From TPA_inf: Saccharomyces (Eukaryota), in contig BK006948.2 in the NCBI GenBank assembly GCA_000146045.2, positions 416,001 through 480,000 of the forward strand: a DNA stretch of 64,000 bases. The letters are read 5' to 3'. The notes under the pieces were generated by a model. It did no database searches. It saw only the letters and a list, made by a program, of their open reading frames with translations, and was not told the DNA's origin. This document shows positions 1 to 64,000 of this stretch, piece after piece. A program made the position numbers and the translations under genes. Position 1 is the stretch's first letter. The number at the start of each line of letters is the position of its first letter.

Positions 1-346
1 GCAAATTTTGCAATGCTTTGCTTGATTGAAAAATTTGCATACGGGTAATACCGCGTTGATAATAATGTAACAATCAAATAATCAAGACAACAGCAGAGTT
101 ATTCTTTAAATACGATATATATGGGAGTATCATCATATTTAAATGTTGATTTTTTTGGGTTTTTTTTTTGGGCAATTTTAGAGCAGTAGGCTTAAAATAT
201 ATTAAAATTATTAAAGGTATTACTTAATCTTAAAGGTCGTCGAAATCTATAATAGTACGTGTATCAAACACTTTTGTAATTAATATTAATGTCGTTAAGT
301 GGTTAAATAGTGGGGTATTTCGTTTTTGCGTTGTTGTAAAAATTTA

Positions 347-1681
347 CTAGGACATTCCATCAGGCTTCCAATCTAACCCCAACCTTTGATAAACCTGTGT
401 TTGGCATTGAAACCAGATGGCAGCCCTCTCCTCTGAAGTTAGAGAAACCTTATTAACGACATTTTTCTGTGTACCAGCACCTAATGTCTTAGCATCATTT
501 TTATAATTTTTTAGTTGCAAATTTTTCATTAAAGCCTTTTTTAAAAGACTACCAGAGTTAGTGCAGTCATGTATTTTAAAACCATGCGGTATGAGGCTTG
601 GAGGCGGCATGTCAGGCCTTTTCAAATTTGAATTTAGTAATTTCCATCTCTTGTATTCGGAGCGCTTTTGTTTAAAGTCATATCTGCATTGGGCCTCGAC
701 GGCAACATTTAATAAATAGTTCTCAATTATATTTCTCCATTCAGGCTTTGATAGACGCATAATGGGTTCCTTTGACCCAGTCATTTCTTCATGTCTTTTT
801 CTTGCTGATGCAACTGTATATTTTGCGCTTGTCAACTTAAAATTGCGGTCTAGATTTGCTTCTATGTATAAGTCTGAGTTAACCAATGTCGCTATTATAA
901 ACTCATCACTGGAACTTAGGGGAAGTAATTGTAGTCTGAATTGCGGTAAGTTTATACCGGAGGTCACTACCGTCGGTAACTGGGAACCCCATTCTGGCCT
1001 TAATTGTTCCACAATTAACAAGGATCGTATATCGTTTAGATCCCAGTCCAGCAATTCGCGCTTTGTAAACTTAGGACGTCCGTTATAAAGTATATTTGCT
1101 GGATCAGACATCAGAACTTCGGGAGAATACATATCATAGAATGTTTTGGGTAAAGCGTCTTCAAGTGTTACTTCTGTGACGAACTTAGGTGTTTTTGTAT
1201 CAATTAACGAGCTGCCTGTGGTGATGTCCGTAAGAGCAGTAGATGGCTGTGAAAATATACTCGATTCGTATGAAGATGAATGGTCTGAAACAAAACTTTG
1301 ACTGTCCGGGGTATTTATGTGTTGGATATTTGCATTTTCTGCAGTATTACTGTTCACTTCCATAGGTTTAGTTCCTGCAGTAGGCAATAACCTTTTTATG
1401 ATTTCTATTCTTGCCCTGTCTGCATATTCTGGTGGTGTAGTAACAAAATTGTTGTTGCTCCTAACATTTCCTGAATTGGAACTCAAATTATAGTGATTTG
1501 GTGTGTTTATTTCTTGGTTATTATGTGGAAGATTGCTGTTGAATCCAATAGAAGGAACGCTATTTGTCATTTCTGTGTCAGCGTTGGGTTGAACATTCTT
1601 TGGATTTTCGTCATGTCTTTTCGATTTTCTTTTCCCTAATACTTGGTTCCTCGCTGTTGCTGGAGGTGGTGAAACAAACAT
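347..1681 (-). CDS. STD1: Std1; Mth1/Std1-family regulator of glucose signalling (interacts with the Snf3/Rgt2 sensors and Rgt1)
   Basis: 444-aa [32 protein letters not shown]...; length and sequence match my recall of yeast Std1 (YOR047C). Its position next to RAT1 agrees with chromosome XV order. Confidence 0.88.
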
Positions 1682-2629
1682 CTCGTTTTATTTGTCTGTT
1701 AAGTAGTGCAAAACCTCCTACAATCGCGATGGTAACGAAAATGATAGGTAAATGAGAGCTTCTAATATATTAAACTGGTTTCCTACGGTACGATATTTCT
1801 TGAAGCCTTTCTTCTCCTCTATTTAGTTCGAAAACGTCCCTCTCTCGTTAACTCAAAAGAAAATTTACTAAACTATAACTCTGTCTTTTAATAACTCCTG
1901 GAATTTTTCCGTTATGGAACTAAGAGCAGCCTTCGCTAAAAGATTTTCCGTGTTTTCAAAAGGAAGGGAAAAAATTGGACAAAAACCCGCGTACGAAAAT
2001 TTTCCTGCTTAGCTCAGTCGGATTTATTGAAAACTTTATTTCATTTTTCCACAACATCCCACATTACCCGATTGTTTGTTGCAAGATTTTTTGAAGAGGA
2101 CGCTTGCATATTGGCCAAGGAGGAAGTGTAAGATGTGCTTTCGTGACTTGAGCGAAGGGGTTGGCGTTGTATAGCATGAACTTCCCAATATGTTGCATTC
2201 ATCCCTGGATGATAACAGACCAAAGACCAAATTTGATTTTAAGTTTAGGAACTTAGAAAAAAAAGGTAGTGCCGTATTCGAAACTTTCGCCGTGGACTGC
2301 CTCTCTTTTCAAAAAAGAAGAACAGACCATGCTTTTTCTCCTGGATCTGGAAGAAAAAATACACGAAGCGTATAAATCAAAATAGAGTTCGGTCTATTGG
2401 CTTACAAGGATTTCGCTATTTTACAAGAGGACGTATATTCATATATTCATGCTTCAGCATGATTTTCTCTTAACTTAATATGTTCCATTTTTTGTTATAA
2501 AATATTACTGTTCGTCGTTTGTAAGAGCAGACACTATTATCTTAAAAGAGCTTTTTTTTAATTGTATGAAGATTTTATAAATTTGCGAAAACCTAAATTT
2601 ACCATAAAATAAAATGCGCACGAGTAGTT

Positions 2630-5600
2630 CTAACGCCTATTTGCTCTTGAATTGTCATACCGACTTTGCTTGTTATTCCGAGAGTAGCTGTTGCCGCTGT
2701 ACTGTCCACTATTTCTATTTCCGGAATAGTTATTGTTCCTGTAATTTGAATTTTGTCTGTAATTATTGTTTCCACCATCATACCTGCTATTGTTGAAGCC
2801 GGGTTGACTGTTGTAGCTATTCCTACCATAGTTGTGGGCGGGTTGGACATTATTTCTACTGAGCTCAGCAAAATAAAAGAATGCTCGATAGCCACCAGTT
2901 CTTGGTTTGTACTGAGTAATACCCTTTGGTCCTACTGGAACAATATTTTGCTTCAAATCATTACCAAAGTTCCAGCGACGGGAGTAATTTTGGTTATTAT
3001 ACTTGTACATTATGGAATCAAGGTCATATGCTGTTAGTACCGGTTCTGACGGAATGAACCCGTTCAGTATAATAGACTTATTTCTCGATGGCAACGGAAT
3101 TAATCTATAGGACATCTTTAAAATCAAGGTGGTAGATAAATTTGGCAGTGACCCACCTTGAATCGGACATACAATTTTCCCATTTAATTCGAAACCTTCA
3201 ACGTCCTTTGATACAATACCACTTAAACCACTCTTGAAGTGTTGAAACTTCACAACAACATTGTTGTTGTTGTTTTCCTTTGAGTATAATTTCTTCGAAA
3301 ACCTCTCATAATTAGCATTCTTGTTACTTATTAATAAAACAGGTTCTCCGCGAATATTTCTTGCCCTCTCAGCATCAGAAAGTAAAGGATATTGTGCACG
3401 AACAGCTGTTAACAGTCTATCCTGATCGATGAATGGTAGCAACGCTATGCCTTGCCAGGACATCTTCTTACCATTCATATCTATGGGAAATTCTTCAGGA
3501 TAAAAATCAATGATTTCAGAGTCAGGTTCAGACATCAAAGACCGGAAAATTTTTGGCAAAGCATGGCCAGATGCAGCTGGTAAAACACTCATCAATTGTT
3601 CGTAAGGTAAAAATGGAGTACCTTCTTCGAACTTTATCTCCAAGTGAGAAAACCCATGGAAATCTGTTGCCAGAGGAGCATAATGGTACGGATAGAACCA
3701 ATTCCAAGAGGCACAACCTTGATAGTAATACATTAGTACCCAGGCGACCCCTTCGATATAGCATTTTACCATATCTTTTCTTAACTGTTCAATATCTTGA
3801 GGAGTAACGTGAAATTTAGCTGTGTAATATCTTTCGTGGTAACCAGGTTCGAATAGTTTGACAAATTCATCTGTATCAAAGACCCCATTTTTGGGACCTT
3901 CGCTGACATTCACTGTGCTGTGGACTGGTGAATCTCTTGATACTTCTGTAGTTTCAGAGTTTTCCCTGTCGTTTACGTCAGCCACAATCTCATCTTTGAT
4001 CTCTGCATCGAGATCGCACTCTGATTCCGCTTTCTCTGTCTTAACTTTTTTGCTATCCTTAGCAATTTCTTCCTCTTCATTATCCTTTTCAAGACGGTGT
4101 TTCTTATTTATTATTTTCTGTTTCATAACTTCTGCAAGGTTAAAATTAGTTTTGTTAGCCTTACTAACAGCATCATCAATTTCTTCCTTGCTGATATCTT
4201 TCATCAGTTCATTGTTCTTATCACTCTGTTGCTTAACTTTGGCGATTGCTTCTTCGTTCCCCTCGTTCGCAAGCATCAGTTCCTTTTTCAACCTTACCAT
4301 ATCACTGGTGGTCAAGTTCCATGAACCTTTTGCTAAATTTCCTTGTGTGTCATACATTTGCAGTTGCTCCGTAGCTACTGTAGGATGCCTGTCTTGACCT
4401 TTTGACATATTTTTCTGCGCTTTCCTTCTTTCAAAAGCTTCTTTCTTTCTGGCTTCTTGAATATGTCTAGTTTTGAAGATATCCCCCTCACGGGAGCCAA
4501 GGTGTTGCAATAGCGTTTCAACAGAAGGGAGGTTCAAGACACCGTCGCAGGTCATGTACGTTTTCAATTTCGGTAGTACTACCTTCCAAATATCCAAGAG
4601 AATATCAATACTATTTTCTCTGACATCTAAGCATGGTAAATGTGGTAAAAAGTCATTACCACAGAAAAAGCACATGAAAACCCAATCGTCGATAGCCCTT
4701 TCTAAATCAAATGTAAATGGAAGACCCGGAACCCATAACTCAGCGGACAAGTATTCCCTCAAAACATTTATGTGCAGCCACAAGAAAGGTTGTTCGGAAT
4801 TTTGTTTTTGGAGAAATTGTTTTTCTTCTTCAGTCATATTTATAGTATCTTTTAAGTTATTTCTTTTCCGATTGTCTTGAGCAAAAACATCTTCTCTTAG
4901 AATTTTAAAATGTGGTTCATGAGTGGCAAGGCCCAAAAAAATTAAATCAGCATCCAAACCGTATATACAGTGCGTTGTGTTGGGATTATATTCAGGATCA
5001 GCTCTTTGAGACCTAATGAAATTCATTATTTTGTGCTCACCTTCACCTGGGACGGTGGCGTCACTGATAATCACCTGCAGGTTTTTCCAACCAGGGTCAG
5101 TGGCCAGTTTAAATGCTGTCCAATAACGGAGGGCCGCGGCAAGCTTATCCATAAATGGGGTGCCTGGAGTGATCGCATTTGAATCCCAAGTTTTCTTGTT
5201 CCTGACGGCATCATCGATTATCTCACCAACTTCTTCTCGCTGTCTCATAATTTCTTCCCTGGCTTCGTTTTCAATCTGAGCATCCCTAGCACTCCTAAAT
5301 CTACGCGCTCTCTGCTGGTTCATTTTGGCACGAGGAGCAACACCATCAACAGCCATAACAAGTACCTTGCGTGGTCTAGCCATATTTAACACACGATTGG
5401 TATATTCAAAAACTGCCAAAAGCATTTCATCTTCAGTCTCTGGAGGCGGTTTGTTTTCTGGGTGCGAACATGGATGAACAATACCATTCATATCCAAATA
5501 CAAGTTGTCTAACTCACCGTTTGGATTTGAGGCGGAATAATCCAACGGCAATATGACACCGTCGACTATCTGAGGTTGCTCTTCCAATACTGGGGATATG

Positions 5601-5650
5601 ATCTTTGGATATTTTCGAGATAGCCATCTGAAAAATGACGGAACACCCAT
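2630..5650 (-). CDS. RAT1: Rat1/Xrn2 nuclear 5'-3' exoribonuclease
   Basis: The track ORF is 1022 aa. The true start is the internal MGVPSFFRWLSRKYPKII..., giving 1006 aa. The XRN-family N-terminal catalytic domain is conserved and the C-terminus is Asn/Arg/Tyr-rich. Confidence 0.92.
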   Translation of the reverse strand: MGVPSFFRWLSRKYPKIISPVLEEQPQIVDGVILPLDYSASNPNGELDNLYLDMNGIVHPCSHPENKPPPETEDEMLLAVFEYTNRVLNMARPRKVLVMAVDGVAPRAKMNQQRARRFRSARDAQIENEAREEIMRQREEVGEIIDDAVRNKKTWDSNAITPGTPFMDKLAAALRYWTAFKLATDPGWKNLQVIISDATVPGEGEHKIMNFIRSQRADPEYNPNTTHCIYGLDADLIFLGLATHEPHFKILREDVFAQDNRKRNNLKDTINMTEEEKQFLQKQNSEQPFLWLHINVLREYLSAELWVPGLPFTFDLERAIDDWVFMCFFCGNDFLPHLPCLDVRENSIDILLDIWKVVLPKLKTYMTCDGVLNLPSVETLLQHLGSREGDIFKTRHIQEARKKEAFERRKAQKNMSKGQDRHPTVATEQLQMYDTQGNLAKGSWNLTTSDMVRLKKELMLANEGNEEAIAKVKQQSDKNNELMKDISKEEIDDAVSKANKTNFNLAEVMKQKIINKKHRLEKDNEEEEIAKDSKKVKTEKAESECDLDAEIKDEIVADVNDRENSETTEVSRDSPVHSTVNVSEGPKNGVFDTDEFVKLFEPGYHERYYTAKFHVTPQDIEQLRKDMVKCYIEGVAWVLMYYYQGCASWNWFYPYHYAPLATDFHGFSHLEIKFEEGTPFLPYEQLMSVLPAASGHALPKIFRSLMSEPDSEIIDFYPEEFPIDMNGKKMSWQGIALLPFIDQDRLLTAVRAQYPLLSDAERARNIRGEPVLLISNKNANYERFSKKLYSKENNNNNVVVKFQHFKSGLSGIVSKDVEGFELNGKIVCPIQGGSLPNLSTTLILKMSYRLIPLPSRNKSIILNGFIPSEPVLTAYDLDSIMYKYNNQNYSRRWNFGNDLKQNIVPVGPKGITQYKPRTGGYRAFFYFAELSRNNVQPAHNYGRNSYNSQPGFNNSRYDGGNNNYRQNSNYRNNNYSGNRNSGQYSGNSYSRNNKQSRYDNSRANRR

Positions 5651-6667
5651 TATATTACGAAACTTGGCTGTAGCACTTCCTTGAAGAACCTGTCTCACTA
5701 ATTATTACGGGATGTCTTTATGTTGTAATAGGTTCATCGATGAGGTTTGGTTTTTTATTGCCATAGCTGAAAATCTTATCTAGATACTCTCGTTACCCGA
5801 CTTATCATTCCCGAGACGCTCAAATATACAACCTGATGAGAAAGTAAGGTAATATACCTCCAAATGTTCAAGATTATAAAATACATTGCAGTGCCTTAAA
5901 AACGTACTTCCGATATTATGTGATAGTAAACTTTTCGTAGTTTTTCATCAGAGATGGGGAAAGCTTTTTTGGTGAATTGATTTTACAACTACTTGTTTCA
6001 GTATACTATAAAAATCGAGTAAAATTCGTGAATCTTTGAATAGAAAAGATTTCGTGAACATATCTATAAATTAATCACTTTCTTAACCGATATAAGATTT
6101 TAGCCCGGTGATATAGGCTTCAATCAGCAGTTACGCTTTTTTGCTTTAATTTTACTGTTTATGGAGGTAAACTAACGCTCCTGCTCTCTTTCATATATCA
6201 ACAGATAGGTCTGTTGATTGATTCAAATAAATTTATTTTCCTTATGTGCGCCATAATTATATGACCCTATAAGCTGCCGATAGCGGATTTTCTGTTCTCT
6301 ATGGGAAACTCTGTAGTTTTCTTTTTTTTAGTTTAGTTCGTTCCCAAAAATGGAAGAACGTCAAAACAGTGATCTACATTAAGCTGAGGCGAAAACACTA
6401 AACGAGGAAAGTTATACGATGGCACAGGAACAAAATAGAAAGTATGTATGACGTTGAAGGCTGATTAAAGCATTGAAAGGGGAAAAATACTTGTGAACTA
6501 AAAAATGTACATATTACGATGTCGAAATATAAGGAAGTAAAAATGCTGTCCGGTTCTTTTGAATAGGAGAAAAAATAAACAGAACATAGTCGGGAACTTC
6601 GAGAAAAAAAGTAAGAATTGAAAAATGCATATGAACGATCAGATTGACATTCAAATTCTACGTATCA

Positions 6668-7816
6668 CTAAAGTTTAGCCTTCTTTTTAGAGGAAAACAA
6701 GTTAGCTATTTTGGACATGAATTGTTTGAAGGTGCTAATCGGGTATTTCATGCTTGCTTGGAATTCCTCCTTTTCAATATCAAATTGTTTTGAATCCGAA
6801 GTATCTAAGATATCTTCAACATCGTCAGTATGTGGTAAAGTTTCAGGATCAACATGGCCCGGTGTGATTGGAATCGAGGTGCTTCTACCTTTAAACGCAA
6901 ATCCAGGGTGGAAGATGGTCAAAGTGACCGTAGCGATGGCCATCATTAATGCATCTAAGATAATAAAATACCACTCGTGTGTGATCAGATAGCCATCCCA
7001 ACCGACAACTAATTCAGCCAAACGGTAACAACAACGGGTAAAAATGGTTAGTACCGCAACGGTTATTGCCAGATTAAAATAATGAAAAACCCAACGTTTA
7101 GGTTCGAGTCTCAAAAAATGGAACTTTTCCCTGTATAAATAATCAACTTCTGTTTGCGATATCTTTAAGAGGCTCAATGAGATAGGTCTAGAATTTATGT
7201 GTTCCCATCTTACCGATATATATATACGGAAAAGGAAGTGAAACCATAACATAAGAAAGATGGCCATCGATGCAACTTGAATGGCCAAACCAGCAATGAA
7301 AACATGATTGCCGGTTGTTGTGGACGTTCCATCTGTGACCGCCACACCACACAGGCCACCGCCTACAGCTTGCACCACAAGCGATACGATATCGGAACAT
7401 ATGAAAATAAAAGAATACGCCATTGGAGAGGGCAATAAAGAGAACCTGTGGCCGTATACTTCTATAAGCTTTGCAAGTTGATAATAAATACCACCCATTG
7501 TGAAAACTGGTGCAATAGTCAAACAAATCATGTTCAAAAGAAAAGCGTCCATATCGGCGACATTAGAATGCGACCACGTCCTCCCTATAAATCCAAGAAC
7601 TTCCAAAATACCTGTGCATATAAAAGCGATTGAAAACCAGTATTGGCGCATCAGTAACTGTACGACATGTATTGTCAGTAGTATACCCCAAATGACAATC
7701 ATCGTGATATTAAAACGAAGGTTCGGTACCATACCACCATAAAGGGAATTACTGTTAGCTGCTGCTTCTAACTGTGGCAAAAGACTGCCTAACGTATTAT
7801 TTGTTGCGTTGGACAT
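6668..7816 (-). CDS. RSB1: Rsb1; Rta1-family multipass membrane protein (sphingoid long-chain-base exporter)
   Basis: 382-aa ORF with about 7 hydrophobic segments, MSNATNNTLGSLLPQLEAAANS...; sits between RAT1 and ETT1 as on chromosome XV. The exact N-terminal start codon is uncertain. Confidence 0.75.
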   Translation of the reverse strand: MSNATNNTLGSLLPQLEAAANSNSLYGGMVPNLRFNITMIVIWGILLTIHVVQLLMRQYWFSIAFICTGILEVLGFIGRTWSHSNVADMDAFLLNMICLTIAPVFTMGGIYYQLAKLIEVYGHRFSLLPSPMAYSFIFICSDIVSLVVQAVGGGLCGVAVTDGTSTTTGNHVFIAGLAIQVASMAIFLMLWFHFLFRIYISVRWEHINSRPISLSLLKISQTEVDYLYREKFHFLRLEPKRWVFHYFNLAITVAVLTIFTRCCYRLAELVVGWDGYLITHEWYFIILDALMMAIATVTLTIFHPGFAFKGRSTSIPITPGHVDPETLPHTDDVEDILDTSDSKQFDIEKEEFQASMKYPISTFKQFMSKIANLFSSKKKAKL

Positions 7817-8845
7817 TTTGAATTTCTCAACGTCTATAATCAGAAAAAAAGTACTGTGAGAAATCTATTTTAGAACAACCAGCAGTAATTAGTTACGCCC
7901 TTAGTATACTATTGCTTGAACTGCTAGGAAACCAGAGTTTACGTAGAAAAGTAATGAATTTTAAGTCTACTACTGAAAGAAAAAAAAAAAATACTTTACT
8001 GTGCAAGCGACAAGGAAAACTCTTCTTATTTCTATTGATTCTGGGGTCGACTGCAAATAATAAACCTTATATAGTGTTTTGCCCATCAGCTCAACTGTTT
8101 TAGGTGAAAATGGGAGGCACACCAAAGAAAAATAAACAGGGCAAATTAGAGCTCCGTGGGTACAACCGATCAGAATCACACCTATTCCCTTTTAGAGAGC
8201 GAGATAGCGAGAAAAAGTCAAGAGCTTTTCGACATTTGCGGAAAAATTACGGGGGATGCTTACGTACAGCTAGGGGGCGACAGAACCCTCAAGGCATGGC
8301 CGTGCAGCACTCGCACAGGACTTGGTGCAAGAAGTTCGGTTACTAATGAGAATGTCAACTATCGGAGCTGCCACAACTACTAGGCAACGTCGTTTTCCAG
8401 TGGTCCCTGACATATCAATTGCCGCACTGTCACTGTGCGCAAATATAATAGGAAACAGAGGACCGACGGAGACCATATCTTTCCGCGGAAAAAGAGTCCG
8501 AGCGAAGTCCGGAAGGAAATATGACGGAGCAAGAATGCTTCCGCGGATGTAAAAGATTGTGCTATGCTCTGGATTGCCCTCTCGGAGAGTTTTGTTGGTT
8601 TGTTTCACTGAAGCCATTGATAATAAACTCTTTATTGGGTGATGACGAGGCTGAGCACCAAAAAACCTAAAAGGAAACCAAAAGTTTAACTCATTAAATA
8701 AGTTGTGACTATATTTCAACACGCGCTCTAATAAATATAGCCTTTCTTTTAGCTTTTCTATAAAACTAGATAAAAATAGTAATTTTTGAGAGTACTTAAG
8801 GCAACAGAAGGAGTGAGTAAAAATAAAAAAGAAGCGTGGATGCGC

Positions 8846-10084
8846 TCAGCCTTGTAAGAAATTGTCCAGGACATCTTGAAATTTACCATGAGAAGCCTTG
8901 TTTGCTTTGCCTAAGATTTCTTCGGCGGTTTTGTAAGCTTCTTCTTGTTCAGCACTTTCATTGTCAAGCAGGTTACCTAGGTCAATATATGCTTCGGCGA
9001 CTTGAACCCAGGTGTCCGGATCATCCTCCAGTTTAGCCTTTTCCAAGTATTCTAAAGCCTTTTTTGTGTGCTTCAAAGCGGTTTCTTGGGCGTTCTTGGC
9101 TTCCTTGTCGCTAACCTTTTCAGAACCGCCATCATCGTACTGTAGGCTTAAGAAAACTTTACTTGGTTCTTCAGCTTTTTTTAGGTATAGTTCCCCTAGG
9201 GTGTTAGCTATTGATGCATAGATTTTCACATCTGTATTTGTGTTGTCAAGCAATTTATCAAAATGGTTTCTTAGCCACTCGTAATTCGCTTCTAGCGATT
9301 GTTGTAGGGGATATACAGGGTGTTCTGGTTCCAACTCAATATCAATGAGTTCCTCTTCCTCTTCATTATCGCTATCTATGCCCTCTTGAATAGATTGTTC
9401 GCGACCAAAATTCTCGACGATGTCCAATAAGTCATTCACCATTTGTAGGATTTCAAAAGTAAATTCAGTATCGTTTTCATAAATTGAAAAATGCTTCTTA
9501 CCATGTTCAAGCTGTCCTACAAGATCAAGTTTTTTATCCTTCGATTTCAAATGGAGATTGGAAATATATTCCAACGGAATCCTTTGGAAAATTATCTTTG
9601 CTAAAACTAGTTTTAGAAATTGGGATTCAGGGAAATGCGAAAGACCTAATTCGACTCTTTCGATAGCACTTTCAAAAAATGAGGATACATCTTTTTTTCT
9701 CTTTTCTTCAGTGGCTTCCTCATCGCCTGCCTTGAAAATAGTCAATTCAGATAAAGCCAGAGCATATATACCATGGAAAATATCGTTCAGCGTCTTCTTA
9801 ATCTCTTTATCTTCTTCAGAAAGACGCAATAATCTGTCACATTCGTGAACGATTCCATTTAAAACATATTCGTCGTCTCTGTCAGAGTGAAAATATTTAG
9901 ACCACAGTCCTTTCAGCTGAGCTAATTCGTCATCTAAATCAGCATCATCGTCAAGCTCAACACTCATTTGACTTCTCACAGGTGTGGATTCTCTGGAAGG
10001 TTCATCGCTCTTCTTTTCGACACTTTCCACCTTTCTTTTCTTTTCTCTACTTTGTTTACCTAAACCTAAGGGTCTTTTAGCCAT
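8846..10084 (-). CDS. ETT1: Ett1; nuclear protein affecting translation termination
   Basis: 412-aa ORF, MAKRPLGLGKQSREKKRKVESVEKK..., acidic; the length matches YOR051C. Confidence 0.82.
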   Translation of the reverse strand: MAKRPLGLGKQSREKKRKVESVEKKSDEPSRESTPVRSQMSVELDDDADLDDELAQLKGLWSKYFHSDRDDEYVLNGIVHECDRLLRLSEEDKEIKKTLNDIFHGIYALALSELTIFKAGDEEATEEKRKKDVSSFFESAIERVELGLSHFPESQFLKLVLAKIIFQRIPLEYISNLHLKSKDKKLDLVGQLEHGKKHFSIYENDTEFTFEILQMVNDLLDIVENFGREQSIQEGIDSDNEEEEELIDIELEPEHPVYPLQQSLEANYEWLRNHFDKLLDNTNTDVKIYASIANTLGELYLKKAEEPSKVFLSLQYDDGGSEKVSDKEAKNAQETALKHTKKALEYLEKAKLEDDPDTWVQVAEAYIDLGNLLDNESAEQEEAYKTAEEILGKANKASHGKFQDVLDNFLQG

Positions 10085-10771
10085 TTCTGTACGATTACTT
10101 TCTTGGACTGTTCTCCTTTTTTCTTCAATTCTTTTTCTTTTGGGTGCCTACAATTGTTCTATTATTTAAAAACTAGTTTATATTGAAATTTTTCAAAATA
10201 TGCAACATTTCAAATGACGAAAAAAAGAGTTCTTTTTCTCGCACTTTTTTTTTTACCTCTTTCGGTCGCAAAACGATATATGCGGAAAATTGTTTTTCCG
10301 CTACAACCTCATGAAATGGAAAAAGAAATGGTGAAGTTACTCCAGCTTTCATTTGTTTATATTTCGATTGCCTTAACGCTTAAAAATGAATTGTAAACAT
10401 AAAAAAAAAGTCGTTTTCTCCCTTTCTTCCCCGTACAAAAAAAGAAACGAAAAACCAAAGACCAACCAACAGATTAGGTTCTTGCGTAAGGCGTTTCAAA
10501 GGTTAAGCACCACTTCTTGATTATTAATATTATTAGTTATACGTTATATAAGAGTAAGTGGTTACAATGAACGGTCTCTCTTGATGAGTCAGGATAGATG
10601 AAGAAAAAAAAAAAAAAAACGAAGAGACCATTCAAGTAATTTATACATGTTATTTTGTAGAGAAATGCATCAAAAGCGTTCTTTTCCCTTGTGTAACATC
10701 AATGCCGATTAGACGTTACAATGCAGTTCCCAGTGAATTAGATGTGTGTATGATTTAACCATGATAGGTGT

Positions 10772-11224
10772 TTAAATTTGTATCTTTGGAGCCTTAGTTT
10801 GTTCAGCTTCTAGCTTATCAGCGTTTCTTTGATGTAGCTGTTCTTTGCAGCTCGTTAAGCCATTACAAGCATGGTTTTCCATTAATCTGTGTTTCGAGCA
10901 AAAGTGACCTTTGCAAAAATTACAGTCACCGATGAATTTCGAAGCCGCACTTGAACAGGTATCGAAATAACAAGCATTCTTCTTTTTCTTCTTGGTCGTT
11001 TTCTTAGTCACCCGCCTACTGCTCTGACCCGTCGATGTCACGCTAGAGTTACTAGAAGACCTTGAATTCAACGGTATAGCACCCAGGACGGTCCCGGAAT
11101 CTGATTTCTTTATCTTAGCGTGGTATGTGCTTTTATCCTCGATCTCATGCATGGGATCCTTGGGAGTAACTTGTCTAATTTCATCCTTTCTGGATGGAAT
11201 TTCGATTTCGTTTATATCAGACAT
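10772..11224 (-). CDS. TMC1: Tmc1; AN1-type zinc-finger protein
   Basis: 150-aa ORF. The C-terminal Cys/His pattern CYFDTC...CNFCKGHFCSKHRLMENHAC is an AN1 zinc finger. Matches YOR052C. Confidence 0.82.
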   Translation of the reverse strand: MSDINEIEIPSRKDEIRQVTPKDPMHEIEDKSTYHAKIKKSDSGTVLGAIPLNSRSSSNSSVTSTGQSSRRVTKKTTKKKKKNACYFDTCSSAASKFIGDCNFCKGHFCSKHRLMENHACNGLTSCKEQLHQRNADKLEAEQTKAPKIQI

Positions 11225-11832
11225 TTTTAGTTTCTATTCTTTTGGTGATTTTGATAGTTTTGTGCTTCACTTGATGTAAATGAATCAGTAAAGCAGAATA
11301 AATAGCGGTTTAGCGGATAGGCTGCTTGATCCTTTTATCCAAGATGTATGATAGAGTCAGGAACTCTTCAAGCGGGAAAGGCGAGAATATCTCTTATGCA
11401 AAGTCTAAGACTTCGGTGGCAAGTATTTCCCTTTTATATCTTCTTTGCTTCTGGGCCGATGCAGTCTTTGCCACCGCCCCCTTCTTTCTTTTTTTCCCTG
11501 ACAGGGCCGAAGCTCGCAGAAAACAGAAAGGTGAAACGAACCGCAGAGCTGTGGAGCATTTGATCTCACCCGCTTTGCGATAAGCTGGCAAGGTTAAATC
11601 GGATTTGAACCACTCCCTTTCCCTCAGAATGAACATCCGATAGAGTGACGACGCACCTCCGCAGCATCGTAAGCGCTAACTATGAGACATAAAACTCCCT
11701 TTGGAAAATGAGTTAAGTGTCCTACTTGCCTATTTTTAGCCTTCTCTTCTGGTTATCAGTGATTAATGCAAATTTATTCTATGTAAAGATATATATAGTT
11801 CAAAAGTTTTACAATAATGAAATTAGTCCTAT

Positions 11833-11962
11833 TTAAGATCGCTGTAGCCCTCCTTTATCTTCTTTCTTTTTTCCTTCATCGTCTTCATCTTCGTCTTCGT
11901 CATCTTCATCGTCGTCGTCGTCGTCGTCATCATCGTCGTCATCATCGTCGTCATCATCATCA

Positions 11963-12004
<42 letters not shown>

Positions 12005-13857
12005 TCATCGTCATCATCATCATCGTCATCGTCGTCGTCGTCATTATCTTCATCTTTACCACCAGTATCGTTCTTCTTATTATCATCCTCCTCATCGTTA
12101 TCTTCATCCTCTTCTTCTTCCTTTCCCGCAGAAACATCGGGATAACCACCTAGTTTGACGACTATCTTGCCAACAATCTCATTTGCATCCATCATCCCAC
12201 TTAACCCGATGTCACCGTTTATGCCCATGACTTTTTCTGAGGGTTTAAATACAGTTACCCAAGGCATCTCTTCTTGAATAATTCGAAAATGTTTTTTAGT
12301 CATTATGGAATTGAACGTACCGCTACCCATTGAAGGCGCTAGGAATATGGGAAACGTTGGATTCCATGCCCTTATTACACTTGTCAAAAGGTTGTCACAT
12401 AAACCAAGGGCAATCTTGGCCAACGTGTTTGCGGTTAATGGTGCGACAACTAGTATATCTGCCCAACGACGTAGTTCTATGTGTAATACAGGATCAGTTC
12501 GTTGTCGCCATACATCCCACTCGTCTTGGTCTGTCCAAAATTGTATATGTGCTGGCAGTTCAATTTGAGGATGTTGCGATACAACGTTTGAAGAGTTGCT
12601 GTACGTACGACTACCACCAAGTGTCGAAGGAAATCCAGTAGTAGAGGCCATTTGTTTTTCTTCCTCCTGTTTATTATTTGTCTGAGAAGCCGCTGAGTTT
12701 GAAGACGTCTTCTGAATGCTAAATTTTTCAAGAGAGGCTACTTTTTTCTTGTTACCAGTTATATTGCCAGCATTAGAATTGGTGCTGTTGAAAGAAGTAT
12801 CGATACTATTGTGTTGTTTCTTATTTTTCCTCATATACTTCATTGCAAAAAATTTGGTTGCTGAGTTAGTTAGTATAACTTGTATGCATATTTTGTCCCT
12901 TCCGTAAATTTCTTCTAATTTTCTGATCATGTGCTTGAGTTTGAAAACAGACAAAGAACCTGTTGCCCCAAAAAGAACGTGTAGCTTGCCGTCATCTTGG
13001 GGAAGCCTTGGATCCATATTGGTCATAATATTTTCTCTCTTCAAGGGATTTGAGACTGCATTGGGAGACATTGCTTCTTCCAAGACAGACTCCAACAATG
13101 TGGGCTCTCCAGTCTTTGATATGGAGCCCTCTCGTTCAATGTTGATGGGGTTAAATGTATTCACTACCACAGAGGGGCGAGGACTAGTACTGTTAGACCT
13201 TGATCTAACTGATGGGGTGTGTAAAGGATCTTCCACGTAGAAATGTGGGTGCTCCTTTCTGGGGCTATCGGAACTATTGTCAGAGTTTAAAATAGAATCT
13301 GTTCCACCGGTGAAACTTAGCTTTTTAGCCAGCAGGCTGGATATGTTATTCCCCATATCAGCATTGGAGAGAATAGAGGTTGGAGTCGAAAAAGAAGAAG
13401 CAGAAGCCTCGCCATCTTTTGGTACTTTTGTATTTATGTCTTTCAAGTTTCTTCCTTGATTTGCACCCTCCGCTGCGATGTGTACAGACGTTGCTTTCTT
13501 TTCGCTGGACTGTCTGGCCACCTGGTTAGGTGGAGTTTGCTCCACATCCGACCTGAGACTACCCAACTTTGGATCGCTGAATGTAACAGTTGGTATCCTT
13601 TTTAACCCTGGCTCTGGTGTATTACTTACAACTGCCCCAGAAGTTCCGCTAGCATTCATGATTGACTTAGTTTGTGAACCAGTGGGACTAGTTGATTTCC
13701 TTACTACAGGAGTGTCCAGACTAGAAACGGAAGAAAATGGTCCCGTAGAATTTGTGTCAGGCATTGCCGATGAACCTATATTGGCCTGCTCAGCTCCAGA
13801 GAGAGTATTCGAAGCAACCCCTTTCCTATTGTTCTTCAGGCTAGATTTGTTTGTCAT
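11833..13857 (-). CDS. VHS3: Vhs3; Hal3/PPCDC-like flavoprotein subunit and Ppz1 phosphatase inhibitor, with a long poly-Asp C-terminal tail
   Basis: 674 aa. The flavoprotein motif HVLFGATGSLSVFKLKHMIRKLEEIY is present, and the C-terminus is a very long poly-Asp run (DDDDD...EDDEDEDEDDEGKKKEDK). Confidence 0.9.
11878..12046. repeat. Imperfect (GAC/GAT)n trinucleotide repeat encoding the Vhs3 poly-Asp tract
   Basis: The plus strand reads ...cgtcgtcgtcgtcatcatcgtcgtc... for about 170 nt. The antisense poly-His/Arg and poly-Thr/Met ORFs (11817-12158 +, 11829-12149 -) are by-products of this repeat. Confidence 0.9.
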
Positions 13858-14160
13858 TGCGTCTCTGCACTATAATTATGGCCAGTATTCCTCTTTCTGG
13901 TCTCTTCTTTGAACTAAAGTAATCTTATAAAAGGCTATCCTTTTTTTGGCAATCTAGTATTAATCCTGATCAAAAAGTCCTCAAAACGAGCCCTCTTCAA
14001 AGTGCTGTAACACCATTCATCTCATAAGGGGAGGGCATACTGAGCAATAAAACGTTTTCTTACCTTTTCGGTCTTTTGGACTCTCCAACCAGAAAGTTAA
14101 AGGGCAAAAAAGCTCACATGACACGCTTGTTTTGGAAAACGTCATAGAAAAACCACGTGA

Positions 14161-14200
14161 AAAAAAAAAAAAAAAAAAAAAAAAAAAGAAAAAGAAAAAG
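14161..14200. repeat. Poly(dA:dT) tract (A28 followed by gaaaaagaaaaag) in the NOB1 3' / VHS3 5' intergenic region
   Basis: 28 consecutive A at 14161-14188. CACGTG lies at 14154-14159 immediately 5' of the tract. Confidence 0.95.
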
Positions 14201-14246
14201 GGCAGCTGCCAACTAGTACACACTACACAGATATTTATGAAAAACA

Positions 14247-15626
14247 CTAACTTCTCCTTTTGGAACTGTTGACGTACCTTCCCTTACCAATGCGGACGTT
14301 ATGCTGCTTCAACCCAGTAATTGCAAATGGAGAAATATAGTTATCCGCAGAACCGCCACCAATCCAATTGTTTAGAATCTTCTCGTTGTGTCTTCTTGTC
14401 CATTCTTCTTGCTTTATCACCTTTTCGTACTCCTTTTGATCTTCTCTGAGAATCACATTTTCCTGTGGTTTAGAATGTACGTGTCCCTTTTTGCCGTACC
14501 TTTTTTGGGAGTTCTTAGATAAGGGGCTGGCTACAGAATATCTGTTTCCTCTATTGTTCCATTGGAAGTTCGACTTCAAGTGCGGTGTAACGTTCCCCGT
14601 GCGTGAGTCAACGGAAACTGCGCATCTTAATAAGGTACCCTGTCCACCGCATGAGGCACAGAAGTGCTTTGGCTTGCCGTCTTTTGGTAGAGGAAATATT
14701 TTGAAACAGGCGTGGCATCTTAGCATATAATTACGGATTCGCTTGATTTTCAGACCTGACATGAAATTCATTAGATTTAGATTCATCTGCAACGCTACAT
14801 TTTGGACGGCAAAATCGCCAGTCGCCAATGCCACCTGATTCTCTGGTCGATTCAATGCGACATGGCGATCCTCTTCGGACGCTTCTACACCCAATGAACC
14901 AGTGGTATCTTCACCACTATCCTTAATAATTGCTTCTGTTAAGTTCTCGGGGGTAATCCAATCACCATCATCATCAGCATCCTCGAATACTTCATTTAAA
15001 TCGGAAGATTCCTTTATATTTTCATCATTACATATCTGCTCTTTGGATCCAGCCTCCTCAACATGTTCCTCAGCTTTACTCTCTAGCTCAAGGTTTGCAT
15101 TTTCAGCTTCTCTTGCTTCTCTTGCTTCTCTTTTTGCCTTTTGCTTTTTTCCACCTCTTCTCTTGTTCTTTTTTTTTGGAACACTTTCAGAGTCCTCCTC
15201 CTTTTTATTATCTTCTGTGAGCTTCTGTTTGCCGTCCGTACCAACGTCAGCCTTGGACGCATCTAATGCATCACCTGGTTTTTTCCTCAGTCTCCAATCG
15301 CCATTATTTAGTTTAATTTCTAACTCGTATGTCAAAGCAAGAATATGCAAATCATTGGCACTCAGTACGGAGTAGTCACCGGTCAATTTGGCGAACGTAC
15401 TTACTTTGGCTATCGAGTTTTCACTTGGATGTACTAATTTCAAAGTTCCGAGGCTCTGCCAAATTTCAAGGTTTTTCCTTGCTTGAGCATCCTTAATTTC
15501 TTGAAAAACTGTGGGAGTAGTATAAAAAGACTGTGCATAATTCTGGTAATGTGTGTAGGACTGCGTAATTAATGGGGTGGCATCCAATATCAACGCCCTT
15601 ACATGTGCGGTTTGGTTTTCGGTCAT
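14247..15626 (-). CDS. NOB1: Nob1; PIN-domain endonuclease that cleaves pre-rRNA site D during 20S to 18S rRNA maturation
   Basis: 459 aa. An N-terminal PIN-like region (ALILDATPLI) and a zinc-ribbon (CHACFKIF...CASCGG) are present. Matches YOR056C. Confidence 0.9.
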   Translation of the reverse strand: MTENQTAHVRALILDATPLITQSYTHYQNYAQSFYTTPTVFQEIKDAQARKNLEIWQSLGTLKLVHPSENSIAKVSTFAKLTGDYSVLSANDLHILALTYELEIKLNNGDWRLRKKPGDALDASKADVGTDGKQKLTEDNKKEEDSESVPKKKNKRRGGKKQKAKREAREAREAENANLELESKAEEHVEEAGSKEQICNDENIKESSDLNEVFEDADDDGDWITPENLTEAIIKDSGEDTTGSLGVEASEEDRHVALNRPENQVALATGDFAVQNVALQMNLNLMNFMSGLKIKRIRNYMLRCHACFKIFPLPKDGKPKHFCASCGGQGTLLRCAVSVDSRTGNVTPHLKSNFQWNNRGNRYSVASPLSKNSQKRYGKKGHVHSKPQENVILREDQKEYEKVIKQEEWTRRHNEKILNNWIGGGSADNYISPFAITGLKQHNVRIGKGRYVNSSKRRS

Positions 15627-15804
15627 ATTATGCTCCTTTAAAGAAACTTTAGAAAAATACTGAACTATGATCGCCGATGAGATTTATCTAGCGCTGACTG
15701 AACGACCTCTATGTTAAGAACATACTTGAGATAATGGTGCTGTTTCTCCATGTAGACTTCTTCTTAGCAGGTAAAAATTTGCCAATGCAAAACAAAGCTC
15801 ATCG

Positions 15805-15813
15805 AAAAATTTT
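15805..15813. promoter_or_regulatory. RRPE motif (AAAAATTTT) about 180 bp upstream of the NOB1 ATG; a near-PAC GCCGATGAG lies at 15673-15681
   Basis: Exact AAAAATTTT in the NOB1 upstream region. RRPE and PAC are the typical promoter elements of ribosome-biogenesis genes. Confidence 0.45.
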
Positions 15814-16170
15814 GATCTTGCATTATGGAATGTCCGGGTTTTTCTATTGAGACATTCAAATTTTGAATTCTTCTTCAATAGAACCAGGCTCAGCACAGAT
15901 ACAAGAGAAATGATAGTAGATAATACCGCCATAGTGCTTATGCATCATCTGCTAATTCTTTTAAGAATGATCTTCTCAGTCTTACACTGACGAGCACTAT
16001 ATTGATGACTTTGATCACTATAAACGAAGCCAATATAAGCACTTTAGGGTGTAAGGTCTCAAGATGAGTTGATCATATGCGATATATCTTTGAACGCTAA
16101 TAATTGAACGAAAGCACTATGACAAAGTAATGGCAGAAGTCTTTTAAGGTTAAAGAGGTAGTTGTTTTAA

Positions 16171-17373
<1,203 letters not shown>

Positions 17374-17687
17374 ATGATTAGTATATACCTACACAATTAC
17401 AATATGTAGATATATAGTATGGTAGTAATGTTACATTTTCGATTTAGACTAGCCAACCTGCGTATTTACTTGGAATGCTTACATGATTATATTGAATATT
17501 ACAAATTTTATTATGTCCATATTAATCCAGAGTCACGGTGCAATGGAAAAAGGAAAGGGAGAATGATAGAATAAAAGAAGGAAAGAAAGAGACAATGTAG
17601 CGAAGGCTAGAAAGTGATGTGAAAAAAAAAACCACAAAAAAAATAAATAAGAGATCAGAGGGTTAAATGAATGCGCTTTTAAGAAAT

Positions 17688-20345
17688 TCAAATATCTGTA
17701 AAGGAGAATCCATTCAATTTCGAAACTTGCTCATTTTTCCATGTAATAAAATCCTTATCATTTTCATCTTCCATCATACTGGTATCATCAAATCCGCTTT
17801 CAATATCTTTTTGTTGAATGTTTAATTGAAATTTACCTTCTGGCGACATGGAAAGTTTATATATGCTGTGCTCAGGTTCTTTATAAGGACTGCTCAATTT
17901 TTGTGCGTAATCTTCTAATGAGCTTTTGCGTTCCGGGCTTCGTACATTCTCCTTACCCGTGGTGCCAGTCGACCTTTTAAGAAGTTCTAAAGCCTTTTCT
18001 TTAGTTAATTGAGGGATATGACTACCCTTAGTGTCGACTTTGTTCAGCGGGATAGGAAACAATTGGCGTGGTTTTACTGCATGTTCGCCATGCGTATGAT
18101 TTATCCTAGGCGATGATGAAAGATCGGATGATCTGTTTCTGTTTAAGGTAGGTCTCTCTATATTCCCTTTGGAATTCCTAGATATTACTGTGGGTGCTAG
18201 TAATCTTGTTGCTCTTCTGTTCGGACTAGATAACTTCGTTGTTCCTTGCATATGACGAGCAAGCGAGTTCTCTTGGGATAGATCATTCTTTGTTAAGCCT
18301 TGTATTGTTTTCTTTGAAGGCGTTTTATAAGTAATGTTGGCATCATTTAAATTCAAACCAATCGGTACCCTGATGGAACTTTCTGTGGCCTTGAAAGTGT
18401 TTTTTATGACTTTATTCTCTTTGTTCGCACCACATTTTCCCTTTTTAGATCTCTGCATTCTAACTCTACATCTTGGATATTTTGCTTCGATTTCCTGTTG
18501 CTGAATGTCAATTGCTTCTGAAAGTGGCTTACCTTTGAACAAAAAAGGTTGATCAAATAGACCATCGGCCTCTTCTAATTTAATTCTTAAATCATTGATG
18601 ACTCGAGGAAAGTGTCTTGTTATCCTTTTCCTCATTTTTTCTTCAGTTAGTAATATCTTATGAGAATTTCTAGACAAAAGCCGTGAAGAGTCTTTTGAAC
18701 TTCTTTCCAAAAATTCTTGATCTTCTTGTAAAGATTCAAAATCTGATATTAATTTTAAAATTGGCTTATAAAGGGTCAGTTTTTCTTCTAGTCTTTTTAG
18801 CTCATTTTCGCAAGTTTCTAGAAGAAGCTCATCTTCCTGTAAAGTTGTTGCACTGTTCCTTAGTTCTTCAAATACAATGATGAATTTAGACCGACTTTCT
18901 TCTGAATACTGTAACGTACGCCACAATTCCTGAATTTTGTCCCAGGAATCTGATATAAGTTTTTTTATTAGTTTTTTTTTCATTGCTTCAAGTCGCATAA
19001 CTTCTTTAGAGATTCTACCTAAGGACTCGGTTGATAAACTTGAATTGTTACGCATAAAAGTCTTTATGTATTCTTGAGAAATTTTTAGCCTTGTCCAAAG
19101 TTTTTGGCATTGTTCCATCAGGAGCCTCTTTTTGTCTGCTCTTTCCTTATGGATAGCTTGCAGTTTTTCCAATGTAATATCAATTTTAGACATTCTTTCT
19201 CTGTCTACCGGGTGGAAATTTGGTATTTCTGATGTGGAGTTTTCCTCTTCTCCATATGATCTTAGATCTTGTTCAAAATCTTCACCGATTAACGTTGCTA
19301 GGGGAGTTCCAAGTTGTTCACATATTGATGAAATACTAACCTTTTTTGTGAGTACGCTTTTAAACCTCCTCTCGTATTCTTCCTCGTAAATTTTTATGAC
19401 TTCATTCATGTGTTTCACAGATTCTTCGTTAATAGTTTTAAATGCCGATCCCTTTAAAATATCTTTTCTATTATCTATAATAAATTTCATGGACAAACCA
19501 ATATCGCCTTTACCATTTTCTATTTGTAACAAATATGCGGTTAATGTGCTTAATTCTGGAAACTCGGCGATAGCCTCGTTATCTGCTTCTGTCAATCCAG
19601 GAAGGTTTTCTTTTACAGATTGTATGAGGTGTTTTAGAGTGATTAAGGATTTTAAATAGTCGCGGAGCCTGGGTAAAAAACTTCCTAGGACAAATTTTTT
19701 TGCTGTATCTAATGCTGCTTTTTTGCTTAGTAAGGAAAGTGGCTTTTTCGGTGACTGTGGCACAGTTTTACTTTCTTGCAGTAGAATAGCATTTCTAATG
19801 TATAAGTCAGGAATAGTCTTTATGCCACTTGGGTCATTTATTCTCTCTAGAATGTTATTTAGAATATCCTGTTCAATTCCGTTCTCTGCGGACAGTCTTT
19901 TCAATTCTTCGTCAGCTTGCTCAAAAAATTGTTTTATGGAATTAGATATAGTGGTGAATATGATTTTCTCCTTGGTGATAATTTCCGTATTAGAATACCC
20001 AATATTTTGATATATGACATTGAGATTCTCCAGTAATTTCTCTAGATCCTTTGAAATAAGAATGAAATTTTCTCTATACATATTATCCATTGTGTTACCT
20101 TTACCATTTTCTGAGTCTAAAAAATGGTAATTAGTGGACACGTTTTTCAAAGGAGAACCAAAATCTCTAATACGAACTGGGGTCAACTTCATAAACTCTT
20201 TAGAATTTGATTGATTTACCATGGTCGACACAGTCAACGGTGTTGCTAAAGAAGGGTTCATATGCGGTATAACTGTAGTAGACCCAGAATTTTCGCTGTT
20301 TCTCCTCGATTTAATGGGCAAAGGGGAAGAAGTTGCTGTCTCCAT
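17688..20345 (-). CDS. ASE1: Ase1; anaphase spindle midzone microtubule-bundling protein (MAP65/PRC1 family)
   Basis: 885 aa, METATSSPLPIKSRRNSENSG..., with coiled-coil-rich sequence. Matches YOR058C. Confidence 0.9.
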   Translation of the reverse strand: METATSSPLPIKSRRNSENSGSTTVIPHMNPSLATPLTVSTMVNQSNSKEFMKLTPVRIRDFGSPLKNVSTNYHFLDSENGKGNTMDNMYRENFILISKDLEKLLENLNVIYQNIGYSNTEIITKEKIIFTTISNSIKQFFEQADEELKRLSAENGIEQDILNNILERINDPSGIKTIPDLYIRNAILLQESKTVPQSPKKPLSLLSKKAALDTAKKFVLGSFLPRLRDYLKSLITLKHLIQSVKENLPGLTEADNEAIAEFPELSTLTAYLLQIENGKGDIGLSMKFIIDNRKDILKGSAFKTINEESVKHMNEVIKIYEEEYERRFKSVLTKKVSISSICEQLGTPLATLIGEDFEQDLRSYGEEENSTSEIPNFHPVDRERMSKIDITLEKLQAIHKERADKKRLLMEQCQKLWTRLKISQEYIKTFMRNNSSLSTESLGRISKEVMRLEAMKKKLIKKLISDSWDKIQELWRTLQYSEESRSKFIIVFEELRNSATTLQEDELLLETCENELKRLEEKLTLYKPILKLISDFESLQEDQEFLERSSKDSSRLLSRNSHKILLTEEKMRKRITRHFPRVINDLRIKLEEADGLFDQPFLFKGKPLSEAIDIQQQEIEAKYPRCRVRMQRSKKGKCGANKENKVIKNTFKATESSIRVPIGLNLNDANITYKTPSKKTIQGLTKNDLSQENSLARHMQGTTKLSSPNRRATRLLAPTVISRNSKGNIERPTLNRNRSSDLSSSPRINHTHGEHAVKPRQLFPIPLNKVDTKGSHIPQLTKEKALELLKRSTGTTGKENVRSPERKSSLEDYAQKLSSPYKEPEHSIYKLSMSPEGKFQLNIQQKDIESGFDDTSMMEDENDKDFITWKNEQVSKLNGFSFTDI

Positions 20346-22642
20346 TTCAACATCAAAAGTAGTGAATCCAAAATGAAACCTTTGAATTCTAATGCCAGAA
20401 TGCTATATCTGATGATTAAAAATAGCCTATTAAAATGCTCTAATTAGTCCTTAAAATAATTATTCTCGGTAATAGCCGTTTGTTCGTATCTTTGCTATTG
20501 TTCTGTGAAAAAACCAGGTATTCGACTTTAATAATATTTTTGTATTTGTTTCCTCTTAAAGATTCTCAAGCTTATTTACCTTTTACCTCATTGGGAAATA
20601 TTAGATGACGAAAGAAAATCACACTGTACGATTTTCTGGGCGGTTATTTAGTGAAATTAAATAATAACGTAGATATGGCAGACAGACTTATTGTTTATAG
20701 GCAGTTCTTTACAATTGTAACTATAAAAAGTGGCTATACTAGGAAAGAAAGTTTTTAAAGATGATTTGTTTTTTCTATCTTAAATCTCATATATTTATTT
20801 TTATTCACTTCTGAGAAATACAAGTTGCATGTCTCAAAACTTTTACTTTTCAACAAAATATTAATCAAAAAAAATAAATGAAAAAAGAAGACCATATTGA
20901 AGAACATTTAAAATCCTTTGTTTGAAATAGAGATCAAATATCTTGTATTAGCTGGTTTTAAATCAGTAGTATATTGCTATGTATGGTTTGATAAGATGAT
21001 ACAGATTGTTAGACGAAATTATTATCATAATGTTATCTATATTATGGAATGCCAACAATCATCAGCAAATACGTAAATATGACAATGGAAATGAACAAAG
21101 AAAAGAAGAAGAGAAAAATATAATACTATGTAGAATTGTCGAGCTCCAAAGGATATTCTATCTTGTTATCCGTAACATAATCAGCAGGGCGATCTGTGCA
21201 CTTGTTATGAACATATGACATTTTTATTTATTCCCTTCGTGTTATTGTACTCGTGTTTTTTATAAATTTTCCTTCCTCGTAGATGGCTTGAATACCAAGT
21301 AATATTTCTTCTACCACAGTATTACTGGCGTAAGCAACTGAATTCTCCGAAAAGTTTTTTAGATAAACTGCCAAGTTAGTCTGTCATTACCTTTATATCG
21401 TCTTCCTTTAATCTGTAGGTCAGAGTGTTCACTGCTTCAAATAAATCTGCAGATATTCTTCCATTATATTCAAGGTTCAATATTCTTCATGCTTTATAGA
21501 GAACAGTTTGAAAATTGCTGCAATTGATTTCTAAAGTTTTCTTGAACCAAATTGGCAACAAATGAAACGGAACAAACGTTTGAAATGTTTTGTACAAATA
21601 TGAATGCTCTTCGTACGATAGTGGTCGCAGAATTCACCCTGTTCATTAGAATGAATGTTGCCTGTGGGTTGGAATTTTTCAAAACTTGATGTAGAATTTA
21701 GTCCAAGTAGAAGTATTCTTCCCCCACAGAATGTGTGGCGGTGAAAAATTGCGAGACGTGATTGGTGTATCAAAAAACATACGAGATTGTTGGGTTAGTA
21801 TACTGTTTCAACTACGTGAAGGGCTTCTCAATGGTGATATATACTATAAAATTGTTGGTTGAGTATCTGATTGAAAATACATCGACGACATTATAGTCGG
21901 GCGTCCTAAAAATGACCAACTAGATGGCTTGGCTTGATTCGGAGTGATTATATCGCTATAAGTACGGTCCATTCTGTGACGACAGTAATTGAGCAGATAC
22001 GATGATGATGATTCTCTGGAGCAGCTGATAAAACAGGTGTATTATCCGTTGAAAGTTGGCGTTGCTGGAAACCTTATCATATGAGGTTTGCAAATTGGAA
22101 ACGTGTGACGAATTTGATTTGTGTACGCTTCCCTAGAAGTAACCAAATCATAGGCTCTACCATGAGGTAATGAATGATTATTATTGGGCTTCTACCGTTG
22201 CTAAAGGCTATAATATTAGATACACAAAATATATGAAAGTTCCCCTCGAGAATTGAAATCCACCAAAAGAGTATCCATATCTCTTTCTAATAATATTGAT
22301 ATTCTTCTTCTGTTCTTTATGATAATAGTCATTATATTATTACATTATATATCCTTGCAATCCAGCTCCCATTAAATCTGATGACTGTTTCTCATCTTTA
22401 GGGTTATCTTTTTACGCCGCATATGATACTATATTAATAATATGAATGCTAGTCGATAAATAATACTTGATTCCTATTCCAACATACTCTATCCAAAATT
22501 ATTTCCTTTATAAAAATTATACCTCAACATTTATCAAATAGTTTAGCAATGTATCCTTTTCGGTAGTTAATTACTTTAAATAACCTAAGTTAAATACCCA
22601 CTATCTATAGAAATCTTTATTTAGGACGCTCCGAAGAACTCA

Positions 22643-22738
22643 TCCTTGTTAGCTCAGTTGGTAGAGCGTTCGGCTTTTAAGCGCATTTGCTTAAGCAAGG
22701 ATACCGAAATGTCAGGGGTTCGAGCCCCCTATGAGGAG
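22643..22738 (+). tRNA. tK(UUU): tRNA-Lys(UUU) with a 23-nt intron (22681-22703)
   Basis: TCCTTGTTAGCTCAGTTGGTAGAGCGTTCGGCTTTTAA [gcgcatttgcttaagcaaggata] CCGAAATGTCAGGGGTTCGAGCCCCCTATGAGGAG. It has the cloverleaf, the anticodon loop CUUUUAA, GTTCGAGCC in the T-arm, and an intron one nucleotide 3' of the anticodon, as in yeast tK(UUU) genes. Confidence 0.92.
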
Positions 22739-22905
22739 TTCTTTATTTTTGTCAGTAACTATTCGGGTACCATCCTCTTCTTTTCTTTTTCCCCCACTAT
22801 AAAACGAGTCTATCAATTCCCTTCAAGCATTAGTGGTAGTAATACATTTTAATCACATGAGAGTGTTCATTCAAAAATATATACTATTTCGTGTAAATCA
22901 AGTGC

Positions 22906-24258
22906 TCAATTACTCTTGTGCATCAAGTATGCTAGTAATTGGGCCGTAAATTCGATACAAGCAATCCCAGTAGCAGCTGTATTCTCGTCCATTCCTCTAC
23001 GTGCCACAATCACGCCATGCGCATTTACAGCCTTTATGTATATTGGAACTCTAATCCATTTCAATTTGTTTAGATTTCTCAAAATAACCTTTCGGTTTTC
23101 ATCAAAAGGCAGTTTTTTAAATTTAGATTTCCAAACACCATCATTTATAGTTGTGTATTTTTGGATAAATTCCTTCCAAGGAAGCTCTTCTTCGTTTACA
23201 AGATTACTATTACTTGCTTCATAGTTCGCATCCATATCTAAAGCCGAATTTATGATGGACCCGTATGCATCTGTAACATAGCCTTTCAGTTGCTCCGTCA
23301 ATCCTAATTTTCCTCTGACCTCATTGTGAAGAATGCCATTAGAGAGCATTTTGCGGTACTTGCAAGTAACAATATAACTATAAGCGGTTCCCAGGCCATT
23401 CATAACCAGGGCTATTGGGAGAATTAAGAATGTTGCAACTAGTATAATAAGAATAGTGCGTCCCCACTTTTTATAAGTCTTGGTCGGTTTAGTAGGAGCA
23501 TGGCTGTTAACGTTTAAAGCGTTTAGGTCGACAATCTTAGGCAATATTCCTTTATAGCCAGATCCCGGAATCTTTTCTTCGAATGTATATTTCAATTTGT
23601 TGTCAAAATCTATAAATGGGTCGCAATCCGTAATAAACGCCGTATAGAAGGCTACCGTACGGTCATTTTTGACATTCGCAAACGCTATCCTCCATTTAAA
23701 TAGCGAGAGTGCTTCAAGGTACTCACCCTGGCTCAATTTCACCAATATATTGTTACTAGAATTTGCGATAAACATTTCTCTCCCGCTTTTACCTAAAATA
23801 GTAGATCCCAAGGTCCTCAGCGCACTATATAACGCACTTTTATATGCTATGCCCGTAGGATTGTAAAACTCTACCCCCAAATGAGGCGTTGCCATTGTAA
23901 TGAATAATTGTGGTTCAATATCCTCGAACAGTTCTTTAAATTCGGTCAACATCTTACCGATCATAAATCGGGCCACTAATCCGCCTTGCGAATATCCCAT
24001 TACGCTTAGTTTGGTGATTTTCCCGTCTTTATAATCTCGGATAAATTCACAAACTTCAATCAATGTCCTGTACCCAATGATTTCGATACCATCAAACGTC
24101 TTAAACATGGCATTCTGCTTTGGTAAAAAATATATCATATCATCGTTAACATCTTCCTTTTTTAATGTAGTGGATAAAATTGTCCTCATAGATTCCATAT
24201 GAGTATAGTTACCCCATAGCCCGTGAATCAGCACAAAAAGGTGTTTATCCGAAGTCAT
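22906..24258 (-). CDS. LPL1: Lpl1 (YOR059C); lipid-droplet phospholipase, alpha/beta-hydrolase with a GXSXG motif
   Basis: The track ORF is 461 aa. The start is probably the internal [17 protein letters not shown]..., giving 450 aa. The lipase motif GYSQGG and a C-terminal TM segment are present. Confidence 0.8.
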
Positions 24259-24389
24259 CTGAAGCGCTGTATAATATATATGGTTGATCACACGAAGTTT
24301 TCTACCGATTATTGCAGTAAAGAGTTGCCACCCTTTCTTTATTATCTTTGTTTTTCATTTTGATCTTATATACTGAAAATCCCCGTTGA

Positions 24390-25163
24390 TCATGATTTGG
24401 TAAAGAGCTTCAGAAGAGTTTCCACAGTTTCCTGCAATGATTCAAACGAAACCTCTTCACCAGATCCCATCGAAATGCGTTTTAATTCATCCCTGTGCGT
24501 AAATTCAGCTGCATCAAACGTTATCTTGTATAACTTTTGATAGTCTGTAATAGAATTAGAAATACCTCGAAGTCGGAGGCCACCCAAAATTAGCTTGGAC
24601 AAAGTTTCATTGAATTGAAGCCGTTTGTCATTAATATGCACGTTGCGATACACTTCCGTTTTCGTTCCGATCTTCCTTTGTTGAGATTGTTGTATTATTA
24701 TATCAATACTACCTTCCTTTGATACGGAGGCCCTTGTCTTTCCAATATCTTGCTTCAATTTGGTGACCTGGCCATCAAACTCATGCTTCATTGTTAGATC
24801 CACTTGAAAGCAGTTTAACTCTGTGTTCTCTCGAAATATAATCAAGTATGCTGGCTCCTGCGATCGCTGATCGACCTTGTCAAACAATTCAATGACAATG
24901 CCACGATTCGCGTTCCTTAGTTTTGATTTGAAGTAAGCCTGTGCGGTTGCACTGGTACTATAACATCTATATGTATTCATATTTGTGGAGCGGACCCACA
25001 AAGGCAGTTTTGCGAGATCTACATACTGAATGAATTGTCCCCTCAACTCTGAAGTTGATTTACTTGCTGTAGGTCGATTGCTCCAAAGTTGGATATCCCT
25101 AATGACCAAACTTCCCTGCTTTCCGCTAAGAGTAAAATTTAGTGTGCATAATTTCCGTGACAT
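24390..25163 (-). CDS. SLD7: Sld7; replication-initiation protein, partner of Sld3
   Basis: 257 aa from the second Met ([27 protein letters not shown]...). Matches YOR060C by length and position. Confidence 0.78.
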
Positions 25164-25533
25164 CAAAAGTCAGGCGAATTGGTGAATGCTGTCCCCTTTC
25201 AAGGCAGTCTATCATTTCTTAGTTACCTGCCAACAGGCCTTTATCAGGCCTCAAAGAAAAAAATTTCCTTGCGTAGCCCGCTTTTCGCCCGAACCTGGCA
25301 AAGCAAACAGACGATCGAAAAATTTCCAACGATCTTATCTAGGTGGAAGTTATAAAAAGAAGAATAAAGCATCGTCAACCTTTTTAACCTGAATTGGGAA
25401 ACAACGGGCACACACATTTGTTGGAGTTTGTATGATTGCTAAAAAATAAAAAGTAATTAAAAAAACATCATAGAGTTGTAAGGTCTCAGGGAAATAGAAG
25501 GAACAATAAACCTAAAAGAATAGAAGAAACAGA

Positions 25534-26553
25534 ATGCCATTACCTCCGTCAACATTGAACCAGAAATCTAATAGAGTCTACTCTGTAGCTAGGGTGTACA
25601 AGAATGCCTGCGAGGAGAGACCACAAGAATACTGGGACTACGAACAAGGGGTGACCATCGATTGGGGAAAGATTTCCAATTACGAAATTATCAACAAAAT
25701 TGGAAGAGGGAAATATTCCGAAGTGTTCAGCGGTAGATGTATTGTAAACAACCAGAAGTGTGTTATTAAAGTTTTAAAACCAGTTAAAATGAAAAAAATT
25801 TATAGAGAGTTGAAAATTCTGACCAATCTAACAGGCGGCCCCAATGTTGTTGGCCTTTATGATATAGTACAAGACGCTGACTCCAAAATACCTGCTTTGA
25901 TCTTTGAGGAAATCAAAAATGTTGATTTCAGAACTTTATATCCTACATTCAAACTTCCTGACATCCAGTATTATTTCACGCAATTATTGATTGCGTTAGA
26001 CTACTGTCACTCCATGGGCATAATGCACAGAGACGTAAAGCCTCAGAATGTCATGATTGATCCTACGGAACGTAAACTAAGGCTGATCGATTGGGGCCTG
26101 GCGGAGTTCTACCATCCAGGTGTAGATTACAACGTTCGTGTCGCTTCGCGTTACCACAAGGGACCAGAACTTTTAGTAAACTTGAACCAATATGACTACT
26201 CCCTAGACTTATGGTCAGTAGGATGCATGCTAGCAGCTATTGTCTTCAAAAAAGAACCTTTTTTCAAAGGGTCGTCTAATCCAGATCAACTGGTAAAGAT
26301 TGCCACAGTACTAGGAACCAAGGAACTGTTAGGCTATTTGGGTAAGTACGGGTTGCACTTACCATCTGAATACGACAACATTATGAGAGACTTTACAAAA
26401 AAATCGTGGACACACTTTATAACCTCCGAGACCAAATTAGCTGTTCCTGAAGTGGTTGATTTAATCGACAATTTATTAAGGTATGACCATCAAGAAAGAT
26501 TAACAGCAAAGGAGGCTATGGATCATAAGTTTTTCAAAACGAAGTTTGAATAA
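25534..26553 (+). CDS. CKA2: Casein kinase 2 catalytic subunit alpha'
   Basis: 339 aa. Kinase motifs [21 protein letters not shown] and DWGLAEF are present, as is the CK2-specific N-terminal [18 protein letters not shown]. Confidence 0.93.
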
Positions 26554-26724
26554 TTGGACAACAATACTCTTAGCAAGGCAATTCTTTTTCCACCACTGAT
26601 TTCCATTTATAAAAAGCAGGGGTTTTCCTTTTTTGTAGCTTGATATTAGAGAATATCCTTAATGTGAATATTAAATTGCAAACTCTATTTAACAACGAAT
26701 GTAGATTATTATATGACCAGAAAA

Positions 26725-27531
26725 TCACTTTATATAGATATAAGAGCCTTCCGTAATGCTATGCAAGTTTTGATGAATTATTATATTGTCGTGAGGCGTG
26801 TTCCGAGGAGTTTCGTCGCCATTGGGATAGAGATGCTCGTAATCGTACGTGTCTGGAAGTGCCTGCCGACGGTAGCGATGTCTACTCTCGTCCCAGACAA
26901 TGGAATAGTTTTGGAATTGTTCTACATCATTTATTAGAACACATGATTCACGAAATCTCCCACGTTTGTCAATATCTCGCCTACGAACAGTGTCATCGAA
27001 TGATATTGAACGCTGAGAGAGCCATTTACCTTTTGAGTAAAATACGCTGCCTTTTTTCAGCAATGAAGAAGCACTTCCCTCCTTTCTTACATCCAATAAT
27101 TGCTTCCCTTGTTCCTTTATATTCCCCATAGGAAAGTCCGTTGGAGTAGGTTGCTCTCTTTCATGTATTCCAACCAGATCAGGTCCGTAAAGAACAGTAA
27201 CGTCTATTTCTTTATTCCAGTTTATGCTTAGTGGATCAATTTTGTATTCATCTAAATTGAAGTGCTTTATGGACCACCTCCTCCATATACAATGATACAA
27301 CCTAGCCATATATATGCTATAGTCAAACTCATTTTCAGAAGAGCAACTGGGTAACCTTAATAATTTATGCTTGCGCATTTTCAGCAACAAGCGCCAGGTA
27401 GTGGACACGTCCAAGCTATCATAGTTAAATTTGAAATGAAAATAATCTATGGCGGGGCGAATATAGTTGGTGGCGTTGTCTAATAGTGCTATATTTTTTT
27501 TTGTCAGCACACTGTCATCTAAACTAGTCAT
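26725..27531 (-). CDS. YOR062C; protein of unknown function, paralog of YKR075C (Reg1-related C-terminal region)
   Basis: 268 aa from the internal Met (MTSLDDSVLTKKNIALLDN...). The call rests on position between CKA2 and RPL3 and on the expected length. The sequence has moderate complexity. Confidence 0.65.
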   Translation of the reverse strand: MTSLDDSVLTKKNIALLDNATNYIRPAIDYFHFKFNYDSLDVSTTWRLLLKMRKHKLLRLPSCSSENEFDYSIYMARLYHCIWRRWSIKHFNLDEYKIDPLSINWNKEIDVTVLYGPDLVGIHEREQPTPTDFPMGNIKEQGKQLLDVRKEGSASSLLKKGSVFYSKGKWLSQRSISFDDTVRRRDIDKRGRFRESCVLINDVEQFQNYSIVWDESRHRYRRQALPDTYDYEHLYPNGDETPRNTPHDNIIIHQNLHSITEGSYIYIK

Positions 27532-28453
27532 TTTCACTAACAAGGTAGTATATGTTAGAGTCTTGGAGATTTTCGACCTGTTCAGACTGGCCAAAAGAGT
27601 GCTAATATGAAAATGTTCCCTCTTATAATATATAACATCTGTGACAAAAATCTATTCTTCCACCTATCGCCTGCATAACATGAGGCCTTTCCTGCGGGAT
27701 AGCTTTTGCTTCAGGTTCTTCTGAGGTTCTGAAAATCAATATATTTTTCCGACAATTTCTCACTATGCCTCTATCCCCCTTAAAAAGAAACACTTTCTAC
27801 CCTCTTTTCTAAACTCTGCACACTAGACCGAGACAGCAAATCGGAGCCCGAGAGAAAATCCGGAGGACGGAAAAACTAGAAGTAATCTTATGCGGGGAGC
27901 ATGCACCAGAACGCCCAGAAAACGTGAATGACACTACATACTTTGATACGGATGTTGGTATTTTTCCGGCTTTTTCTATTTTATCGATGCCGTGTCTGCT
28001 GCCATTACGTACAGGTAGGCAAAGGCAAACAAGAATAGCACTTTTTCACTTGCTGCTTTTTTTTGTGAATGAAGTTTATCGTATATTCTGTTAGTGCCGC
28101 TCGTATCAGCCACTTACGTTATCATTCTAAAGTAAGTATACGAAATGTGCAAACCTTAGTAGACGTTCAAGAATTGCTCGATAATTGCGAACAAACCAGC
28201 TGCTAAGCCGGGAAGTTAAGTCCTCAACACAGAAATGATGCAAACAATTTATTAAATTCAGTGGTAATGCAACAGCAAGAGGAAAGGTGGAGGGATTAAC
28301 GCATTTCAGACAGCTTTATAGGGGGAAAGAAAGCACTCGCAAACTTGCTGCCTGTTCGCAGTCATTGGTTGCAAAAACTAAACTCTACTCACGCACACTG
28401 GAATGAATGGCAATATTCTTTTTTAGGTTAACCGGCCGGACAGTAATATAGTA

Positions 28454-28517
28454 ATCGTTTTGTACGTTTTTCAAGAAGCGACGCACAACTGTTTTCCATT
28501 TTTTTTTTTTTTTTTTC
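28454..28517. promoter_or_regulatory. RPL3 (TCM1) promoter elements: an Abf1-consensus site ATCGTTTTGTACG (28454-28466) followed by a T17 tract (28499-28516)
   Basis: ATCGTTTTGTACG fits RTCRYNNNNNACG. A T-rich tract lies just downstream, about 170-230 bp 5' of the RPL3 ATG. I found no clear Rap1 site, which agrees with TCM1 being Abf1-driven. Confidence 0.5.
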
Positions 28518-28685
28518 AGTGATCATCGTCCATGAAAAAAATTTTTCATTTGTCTCTTTCGTGCTTCCTGGATATATAAAATACGATTTATTTAGTTGTC
28601 TTTGTCAATCCTCATCTTTCTTTACTCATTATTTCATTTCGGTTTTGTCATCTCTAGAACAACACAGTTACTACAACAATCAATC

Positions 28686-29849
28686 ATGTCTCACAGAAAG
28701 TACGAAGCACCACGTCACGGTCATTTAGGTTTCTTGCCAAGAAAGAGAGCTGCCTCCATCAGAGCTAGAGTTAAGGCTTTTCCAAAGGATGACAGATCCA
28801 AGCCAGTTGCTCTAACTTCCTTCTTGGGTTACAAGGCTGGTATGACCACCATTGTCAGAGATTTGGACAGACCAGGTTCTAAGTTCCACAAGCGTGAAGT
28901 TGTCGAAGCTGTCACCGTTGTTGACACTCCACCAGTTGTCGTTGTTGGTGTTGTCGGTTACGTCGAAACCCCAAGAGGTTTGAGATCTTTGACCACCGTC
29001 TGGGCTGAACATTTGTCTGACGAAGTCAAGAGAAGATTCTACAAGAACTGGTACAAGTCTAAGAAGAAGGCTTTCACCAAATACTCTGCCAAGTACGCTC
29101 AAGATGGTGCTGGTATTGAAAGAGAATTGGCTAGAATCAAGAAGTACGCTTCCGTCGTCAGAGTTTTGGTCCACACTCAAATCAGAAAGACTCCATTGGC
29201 TCAAAAGAAGGCTCATTTGGCTGAAATCCAATTGAACGGTGGTTCCATCTCTGAAAAGGTTGACTGGGCTCGTGAACATTTCGAAAAGACTGTTGCTGTC
29301 GACAGCGTTTTTGAACAAAACGAAATGATTGACGCTATTGCTGTCACCAAGGGTCACGGTTTCGAAGGTGTTACCCACAGATGGGGTACTAAGAAATTGC
29401 CAAGAAAGACTCACAGAGGTCTAAGAAAGGTTGCTTGTATTGGTGCTTGGCATCCAGCCCACGTTATGTGGAGTGTTGCCAGAGCTGGTCAAAGAGGTTA
29501 CCATTCCAGAACCTCCATTAACCACAAGATTTACAGAGTCGGTAAGGGTGATGATGAAGCTAACGGTGCTACCAGCTTCGACAGAACCAAGAAGACTATT
29601 ACCCCAATGGGTGGTTTCGTCCACTACGGTGAAATTAAGAACGACTTCATCATGGTTAAAGGTTGTATCCCAGGTAACAGAAAGAGAATTGTTACTTTGA
29701 GAAAGTCTTTGTACACCAACACTTCTAGAAAGGCTTTGGAAGAAGTCAGCTTGAAGTGGATTGACACTGCTTCTAAGTTCGGTAAGGGTAGATTCCAAAC
29801 CCCAGCTGAAAAGCATGCTTTCATGGGTACTTTGAAGAAGGACTTGTAA
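28686..29849 (+). CDS. RPL3: 60S ribosomal protein L3, uninterrupted by introns
   Basis: 387 aa, [23 protein letters not shown]...FMGTLKKDL. The track ORF begins at an upstream in-frame ATG, and the true start is at 28686. Codon usage is very strongly biased, for example gtt/gct/ggt/aag/aga. Confidence 0.96.
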
Positions 29850-30078
29850 GAAGTTTTGTTAGAAAATAAATCATTTTTTAATTGAGCATTCTTATTCCTA
29901 TTTTATTTAAATAGTTTTATGTATTGTTAGCTACATACAACAGTTTAAATCAAATTTTCTTTTTCCCAAGTCCAAAATGGAGGTTTATTTTGATGACCCG
30001 CATGCGATTATGTTTTGAAAGTATAAGACTACATACATGTACATATATTTAAACATGTAAACCCGTCCATTATATTGC

Positions 30079-30738
30079 TTACTTTCTTCTTTTTTGCCGT
30101 TTTGACTTGGACCTCTGGTTTGCTATTTCCTTACAATCTTTGCTACAATACCATTTGCCCTTGGGAGCTTGTTTCAGGCCTACGCAACCATAATGGAACC
30201 ACTCGAAGGGACAAGCCGGATTATCACAAGCCACCATTGGCCCATAAGATACATTCCTACAGAAACAATAAACCTCCTCTTGATTATTATTACCCTCTGT
30301 TACATCACCCTGGTTAATCCCAATTGTGGGGCTAGTTATGCTCTCTTTTCTTTCCCTCGATTTAGCCTTTTTCAAGTTAATCTTTAAAAGCAGTTTTGGC
30401 TCCTTATATGCTCCTGGTTCTTCTAACGTCAACTTCGACTTGATATTCTCTAGCGAAGAGTTGAAATTTTTTGTCACTGACTTCTGTATCTCTAGTTCCT
30501 TCTTATGCTGCTTTAAGAAATGAATCTGATCATCGACCAGATCATTAATATAAGTCGCTACCAGCAACAGATCCCTACAGGCCCTTTCCATACCAGGCTC
30601 ATCCTCTTCATTCTTGAATAAGTCGATTGTTTGCATCAGTCGAAGAGATCTTATTAGTTCACATGGTAAATGATCCAAAGTGCTAAGGAAACTGTACCTG
30701 ATATCCGAATCCGAGTTTTCGTTGGCGAGATGTTCCAT
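30079..30738 (-). CDS. YNG1: Yng1; ING-family PHD-finger subunit of the NuA3 histone acetyltransferase complex
   Basis: 219 aa. The C-terminal PHD finger is CFCRNVSYGPMVACDNPACPFEWFHYGCVGLKQAPKGKWYCSKDC. Confidence 0.88.
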   Translation of the reverse strand: MEHLANENSDSDIRYSFLSTLDHLPCELIRSLRLMQTIDLFKNEEDEPGMERACRDLLLVATYINDLVDDQIHFLKQHKKELEIQKSVTKNFNSSLENIKSKLTLEEPGAYKEPKLLLKINLKKAKSRERKESITSPTIGINQGDVTEGNNNQEEVYCFCRNVSYGPMVACDNPACPFEWFHYGCVGLKQAPKGKWYCSKDCKEIANQRSKSKRQKRRK

Positions 30739-30841
30739 TGCTGTAGACGAAAAAAACTTCCTTGTAAAGCGGATGTGCTAGCGCATCATACATTTCAGTT
30801 CTATTAAGACTTTCACAGATGCTGTTGTGATGTTCTGTGAG

Positions 30842-30891
30842 CCAATCCCAAATGTTTGTATAAGGACGGAAATAAGACGGAGCGCCACGTG
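30842..30891. promoter_or_regulatory. CYT1 upstream elements: a CCAAT box (30842-30846; candidate Hap2/3/4/5 site) and CACGTG (30886-30891; Cbf1/Cpf1 E-box)
   Basis: gtgaGCCAATcccaaatg and gcgcCACGTGactg lie about 550-600 bp 5' of the CYT1 ATG, in the divergent YNG1-CYT1 intergenic region. CYT1 is known to be Hap- and Cpf1-regulated. Confidence 0.45.
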
Positions 30892-31438
30892 ACTGAAGAT
30901 TTTTTTTTTCTCGGATTTCTTGGTAATGGGCGGCCGGTATTTCCGGCGGCCAAAAAATGCGAGGATTTGGTTGGTGGAGAGGGTCGAGCGCCTTTACCCT
31001 GCGTAGATACTAAGGGGGCTCTTTCTAGTATATAAACAATTTGAATAATAACGAGGTTAGACGTCCAACTGGATCCATAGACTATCTAAGCTTTTAGTAG
31101 AGGCCATTCGTTTTCTTATTAATCATCGGTTTCACAATCTTTCTTTGTTAAGCAACATTTTATACATTTTTGTACTTTATCTTCAAATATTAAGGACAAG
31201 AAAGAAAAAGAAAAAGAATCCATATTCTATATTAGTGTAACACTATTTTTCTTAAATATTTTTTCCAGTACTCCCCCAGTTTGATAAAAAGCATTCATTG
31301 AATTTCCCCACATTTGTGATATCTTCAATTGATTAGTTTGAACTAGTTCTGAAAAATAATATTTTACAATTTGCATTTTCATTACACTATATCATCTACT
31401 ATTTTTTCTCAGAAGCGGAAGTTATAACTAATTTGACA

Positions 31439-32368
31439 ATGTTTTCAAATCTATCTAAACGTTGGGCTCAAAGGACCCTCTCGAAAAGTTTCTACTCTAC
31501 CGCAACAGGTGCTGCTAGTAAATCTGGCAAGCTTACTCAAAAGCTCGTTACAGCGGGTGTTGCTGCCGCCGGTATCACCGCATCGACTTTACTCTATGCA
31601 GACTCCTTAACTGCCGAAGCTATGACCGCAGCTGAACACGGATTGCACGCCCCAGCATATGCTTGGTCCCACAATGGGCCTTTTGAAACATTTGATCATG
31701 CATCCATTAGAAGAGGTTACCAGGTTTACCGTGAAGTTTGTGCCGCCTGCCATTCTCTTGACAGAGTTGCTTGGAGAACTTTGGTTGGTGTTTCTCATAC
31801 CAACGAAGAGGTTCGTAATATGGCCGAAGAATTTGAATACGATGACGAACCTGATGAACAAGGTAACCCTAAAAAGAGACCAGGTAAGTTGTCCGATTAC
31901 ATCCCTGGCCCATACCCAAACGAACAGGCTGCAAGAGCTGCCAATCAAGGTGCCTTGCCACCTGATCTATCTTTGATCGTGAAAGCTAGACACGGTGGTT
32001 GTGACTACATTTTCTCTTTGTTGACCGGTTATCCTGATGAACCTCCTGCTGGTGTGGCTTTACCACCAGGTTCTAATTATAACCCTTACTTCCCAGGTGG
32101 TTCCATTGCAATGGCAAGAGTCTTGTTTGATGACATGGTTGAGTACGAAGATGGTACCCCCGCAACGACATCTCAAATGGCAAAGGACGTTACCACCTTT
32201 TTAAACTGGTGTGCCGAACCTGAACATGACGAAAGAAAGAGATTGGGTTTGAAAACGGTGATAATCTTATCATCTTTGTATTTGCTATCTATCTGGGTGA
32301 AGAAGTTCAAATGGGCCGGTATCAAAACCAGAAAATTCGTTTTCAATCCACCAAAACCAAGAAAGTAG
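31439..32368 (+). CDS. CYT1: Cytochrome c1, bc1 complex subunit
   Basis: 309 aa from MFSNLSKRWAQRTL.... The heme-binding CAACHS (CXXCH) motif and a C-terminal TM anchor are present. Confidence 0.93.
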   Translation: MFSNLSKRWAQRTLSKSFYSTATGAASKSGKLTQKLVTAGVAAAGITASTLLYADSLTAEAMTAAEHGLHAPAYAWSHNGPFETFDHASIRRGYQVYREVCAACHSLDRVAWRTLVGVSHTNEEVRNMAEEFEYDDEPDEQGNPKKRPGKLSDYIPGPYPNEQAARAANQGALPPDLSLIVKARHGGCDYIFSLLTGYPDEPPAGVALPPGSNYNPYFPGGSIAMARVLFDDMVEYEDGTPATTSQMAKDVTTFLNWCAEPEHDERKRLGLKTVIILSSLYLLSIWVKKFKWAGIKTRKFVFNPPKPRK

Positions 32369-32670
32369 TTGACAAAAAAATGAAAACCACTATTATTTAA
32401 ATTACGGAAAAAAAAAAACCAATAAACAAAAAACATAATAAAAGAAATGAAAAAAAAGAATATTAGTAGAGCATACTGAATTGTTTTCAGAAAGAGAGTG
32501 AAAGGTAACAAAAATTTACCTACTTTTCCTTTTTATTTCTCTGGTTTCGTTTCTTTTTTTTCGGCCACCCTATTTATTTTTTCACTGCTTGTAAACAACG
32601 TCTCACTTCAATAGTGTCTCCTTCATGTACTGAGATACTGCTGCAAGCGAAATATCACGAATAATAATAT

Positions 32671-32696
32671 AAAAAAAAAAAAAAAAAAAAAAAAAG
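32671..32696. repeat. Poly(dA:dT) tract (A26) in the CYT1 3' / MSA1 5' intergenic region
   Basis: 26 consecutive A. Confidence 0.95.
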
Positions 32697-33435
32697 ATGT
32701 TTAAATGTTAACAACCTAACAGCAATAAAAAATAAAAATAAAGGTAGAAGATTGCAAGAAAGAAACTTTACAATATTTTGTTTGGATGCCCAACACCGGC
32801 GTCTTGGTGTTCTTCTATAATATTTATTTTATTTATTTTTTATTTATATATGTACATATATATTCCTATTATCTATTAAGAAAGTAAACTTAGTGTAAAT
32901 CTACCACTGTTCCAAGGCTTTGGCCATCCACCTTCTCTTTCGTTCCATTAATAATATGACACAATCGTTGAGGATGCGAGCGAGACCGTTATGGTCGATC
33001 TTTGAAGTCGCCGCGTAACGCGCTAGTATTTTTTCCTTAAAGAGGCAAACACTTATTTTTCCCTAATAGGAAATCCCTCAAATCGGTTTTTTTCCATATT
33101 AGTCCCGTTCTATTGTCTGGTTTCATACCTCTAAAATTTCTCTCGCTGTTCCATCAATTAATACAATCAAGGCACAGCCAGCAAATACTAATAATTCTCT
33201 TAATAACTGCTTCCCCTTTGCAGCACCGATAAGGGATCTTTAAGACGGTCTTGAAAATTTTTCGTTAGTTCATTTTTCATTCTCGGAAGTTTTTTTAAAT
33301 TTTGAGAAGAAGAGCTGGTTGCACATTCCAAGGTGATTAAAGGGATTTGATTAAGTATATATTCACCAACCTGGGTTGTGTAGTTGAAAAGGGGAATAAA
33401 AATATCTCAAGAATACTTCGTGAAAAATATTCACT

Positions 33436-35325
33436 ATGGATAAAAGCATGATCAAAAAAAGAGGCAGGCCTCCCATCACCAAAGATTATCCCAATCCCCT
33501 ACAAAGCCCCATGGCGCATTCTTCAATGCAGGTTCAGAAGCAGGGGCCTCACAGTTTTGCCAAACCTTTGATGAAAGTGGGGCAATCTAGTCCATCCCCG
33601 AATAAAAGAAGACTCAGCATCGATCATCATCATAATTTGGCGGCAACTACGAGAAAGGGCAGATACAGGGGCGTTCTTCTTTCTACTCCCACCAAGAAAT
33701 CGAGCACTAATGGCTCTACGCCGATCTCTACCCCGTCTTCGAATGACAGCTATAATAACACGGTGTTTTCTGAAACAAGGAAAACCTTTCTTCAGAGTTC
33801 GCCGCCTATCATGACGTCTTCTCCAGCTTTCCAAAAGAAAAATGACTACATGTTTCCTTCACAGGAACAATTCAAACTTTCTTTAACCATTACCGAAAGT
33901 GGGAAGGCCGTTATTGCAGGATCTTTGCCTTTCTCTCCATCGTCAAAATCGTCTCATTTAATGAACAATAATAATAAAAAGATCATGCAAAATGAAAAAA
34001 TTCACAAAGGAAGCAAGAAAAATGCACCCAAGTTTGAGAAGAGACGTATTCTTTCTCTCTTAAAACAGATGAAGAATGAGAAATATTGTGATACTGATAC
34101 GCTCCCCGAAGCACCTCCAGCGAAACCAAGCAGATCTGACATCATCGACACAGAATTGCCGACTATCATAGAAACTTCAGCTTCTCCAATAGGCAGTGCT
34201 AGAAACAATAATATACTGCTTTCGCAACCACCACAATCACCCCCTTCAAGCGCGCAACTTAAGCCCCCATCCACTCCAAAGAGTTCTCTACAATTCAGGA
34301 TGGGATTTACTCCCAATGTTGCACTAAATTCCGTATCATTAAGTGATACTATATCCAAATCTACAAATGCTGTGGGTGCCAGCAATAATAACAATCAGAA
34401 CGGTAATTCCATTAGCAATATCGCGGATGCTAATACTTTACTTACCTTGACTAATAGCCCGGGAGTTTTCTTATCACCTCGAAACAAAATGTTGCCCAAG
34501 TCGACTACTGCATCTAACGAACAACAGCAGGAATTCGTGTTTAAGTTTTCAAGTGGTGACCCGTTATTGCTTACTGACGACGCAGATGGGAATTGGCCAG
34601 AAATGCTGTTCAATGTATCTAATACGCCCAGACGTCAAAAATGTTTTAACACACCTCCTTCATGGATAAACTTTGGTTCACCTGGATTATTCAGCCCACC
34701 AAGAAGCTCTAATGTCATGGTAAATGGCACCACTGTAGCCACCGCATCGGATAGCGGCAACGTCCATAGACAATTACAAGCTCAATTGGAGGCGCAAGTG
34801 CAAGTGCAATCGCAATCCAATTCTCCTACTCAAAGGCAACAACAACAGCGTCAATTTCAAATACCCCCACCTCACATAAACATGAACTCTTCCCCGCCAC
34901 AAATCAATATCGCTTCCCCACCTCATCAATCTATGTCTCGGGTGTCATCTATTTACTTCAACAAAGAAAAAACCACAACAGGGGTAGCAAATATGCTAGG
35001 TAACACCAAAAGCGAAAACTTACAGCCGCCGGCGAATTTATTTACCGCTGCCCATGGACCTTCAACTCCTAGAAATCAAGAATTTCAATTACCCACTTTG
35101 ATTGAATGCACTCCATTAATCCAGCAAACCATGAATGGCTCATTAGGAACCAAATACATACCAGGTACTTCAATTTCGAACAGTGCAACTCCTAATTTAC
35201 ACGGGTTCCCTGTTGGAACCGGGAAAGCTCCCTCTAGCTTTGACGATTCACTAAAACAAAACCCGTACAGCAACAAACAGGATGATGCTAGAACTGCCTT
35301 GAAAAGATTAATCGATGATCAGTGA
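33436..35325 (+). CDS. MSA1: Msa1; SBF/MBF-associated activator of G1-specific transcription
   Basis: 629 aa, MDKSMIKKRGRPPITKDYPNPLQSP..., Ser/Pro/Asn-rich and low complexity. Matches YOR066W by length and position. Confidence 0.82.
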   Translation: MDKSMIKKRGRPPITKDYPNPLQSPMAHSSMQVQKQGPHSFAKPLMKVGQSSPSPNKRRLSIDHHHNLAATTRKGRYRGVLLSTPTKKSSTNGSTPISTPSSNDSYNNTVFSETRKTFLQSSPPIMTSSPAFQKKNDYMFPSQEQFKLSLTITESGKAVIAGSLPFSPSSKSSHLMNNNNKKIMQNEKIHKGSKKNAPKFEKRRILSLLKQMKNEKYCDTDTLPEAPPAKPSRSDIIDTELPTIIETSASPIGSARNNNILLSQPPQSPPSSAQLKPPSTPKSSLQFRMGFTPNVALNSVSLSDTISKSTNAVGASNNNNQNGNSISNIADANTLLTLTNSPGVFLSPRNKMLPKSTTASNEQQQEFVFKFSSGDPLLLTDDADGNWPEMLFNVSNTPRRQKCFNTPPSWINFGSPGLFSPPRSSNVMVNGTTVATASDSGNVHRQLQAQLEAQVQVQSQSNSPTQRQQQQRQFQIPPPHINMNSSPPQINIASPPHQSMSRVSSIYFNKEKTTTGVANMLGNTKSENLQPPANLFTAAHGPSTPRNQEFQLPTLIECTPLIQQTMNGSLGTKYIPGTSISNSATPNLHGFPVGTGKAPSSFDDSLKQNPYSNKQDDARTALKRLIDDQ

Positions 35326-35728
35326 AAATAGTCATAGATTCATGAAAACGATATGAGCCAAAAGGACCATTCAATAATCATGAAGCGTTAAAAAATAGTT
35401 TACTTACCTTTTTTCCTTCTTAAAGCATTTTCCCAGAGCTGATAGATAATATATTGAAGTAGTACTTATATACCTTTCAACTGATGCATGTGAATGGAGT
35501 TGACCTTCATTCAGTTTAATGTAATGTTATTTTAATTCAAGTGTAAAACGCACAATACGTAAACGAAAAATAATGAGGAACTGGCGTGAGGGACTGCATA
35601 AATCGAAATCTAATCGTTATTCAATTAGTTAGTAGGTGAAAATGTACAATAAATATTTCTAAAATCGATTCATATATAAATAATTTTATATCACTTTTTT
35701 TTTAACGTCCTAGGGAAGCGATATTGTA

Positions 35729-37462
35729 TCACTGCCATAGTAATTCGTCAAAATTATATAACCACGATAAGGCAAACCACGAGCTGATTATACCTAATGA
35801 ACAATAGACACTATATATCATTAATCCTAAGAATTCAAATTTTTGCAAAAATGAATATCTCCACTTGACTTCATCCAATATTTGTAATACGGTGACGATT
35901 GGTAACAATGAAAAGATGTACGTTAATGCCAACCTATCCAAGAAAAAGATTCTTCTTTCTACACTTGAAGAAATCTTCGTAGTTTTTCTAAAAGCGGCAA
36001 AATAAATTATACACCAAACATAAGTGTATAATGTTTTAATGAAAAAATCTTGGCCTTTGTACAGAAGAGGATACAAGGAAACATAACCAGCTGAGGCAAC
36101 TAACATAAACGGTACCAAAAGACGACGATCAAATCCAACAAGAAATGTGAACGGAATGATGACTAGCATTATAGCTTTCTCATGCACATGCCACCCGAAC
36201 AAAAACGATGCCAACCCACAGAGAGTCAACGAGCCAACAAATCTTTTGAACGATGGATCAAACAAAAGTGGAAGTACTGCTAAGACCTGGTAAAATATCG
36301 TCAAAATAAACGTTAATTTTGGAGGAATTTGAGGGAGAATAACAAAAAATACGTCTTGAACTAGACCTTTACTTCCATTGTTGTTTGCCGCGAGCCTTTC
36401 ATTAATTTCCTTGATATTCTGAGGGATCAGAGGAGGTTTAATAAATTTTGTAGCAAAAGTGTGGACGTACGGTAATTTCAACATTACCGTAGTGAGTATT
36501 TTATCCATAAAAGAATACAACGCCCAGAAATTTGGTGCCCAATATGCATGCGTCAGTCCTCTTGAGAATGGGAATAACCTGCTCAACACTTGCGGCATTT
36601 GATGAGCAAATGGAAGGAAACAAATAGTGAAAATTCCAACAACAACGGTAGCCAACTTCAAAAGATTTGCCCATCTTATCAGGAACAAAAAATCTTTGTA
36701 ACTTTTAAACTTGAAATTGTTGACATTGAGAACGTATGCTCTCAATAAAAACACGAAATAACATGGCGCCAAATATAAAAATATATGCTTGAAACATATG
36801 GCTGTAGTATACAGAACAGCGCACAAGATGTATCTCTTATTCTTGGCGGCGACAATGGAGCCTATTAGAATCGCAAAAAGAAAACCATTATATTGGAAGT
36901 GAATGTGATCTATTATTAAAAACCCGGGTGATAGTACAATGCTAGAAGCAACCACAAAACTTTGAGATCTTTCACTTAGCTTTGTAGTATTAATGTATAT
37001 TTGAAGGATGACAAATAGAAGAATTTCGCTGAAGATGACAGTGAGTCGTTGGAAAACGATTGTTGGCAAACCGAACTTTCCGATCTCCACTATATCCAAA
37101 CAACCGTCATCACGTACAGATTTAGGAACAAATTGCGATAAAAACCATTCAAAATAAGCAAAAAATGGCGGATAATCCAATGTCCATTGACTAGTGTGCT
37201 CATAATACCATTCGCTGATGGGCAATTTATTGGTGATTGCCAGCCAATTTCTATGAACGTCAAAATCTGTACTGAAGTAGTCAGGAATCAATAGTAATTT
37301 TAAAAACAATGTGCTTATCCAGAAATTCCATAAGGAGTAGCGCTTGGATCCCTCACCTTTTTCGGTCGCGGCAGTCTTCAAAACCTTTTTTGGCTCGTCA
37401 TTTTTTTTTAACTTTGCCTTCTTTGTCACAGCCATATTTTGCCTCGAACGATCACCTTTCAT
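35729..37462 (-). CDS. ALG8: Alg8; ER dolichyl-P-Glc:Glc1Man9GlcNAc2-PP-Dol alpha-1,3-glucosyltransferase (ALG6/ALG8 family)
   Basis: 577 aa multipass membrane protein; matches YOR067C. Confidence 0.9.
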   Translation of the reverse strand: MKGDRSRQNMAVTKKAKLKKNDEPKKVLKTAATEKGEGSKRYSLWNFWISTLFLKLLLIPDYFSTDFDVHRNWLAITNKLPISEWYYEHTSQWTLDYPPFFAYFEWFLSQFVPKSVRDDGCLDIVEIGKFGLPTIVFQRLTVIFSEILLFVILQIYINTTKLSERSQSFVVASSIVLSPGFLIIDHIHFQYNGFLFAILIGSIVAAKNKRYILCAVLYTTAICFKHIFLYLAPCYFVFLLRAYVLNVNNFKFKSYKDFLFLIRWANLLKLATVVVGIFTICFLPFAHQMPQVLSRLFPFSRGLTHAYWAPNFWALYSFMDKILTTVMLKLPYVHTFATKFIKPPLIPQNIKEINERLAANNNGSKGLVQDVFFVILPQIPPKLTFILTIFYQVLAVLPLLFDPSFKRFVGSLTLCGLASFLFGWHVHEKAIMLVIIPFTFLVGFDRRLLVPFMLVASAGYVSLYPLLYKGQDFFIKTLYTYVWCIIYFAAFRKTTKISSSVERRIFFLDRLALTYIFSLLPIVTVLQILDEVKWRYSFLQKFEFLGLMIYSVYCSLGIISSWFALSWLYNFDELLWQ

Positions 37463-37767
37463 CGTAGGCTATCCAATAGACGTCAAATGCCTTGCTGACC
37501 ACTACAGAACTGTAATGAACTTCAGCTATTTTTAACGTATGTTATTCTATAATTCTATACCACTATTGTCGTTTTGAAAAATGAAATTTCACTTTTCGGA
37601 AGTTGTCCGCTAAGAACAACTAAGTGATAACAGTAAATTTTAAAAATGCTTTGAAAAATGGGTTAAGCAAAGGTTATTTACTATAACTACGTAGTGAACG
37701 AAACCATATATCTCTTAATTTGCAGCAGGGATTTTATAAACTTTCATACATCCTGCAATAACAAGCC

Positions 37768-39795
37768 ATGGACTACGAGGATAATCTAGAAGCACCTGTT
37801 TGGGACGAACTAAATCATGAGGGAGATAAAACTCAGAGCCTCGTTTCAAATTCAATTGAATCAATTGGTCAAATATCTACAAATGAAGAAAGAAAAGACA
37901 ATGAGCTTTTAGAGACCACAGCTTCATTTGCGGACAAGATAGACTTGGATAGTGCGCCAGAATGGAAAGACCCTGGTTTGTCGGTGGCTGGTAATCCGCA
38001 ACTAGAGGAGCATGACAATTCCAAAGCTGACGATCTTATTAATTCTTTAGCCCCTGAACAGGATCCGATTGCTGATCTCAAGAATAGCACTACACAATTT
38101 ATTGCAACAAGAGAATCCGGTGGCGCATTGTTCACTGGAAACGCCAACTCTCCCTTAGTTTTTGACGATACGATATACGATGCTAACACTTCACCAAATA
38201 CTTCAAAAAGCATCTCTGGAAGAAGATCCGGCAAACCACGAATTCTGTTTGATTCCGCCAGAGCTCAAAGAAACTCCAAACGCAACCATTCTCTGAAAGC
38301 GAAGAGAACAACTGCTTCCGATGATACCATCAAAACACCCTTTACTGATCCCTTAAAGAAAGCTGAAAAAGAGAATGAATTTGTTGAAGAGCCATTGGAC
38401 GATAGGAATGAAAGGAGAGAAAACAATGAGGGCAAGTTCACAGCTTCTGTTGAAAAAAATATCCTTGAGCAAGTGGACAGGCCTTTATACAATCTTCCTC
38501 AGACAGGTGCTAATATTTCAAGTCCTGCTGAGGTCGAGGAAAACTCAGAAAAGTTTGGAAAAACCAAGATTGGCTCAAAGGTGCCACCAACCGAAAAGGC
38601 TGTGGCTTTCAAAGTTGAAGTTAAAGACCCGGTCAAAGTAGGAGAGCTAACATCCATTCATGTGGAGTATACTGTAATCAGTGAATCATCATTACTTGAG
38701 CTAAAATATGCACAGGTAAGCAGGCGTTACAGAGATTTCAGGTGGCTATATCGTCAATTGCAGAACAACCATTGGGGTAAAGTAATACCACCACCACCAG
38801 AGAAGCAATCAGTAGGCAGTTTTAAGGAAAATTTCATTGAAAATAGAAGATTTCAAATGGAAAGCATGTTAAAAAAAATATGTCAAGATCCGGTTCTACA
38901 AAAGGACAAAGATTTTCTACTCTTTTTGACAAGTGATGACTTTAGTTCAGAGTCTAAAAAAAGGGCATTTTTGACTGGATCTGGCGCTATTAATGATAGC
39001 AACGATCTGTCAGAAGTCCGGATAAGTGAGATACAACTACTAGGTGCAGAGGATGCTGCCGAGGTCTTAAAAAATGGGGGTATCGACGCGGAATCGCACA
39101 AGGGATTTATGAGTATATCGTTTTCATCACTGCCCAAGTACAACGAGGCAGATGAATTCTTTATCGAAAAGAAACAAAAGATTGATGAACTGGAAGATAA
39201 TTTAAAAAAATTGAGCAAATCTTTGGAAATGGTCGACACCTCAAGAAACACCCTGGCTGCATCAACAGAAGAATTCTCTAGTATGGTAGAAACCCTAGCG
39301 TCTTTGAACGTGAGTGAACCTAATTCGGAACTGCTGAATAATTTTGCTGATGTTCATAAAAGCATAAAAAGCTCTCTTGAGAGAAGCTCTTTGCAAGAGA
39401 CTTTGACGATGGGTGTGATGCTGGACGACTATATTAGGTCATTGGCAAGCGTAAAAGCAATTTTCAATCAGAGATCCAAATTGGGGTATTTCTTGGTAGT
39501 AATAGAAAATGACATGAATAAGAAACACTCACAATTGGGCAAATTGGGTCAAAATATTCATTCAGAAAAATTCAGAGAAATGAGAAAGGAATTTCAAACA
39601 TTGGAGAGAAGGTATAACCTTACAAAAAAACAATGGCAAGCGGTAGGAGATAAAATAAAAGATGAATTCCAAGGTTTCTCTACTGATAAAATTCGGGAAT
39701 TCCGAAACGGCATGGAAATATCACTAGAAGCGGCCATTGAATCTCAAAAAGAATGCATCGAGCTTTGGGAGACATTCTACCAAACCAATCTTTAG
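37768..39795 (+). CDS. VPS5: Vps5; retromer sorting nexin with PX and BAR domains
   Basis: 675 aa. The PX-domain core is YAQVSRRYRDFRWLYRQLQ..PPPPEK, followed by a C-terminal coiled-coil/BAR region. Confidence 0.9.
   Translation: MDYEDNLEAPVWDELNHEGDKTQSLVSNSIESIGQISTNEERKDNELLETTASFADKIDLDSAPEWKDPGLSVAGNPQLEEHDNSKADDLINSLAPEQDPIADLKNSTTQFIATRESGGALFTGNANSPLVFDDTIYDANTSPNTSKSISGRRSGKPRILFDSARAQRNSKRNHSLKAKRTTASDDTIKTPFTDPLKKAEKENEFVEEPLDDRNERRENNEGKFTASVEKNILEQVDRPLYNLPQTGANISSPAEVEENSEKFGKTKIGSKVPPTEKAVAFKVEVKDPVKVGELTSIHVEYTVISESSLLELKYAQVSRRYRDFRWLYRQLQNNHWGKVIPPPPEKQSVGSFKENFIENRRFQMESMLKKICQDPVLQKDKDFLLFLTSDDFSSESKKRAFLTGSGAINDSNDLSEVRISEIQLLGAEDAAEVLKNGGIDAESHKGFMSISFSSLPKYNEADEFFIEKKQKIDELEDNLKKLSKSLEMVDTSRNTLAASTEEFSSMVETLASLNVSEPNSELLNNFADVHKSIKSSLERSSLQETLTMGVMLDDYIRSLASVKAIFNQRSKLGYFLVVIENDMNKKHSQLGKLGQNIHSEKFREMRKEFQTLERRYNLTKKQWQAVGDKIKDEFQGFSTDKIREFRNGMEISLEAAIESQKECIELWETFYQTNL
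37869..38213 (-). CDS. VAM10: Vam10; small ORF of about 114 aa lying antisense within the VPS5 5' coding region (annotated vacuole-morphology gene)
   Basis: The track ORF is 121 aa. From its internal Met (MLFEVFGEVLASYIVSSK...) it is 114 aa, matching my recall of YOR068C. The sequence alone gives no independent coding signal. Confidence 0.35.
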   Translation of the reverse strand: MLFEVFGEVLASYIVSSKTKGELAFPVNNAPPDSLVAINCVVLFLRSAIGSCSGAKELIRSSALELSCSSSCGLPATDKPGSFHSGALSKSILSANEAVVSKSSLSFLSSFVDI

Positions 39796-39906
39796 ATGAT
39801 CTGTATACAATAACTTTATGTGTCACGTTCCTCAGGATTTATGAATTAGGAGATTTTTGTTTTATATTATTACATACTATACAGTAAGTAAAATGAATAG
39901 GTCCGT

Positions 39907-41820
39907 TTACAGCCAGTGCGACGTAGCATCTTTGTAAAGAGATTGCCAAATAAAGGCTTCGCTCAGAAGCATTTCAATATCCGTTTCAGTCCAGTCCTTT
40001 GTAGGAGGGTTCTGTAAGAAAGTTATAGTTTCTTGGAAATCCATTTCCATTAGCTGGTCACTCCACTTGATGAGGAATGCAGCACAAACAAACACATGAA
40101 ACTCATTCAACGAAGACTGTCTCATTTTTCCACTGTCTTCAACAGCATTGTTTGGTGTCATATTAGAAAGAGCTGTGGTGGGAGATTGGAAATCTTTTGT
40201 TGGTGTAACAAAACTTGCCACTCGAGGTTCTGTTGGAGTAACAGGAGGTTTAATGTCATTGGACGACATAGAATAAGAAGAAGTGACCTCTTGTGAAGTT
40301 TCAGATAAATATGTGTCCCACATCCTTATTACTGTACCCATTTGAAATTCTCTCATCAAAAGGCAATTCATCCATCTGAATGCAAACTGTATAAACTCCA
40401 CATGTTCATTTTGAAAATGGTTATATAGATCAGCATCAATTCGTTTCACTAGCTGACTCAAATTCTTCACTTGTCTTAATATGCCTGGTTGTCCGTGAAT
40501 ATAGTTATCGGTAATTTGTTCGAGCAATTTGGTAAGACACCAAAACGTGTCCGCTTCTAAATCTGTAATCTGTTCATCTACCATATAAGTAGAGGGGTCC
40601 TTTATCTCTACATCATCTATTTGTGAAGGCGGCAGATATTCGGTAAGAAAAGTCTCGAAAAATGGTGTAACTAAATCATTAATACCTTGCACATATCCGC
40701 TAGCAGGATGCCTGATTGCCCAAAGATATAGTATTCGTTGTAAACTGTTCTGTACGGATTTGAACTGGTAGAGGGGAATGTGGGGATTTGTTCTCGGTAT
40801 ATCTATCTCTATCTGATGCCAAGTTGGGATATCTCTTGAGTGCTGGTCAGAAAAGGTATGTTTCAGACTATCCCTATATTCTTTCCTCTTCCTTTGTAAG
40901 AAACCCTCCTGTCTCTTGGTGTTCACAGGCAAATAACCTATTAATAATTTCCAAACAACAGGCCTGTGTATTTTTGGGATACCATTCCAACTGATCTGGC
41001 GCAGATCCTGTTGATTTATGATTGTCTTATCTTTCAAAATATTGTCAAATTTAGAAATGCGCTGGATGATGGAGTTTAATTCTTGAACATCCCGTTCGTT
41101 TTCGATTTCCAACTGAGTTTTCTTGGAATCATTTGTTTTCTCTTTTTGCAGCTGTGGTAATTGAGGGTATGTAAAAGAGGAGGAAGAATTCCGTACTGCG
41201 GAGGTCCCCATATTCGAAATCGAATTGATGGAAGAAGAAGTGGATTTTCGCGACAAAGTTCTCGTTGGAGCTACAGGTGTACCAAATCCACCGTTAGTAA
41301 GTATAGGAATAGGCATATTATAATCGTCAATAACAGCACTCCAATCCTCATCTAAGTCTTTGAAATATCGATCACCCTTTTTGTTAGGCTCTGTACTGTT
41401 ACTGCAATTGTTGCCTACACTACCACTACTGCTATGGCGGGGTTGTTGATGGTGGTGATGACGCTGGTGATGCTGACGTAAGAGTAAAGCAGGCCGGGGA
41501 CTTTCGTTACTTGCAGTGCTTAGAGTGGGGTTTACATATCGTAGAGGTGAATAGGAATTCGAGGTACGTCTAGTGCTTGCTTGTTGCTTTGCCATAGCTT
41601 CAAAATTACCGTCACTGGTTCTCCGATCTCTATCTGCCGAGGAAGCATAACCCGAGGGTAAACTAGTAGATTCAGTAGTATTCATTTTGTATAACGATGG
41701 CTTCTTGGAGGAAGAAGCCGACGATATCCTCCAAGATTTCATCAGGGAAGTTACTAAACTGGAACTGTCCGAATTATGGTCCCGTTCGTGCATTTCCTTT
41801 GCAGCGGATCTCACACCCAT
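39907..41820 (-). CDS. GYP1: Gyp1; TBC-domain Rab GTPase-activating protein acting on Ypt1
   Basis: 637 aa. The TBC arginine-finger IEIDIPRT and glutamine-finger YVQGINDLVTPF are present. Confidence 0.9.
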   Translation of the reverse strand: MGVRSAAKEMHERDHNSDSSSLVTSLMKSWRISSASSSKKPSLYKMNTTESTSLPSGYASSADRDRRTSDGNFEAMAKQQASTRRTSNSYSPLRYVNPTLSTASNESPRPALLLRQHHQRHHHHQQPRHSSSGSVGNNCSNSTEPNKKGDRYFKDLDEDWSAVIDDYNMPIPILTNGGFGTPVAPTRTLSRKSTSSSINSISNMGTSAVRNSSSSFTYPQLPQLQKEKTNDSKKTQLEIENERDVQELNSIIQRISKFDNILKDKTIINQQDLRQISWNGIPKIHRPVVWKLLIGYLPVNTKRQEGFLQRKRKEYRDSLKHTFSDQHSRDIPTWHQIEIDIPRTNPHIPLYQFKSVQNSLQRILYLWAIRHPASGYVQGINDLVTPFFETFLTEYLPPSQIDDVEIKDPSTYMVDEQITDLEADTFWCLTKLLEQITDNYIHGQPGILRQVKNLSQLVKRIDADLYNHFQNEHVEFIQFAFRWMNCLLMREFQMGTVIRMWDTYLSETSQEVTSSYSMSSNDIKPPVTPTEPRVASFVTPTKDFQSPTTALSNMTPNNAVEDSGKMRQSSLNEFHVFVCAAFLIKWSDQLMEMDFQETITFLQNPPTKDWTETDIEMLLSEAFIWQSLYKDATSHWL

Positions 41821-43479
41821 TATATGGTTACTTTTATTAAGTGGTCGGTATTGGTGGTTGTTGTTGTTATTTGTATCCTTGATCTACTCTCCAATAATAG
41901 TTATAAAAATAGAAAGAAAACAAAACAATTAACAGCAGGACAAAAGCCAAACACTATAGCAATCTGGCTATATGATATGCAGAAAATAGTGATTACTGTG
42001 CTCTTTGCTGCATCATGCATCATATGTTTGGCATTCTGTCCTGTCAGATGAATGGGCGAAACAATTCGGGGAGCTTTGTTGCGACTTGGTACCCGGCAAG
42101 CCGCGACCTATATTTTGCATTAAACGAGTTCATCGTGGATTTATCGCCATGAGCCTTAGCTTATCAAGCCTCTCACAGACAATTAAGCAATGAAAAAGGT
42201 ATACCATCGGCGCAGAATGGTTAACTAGTGGGTTCATACTGCTGTGTTATAGATTGTTACCTAAGTGATCACCAAAAAAAAGTGCAAAAAGGAAAAAAAA
42301 ATAAGAGACAGGTAACTTCCACAAGCTTATTCTTCCAAAAATCAATCTTATCTTCATGCCAGCAATAGTTGCGTGCTGAGCTCAACAGTGCCCAACCCTT
42401 GTGCACCGTAGAATTGTAGAATACAAATACATAAATAAGTGTGTTCCCGAAGGACTAAGGAATGACGGCAGAGGAGTCTTGTGACCGCCCTGCTGCAAAA
42501 CTTGGCAAGGACAGAAATTAAGTAATAGATACGCACAACCTTGGAGCACCAAGAAATGGCTGCAAAAGTAAATCTATAGTATTTCAAGCTGAGATATGAT
42601 AATATGTTCAAAGGGCTAAAGTCTCATGAAACAGCGTCACTACAAGTCACATAAAGTTCGTACAGCAAGTCTATGCATGCTTTCCTCAAAAGAACTACCC
42701 AAATATAAACACATATACAAAAATTCAGATTTTACATTTCAGGTTTCCATAATATGTTAAAAGCTAGATCTTACATAGTGTCGGGAACAGGTCATTCTAA
42801 AAAAAGTAAAATAAAATAAAAGGGTTTCAAAGATCCATACTTCTCTACATTCTCTGACTTTTTAAAACTGTGTACTGGCGACCAATCGACAAATCTGCAA
42901 CCCCAGCTTCATAAGCTTTCTCTCCCACCAGCAAAGCCTGGACCTCCCTGGTTCTAATAATGAGCGACTGAAGTTTTCCAAAAGAAACCTTCACTAAACA
43001 TGTTATGCTCCTCAATCACGCGATGAAATAAAGGCCTATTTTTTGATCCAACGCCTTTGAAAATTTCCTTATGGCTGGGTGGGGTACCTACCATGAACAT
43101 GTTAAAGGTAAGTGGTGGCATATTATGGAGTTACGCCCGTATACCAGAGTAATAATGTTGCCGCCGGATAGGCATGGCGCCCCCACCGGATTCTCTTGCT
43201 ATATGGATGGCATAATTAGCTTATGAAAGGATTGGTAAGAATATGTCTTCTAGCAAGAAAATACTAAGAACCAATAGTTCCTTTTTTTATAAAATTATTG
43301 AGCCATACACAATAATGCCGATATTTGTCACCATAGACATACTTGACAGTAAAGTATTTGCAGCTGAGGATCGATCTGGTAGTATTCCCAAATTGTAAGA
43401 TCTGTACAGATTTTCAAATGAAGCGTTGAAGTTTCCTCTTTGTATATTTGAGATCTTCATTTTATCGGATTCTTTGTCA

Positions 43480-45276
43480 TCAGACAACTTGTTGAGTGGT
43501 ACTAAAGGAGTGCTTTTCATCATCCTTTTGGTGAACGATTTCAAATACGTTAGTGTTTTCTGAGCTAGTTTTGATCAATTCAGGTGATTCGTTATCAGAA
43601 CTCTCAGGTTTGTATTCGTGTCCAGTTGTGTAGCATTCGCCTAACGTGTAAGCACGGATTTCTTCCTCAGAAATTTCACTGTATGGAATCATGCCCTTCT
43701 TTCTCGCTTCTTCGTCGGTAAATGCACCATAGTAATCTTTGTCATCATGTCTAACAGTAATTTTGAATGGGAAGAAGACACATAGCCCCCAGTAAACGAA
43801 AAAAGAAATCAAAAAGGAGAAGAAAGAATCACCATAAAAGAATTTAACAATACCTGAGTCGTGGAAATAGTTATTGTTGACTTCCCAAGCGATACCAGGT
43901 AGACCGGGAGCCATACCACACACCCAGGCAACGATAGCTCTCCAGTTGACACCCTTGGTAAAATAGTATTCACCCTTTAGAATAAAGGCATTAGTAATGG
44001 AATATTGCCTCTTCCTGATCAGAAAGTTATCACAGATCATGACAGCAATAATAGGAGTCATGACAACACCGAAAGAACTCATGACAGTTAAGAAAGTAGA
44101 AGAAGAGTTGTAGAAGTTCCATGGCAAACAAGCCCAGGAGATACATGCGCAAAAAAGAGCACCTCTCTTGATATCGACGTATTTGGGCAACAAACCGGCC
44201 ATATCCATACCAGTGGCAAACCCACAGTTGGAGATGGTGGAGGACATTTGAGACATGGTAAAGCAAAGACCACAGAAGAAGGCACCTGCGCGAGCGCCTG
44301 CAGAATAGTTGTTTGTCAACCAATAATCGAATATATCCATGGGCATCCAAAATTGTTTACCGTATAATTTGTCGCAGGTGGAGGCACTAATGACACCGAA
44401 GATTGGGACCAAGGTTGCTGGGATTAGTAATGCACAGACGCTACCGGTCCAGATAGCCAAATTGGAGGAACCGAATCTTGAATAGTCACTTTGGTTGGTG
44501 GAACCTGGAGAAATGGAACCGAACCAGTATGAAATCATGTAAACCCAAGCCCATGCTCTTTTAGAACCAGTAACGGTAGATTTTGTGGAGGTAAACAATT
44601 CACCGACACCATGGGCATTCTTAGTCAAGTAAATCACTATACCCAGCATGGCAAAGCAAGTAGCTACACATGACCAAATTAAAAGGTAGTTCATATGGTA
44701 GGGTTTCATGAAATAGCAGAGCGCGGTGAGGACGTGGAAAATAATGAAGCCGACCAACTGCTTGGTGGTCATGGCAACACTTGGGGACAAAGTATTGGGC
44801 AGGTGCAGATAGTGGTGGGACCAGGAATCTAATATCATGTTGATAGATAGACCACCCAACCAAGCGTTGGAACCATAATTGACAATACTCATCAAAATTC
44901 TAATGATGATACCGAAGGCTGAACCGTAAATGCCAAAAACGAATCTTTGGGCCAAGGTGAAACCGATTTTCCAATCATAACCGGGGTAAGAGTTGGCCAT
45001 AGTGAAAATAATGGTCAAGACATTACCGAGAAGAAACGAAACAATGGTCTCTGGGTAACTTAGGCCGACACTTAGTGCAGCAGAACCACTCATCCATGTA
45101 CCTGCTGTAAAGGACACAGCGCCCCAGTACGCCAAATTAGACCAGAACCCCCATGTTTGATTTGCAGACTTGATAGGTTGCAAATCAGGGTTCCTCAGAA
45201 AATTCACGGCAGTCCTATTTTTGGCAGGAATTTCTAAATATCTCAAAAACTTAGAGACTATACTACTGAAGCTCAT
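43480..45276 (-). CDS. NRT1: Nrt1; nicotinamide riboside / thiamine-family plasma-membrane transporter (NCS1 family)
   Basis: 598 aa, 12-TM; matches YOR071C. Confidence 0.88.
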   Translation of the reverse strand: MSFSSIVSKFLRYLEIPAKNRTAVNFLRNPDLQPIKSANQTWGFWSNLAYWGAVSFTAGTWMSGSAALSVGLSYPETIVSFLLGNVLTIIFTMANSYPGYDWKIGFTLAQRFVFGIYGSAFGIIIRILMSIVNYGSNAWLGGLSINMILDSWSHHYLHLPNTLSPSVAMTTKQLVGFIIFHVLTALCYFMKPYHMNYLLIWSCVATCFAMLGIVIYLTKNAHGVGELFTSTKSTVTGSKRAWAWVYMISYWFGSISPGSTNQSDYSRFGSSNLAIWTGSVCALLIPATLVPIFGVISASTCDKLYGKQFWMPMDIFDYWLTNNYSAGARAGAFFCGLCFTMSQMSSTISNCGFATGMDMAGLLPKYVDIKRGALFCACISWACLPWNFYNSSSTFLTVMSSFGVVMTPIIAVMICDNFLIRKRQYSITNAFILKGEYYFTKGVNWRAIVAWVCGMAPGLPGIAWEVNNNYFHDSGIVKFFYGDSFFSFLISFFVYWGLCVFFPFKITVRHDDKDYYGAFTDEEARKKGMIPYSEISEEEIRAYTLGECYTTGHEYKPESSDNESPELIKTSSENTNVFEIVHQKDDEKHSFSTTQQVV

Positions 45277-45539
45277 GATGATACAGGTGCTGAAGTCCTT
45301 TTTTTGATAGTTATAATGGGGATATCAGTACAATAAAGAATAATATAAATTCTGCAATAGGAAATAATATAGGTAATTGTTCTTGATAATTCTGGAGTTT
45401 ATAAGATTTTAACTCTATTTATGAGAATAGAGAAGGAAAATTAAAACTACAATAGCGAATGCAAATTTTTTTCCCCGAAGAACAAATAGCGGTAGCAACA
45501 CATGCTGACGAAAGTTGTGTTCCTCTTTTTTTGGAGCAG

Positions 45540-46990
45540 GTCTGACTCAACTAAAAAGCTAGCTGCATGCAACCACGCTACATTGGCACACTATATCCTG
45601 ACGCCCGCGCTATACTCTGACGCCTGCGCTATATATTCTGACGTCTACTCCATAACTATTATAGTAGTGGCCACTGTTGTTCGTAACCCGGCGCGGTGTT
45701 CGCTCCGAGCACGAAAATTCTGTCGTTTATTCTCTTCCTTCTTCCAGTTCCATTACTTAAAGGAGCTGTTTTATTTCATTCGAAAGCCCGATGACAAATT
45801 CTCCTCTTTCATATAAATTAATAAGGCGGTCAGCAGGAAACTCCTATTGCCAACCGTCTTGCGAACCGACCGGTCGCTGCGCGCGATCATGCGTCCACGC
45901 GCTTCTGTGGCGACGGACGACTACAGCAAGACATTACTCTGGTCATTTACGCCTGGCGCCCAGAATGTACAAGCGCAGACGGCCAGATCATATGATGAAA
46001 CGGAATAGTCCCAGCTATACCGGTGATCACAAGACGTAGTTACATAGATGCCTTGGCGCCGACACGATATTTCTTGTCGTTCTGTGCCAGTAATTCCTTT
46101 TCTTCTCGACTATGCCTCTAAGACGTCAGTCTTGGAAGCATAGTCTTCGTAAAAAAATTTTTTTTTTGAGGTTTTTGCTTCCATTTCTTTAGACTGAACT
46201 AATTTATTTTTTTTATTATTATTCAGTAATTTTTATATATTTATTTATGGACTTATTGAGGTGCTTTGGGGGTGATGACGTCCCCAGTGAGGCCCCCAGG
46301 GTAGTGGACCGCACCTAACTTCCCATTCATGATGTGATTACGCATTTTAATCTTGTCTATATGTTCTACAATGATGGCGTCAGTGCCAATGCCGTTCGCA
46401 TCTATGAGGGAGATGAACTCGCTCTCGGCCGTTGGGTTTGAGGCGGTGCCGTAGTGTCCGCCTTCATTCCGGCTTCGCGGTGTCTACGAGGCATTCATTT
46501 TATGTCGCGGCAACTACTTGATATTTTCCACCAGGCACAAGGAGAAACATGGAGAAATTATATATAGAGAACTATGAGTCCTGAGGCGGCCGTTCAGTAG
46601 CTCAGATTGCCAGGGTTAAAAATTGCTCCTTGGCATCCTATGTGCTGCATACTAAAAAATTTTTAGCCACGTAGTTGTATACTTTTGTTTCCGGGGATGA
46701 GAAATTAGCCCCAGGTCCCAGACTTACAACAAGGTAGATAGGGGGGCGCACCTTGTCGTCATGAGACCCATTTCGTAGAAACTTGAATTTGTTGTTGTTA
46801 CTTCTGTTTTCAAGTAGGAGTAACGAGGCCGCGTACAATTTGCCAGTGGATTTGTCGCCTGCAGCAGCGGCCGCGACGCGACGGGTTGATCCAATTTTGT
46901 GCTTGCTTCTTCAACTGAATATTTTGAGTCCACTGCATGTGGAAAACAGAGTTTTCAGTCAGTCTTGTATGTATATTATTCTCTTTAGCT
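45540..46990. other. GC-rich island lacking long ORFs, with short tandem repeats and palindromes; function unknown. It overlaps only short 'dubious' ORFs.
   Basis: I counted 111 G+C in the 200 nt at 45841-46040, i.e. 55.5%. Tandem CTGACGCC(C/T)GCGCTATA repeats lie at 45598-45650. GGGGGTGATGACGTCCCC is at 46264-46281 and GCGGCCGC at 46869-46876. The only ORFs are 60-104 aa, Arg/Cys-rich, and probably spurious. Confidence 0.6.
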
Positions 46991-47538
46991 CCAGAATTTC
47001 TGCTGTGCTTAGTAACTTCTTGCCGTTGAGCTGATTTTAGTAGTATAATTTTTTTGCAACTCTACTGATATCAAGAGCAGTGATATGTGCTTTAATGTTG
47101 GCATTTCTTTCAAGCCAATCACCTTCTACCATTGGTCACGGTCTCAGTATATTTGTCGTAAATATTAGTACTCTAGTCTGGTCAGAGAAGTGGCCTTTCT
47201 CCCACCAAAACGTTGTTGTTCTGTCTTTTTTCTTATTATTTACTATTTATTGGATTTATCAAAAATTCCTCAGGAACAAGATTTAATATTCTTGAAAATC
47301 CTGTATGTCATAAATCATGAGCTTGGAAATTGACACGAAATATCGGATGGCACTACTTGATGATCGTTTTTATCACTACCGCTGTACTTTAATTTCATAA
47401 TTTATTTGGTGACATTTCTCTTGAAGATCTGGCAAGATGTACACGGGGAGCTCCTTCAACTGTTAAAAATATTTTTAAAAGTAAAGACGTCACCATACTT
47501 TTTCACCATAAGAACAATTACTGGTCCAGATTAAGAAC

Positions 47539-47885
47539 GGTTGGAGTAAGAGCCAATTATCATTCATTGACTGGTATTTCCTTTTGAACTATATTATCAT
47601 ATAATAGGTAAGAAGATGGCAAAAAGGAAGGAGAAACAGTGGTCTGATGTGATAGGGAAGTAAATGTCAACAAATACCTAACAGTACTATCTGATCGAAC
47701 AAAGAAATTCCACCAAACTGTCAGTAAATTTATTTAATGAGCAGCAAGGACATAGTGCACAACTAGCACTCTACTTCGATTGGGTTATTGAGGAAGAGGA
47801 TAGTATGCCCGGAATTTTCAAGCATTTACATGATTATGGTTTCATTGGGGTGCAAGAAGACCCAGCATGATTAGATTGCTATGTA
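47539..47885 (+). mobile_element. Diverged solo Ty1/Ty2-type delta LTR, possibly 3'-truncated
   Basis: cGGTTGGAGTAAGAGCCAATTATCATTCATTGACTGGTATTTCC...ACTATATTATCATATAATAGGTAAGAAGATGGCAAAAAGGAAGGAGAAACAG aligns by eye at about 70% identity to the delta 5' end (TGTTGGAATAGAAATCAACTATCATCTACTAACTAGTATTTACG...AGTATATTATCATATACGGTGTTAGAAGATGACGCAAATGATGAGAAATAG). It lies about 560 bp upstream of tRNA-Pro, a typical Ty1 target zone. Confidence 0.45.
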
Positions 47886-48449
47886 CTCATTATATAATAT
47901 ATCTCCGATGAATATATTTCCGAAAGTTTACTGAAGGCGACCTTGGATAAACCATAGTTTTACGGCAAATACACCATATCACTATTTTCTTTCTATATAG
48001 CTTTGCTAAGGCTTTTTTTAGTGACCGAGACAAAGAAGAAAATTTTCCATAAATGAAAGACCATTGTTTATTCCGAATCAAGTTTTCCGAAGAATTGTTG
48101 TATTACACAGTCCAGAGACAGCAGAATCTTTCAGAAATTTTAATACTGTTGTGACAGCATCTTGTCTATTATTTATTGGATACGCAAAACTCATTTTTTT
48201 AAAATTTTTTTTATAATTTCCTTTAAATAAAAAGGTTAAAGCTGGGAAAAATGCATCTAAATAATAAACTAATGATTTAGTTTCCCTCATTTAAAATATC
48301 TAAGAAGGACAGAACTTTGTTTGGGGTACTTACCCTTGAGTATTTTTAGCGATTATTCTTGGAGTTCTCAGCCAGAAGATTAAAAGAATATATGTTACTG
48401 AATGCAGTGTGATACTCAAGACTAAGTAGTCTTAACAACAAGTTAACAA

Positions 48450-48551
48450 GGGCGTGTGGTCTAGTGGTATGATTCTCGCTTTGGGCGACTTCCTGACTAA
48501 CAGGAAGACAAAGCATGCGAGAGGCCCTGGGTTCAATTCCCAGCTCGCCCC
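48450..48551 (+). tRNA. tP(UGG): tRNA-Pro(UGG) with a 30-nt intron (48486-48515)
   Basis: GGGCGTGTGGTCTAGTGGTATGATTCTCGCTTTGGG [cgacttcctgactaacaggaagacaaagca] TGCGAGAGGCCCTGGGTTCAATTCCCAGCTCGCCCC. Anticodon TGG. GGTTCAATTCC T-arm. The intron lies 3' of anticodon position 37. Confidence 0.92.
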
Positions 48552-48770
48552 TTTTATTTTTGATTATTTATTTCCTATTGGTCGGGTAACAGATTTTTTT
48601 TATTTTTTTCAAGGCCCTTTTGTTTTGTAAACAAAGAAATTTCACAAAGTGAGCGTCTACTAATATTGATAATGCCATTTCCACATTACAACTACTGCTA
48701 GGCGCAGGGTTATATTACTTACACACGCATATATATGTTTAATTGGGTATAGAGGGGTTATTGTTTGACC

Positions 48771-50543
48771 ATGCCGAAGAGAAAAATTGCTCCTAACAAG
48801 GAAAGCAGCAGGCGTACGGTCTCCCACGATGATTTAACCCCACAAATACAAGAATTTCAAAACCTAATGGATCTCGAATCGCAAAAAGTGGAAAACATCA
48901 GACAGTCGTATTCGAGGCAAAACTCCCTGCTGGCCAAGGATAACTCCATATTAAAAATTAAAGTTAATAGCTTGGAAAAAAAAATAAGCCAGCTGGTACA
49001 AGAAAACGTGACTCTACGATCTAAAACCTCTATAAGCGAAGCTATCTACAGGGAACGGTTAAGTAATCAACTACAAGTCATTGAAAACGGTATTATTCAA
49101 AGATTTGACGAAATTTTTTATATGTTTGAGAACGTACGTAAAAACGAAAATTTGCCCAGTTCGAGCTTAAGAACAATGTTGAAGAGAACGAGTTCCAGGT
49201 CAAGATCATGCTCATTGTCATCACCCACATACTCAAAAAGTTACACTAGGTTATCAAATCACGAGAATAACCTGTCGCATGAATCAAGTTTTAACAAGGA
49301 CGATGGTCCAGATCTTGAGCCTAAGGCTAAAAAAAGGAAGAGTTCTAGGCGGCAATCTATGTTTGTATCCACGAGTTTAGAACCTGAAGACGAAACCGGT
49401 GAAAACGAACCCATGATGGAAAATTCCTCTGTAGAGGTACCGGCAGAATCACACGAGTCTGCGCAAGTGGAGGAAACAATAGATGCCTTAAACCCTGAAG
49501 AGGAAAATAGCGATTCTGTCAGTAATTTTACCAATTCAATTATAGAATACTCCATACCAGAGGAGAATCCGACAGAACCCGAGCATTCATCTTCTAAACT
49601 AGAAATATTCAATGACAGTACAAATATGCTAAGTACAGTGCCGTCAAATCCTTTGCCGTTGCCTTTACCAGGCCCATCCGCAACTTTACCTACTACCACT
49701 AGCGATGCTTCAACGGTCTATCCTTCATCAAGTTCTTCTACTAATTCTCATCCAAAGACCAAAATTAAGCATTCCATGAAGCCGCCTAGGATAGAACTGA
49801 AGAAAAAGGTTATTGACGAAGTCATGCCCGTAAGTAACATGAGCAGCAACAGCGAAATATCATTTACGAGAACTAGAAGAACTCGTGGTAAAGCTGTAGA
49901 TTACACTTTGCCTTCTTTAAGAGCCAAAATGAGGAGGCCTTCAGAAAAACTTGTGGATGCTACTACTGTGATTGATATACATGATCTACAGGTTTCCAAG
50001 AGAAATCGGGAAACTTCACATAAAAGGAAAAGTTTATCCCAAGATTCAATACCCGACGAACCGCAATTGAGAGAAGTCGTCGTCTCAAAGGATTATGGAA
50101 CTCCAAAAGGGAAAAAAACGGAAGATGAAATACACGAGGATACCGCTCATCTAATGACCACTTCCAACAACAACAGCAACAACAAAAACGAAAAAAAACT
50201 AACTAGCAACAATAGCCCTAAAAAATCGTCGCCTTTACTTGACATTACAAATAAATCGGAGAATAAGAAAAAGTCAACAAGAACTAAAAAATTGTTCAAA
50301 AATGCAATTGTCAATAATTTATCTGATGAAAATTCTACTACGCGACCCTCCAAGTCGTCAAAGGGAACCAGTAATAATAACAACAATTACAACAATTTCG
50401 ACAATAACAATTCAAACATTAATAATGTTAATAATAAATCTGTTAGCTTTAGACTAAATGAAGATGATTTAGCAGTATTTGATTTATTTGGAAATGGTAA
50501 GGCAGTGAAACATCAACCAAAAACATATCGCACCAAAAAATGA
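48771..50543 (+). CDS. SGO1: Sgo1; shugoshin, protector of centromeric cohesion and tension sensor
   Basis: 590 aa from MPKRKIAPNKESSRR.... It has an N-terminal coiled coil, a basic and Asn-rich C-terminus, and the conserved C-terminal basic 'SGO' region. Confidence 0.88.
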   Translation: MPKRKIAPNKESSRRTVSHDDLTPQIQEFQNLMDLESQKVENIRQSYSRQNSLLAKDNSILKIKVNSLEKKISQLVQENVTLRSKTSISEAIYRERLSNQLQVIENGIIQRFDEIFYMFENVRKNENLPSSSLRTMLKRTSSRSRSCSLSSPTYSKSYTRLSNHENNLSHESSFNKDDGPDLEPKAKKRKSSRRQSMFVSTSLEPEDETGENEPMMENSSVEVPAESHESAQVEETIDALNPEEENSDSVSNFTNSIIEYSIPEENPTEPEHSSSKLEIFNDSTNMLSTVPSNPLPLPLPGPSATLPTTTSDASTVYPSSSSSTNSHPKTKIKHSMKPPRIELKKKVIDEVMPVSNMSSNSEISFTRTRRTRGKAVDYTLPSLRAKMRRPSEKLVDATTVIDIHDLQVSKRNRETSHKRKSLSQDSIPDEPQLREVVVSKDYGTPKGKKTEDEIHEDTAHLMTTSNNNSNNKNEKKLTSNNSPKKSSPLLDITNKSENKKKSTRTKKLFKNAIVNNLSDENSTTRPSKSSKGTSNNNNNYNNFDNNNSNINNVNNKSVSFRLNEDDLAVFDLFGNGKAVKHQPKTYRTKK

Positions 50544-50674
50544 TATATAGTCTTTTTGCCCTGGTGTTCCTTAATAATTTCTATATTTTTGCATAATAAA
50601 CCATTGTATTATATACATTCGATTTTGTGTGTATATACGTAAGTACATGATTTTGTTTCTCCTCGTGCTGTCAA

Positions 50675-51589
50675 TTATACACTCATTTTCATTTGAATTC
50701 TTGGATGAGGATTATAATCTTCAATTTCAAAGTCTGTCAACTTGAAATCATCAATGTCTTTAACGTCCCTTTTAATCTTTAGTTTCGGGAATGGTCTTGG
50801 ATTTCTGGTGATTTGTTCTTTCAAGGCATCAATGTGGTCTTTATAAACATGTGCATCCCCCAAAGTATGAATGAACTCACCTGGCTCCATGTCGACAACT
50901 TTAGCAATCATTCTAGTCAACAAAGCATATGATGCAATGTTAAATGGTACTCCCAACCCCATATCACAAGAACGTTGGTACAATAAGCATGAAAGGCGGG
51001 GCTTACCGGATCCTTCTCCTTCTTTGGGGAAACTGACATAGAACTGTGAAAAAATATGGCATGGCGGCAAAGCCATTTTGTCAAAATCAGCTGGGTTCCA
51101 GGCACTCATAATGATTCTTCTATCGTAGGGATTTGTCTTTAGTTTATGTATAACCTGTTTCAATTGATCAATACCTTGTCCAGTATAGTCGTCATCGCAC
51201 GTCTTGTATTTAGCACCAAAATGCCTCCATTGAAATCCGTAAACGGGCCCCAGATCTCCTACTTTCCTATCTTTGAACCCCATCTTATCTAAATATTCAC
51301 GAGATCCATTACCGTCCCAAATCTTAACACCTTGCTCAGACAATAGGTTAGCGTCTGTATCACCGGCCAAAAACCACAATAGTTCAAGTATGATACCTCT
51401 AGTAAAAACCTTCTTGGTCGTTAGTAGTGGGAAGGTATCATCACGTAAACTAAAACGCAGCTGGGGTGGTGCAAAAAGACTCAACGTACCAGTGCCTGTT
51501 CTATCTGGCCTAAATTCACCTTCATCAATGATTCTTTTGCATAGATCAAGATATTGCTCTTCTTCTTTGTTTTTTCCGTCCATAGTCAT
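50675..51589 (-). CDS. CDC21: Thymidylate synthase
   Basis: 304 aa. The active-site region is [13 protein letters not shown], and the sequence is highly conserved. Confidence 0.95.
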
Positions 51590-51704
51590 CCTGTACCGTT
51601 CTGTTATGAAGCTCTCTCCTTGATACTTTATTGTTTGATATACACAGTCACTTACAAGTTTAGAAAATACAATTACAGCTATGCTATAGTAAATATTTCA
51701 GGAA

Positions 51705-51747
51705 ACGCGTCAATTAAGGTCTTTTTCATTTTTTCTATTTAACGCGT
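51705..51747. promoter_or_regulatory. Two MCB elements (ACGCGT) in the CDC21 promoter; MBF (Mbp1-Swi6) sites
   Basis: ggaaACGCGTcaatt at 51705-51710 and tttaACGCGTcacc at 51742-51747 lie about 115-160 bp 5' of the CDC21 ATG. This is the classic paired MluI boxes of the CDC21 promoter. Confidence 0.75.
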
Positions 51748-52211
51748 CACCAAATATTAAGTTTGAGAAAGAAGGTCAAAAAAGCAACACCTCTTCCAAC
51801 CTGTTCAATGCGGTCCTACGTTGAGGACACAAAGCTAATCTCTTTGAGGTAGCTGCAGTATAATGACGGGACCTTTGCATATTTTATTGGCCTTTTCCAA
51901 TGAAACTAATTTTTTAATTGAATCTCAATCCCGTCCTTTACAGACGAGAGGGGAAAGAAGCTTGTTCGCATGATCCATCCTGGAATATGGATACATGTCA
52001 TGTAATGATAAATCATTCCTACCTTTGCTGGTATCTTTCTGAAAAGGGCACATTTAATTAAGAACTGCCAACAAGGAAAGATCTCCGTTACCCTACCCAA
52101 CTTGTGAGCTCAGATGAATGAGAATAACTAGAATACATACACATACGTCTAGTATCATTTCCCCCGGTGCTGGGAAATCACCCGTAAAAGCAGTGAAGAG
52201 CTTATTAACTC

Positions 52212-53252
52212 ATGATGTCTGATTTAACACCAATATTCCGTAAGTATGTTGCTGTTATCGATGATGCTAGAAATGAGCAAAATGGTATAGATGATCATGT
52301 TGAAAGGAAACAAGAGGACTTCGGGAATTCTAATGAAACGTGTGAAATGTTTAGGGATTCGTTTATTAAGGAATGTGCAAGACTATTGAAGTTCCTAGTC
52401 GAATTAAACAAGGTAATAAAACAGATTGAAAAAAACTATTTAGATGACTTTAATATGAGTGATGCGGAAAAGGACGAGTTTGACATGGAATGCAGGCTGC
52501 AAATTCAACAATATTTCAAAAAGTTTGAATTCCTAGAGAATTACGAAATGGAAAGGCATAATTTGTCGCTGAAAAGATTTCAGTCAAAGTCTCACAGATG
52601 GTCAAAAATACTTTCCAATAAAAACGACAACACTAAGCATGTGATACATCCGCAAGACATTGAAAATGGAGTTTATGAATTTAGATTAGGTGTCCTACGG
52701 TGTTTGAATTTGTGGATAAAATATGTTTCATCCAAATTCACTACCATACAACAGGAAAGATTGATATTAGAAAATAAAATGAATTTCAATTCAACGCCTA
52801 TGCCTACTTTATCCAACAATGCGGATGATTTCTCTGCAGATGCAATAGACATCTCAGTGTCACAATCTGCTCCCGTAGAAACTGTACAAGACGAAGTAAA
52901 ACATTATGAAGAGACGATATCCAAATTAACCCAGGAGCAACTACAAGTGTTGGAGACAGAACATTCGGAACTGCTAAATCAAAAAAATGAGCAATTGAAA
53001 AAAGTGGAGACTATAAACAAAACAATTTTAGACATTGTCAATATACAGAACGAATTGTCCAATCATTTAACGGTGCAATCTCAAAATATAAACCTAATGC
53101 TGAACAATCAAGATGACATTGAATTGAATATTAAGAAGGGAAATAAAGAATTACGTAAAGCGAAACGAGCTGCTGGAAGAACTGCTAAAATGACCACTTA
53201 TGGTGCCATTATCATGGGTGTTTTTATATTGTTCCTAGATTATGTAGGTTAA
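52212..53252 (+). CDS. UFE1: Ufe1; ER syntaxin-like t-SNARE
   Basis: 346 aa. A C-terminal SNARE coiled coil is followed by a TM anchor (TTYGAIIMGVFILFLDYVG). Confidence 0.88.
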   Translation: MMSDLTPIFRKYVAVIDDARNEQNGIDDHVERKQEDFGNSNETCEMFRDSFIKECARLLKFLVELNKVIKQIEKNYLDDFNMSDAEKDEFDMECRLQIQQYFKKFEFLENYEMERHNLSLKRFQSKSHRWSKILSNKNDNTKHVIHPQDIENGVYEFRLGVLRCLNLWIKYVSSKFTTIQQERLILENKMNFNSTPMPTLSNNADDFSADAIDISVSQSAPVETVQDEVKHYEETISKLTQEQLQVLETEHSELLNQKNEQLKKVETINKTILDIVNIQNELSNHLTVQSQNINLMLNNQDDIELNIKKGNKELRKAKRAAGRTAKMTTYGAIIMGVFILFLDYVG

Positions 53253-53376
53253 TATCACTTTCATAAGATATGTGTAAAATGGGTTAAAAAAATCAATCTA
53301 TCATCAACTTATTACTATTCATTTTATATATTAAACAATAAGTATGAATGCCTAGTATAATTTCTTAGTTGTAGGA

Positions 53377-55620
53377 TTACTGGCATGCAATTCTGCCAAC
53401 TGCGATAACCTTATGATCTATTGATGTTAAAACAATATTGTTGGTAATGTATTTGGAATCAATCACATTAAGAGCAAAGTCTGGTTCTATAATTTCGACT
53501 TCGACAATAAGTGACTGATTTGGATTAATTGAGATGTCGTTAGTCCCGAGAATCTTCACCAATTTTACCGCGTTGTGCGTCAAATTATGGTAAAGAAGCA
53601 ATTCAGAACCCAAGTCAACGGGATCACTTAGCGCGTGCGTTTGTATTGATAATTTTATTAAACGCAAGGCTAACAACTTTAGTGTGTTTGGTAAATTCGG
53701 TGATAGTGTATTCGTCTTTCTAGAGTGAATTATTATATCACCCTTACGAATGTGAAATTGCTTTTTCGTGAAGTCTTCGGTATTATGAATCTTAACAAGA
53801 ACCTCTAAAATGTCAGGGTTCAAACCGACTGATATATTATTTTTTGTGTTAGTCTCCAGTATTTGTTTTGAATTCTTCATTCTTGAAACTATACCATAGT
53901 AATGAAAATCTTCATATTGTGTATGAATTTCAATTGTCTGGCCTGATTGAATATATCCGCTGTTGATCAAGACTTTGAGTGACACGTAATTTATCTCCGC
54001 TATCGGTTGAAGAACAGAAGATTGCAGTATTGTGCCTACAAATGGCTCTTCCAAAGTTGTTTCTATTTTGTTCATATTATGCTCTACCAATAGATATAGT
54101 TGCGAAAAAAATGTCGGACCTTCATACCATTCGGGAACATAATTTATAGAGTCAAATTCTGACTTATACTTAGATTTTGTGATGTTTTCAGTTTTATTCA
54201 AATTCGAACCTAATAAACCCGAACACGGGATAAATTGGAATTCTGCGTCTGTCCACTGAAAGTTTTCCTTCAACACATAATTTAGCTCAGACTGAATCAT
54301 TTCTAGTCGGTGCTTATCCCAACTAATTAGATCTGCCTTATTCAAAAGAATTATCAAGTGCTTTTTGCATGCGGAATTCTTGTTCAAATAAGAGATCACT
54401 TTTAAAATTTCATAAATCTGATTATTTGGACCATCTAATGATTTTTCCCACGAGTCATAATTGCAATCAATAACCAATACATAAACTTCAGGATCAAAGG
54501 TCAAAATTGAGTTCAGAGTTTCTTTATTGAAGTATTTGATACTACCAGGAGTGTCTATAAGCGTCAAGGTTGATGATGGCGGTAGTAAATCATTTTCTAC
54601 CTGAATAACTTTCTTAAACATGGAAAATCCATTTTCTCTTTCTGTTTTGGTATTGTCTAGAATGACCTTAAAACTATTTGAAGATGAAGGATCCAAATTA
54701 CTGCTTTTTTTTTGTAGTTCCCTCATTGATGACATAGAAATTTCGTTTAGATCATATAAAAGATGACCAAGCAAAGTGGATTTGCCTGCGTTTGTATCAC
54801 CGAGGAACAAACATGTCAAATTCAGAGGATGGGTGGCAATGAATGAATGAATATCAATCGACTCAGTAGGTGGTGTTTGAAGGTTAATTGGTTCCTTTTT
54901 TTCGGCCTTGGGCACAGATTTGATATTTAAGTTTTCTAATTTTTCATTGAAAGCATTAAGTTGGGCCGATTGTATTATATCATCAGGACTTGGTCTATTG
55001 AAATTCTCAATGGCTACTTTACGAGTTGTTTTCGGCAGGTTACAAGGCACAAAAATACCAAGGAGCTCATTGTTATGCTTTTTTAAGGACAGAAATGATG
55101 AATTCTGCGACGATAGCGGTATTGATGTACTCAACGAGTTTTTTTTATCTTTTATGATAAAGTTTGTGAACGCAAAATCGTCGGTTTGATTTATGCATGG
55201 ATCGTTTTTCAAGAAACAGTAATGGTTCATTTCTTTAATAGCCTTCCATGACTCTTCTAAGTTGAGTTTATCATCAGGCGATTTCCTTTTGGTAGGGAGT
55301 TCGTTTTCTTTGCTGTCTAATGTCACTGATTTTCCTTGTTTCTCCAAATCACTATTTGACTTCTTTAAGGCAGACAACTTTAAACTCAATGAAACACTAT
55401 GCTGGTTCGGGGTAAAGTCGCTTCTTTTTACCTTGTCTTTTGCAAGTAGCGTCTTCAGATCCTTCCTTTTTGTCTCAGCATTGTTATCTTTAGTTTCTCT
55501 ATTCTTATGTAGTCTTTCTAGTAAGGATGCACTTTTCGATGTACTATGAGACTGGTCCGCACTTAAAAGGCCTTTAGATTTTTCTATTCTTTTTCTTGCT
55601 AATTGCTCTAATAACGACAT
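53377..55620 (-). CDS. SKI7: Ski7; GTPase-like adaptor linking the Ski complex to the cytoplasmic exosome (eRF3/Hbs1 family)
   Basis: 747 aa. The C-terminal translational-GTPase-like domain carries a degenerate G1 motif LFLGDTNAGKSTLLGHLL. Confidence 0.9.
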   Translation of the reverse strand: MSLLEQLARKRIEKSKGLLSADQSHSTSKSASLLERLHKNRETKDNNAETKRKDLKTLLAKDKVKRSDFTPNQHSVSLSLKLSALKKSNSDLEKQGKSVTLDSKENELPTKRKSPDDKLNLEESWKAIKEMNHYCFLKNDPCINQTDDFAFTNFIIKDKKNSLSTSIPLSSQNSSFLSLKKHNNELLGIFVPCNLPKTTRKVAIENFNRPSPDDIIQSAQLNAFNEKLENLNIKSVPKAEKKEPINLQTPPTESIDIHSFIATHPLNLTCLFLGDTNAGKSTLLGHLLYDLNEISMSSMRELQKKSSNLDPSSSNSFKVILDNTKTERENGFSMFKKVIQVENDLLPPSSTLTLIDTPGSIKYFNKETLNSILTFDPEVYVLVIDCNYDSWEKSLDGPNNQIYEILKVISYLNKNSACKKHLIILLNKADLISWDKHRLEMIQSELNYVLKENFQWTDAEFQFIPCSGLLGSNLNKTENITKSKYKSEFDSINYVPEWYEGPTFFSQLYLLVEHNMNKIETTLEEPFVGTILQSSVLQPIAEINYVSLKVLINSGYIQSGQTIEIHTQYEDFHYYGIVSRMKNSKQILETNTKNNISVGLNPDILEVLVKIHNTEDFTKKQFHIRKGDIIIHSRKTNTLSPNLPNTLKLLALRLIKLSIQTHALSDPVDLGSELLLYHNLTHNAVKLVKILGTNDISINPNQSLIVEVEIIEPDFALNVIDSKYITNNIVLTSIDHKVIAVGRIACQ

Positions 55621-55898
55621 GTCAGGTGGTACTGTAAGTTTCGAAGACCACCTCCTCGTACGTGTATTGTAGAAGGGTCTCTAGGTTTATACCTCCAATC
55701 TGTTATAGTACATATTATAGTACACCAATGTAAATCTGGTCCGGGTTACACAACACTTTGTCCTGTACTTTGAAAACTGGAAAAACTCCGCTAGTTGAAA
55801 TTAATATCAAATGGAAAAGTCAGTATCATCATTCTTTTCTTGACAAGTCCTAAAAAGAGCGAAAACACAGGGTTGTTTGATTGTAGAAAATCACAGCG

Positions 55899-56597
55899 AT
55901 GGCAGATTATGATAGTGCGAAATATTGGTCCAAGCAGGGAGCTCGTCGTGGGTTACAGAAAACCCGTTACTACTGCCAAATATGCCAAAGGCAATGTAAA
56001 GATGCAAACGGATTTCAATCACATAACAAATCGCCATCTCATTTAAGGAAGATTAGTCAAGTGACAGCTGAGGACGCTAGGCGCTACAATATCCAGTTTG
56101 AAAAGGGATTTCTACAGTTATTGAAGCAGCGGCACGGAGAAAAATGGATTGATGCTAACAAAGTATACAACGAGTATGTTCAAGATCGCGATCATGTACA
56201 TATGAATGCCACCATGCATCGTTCTTTGACGCAGTTTGTCCGGTACCTAGGCCGCGCGGGCAAGGTAGACGTGGATATGGATATTGATGATACATCTGAG
56301 AACGTTGAAGGTCCTTTGCTTATCAGGATCCATCCCTCATCTTTATCATCACCTTCTGAAGATGGAATGCTGCGAAGTCAACAAGAGGAGCAAGAAGTCA
56401 TAGCCGCCGAGCTTTTGAAAAGACAACTCAATCGTGCTAAGCGACAAACTGAAAAGGTATATCAACCAGAGATGAAATCGGAAATTAGCGGGGATAGCAC
56501 TCTGAAACGTGTTCAAGTCACCTTCCACGGGAATGGTCGGGTAAATAAAAAGAAAAAGAAGGTTCCTCCACGGAAAGATGGTATCAAGTTCCGTTGA
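55899..56597 (+). CDS. RTS2: Rts2; basic C2H2-type zinc-finger protein (KIN17-like)
   Basis: 232 aa. The zinc finger is YYCQICQRQCKDANGFQSHNKSPSHL. Confidence 0.85.
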   Translation: MADYDSAKYWSKQGARRGLQKTRYYCQICQRQCKDANGFQSHNKSPSHLRKISQVTAEDARRYNIQFEKGFLQLLKQRHGEKWIDANKVYNEYVQDRDHVHMNATMHRSLTQFVRYLGRAGKVDVDMDIDDTSENVEGPLLIRIHPSSLSSPSEDGMLRSQQEEQEVIAAELLKRQLNRAKRQTEKVYQPEMKSEISGDSTLKRVQVTFHGNGRVNKKKKKVPPRKDGIKFR

Positions 56598-56625
56598 TTG
56601 AAAATTTTTCTTTTCAAGCGATGAG
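56598..56625. promoter_or_regulatory. RRPE-like (tTGAAAATTTTTc, 56598-56610) and exact PAC (GCGATGAG, 56618-56625) motifs about 100 bp upstream of BUD21
   Basis: These motifs appear together in the 127-bp RTS2-BUD21 spacer. PAC plus RRPE is the signature of the ribosome-biogenesis regulon, and Bud21 is an SSU-processome protein. Confidence 0.55.
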
Positions 56626-56724
56626 GTTAGCGAAGTTGTTCGAACAAGCCCAAATATGTTTAGAAGGCAGTACGAATTGATACCCTGAACTGTTACTACC
56701 CGTATACACGTATTAAGTAAGACA

Positions 56725-57369
56725 ATGAGTAATGGACACGTCAAGTTTGATGCCGATGAAAGTCAAGCCAGCGCAAGTGCTGTCACGGATAGACAAGATG
56801 ATGTGCTGGTAATATCAAAAAAGGACAAGGAAGTGCATTCAAGTAGTGATGAGGAAAGTGATGATGATGATGCTCCACAAGAAGAAGGGCTTCACTCTGG
56901 GAAAAGTGAGGTAGAATCACAGATCACTCAGAGGGAGGAGGCTATAAGGCTGGAACAATCACAATTGCGGTCCAAGAGAAGGAAGCAAAATGAATTATAC
57001 GCCAAGCAAAAGAAATCAGTGAATGAGACAGAGGTCACTGATGAAGTAATTGCGGAGCTTCCTGAGGAATTGCTAAAAAATATAGATCAGAAGGACGAAG
57101 GTAGTACGCAGTACTCATCTTCAAGACATGTAACTTTCGATAAATTGGATGAGTCAGATGAAAATGAAGAGGCATTGGCTAAAGCTATAAAAACTAAGAA
57201 AAGGAAGACATTAAAAAATTTAAGGAAAGATTCGGTGAAAAGAGGAAAATTTAGAGTTCAATTGTTATCCACCACACAAGATTCTAAAACATTACCACCA
57301 AAGAAAGAATCATCCATCATACGTTCAAAAGACCGTTGGCTAAATAGAAAGGCTTTGAATAAAGGGTAA
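56725..57369 (+). CDS. BUD21: Bud21; U3 snoRNP / SSU-processome component
   Basis: 214 aa, highly charged (MSNGHVKFDADESQASASAVTDRQDD...); matches YOR078W. Confidence 0.85.
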   Translation: MSNGHVKFDADESQASASAVTDRQDDVLVISKKDKEVHSSSDEESDDDDAPQEEGLHSGKSEVESQITQREEAIRLEQSQLRSKRRKQNELYAKQKKSVNETEVTDEVIAELPEELLKNIDQKDEGSTQYSSSRHVTFDKLDESDENEEALAKAIKTKKRKTLKNLRKDSVKRGKFRVQLLSTTQDSKTLPPKKESSIIRSKDRWLNRKALNKG

Positions 57370-57474
57370 TATATAGCATACAACATAATAAAATAATAGT
57401 ACAATCACAAAATTAATCATAATGTTCATTTATCTATAATCAAACAATGAGAATATATACTGAAGTTTGGTAGG

Positions 57475-58416
57475 TTATTCTTCAGAGATGCAGTACGATA
57501 TCACCAACGGTATGCAGACACCTATCAAAACATAAACGGATTCATCATGAGGTAAAACGACTTCCTGTTCAACGCTGAGATCGTGATCATGAGAATCTCC
57601 ACCAACAAATGCTGTGAAAGACGCATATAGTAAACTGCCACCACTCATAAGCAGAAGATTTCCACTTATCCAATCCATCGTTGGCGAATGACTCAGATTC
57701 AAAAGGGATAACACTATGTATCCGATCGGAGTCGATGACGCAAACAAGAAAACGTTACAGATCACCTCCCATTTCATTAAGTTTTGTCTCGATACCATCA
57801 AACTAGTGAGGGAAAGAACGGCAGGAATTTTATGAATAACTATAGCAATTAACACCACTATGAGCAGTGAATCATTGTTCGTTGTCGTACCTAATGCAAT
57901 TCCATCAGATAGTCCATGAATGAATAAGGCAAAGACAACATTGTTTTGTATTAAGTTCATCCATATTTGTCTTGGATGGTTTATTATATCTTTCCAGCTT
58001 TGAAATTTGACAGCATCATGCGTATAGACCGTTTGCTTTCTAGAAACCCATAGTGTAACCAACCTATCAAGAACATAAACACCTAGAAACCCAATTAATA
58101 AATTCACACCAACGTTTCCATCATGTTCGACACACGCTTTGATACCTTCCGGTATTACCAACATAAATGATGTACCTAACAACATTCCTATACCGAATTG
58201 TGATAGAACGGCAATCTTCACACGGTAACTACTAACATCGTCATTGATCGTTTGAGTATCTGCGTTCGTAGTAAAATCAGAAATTGAGTCAGCACCTTCT
58301 TGGTTTGTGACAATGGAACTTTTTTGTTTATCAATATAATACAATGGGATAAGCCCTATGAGGAAGGTAGCAATCAAAAGAAAACTTGCTAGCAGTATTA
58401 CACCCAAAAACTTCAT
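57475..58416 (-). CDS. ATX2: Atx2; Golgi ZIP-family metal (Mn) transporter
   Basis: 313 aa from the internal Met ([18 protein letters not shown]...), multi-TM. The His-rich motif [10 protein letters not shown] is typical of ZIP transporters. Confidence 0.8.
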
Positions 58417-58593
58417 TATTATCGGTCTTGGTAACACTAGCTTTAAACCGCGCTTATTTGAGAAGTTTTTATGCAGCTAAACTGTTTCTCGTCATTTTTT
58501 TATAGTTATTTCTCGAAAAATATTATAAATAGACATGCAAAATGATTAGCCATGTCGTATAAATTTATTACCAAGAACAAAAAATACACCCCG

Positions 58594-60792
58594 ATGTCTT
58601 CCCCAGGGAATTCAGGCGTGGCTATAGATTCTACCGTTCTGAAAGCAATTGAATTAGGAACGAGGCTTTTTAAATCTGGAGAATATTTGCAAGCGAAAAG
58701 GATATTCACAAATGCTTTGAGAGTATGTGATTCTTATTCTCAGGAGCAGATTATGCGCATTAGGAACGCGTATCAATTAGATACTGCGAGACCGGATAAC
58801 AAACGATTATATCATCCTAGATACATAAAGATATTGGATAACATCTGTGCGTGCTACGAAAAATTGAATGATTTGAAATCTTGTTTGGACGTATCACAAA
58901 GGTTACTTAAGTTAGAACCAGGTAATATCAAATGCTATATACGATGTACAAGGACGTTGATAAAATTAAAAGACTGGAAAAGGGCATATAAAACATGTTC
59001 TCGTGGACTGCAATTATGCAATAACGATAGCAATCATCTAAGACAACAAAAACAATTCATTAAAAATAACATGGTTCAAAAACAGGACGGCAAGAGAAGT
59101 TATATAGATCCATTAGAGGAGACCAAAATAGCAAAAAAAAAAAAGAATAATAATGTTCTAGAATCGTTACCAAAGAAGAAGATTAAAGGTAGTACCAAGA
59201 AAACTGATTTAGTTGGCAATTTGCCGATAGAAATACTACCTATCATATTCCAAAGGTTTACCACTAAGGAGCTTGTTACGTTGTCGCTAGTTTGTAACAA
59301 ATGGAGGGACAAAATTTTGTATCATTTAGACTGCTTCCAAGAATTCAACTTGGCACCAATAAATTTTAAAAATTTTGTAAAGTTTATGGATTTTTTACAA
59401 CAGAATTTCACCAGGACGTATAGAAAATATATTCTTTCACAAGTAAAAGTCAGTTCTAGAATCACTTCGGAAGAGTTACGAATAACTCAATTATTATTCA
59501 GTAAAATGCCGAAATGTATAAACATCGAACGGCTTATACTGTCAATGCCAACACTAACTACAACACAAATCTTTAAGTTAATGGTTAGAGGAGGCACAGA
59601 TTTTTTTACAAGGCTGCTGGAATTATCTCTCATGATAACTTATAGGCCTGATAAACAACATGAATTGGAGATACTGCAGACTTGTCCTCTGTTGAAAAAA
59701 ATAGAATTAATTTTTGTCAATTCACTGGTACCAATTTTCGACGGAAATAATAGCGTTGGGAGGGATGGAAGTTTCAATGTGATGGCCCGTCATACTAATA
59801 TGCAGATATCCACTGCGGATAATGATGAACAGGGAATAGTAGAAGAAAAGGTGATTTATAGTGAGCTAGAGAAGATAACATTGATATGTGATAAGAAGAA
59901 AATTAAGAATTTTCCACTTTGTCGTGCTCTATTAAGAGGCCAGTTTCCTCTATTGCAGAAACTGACGATAACTGGTGTAACATTTCCTATGAATAATCAA
60001 GACATAATGAATTTTCAATGGCTATTGAACTTCCCAGACCTAAAAGAACTATGGATAGAAGATAACGACAACTGTGAACTCAGTAAGTTTTTGCAATTGT
60101 TAAAATTTTCGAATGTCTGGAAAAACTTGGAAAAGTTAACCTTTAGAGAGAACAAGCTATATCCAATTGTTAATTTGGATGAAGATCAGCCTGTTACGAA
60201 TGACGACGAGGTGCCATCCATGCTATTTTACAAGGAAAATCTCCAAAACCTGGAAAAGTTGGATCTAATGGGGACATCGATAAGTGGTTCTGCGTTGACT
60301 AGATTATGCGAGCAGGAATACTTGGATGGTCGGAAATTAAGAAGTTTAAACATTGGGAATTGCCCCAACATCCAGTTCCCAAATAATCACGCTCATACAG
60401 CAAGGATGATACTGGATGTGAATGCAGTTTTGAAGAGACTCTCCAAGTTGGAAGAAATAAATTTATCGCATCTCAGCTCCTTGAATGATAGTACGATGAA
60501 GTCATTCATTATTAATGTACCATTTTTGGAAAATTTAAAGAGGCTTGACATTTCGCACAATTTTGAAATTACAGGAATATCAATATATGAATTTCTAAAA
60601 AAATTTCAGATGGATCATGACAACGAAGCGGGAGGTCAACCACTGGCATATTTAAATATTGACGGATGTTCCCAAGTGTCTCATATCACAGTTAATATGA
60701 TCCGAGCGCAGAACTTAGTTACTCAAGTGGATTGTGTTTATGAAAGAGATGTATGGAGAAAATTTGGAATTAATTCATATTCATACTCATAG
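58594..60792 (+). CDS. DIA2: Dia2; F-box/LRR substrate adaptor of SCF, with an N-terminal TPR
   Basis: 732 aa from MSSPGNSGVAIDSTVLKAIELG.... The F-box is LPIEILPIIFQRFTTKELVTLSLVCNKWRDKI, and the C-terminal half contains leucine-rich repeats. Confidence 0.88.
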   Translation: MSSPGNSGVAIDSTVLKAIELGTRLFKSGEYLQAKRIFTNALRVCDSYSQEQIMRIRNAYQLDTARPDNKRLYHPRYIKILDNICACYEKLNDLKSCLDVSQRLLKLEPGNIKCYIRCTRTLIKLKDWKRAYKTCSRGLQLCNNDSNHLRQQKQFIKNNMVQKQDGKRSYIDPLEETKIAKKKKNNNVLESLPKKKIKGSTKKTDLVGNLPIEILPIIFQRFTTKELVTLSLVCNKWRDKILYHLDCFQEFNLAPINFKNFVKFMDFLQQNFTRTYRKYILSQVKVSSRITSEELRITQLLFSKMPKCINIERLILSMPTLTTTQIFKLMVRGGTDFFTRLLELSLMITYRPDKQHELEILQTCPLLKKIELIFVNSLVPIFDGNNSVGRDGSFNVMARHTNMQISTADNDEQGIVEEKVIYSELEKITLICDKKKIKNFPLCRALLRGQFPLLQKLTITGVTFPMNNQDIMNFQWLLNFPDLKELWIEDNDNCELSKFLQLLKFSNVWKNLEKLTFRENKLYPIVNLDEDQPVTNDDEVPSMLFYKENLQNLEKLDLMGTSISGSALTRLCEQEYLDGRKLRSLNIGNCPNIQFPNNHAHTARMILDVNAVLKRLSKLEEINLSHLSSLNDSTMKSFIINVPFLENLKRLDISHNFEITGISIYEFLKKFQMDHDNEAGGQPLAYLNIDGCSQVSHITVNMIRAQNLVTQVDCVYERDVWRKFGINSYSYS

Positions 60793-60938
60793 ATTAATAA
60801 ATCACTGATGATAATGCAGTATCCTTCGGAAAATTCTTAGAATATTTAATATAACAAAATGGCATGTACCTTTTGGAGTTGATGGAGGTGAGAATATAGA
60901 AAGCTTTTTATATAAAAATGTACTTATTGTCTTTCATT

Positions 60939-63188
60939 TCAATTTTGAAAAATGTCTGAATTGTTCATGAAATTGTCGTTTGTGGCAGCCGACATAGCGT
61001 CCATGGGGAACCTGCTTGGATTGAATAAAGTGTTATCAAATGAACCGTTTTCAATAGCCGGTATGGGAAAATCTTCTGAGTTTGTTTGAACATCATAAGA
61101 GGAAATTGTTCCAGATTTTTTTCTATTTTTCCTCATCTCTGCCGACATATTTTGATTATAATAAGAAGATCTTTTTTTGAATTGAGGTCGTGATGGAACC
61201 TTCAATGGTGATTTCTTTAGCCGTAAACTAGATGCACCGATGGCAAACGATAAAGAATTTGCCTTCTGCCTTGTACCCTGCTGCGTGAATGAAGATTTTG
61301 AACGTTGTGGAGATGTAGAAGGCGATGGAGAAGGCGATAACATATCCATTTTCCTCTTGTTGAAGGTAGAAGATGGAGAAGGCAATGGCTGAAGAGGAAA
61401 TCTTCCCGGTGCCGCTGTTTTGTTGGGAGACTTGATAATTGATAGTGAATTGGAGGAGGATTCTTCCAAGTCAACTCCCGGCAAGTCAGCATCCATTATG
61501 GAAAGAGATTTGATTTGCTCACTGAATCGAGGTTGGTAGAATTGTAAAGGGTTTTTTATTGACGAAGAGATTATTATTTTCTCCTTTAGGAATGTGATGG
61601 CCTTATCCAAGGCGAATTCTTGGCCACAGTTATTTTGAATCATGGAAATTTTCGGCCAAGTAGCTCTTGCACCTAAAGTAGTTTGGTGCAATAGGAAAAG
61701 TTGAGATGGGTTCTTCAATACTTCGTGGAATTGACCAACCATTGATAGATCGGGTAAAATTGTGACATTGCCAGAGTATTGTTGTAAAAAAAGGTGTTTC
61801 AATTTGGTCATCAAATAGGGATGGAACTCAAGCTCCTTTAGGATGTCTAAAAAATGAATAGTTTCGTCGGAAAAAAATTTGAAGATCTTTGTTACTTGGT
61901 TTCTGAAACGGGCGGTAATTTCCTTTTCAATTTCACCCCCAACGCAAGTGTTTGAAAACTTTAACAGGGGAAAGACATGTATATTTACCTGGCAGGCGAT
62001 AATGTGGTCGACATTGAACATTTCAGAAAGACGAGAAATGGGCATGTCATTATCTACAGATCCGTCCATGAATTTCATGTTTGATAAATGTAAATTTGTT
62101 GCCCCCCACTCTTTAATCTTTCCAGTGTGAGGATCTTTCTCGAATAGCGGCGTGGAGGGGAAAACTCCAGGTAGAGAACAAGATGCGCATACGGCAGACC
62201 AGATGAGAACGTTTGGAGCGGTTAAATTGTTTAGTAGTTTCGGCTGTTCGTATATGGAAGCAGGCGAGACTGTGATATTCAGGATTTTTCCAGTCTTGTT
62301 GTAGGCTTCCCTAAAGGTCAAGTTTCCTAAAAACGAAAGCATTGTGTTAATCAAAGGTTGATTATTGAACCAGGTACCGTTTTGGCAGAACCTCGATATC
62401 TTGATTAGTAAGTTTTCGTTGGGAGATTTGGAATTGTCGTCATTGAAGATGTTAAACTCCATATTAAGTACATTGGTCAACAAGGAGGGAATTTCCTGGG
62501 TCGTGTGGACGCAAAATATGCTGGCAACAATGGCGCCAGCACTGCTACCGCTGATCACCTTAGGCATCAGGTCCGATTCAAAAAGGGCGGCAAGAACACC
62601 AATGTGGAAAAGGCCGAAAGTGCTCCCACCGCTAAGCACGAGAGCCGTGCGCCCTATGTTTCTTCTCGTCTGTTGCAAAATACCGAGGAGATAGTGATCG
62701 TTCATATTTGACTGATGGATCAGCGCGGTGAGCACTGCTTGAGACTCTTCTAGGTAGTCATGTATAATTTGTTTTGTGCCGGTATGCGAGTGCCTGTAAA
62801 GATTAACGTTATTCATGTTGCCAAGATTACGGACCCACTTAGTTCTAATCAGATAAAGCAGGCGGTGGTAGTCGTGAGTGGTTCTCAAATGGCGCATACG
62901 GATGGTCAAGTCTTGCAGCAGCTTATAGTTATACAACGAGGACTCGTCGATTGTTTTCCATTCGGAAAGTCCCGTTAAGTCGTCTAATCGCGACGCTATG
63001 TCATTCCATTGATCGTAGGAGATGGCGTGTTTTTTCTGGGAAGACAAATCGGATATGAGCAGCTGTTTACGGGAGAGAGTCTTGTGGTATAACCATTTGA
63101 AGAGCGATGATGAGTCTGTGGCAGGAGTGTTGGAAAGTTCGTAGTATTTGGATAAAAGAAATTCTGTTACTGGCAAGGTATTAGACAT
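60939..63188 (-). CDS. TGL5: Tgl5; patatin-domain triacylglycerol lipase of lipid droplets
   Basis: 749 aa. The patatin motifs are GGSTFG (oxyanion hole) and GSSAGA (GXSXG). Confidence 0.9.
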   Translation of the reverse strand: MSNTLPVTEFLLSKYYELSNTPATDSSSLFKWLYHKTLSRKQLLISDLSSQKKHAISYDQWNDIASRLDDLTGLSEWKTIDESSLYNYKLLQDLTIRMRHLRTTHDYHRLLYLIRTKWVRNLGNMNNVNLYRHSHTGTKQIIHDYLEESQAVLTALIHQSNMNDHYLLGILQQTRRNIGRTALVLSGGSTFGLFHIGVLAALFESDLMPKVISGSSAGAIVASIFCVHTTQEIPSLLTNVLNMEFNIFNDDNSKSPNENLLIKISRFCQNGTWFNNQPLINTMLSFLGNLTFREAYNKTGKILNITVSPASIYEQPKLLNNLTAPNVLIWSAVCASCSLPGVFPSTPLFEKDPHTGKIKEWGATNLHLSNMKFMDGSVDNDMPISRLSEMFNVDHIIACQVNIHVFPLLKFSNTCVGGEIEKEITARFRNQVTKIFKFFSDETIHFLDILKELEFHPYLMTKLKHLFLQQYSGNVTILPDLSMVGQFHEVLKNPSQLFLLHQTTLGARATWPKISMIQNNCGQEFALDKAITFLKEKIIISSSIKNPLQFYQPRFSEQIKSLSIMDADLPGVDLEESSSNSLSIIKSPNKTAAPGRFPLQPLPSPSSTFNKRKMDMLSPSPSPSTSPQRSKSSFTQQGTRQKANSLSFAIGASSLRLKKSPLKVPSRPQFKKRSSYYNQNMSAEMRKNRKKSGTISSYDVQTNSEDFPIPAIENGSFDNTLFNPSRFPMDAMSAATNDNFMNNSDIFQN

Positions 63189-63404
63189 AGCAACGAAACA
63201 GAACCGTCTTCCTTGTGCTGTTTATGATGTCTTTTGTCTCCTATTGTTTTCGAATTTTATTTTTTTTTTTTTTTATTTTTTTATTTTTTTTTGTTTTATA
63301 TAATTCCTCGCGCTGCCTTAATGATAATTCTTGATTTACTAATTGTTTCATGACTTCTGGTGCTAAAGGGAAGGGGGAAAAGGGAAGCGAAAACTTCAAG
63401 AGCA

Positions 63405-63460
63405 GAACGAAAAAAATAAAAAAAACAAAACAAAACAAAACAAAACAAAGGCAAAACAAG
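63405..63460. repeat. (CAAAA)n pentanucleotide microsatellite plus adjacent T-rich tracts in the divergent TGL5-WHI5 promoter
   Basis: aaaaacaaaacaaaacaaaacaaaacaaaggcaaaacaaggcaaag. T-rich runs lie at 63255-63295. Confidence 0.85.
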
Positions 63461-63532
63461 GCAAAGAACCTGATGGAAGAAAGCACAACCAGATATTAAT
63501 AGCAACGAAAAATAGTAGAGACATTGAAGAAT

Positions 63533-64000
63533 ATGAGTTTGAGAACGCCGAAGAGAAGCAGGACTAGCGATGAACAAGAACAAGAACAAGAACAAGAGCA
63601 GGTACAGAACCCAGATACACATGTAAACAACGAGCATCAGCAGCGACCTGGGCCAACCACTCTATTGAGCACGCCAGTACGTCTCAAAAATGGCTTTGGA
63701 ACACCATCGCCGCCGTCACCACCAGGCATAACGAAAAGCATCACTAAATCGAGAAGAAGGCCGTCGACAACGAGTCTTCAGGGTATATTCATGTCGCCCG
63801 TCAATAAGCGTCGTGTCGGCATAACCGCACATGGACGTGTATATGACCATAACGACGACGGACACGAAAGTGAGAGTGAGGACGACGAAAATGAAGAAGA
63901 AAATGAAAATCAAAAGAAGTACGACGGACACGTTAGTATGCCTTTGTTGCCACCGACAACGCCCAAGTCAAGACGGTCGGAGGTGTTTCTGTCGCCGTCG
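63533..64000 (+). CDS. WHI5: Whi5, N-terminal 156 codons (the gene continues beyond the window); G1 transcriptional repressor of SBF
   Basis: MSLRTPKRSRTSDEQEQEQEQEQVQNPDTHVNNEHQQRPGPTTLLSTPVRLKNGFGTPSPPSPPGITKSITKSRRRPSTTSLQGIFMSPVNKRRVG... is open through the window edge. It is missing from the ORF track only because it has no stop codon inside the window. Confidence 0.85.
   Translation, partial: MSLRTPKRSRTSDEQEQEQEQEQVQNPDTHVNNEHQQRPGPTTLLSTPVRLKNGFGTPSPPSPPGITKSITKSRRRPSTTSLQGIFMSPVNKRRVGITAHGRVYDHNDDGHESESEDDENEEENENQKKYDGHVSMPLLPPTTPKSRRSEVFLSPS

Follow-up and report, generated by a model that had tools for sequence, protein, structure and literature searches.

The window analysed here is a 64,000-nt stretch of Saccharomyces chromosome XV (contig BK006948.2, positions 416,001 to 480,000, forward strand), in which a GC-rich island lies upstream of NRT1. 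Between positions 45540 and 46990 the GC content is 45.3%, a value reached by just 0.2% of the 1451-nt windows, whereas the window as a whole averages 38.1%. The 200 nt at 45841-46040 have a GC content of 55.5%, which is essentially the window maximum at that length (0.56 at 45831). Both the enrichment and the local peak had been noted in an earlier, sequence-only reading of this DNA, and a windowed GC count reproduced them. The observed/expected ratio of CpG is 1.09 in the GC-rich stretch versus 0.82 window-wide. It is important to note that the island is not uniform, as it contains an AT-rich trough at 46100-46300 (34-35% GC). The features of the locus, together with a related relic elsewhere, are as follows.

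about 42852-43360, minus strand: relic of ERF2 (palmitoyltransferase, YLR246W), extending from the DHHC motif through the C-terminal end
43480-45276, minus strand: NRT1 (YOR071C), a 598-aa open reading frame, the one gene of the copied block that is still functional
45277-46039, minus strand: region upstream of NRT1, copied from the TOP3-THI7 spacer and the THI7 promoter, with the GC peak at 45841-46040
45476-45714, no strand: insertion of 239 nt that is present in the NRT1 promoter but not in the promoters of THI7 and THI72
45502-45816, plus strand: 104-aa open reading frame from the ORF list, spanning insertion and copied spacer
45591-45650, no strand: 19-nt tandem repeat (CTATATTCTGACGCCCGCG), 2.3-2.7 copies (TRF: 2.3 copies at 45591-45634)
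45791-46039, plus strand: 82-aa open reading frame in the copied GC-rich spacer, ending next to the relic stop codon
46040-47389, minus strand: pseudogene (relic) of TOP3 (DNA topoisomerase III, YLR234W), 5'-truncated, Top3 residues 217-656
46257-46483, minus strand: 75-codon frame, the best-preserved stretch of the TOP3 relic, Top3 residues ~530-570 (PMTESELILLMDTNGIGTDATIAEHIDKIQVRNY)
47390-47750, no strand: 361 nt separating the relics of TOP3 and BNA5; by the chromosome XII gene order, this would be the place of EST1 and of the TOP3 and BNA5 5' parts
47751-47951, plus strand: relic of BNA5 (kynureninase, YLR231C), C-terminal residues 385-452
48450-48551, plus strand: intron-containing tRNA gene (Rfam tRNA, 48.8 bits)
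L008 8469-9396, no strand: TOP3 relic at the THI72 locus (SACE0Op7), Top3 residues 311-646

A tblastn search of the window with the yeast Top3 sequence P0003 gave an E-value of 5.5e-28, and P0005 and P0060 gave 1.4e-16 and 4.5e-9, respectively. When a fungal Top3 HMM was run against the 3083 stop-to-stop fragments of the window, four collinear minus-strand fragments took the top ranks, the best two fragment matches in the relic having E-values of 5.8e-13 and 6.2e-9. In a frameshift-aware alignment, residues 217-638 of S. cerevisiae Top3, as encoded on the metagenome contig L005, align to 47389-46078 with a score of 763 and 229 of 410 codons identical (56%); a Top3 sequence used as a probe agrees with this protein at 654 of 656 residues. 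The parental TAA stop has been kept at 46040-46042. With P0003 as the query, the frameshift-aware score was 502, compared with 42-90 for control DNA. On the DNA level, blastn aligned the relic to L005 TOP3 with 68% identity over 1071 nt (E 6e-94) and a 3' TOP3 piece with 76%. The only matches to the relic in a large protein database were the stitched S. cerevisiae gene models P0001 and P0002 of the relic itself. A chimeric Top3+NRT1 query of this database yielded, among the 120 matches listed, neither an NRT1 homologue nor a named Saccharomycetaceae Top3, but just one unnamed yeast-like sequence, P0003.

The stop-free minus-strand frame at 46257-46483, to which the sequence-only reading had drawn attention, is present with the translation quoted there. 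It matches TOP3B and TOP3A in the PDB with E-values of 0.005-0.013 (TOP3B 0.005), positions 297-359 of the Pfam family Topoisom_bac (E 0.017) and the fungal Top3 HMM (E 5.8e-13). Its length is ordinary: 91% of the region shuffles hold an open frame as long or longer, and the mean longest frame in these shuffles is 100 codons. Pfam detected the Topoisom_bac catalytic domain (PF01131) in one frame (E 0.017); on X-masked frames this weak match was the only one, and the method missed the BNA5 and ERF2 relics.

The relic carries 6 in-frame stops, 19 frameshifts and 29 codon indels. At the active-site motif GFISYPRTET it reads RII/TY-KTD*, i.e. the motif is broken by a frameshift, a deletion and a stop. 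Whereas TOP3 is intact, the relic lacks residues 1-216 including the Toprim domain (PF01751), for which the relic region gave neither an HMM nor a tblastn match. The N-terminal 219 residues of Top3 scored 37 against 47380-48449 in the frameshift-aware alignment, with controls at 31-46. Truncated, disabled and neutrally evolving, the relic is not a functional member of the Top3 family. It can be likened to the 'gene relics' that Lafontaine et al. are said to have described in 2004.

The parent region is found on the metagenome contigs L005, L006 and L013, which carry BNA5(-), EST1(-), an intact TOP3 (656 aa), 610 nt and THI7. The order and orientation of the relic and NRT1 are those of intact TOP3 and THI7 on chromosome XII, and THI7, the downstream neighbour of the parent gene, corresponds to NRT1. 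NRT1 and THI7 (L005) share 84.9% of their nucleotides and 85.7% of their amino acids (Ks 0.73, Ka 0.07); the blastn match of the coding sequence has 83.8% identity. On the far side of the TOP3 relic, blastn aligned 47746-47918 to L005 3610-3435, i.e. BNA5, with 73% identity (E 4e-21); tblastn gave 7e-8, and the frameshift-aware score was 146 compared with at most 46 in controls. The ERF2 relic begins just past the NRT1 stop codon, where the start at about 43360 is a by-eye reading of a DHHC-like motif. It matches the PDB entry 8hfc_A ('Palmitoyltransferase ERF2') with an E-value of 9e-23, and tblastn of 43262-42852 gave 1.4e-20. Both flanking relics stand at the expected ends of the block in the expected orientations. 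By tblastn or frameshift-aware alignment, neither EST1 nor the N-terminus of Top3 nor residues 1-384 of BNA5 could be traced in the region 47390-47750. TOP3, BNA5 and ERF2 are also the only protein homologies that emerged.

The NRT1 upstream region is part of the same copy. A spacer piece at 45827-45784 is 85% identical to L005 9687-9733 (blastn), and a three-way alignment of the regions upstream of NRT1, THI7 (L005) and THI72 (L008) has pairwise identities of 56-69%, with invariant blocks that include CACAGAAGC and GCCTTATT.ATTTATATG. Since collinearity with chromosome XII extends to the spacer, to the THI7 paralog and to the fragments of BNA5 and ERF2, the TOP3 relic is not a retro-copy. Its homology to a paralog, its lesions and its copied flanks identify it as an unprocessed (duplicated) pseudogene, and the island is dead DNA from a DNA-level segmental duplication. 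We therefore conclude with high confidence that the GC-rich island is a decayed, non-functional copy of TOP3, which was duplicated from chromosome XII together with the THI7 gene that gave rise to NRT1. The earlier suggestion of a decayed gene was right in kind, although the parent is not among TRZ1, MTD1, RPF2, NUP133 and DAD2, the genes that had been suggested.

The tRNA gene at 48450-48551, which following the sequence-only reading we take to be tRNA-Pro(UGG), has an intron; it was missed by ARAGORN in default mode and found by Rfam and by aragorn -i. As a candidate member of the copied block it was rejected, for the tRNA beside BNA5 on chromosome XII (L005) is different and unrelated. A weak test with k-mers from the ends and the interior of LTRs gave no match near the locus.

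The THI72 locus (L008) harbours BNA5 residues 283-430, TOP3 residues 311-646 and an ERF2 relic. This is the same cassette as at the NRT1 locus, i.e. a BNA5 fragment, a 3' piece of TOP3, a THI7-like gene and an ERF2 fragment. The two loci also resemble each other at the junction that directly follows the stop codon: NRT1 and THI72 have about 25 nt in common there, which THI7 does not have. The TOP3 relic at THI72 is shorter and more decayed (48% codon identity), with independent stops, and the locus lacks the 239-nt promoter insertion and adjoins a tRNA-Met gene. Among the disabling lesions of the two TOP3 relics there is no shared stop, and only 11 derived residues are shared; frameshifts near residues 607-626 are possibly common to both, with imprecise placement. 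The NRT1/THI7/THI72 tree is star-like (41/33/37 informative sites). On the basis of the shared architecture and junction rather than phylogeny, NRT1 and THI72 probably descend from one composite cassette derived from chromosome XII.

The pattern of substitutions separates the relic from its parent. On the relic branch, the changes at codon positions 1, 2 and 3 number 84, 85 and 61, compared with 17, 1 and 50 on the TOP3 branch. The distance along the relic branch at positions 1+2 is 0.325, and half of the Ks between NRT1 and THI7 is 0.36. Since the changes are spread evenly over the codon positions and their rate is close to that of synonymous sites between NRT1 and THI7, the relic has decayed neutrally since the duplication. 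The age of the duplication and the lack of frame conservation are judged from paralogs within S. cerevisiae. Every Saccharomyces contig compared belongs to this species, with an identity of 98.8% or more to NRT1, THI7 or THI72. Strains diverge by 1.1-1.7% in the relic and by 0.2-0.6% in the NRT1 coding sequence. Changes from GC to AT outnumber those from AT to GC on the relic branch by 124 to 57 (2.2:1). The relic can thus serve as an internal neutral clock and as a readout of mutation bias.

The parent TOP3 has the same GC-rich composition as its relic. With a GC content of 48.6% and a GC3 of 0.54 it is the GC-richest of the 43 ORFs examined, and the parental TOP3-THI7 spacer has 47-58% GC (L005 9401-9700). 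The codons in the 75-codon frame that had been called non-yeast do stand out, for the GC3 of this frame is 0.63 versus 0.36-0.47 in the window genes, and the composition of the parent accounts for it. The island owes its GC content and its atypical codons to the fact that TOP3 and the spacer are GC-rich, an imprint that is fading: the homologous part of parental TOP3 has 50.5% GC, the relic 41.9%. In the live TOP3 gene, a GC gain of 3.6:1 was observed, which is opposite to the relic.

From the observed homology, collinearity, truncation, neutral substitution pattern and parental GC content we infer the size of the original copy and the order of duplication and deletions as follows. After the whole-genome duplication (WGD), a piece of chromosome XII with the order BNA5(-), EST1(-), TOP3(+), THI7(+) ... 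ERF2(+) would have been copied in inverted orientation into chromosome XV, between GYP1 and SGO1 and beside a tRNA gene. The interior parts, i.e. 5' BNA5, EST1, 5' TOP3 and FAR10 through CDD1, may have been lost at the event or soon after, leaving a cassette made up of the BNA5 3' fragment, the TOP3 part from residue 217 onwards, the spacer between TOP3 and THI7, the copy of THI7 and the ERF2 3' fragment. Selection would have been retained on the THI7 copy alone, which became NRT1. The truncated TOP3 copy, devoid of a start codon and the Toprim domain, would have drifted neutrally and accumulated stops, frameshifts, indels and AT-biased substitutions, and the relic DNA presumably has no present-day function.

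The pseudogene itself is already known, having been catalogued by Lafontaine & Dujon 2010 (BMC Genomics 11:260, PMC2876123). Table S1 of that paper lists SACE0Op5 at chromosome XV 462079-463441 C, which is 46079-47441 in the window, with YLR234W as the best match, a relative length of 0.64 and, by their method, 14 stops and 14 frameshifts, compared with 6 and 19 here for the same relic. The BNA5 relic corresponds to SACE0Op6 (463754-463960 W, YLR231C) and the ERF2 relic to SACE0Op4 (458847-459433 C, YLR246W), both on chromosome XV. In the table, Op5 and Op7 are not marked as mutual duplicates, and no BNA5 or ERF2 relic is listed for the THI72 locus; the searched text and tables of PMC2876123 do not tie the relics to the origin of NRT1 or THI72. 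NRT1 (=THI71) and THI72 have been classed as genes gained after the WGD (Gordon et al. 2009, PMC2675101), and 34% of gene-gain sites adjoin tRNA genes (PMC2675101). As with these dispersed gains, the site studied here lies beside a tRNA gene, and the clustering of gene-gain sites next to tRNA genes is the loose sense in which the earlier idea of a Ty/tRNA-associated scar holds. Whereas Gordon, Byrne & Wolfe 2009 handled the gains gene by gene, the relics reveal a multi-gene chromosome XII unit that was later reduced. They show that the gains of NRT1 and THI72 were not single-gene events, but that a multi-gene segment was pruned and re-copied. If the composite cassette is correct, the 'two gene gains' would amount to one multi-gene segmental duplication followed by re-duplication.

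Among the alternatives, the one that survives best is that the region, or a part of it, now functions as regulatory DNA of NRT1, with the GC-rich relic kept as an extended promoter or as a unit of non-coding transcription. The 239-nt insertion, which spans the interval 200-440 bp upstream of the NRT1 start codon, matched only NRT1 loci among all sequences compared. It holds a perfect AP-1/Gcn4-type TGACTCA at 45543, the 19-nt tandem repeat and four TGACG candidate sites (45506, 45599, 45618 and 45639). In addition, some spacer blocks are invariant across the three paralogous promoters, and the folding z-score at 45801-46100 is -1.94 (7 of 200 shuffles as good). However, the repeat number and the TGACGTC site vary between strains: the strain contig L003 has one extra repeat copy, and TGACGCC where the window has TGACGTC. 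Clusters of at least three TGACG per 60 bp occur three times in the window, by chance or in coding repeats, the densest being a poly-Asp coding repeat. With 56-69% identity, the spacers are not better conserved than the neutral relic, and the relic proper evolves at a neutral rate. A regulatory role is therefore unlikely in our estimation. The tandem repeat with three TGACG sites exists as previously described, yet these sites are copies of one repeat and not independent; compared with full TGACGTCA-type CRE sites, there are only half-sites and one TGACGTC, all in the tandem repeat of the NRT1-specific insertion. A supposed near-perfect palindrome proved to be an 18-mer (GGGGGTGATGACGTCCCC) located at 46268-46285, not at 46264-46281, with only 10 of 18 positions self-complementary, which is equalled by 5.7% of the window 18-mers. 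It is a doubtful proposition, too, that the spacer and the insertion were exapted to uncouple NRT1 from thiamine-type regulation; if so, strains would differ in NRT1 expression with the number of their repeats.

An unannotated structured RNA gene, which would suit a GC-rich and ORF-poor island with a marginal z-score of -1.94 at 45801-46100, is highly improbable. A search of the window with Rfam down to E = 1 found no family except the tRNA at 48450-48551, the core of the relic has a folding z-score of +0.35, and the sequence is fully explained as former coding DNA plus spacer with a neutral substitution pattern. The earlier proposal of a structured or regulatory RNA finds no support in these results.

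Horizontal acquisition or introgression from a GC-richer organism, also raised before, might be read from local GC and GC3 values well above the norm and from the atypical codons of the open frame. It deserves next to no credence, for the relic is nearest to TOP3 of its own genome (56% codon and 68% DNA identity versus 43.5% codon identity to the next available yeast Top3), native TOP3 is equally unusual in composition, and the flanking relics and the spacer reproduce native chromosome XII gene order. Neither closer relatives outside the host lineage nor a foreign composition were found. The result is a clean negative: a foreign-looking GC-rich spacer is the neutral wreck of a native gene.

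That the island is instead the relic of a WGD ohnolog lost from the chromosome XV block (the counterpart of TRZ1, MTD1, RPF2, NUP133 or DAD2) is scarcely conceivable: the surrounding genes would, according to the sequence-only reading, form a sister block with chromosome XI, and the 3.1 kb interval is unusually long for yeast, but all protein homologies are to chromosome XII genes in chromosome XII order, NRT1 is a post-WGD gain (PMC2675101), and the Ks of 0.73 is far below saturation, so that neither a sister-block position nor a WGD-age divergence is seen. In Hanseniaspora, TOP3 is followed by MSC2-COQ4-RAV2-SPC19, so that the WGD counterpart of this region is of the chromosome IV type, not chromosome XV.

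As for the two plus-strand ORFs of 104 and 82 aa, both are present in the ORF list as reported earlier, and we take them to be the dubious YOR072W and YOR072W-A, respectively, in line with that attribution. A Pfam scan of the minus-strand frames over 45502-45816 gave no match, and an ORF of such length is to be expected in GC-rich DNA, given the 100-codon mean of the shuffles. Because the GC-rich spacer is stop-poor, YOR072W and YOR072W-A are chance ORFs, and the short 'mRNA' models in population assemblies (P0001, P0126) are probably artefacts of the same kind.

The GC-rich, ORF-poor island at 45540-46990 is almost certainly an unprocessed, 5′-truncated TOP3 pseudogene together with a copied spacer, a by-product of the duplication that gave rise to NRT1. 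Among the origins proposed in the sequence-only reading, a decayed gene or pseudogene was the right one, and the parent is TOP3 of chrXII. The compositional anomaly is real: the island has 45.3% GC where the window averages 38.1% (sd among windows of equal size 2.8%), which places it in the top 0.2%, and the 55.5% GC counted at 45841-46040 is essentially the window maximum at the 200-nt scale. Its cause is ordinary and already documented. An AT-rich trough at 46100-46300 makes the island patchy. The two small plus-strand ORFs noted earlier (45502-45816 and 45791-46039) are present, and no long ORF lies between the NRT1 start codon and the tRNA. Window coordinates equal chrXV coordinates minus 416000, an offset confirmed by published pseudogene coordinates (PMC2876123).

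Features around the island
45276, minus strand: NRT1 start codon (ORF)
46040-47389, minus strand: TOP3 relic
47751-47951, plus strand: C-terminal relic of BNA5 (kynureninase, YLR231C), between TOP3 relic and tRNA
48450-48551, plus strand: intron-containing tRNA (Rfam)
42852-43360, minus strand: relic of ERF2 (YLR246W, DHHC palmitoyltransferase), directly downstream of the NRT1 stop codon

YOR072W-B (48346-48516) is described as overlapping the tRNA-Pro gene and as paralogous to YOL013W-A at another tRNA-Pro (PMC11299112); it falls outside the GC island.

The 75-codon minus-strand frame that had been singled out does exist, although it is expected by composition, as 91% of shuffles contain one. 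Its translation matched the PDB entries of human TOP3B and TOP3A (E 0.005) through the conserved GIGTDA...HI motif, and Topoisom_bac in Pfam (E 0.017). The protein database matches listed comprised fungal Top3 but no named Saccharomycetaceae proteins; tblastn with the closest among them, the yeast-like Top3 P0003, gave a summed E of 5.5e-28 on the minus strand of 46301-47216. When an HMM from 56 fungal Top3 proteins was run on all 3083 stop-to-stop fragments of the whole window, the four top ranks (47246-47139, 47125-47012, 46910-46641 and 46483-46256) were all minus-strand and collinear, with best E-values of 5.8e-13 and 6.2e-9. A frameshift-aware alignment of P0003 to the relic scored 502 versus 42-90 for control DNA; for the N-terminal ~200 residues of Top3 the score was within control level. 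Aligned with S. cerevisiae Top3 (residues 217-638; 229 of 410 codons identical), the relic shows 6 stops, 19 frameshifts and 29 codon indels, and it keeps the parental stop codon (46040-46042). In many S. cerevisiae strain assemblies, spliced 'mRNAs' of 119-202 aa have been annotated automatically at the relic (P0001, P0124-P0128). These models are probably annotation artefacts, because P0001 (119 aa), the one whose sequence was read, joins stitched fragments of the TOP3 relic.

With the NRT1 protein as query, all three paralog loci of S. cerevisiae were found among metagenome contigs. Contigs carrying the chrXII locus (L005, L006, L013) have the order BNA5(-), EST1(-), intact 656-aa TOP3(+), 610 nt, THI7(+), FAR10 and more genes. 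The S. cerevisiae Top3 sequence is identical to Top3 from L005 at 654 of 656 positions. THI7 directly follows TOP3 on the same strand, just as NRT1 follows the relic, and the homology is collinear at the DNA level.

Collinear segments, window = L005
47385-46334 = 8072-9108: TOP3 codons 218-563, 68%, E 6e-94
46188-46077 = 9231-9334: TOP3 3′ part, 76%
45827-45784 = 9687-9733: spacer, 85%
45376-43508 = 9897-11769: THI7 leader and CDS, 83.8%

The TOP3-THI7 adjacency was also found in a more distant yeast contig, L010. In Hanseniaspora osmophila (L002, 3006-15735) the order is EST1, TOP3, MSC2, COQ4, RAV2, SPC19; since THI7 is not beside TOP3 there, the adjacency is derived within Saccharomycetaceae. 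In L005 (9169-9954, minus strand) one antisense ORF of 261 aa covers both the TOP3 3′ end and the TOP3-THI7 spacer, where the dubious ORFs YLR235C and YLR236C lie; this is a further chance ORF in GC-rich DNA.

Substitutions were polarised with TOP3 from L010.

Substitutions per branch
Relic: codon positions 1/2/3, 84/85/61; GC>AT 124; AT>GC 57
Live TOP3: codon positions 1/2/3, 17/1/50; GC>AT 13; AT>GC 47

The relic branch is without coding constraint, whereas live TOP3 is constrained as a functional gene should be. As the relic-branch distance at positions 1+2 (0.325) is also close to half of the NRT1-THI7 Ks (0.73), the copy has been neutral since duplication, as expected for one born without its 5′ third. 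Strain-to-strain polymorphism in the relic is 2-3 times that of the NRT1 CDS.

Foreign DNA is not indicated by the GC content or the supposedly non-yeast codons, the TOP3 parent being GC-rich itself. TOP3 (48.6% GC, GC3 0.54) is at the top of 43 ORFs examined (means 39.2% and 0.385); its part homologous to the relic reaches 50.5% and the TOP3-THI7 spacer up to 58%. The aligned part of the relic now has 41.9% GC, with substitutions AT-biased 2.2:1, and the 55.5% peak lies in the copied spacer, directly 3′ of the relic stop codon. Composition and codons thus carry over a parental imprint that is fading. Live TOP3 (L005 7420-9390) has itself gained GC since the duplication (47 AT>GC vs 13 GC>AT, mostly third positions); one candidate cause would be a recombination hotspot at which gene conversion is biased.

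An RNA gene finds little in its favour: the island has no Rfam match, and folding z-scores are unremarkable (-1.94 at 45801-46100, +0.35 in the relic core). The 'near-perfect palindrome' sits 4 nt away, at 46268-46285, and is self-complementary at only 10 of 18 positions, a value equalled or beaten by 5.7% of all window 18-mers. The tandem repeat was borne out (TRF period 19, 2.3 copies, 45591-45634), as were the TGACG sites near it. The upstream regions of NRT1, THI7 and THI72 are homologous (56-69% identity in a three-way alignment), and a 239-nt insertion private to NRT1 (45476-45714) contains the repeat, all TGACG sites and one TGACTCA. The 19-nt repeat (45591-45650) is copy-number polymorphic, with one additional unit in the S. 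cerevisiae strain contig L003 (431-740), which reads TGACGCC at the window TGACGTC. The insertion could play a regulatory role, at low probability. In the densest TGACG/CGTCA cluster of the window (11850-12050), 8 sites fall within 160 bp. This cluster is a (GTC/ATC)n repeat that reads (GAC/GAT)n on the minus strand, where it would specify poly-Asp should it be coding; it has no relation to CRE sites.

The copied block exceeds the island in size. The ERF2 relic was detected by tblastn (43262-42852, minus strand, E 1.4e-20) and with ERF2 of PDB 8hfc (E 9e-23). Order and orientation agree with chrXII YLR231C ... YLR246W, with EST1 and FAR10 through CDD1 absent; for the 361 nt between the TOP3 and BNA5 relics (47390-47750) no origin was found by tblastn with EST1, BNA5 and the Top3 N-terminus. 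In Table S1 of Lafontaine & Dujon (2010, PMC2876123), SACE0Op5 (YLR234W, 462079-463441 C), SACE0Op6 (YLR231C, 463754-463960 W) and SACE0Op4 (YLR246W, 458847-459433 C) match the window relics, so the island pseudogene was already catalogued. New beyond the catalogue are the cause of the GC content, the demonstrated neutrality and the same cassette at THI72, for which the table has only the TOP3 relic (SACE0Op7, YLR234W).

Relics at the THI72 locus (L008)
7612-8030, minus strand: BNA5
8469-9396, plus strand: TOP3
12003-12355, plus strand: ERF2

THI71 (=NRT1) and THI72 are post-WGD gains, and about a third of gain sites lie beside tRNA genes (Gordon, Byrne & Wolfe 2009, PMC2675101). The BNA5/TOP3/ERF2 relic cassette is common to both loci, as are ~25 nt just past the stop codon that are absent from THI7. 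Judged from these shared sequences, both gains probably go back to a single composite intermediate, for which the gene tree, being star-like, gives no support either way. At silent sites NRT1 (43480-45276), THI7 (L005 10001-11797) and THI72 (L008 10001-11800) are nearly equidistant (Ks 0.65-0.86). Protein evolution has been strongly asymmetric, with 1 unique amino-acid change versus the outgroup in THI7, 18 in THI72 and 26 in NRT1.
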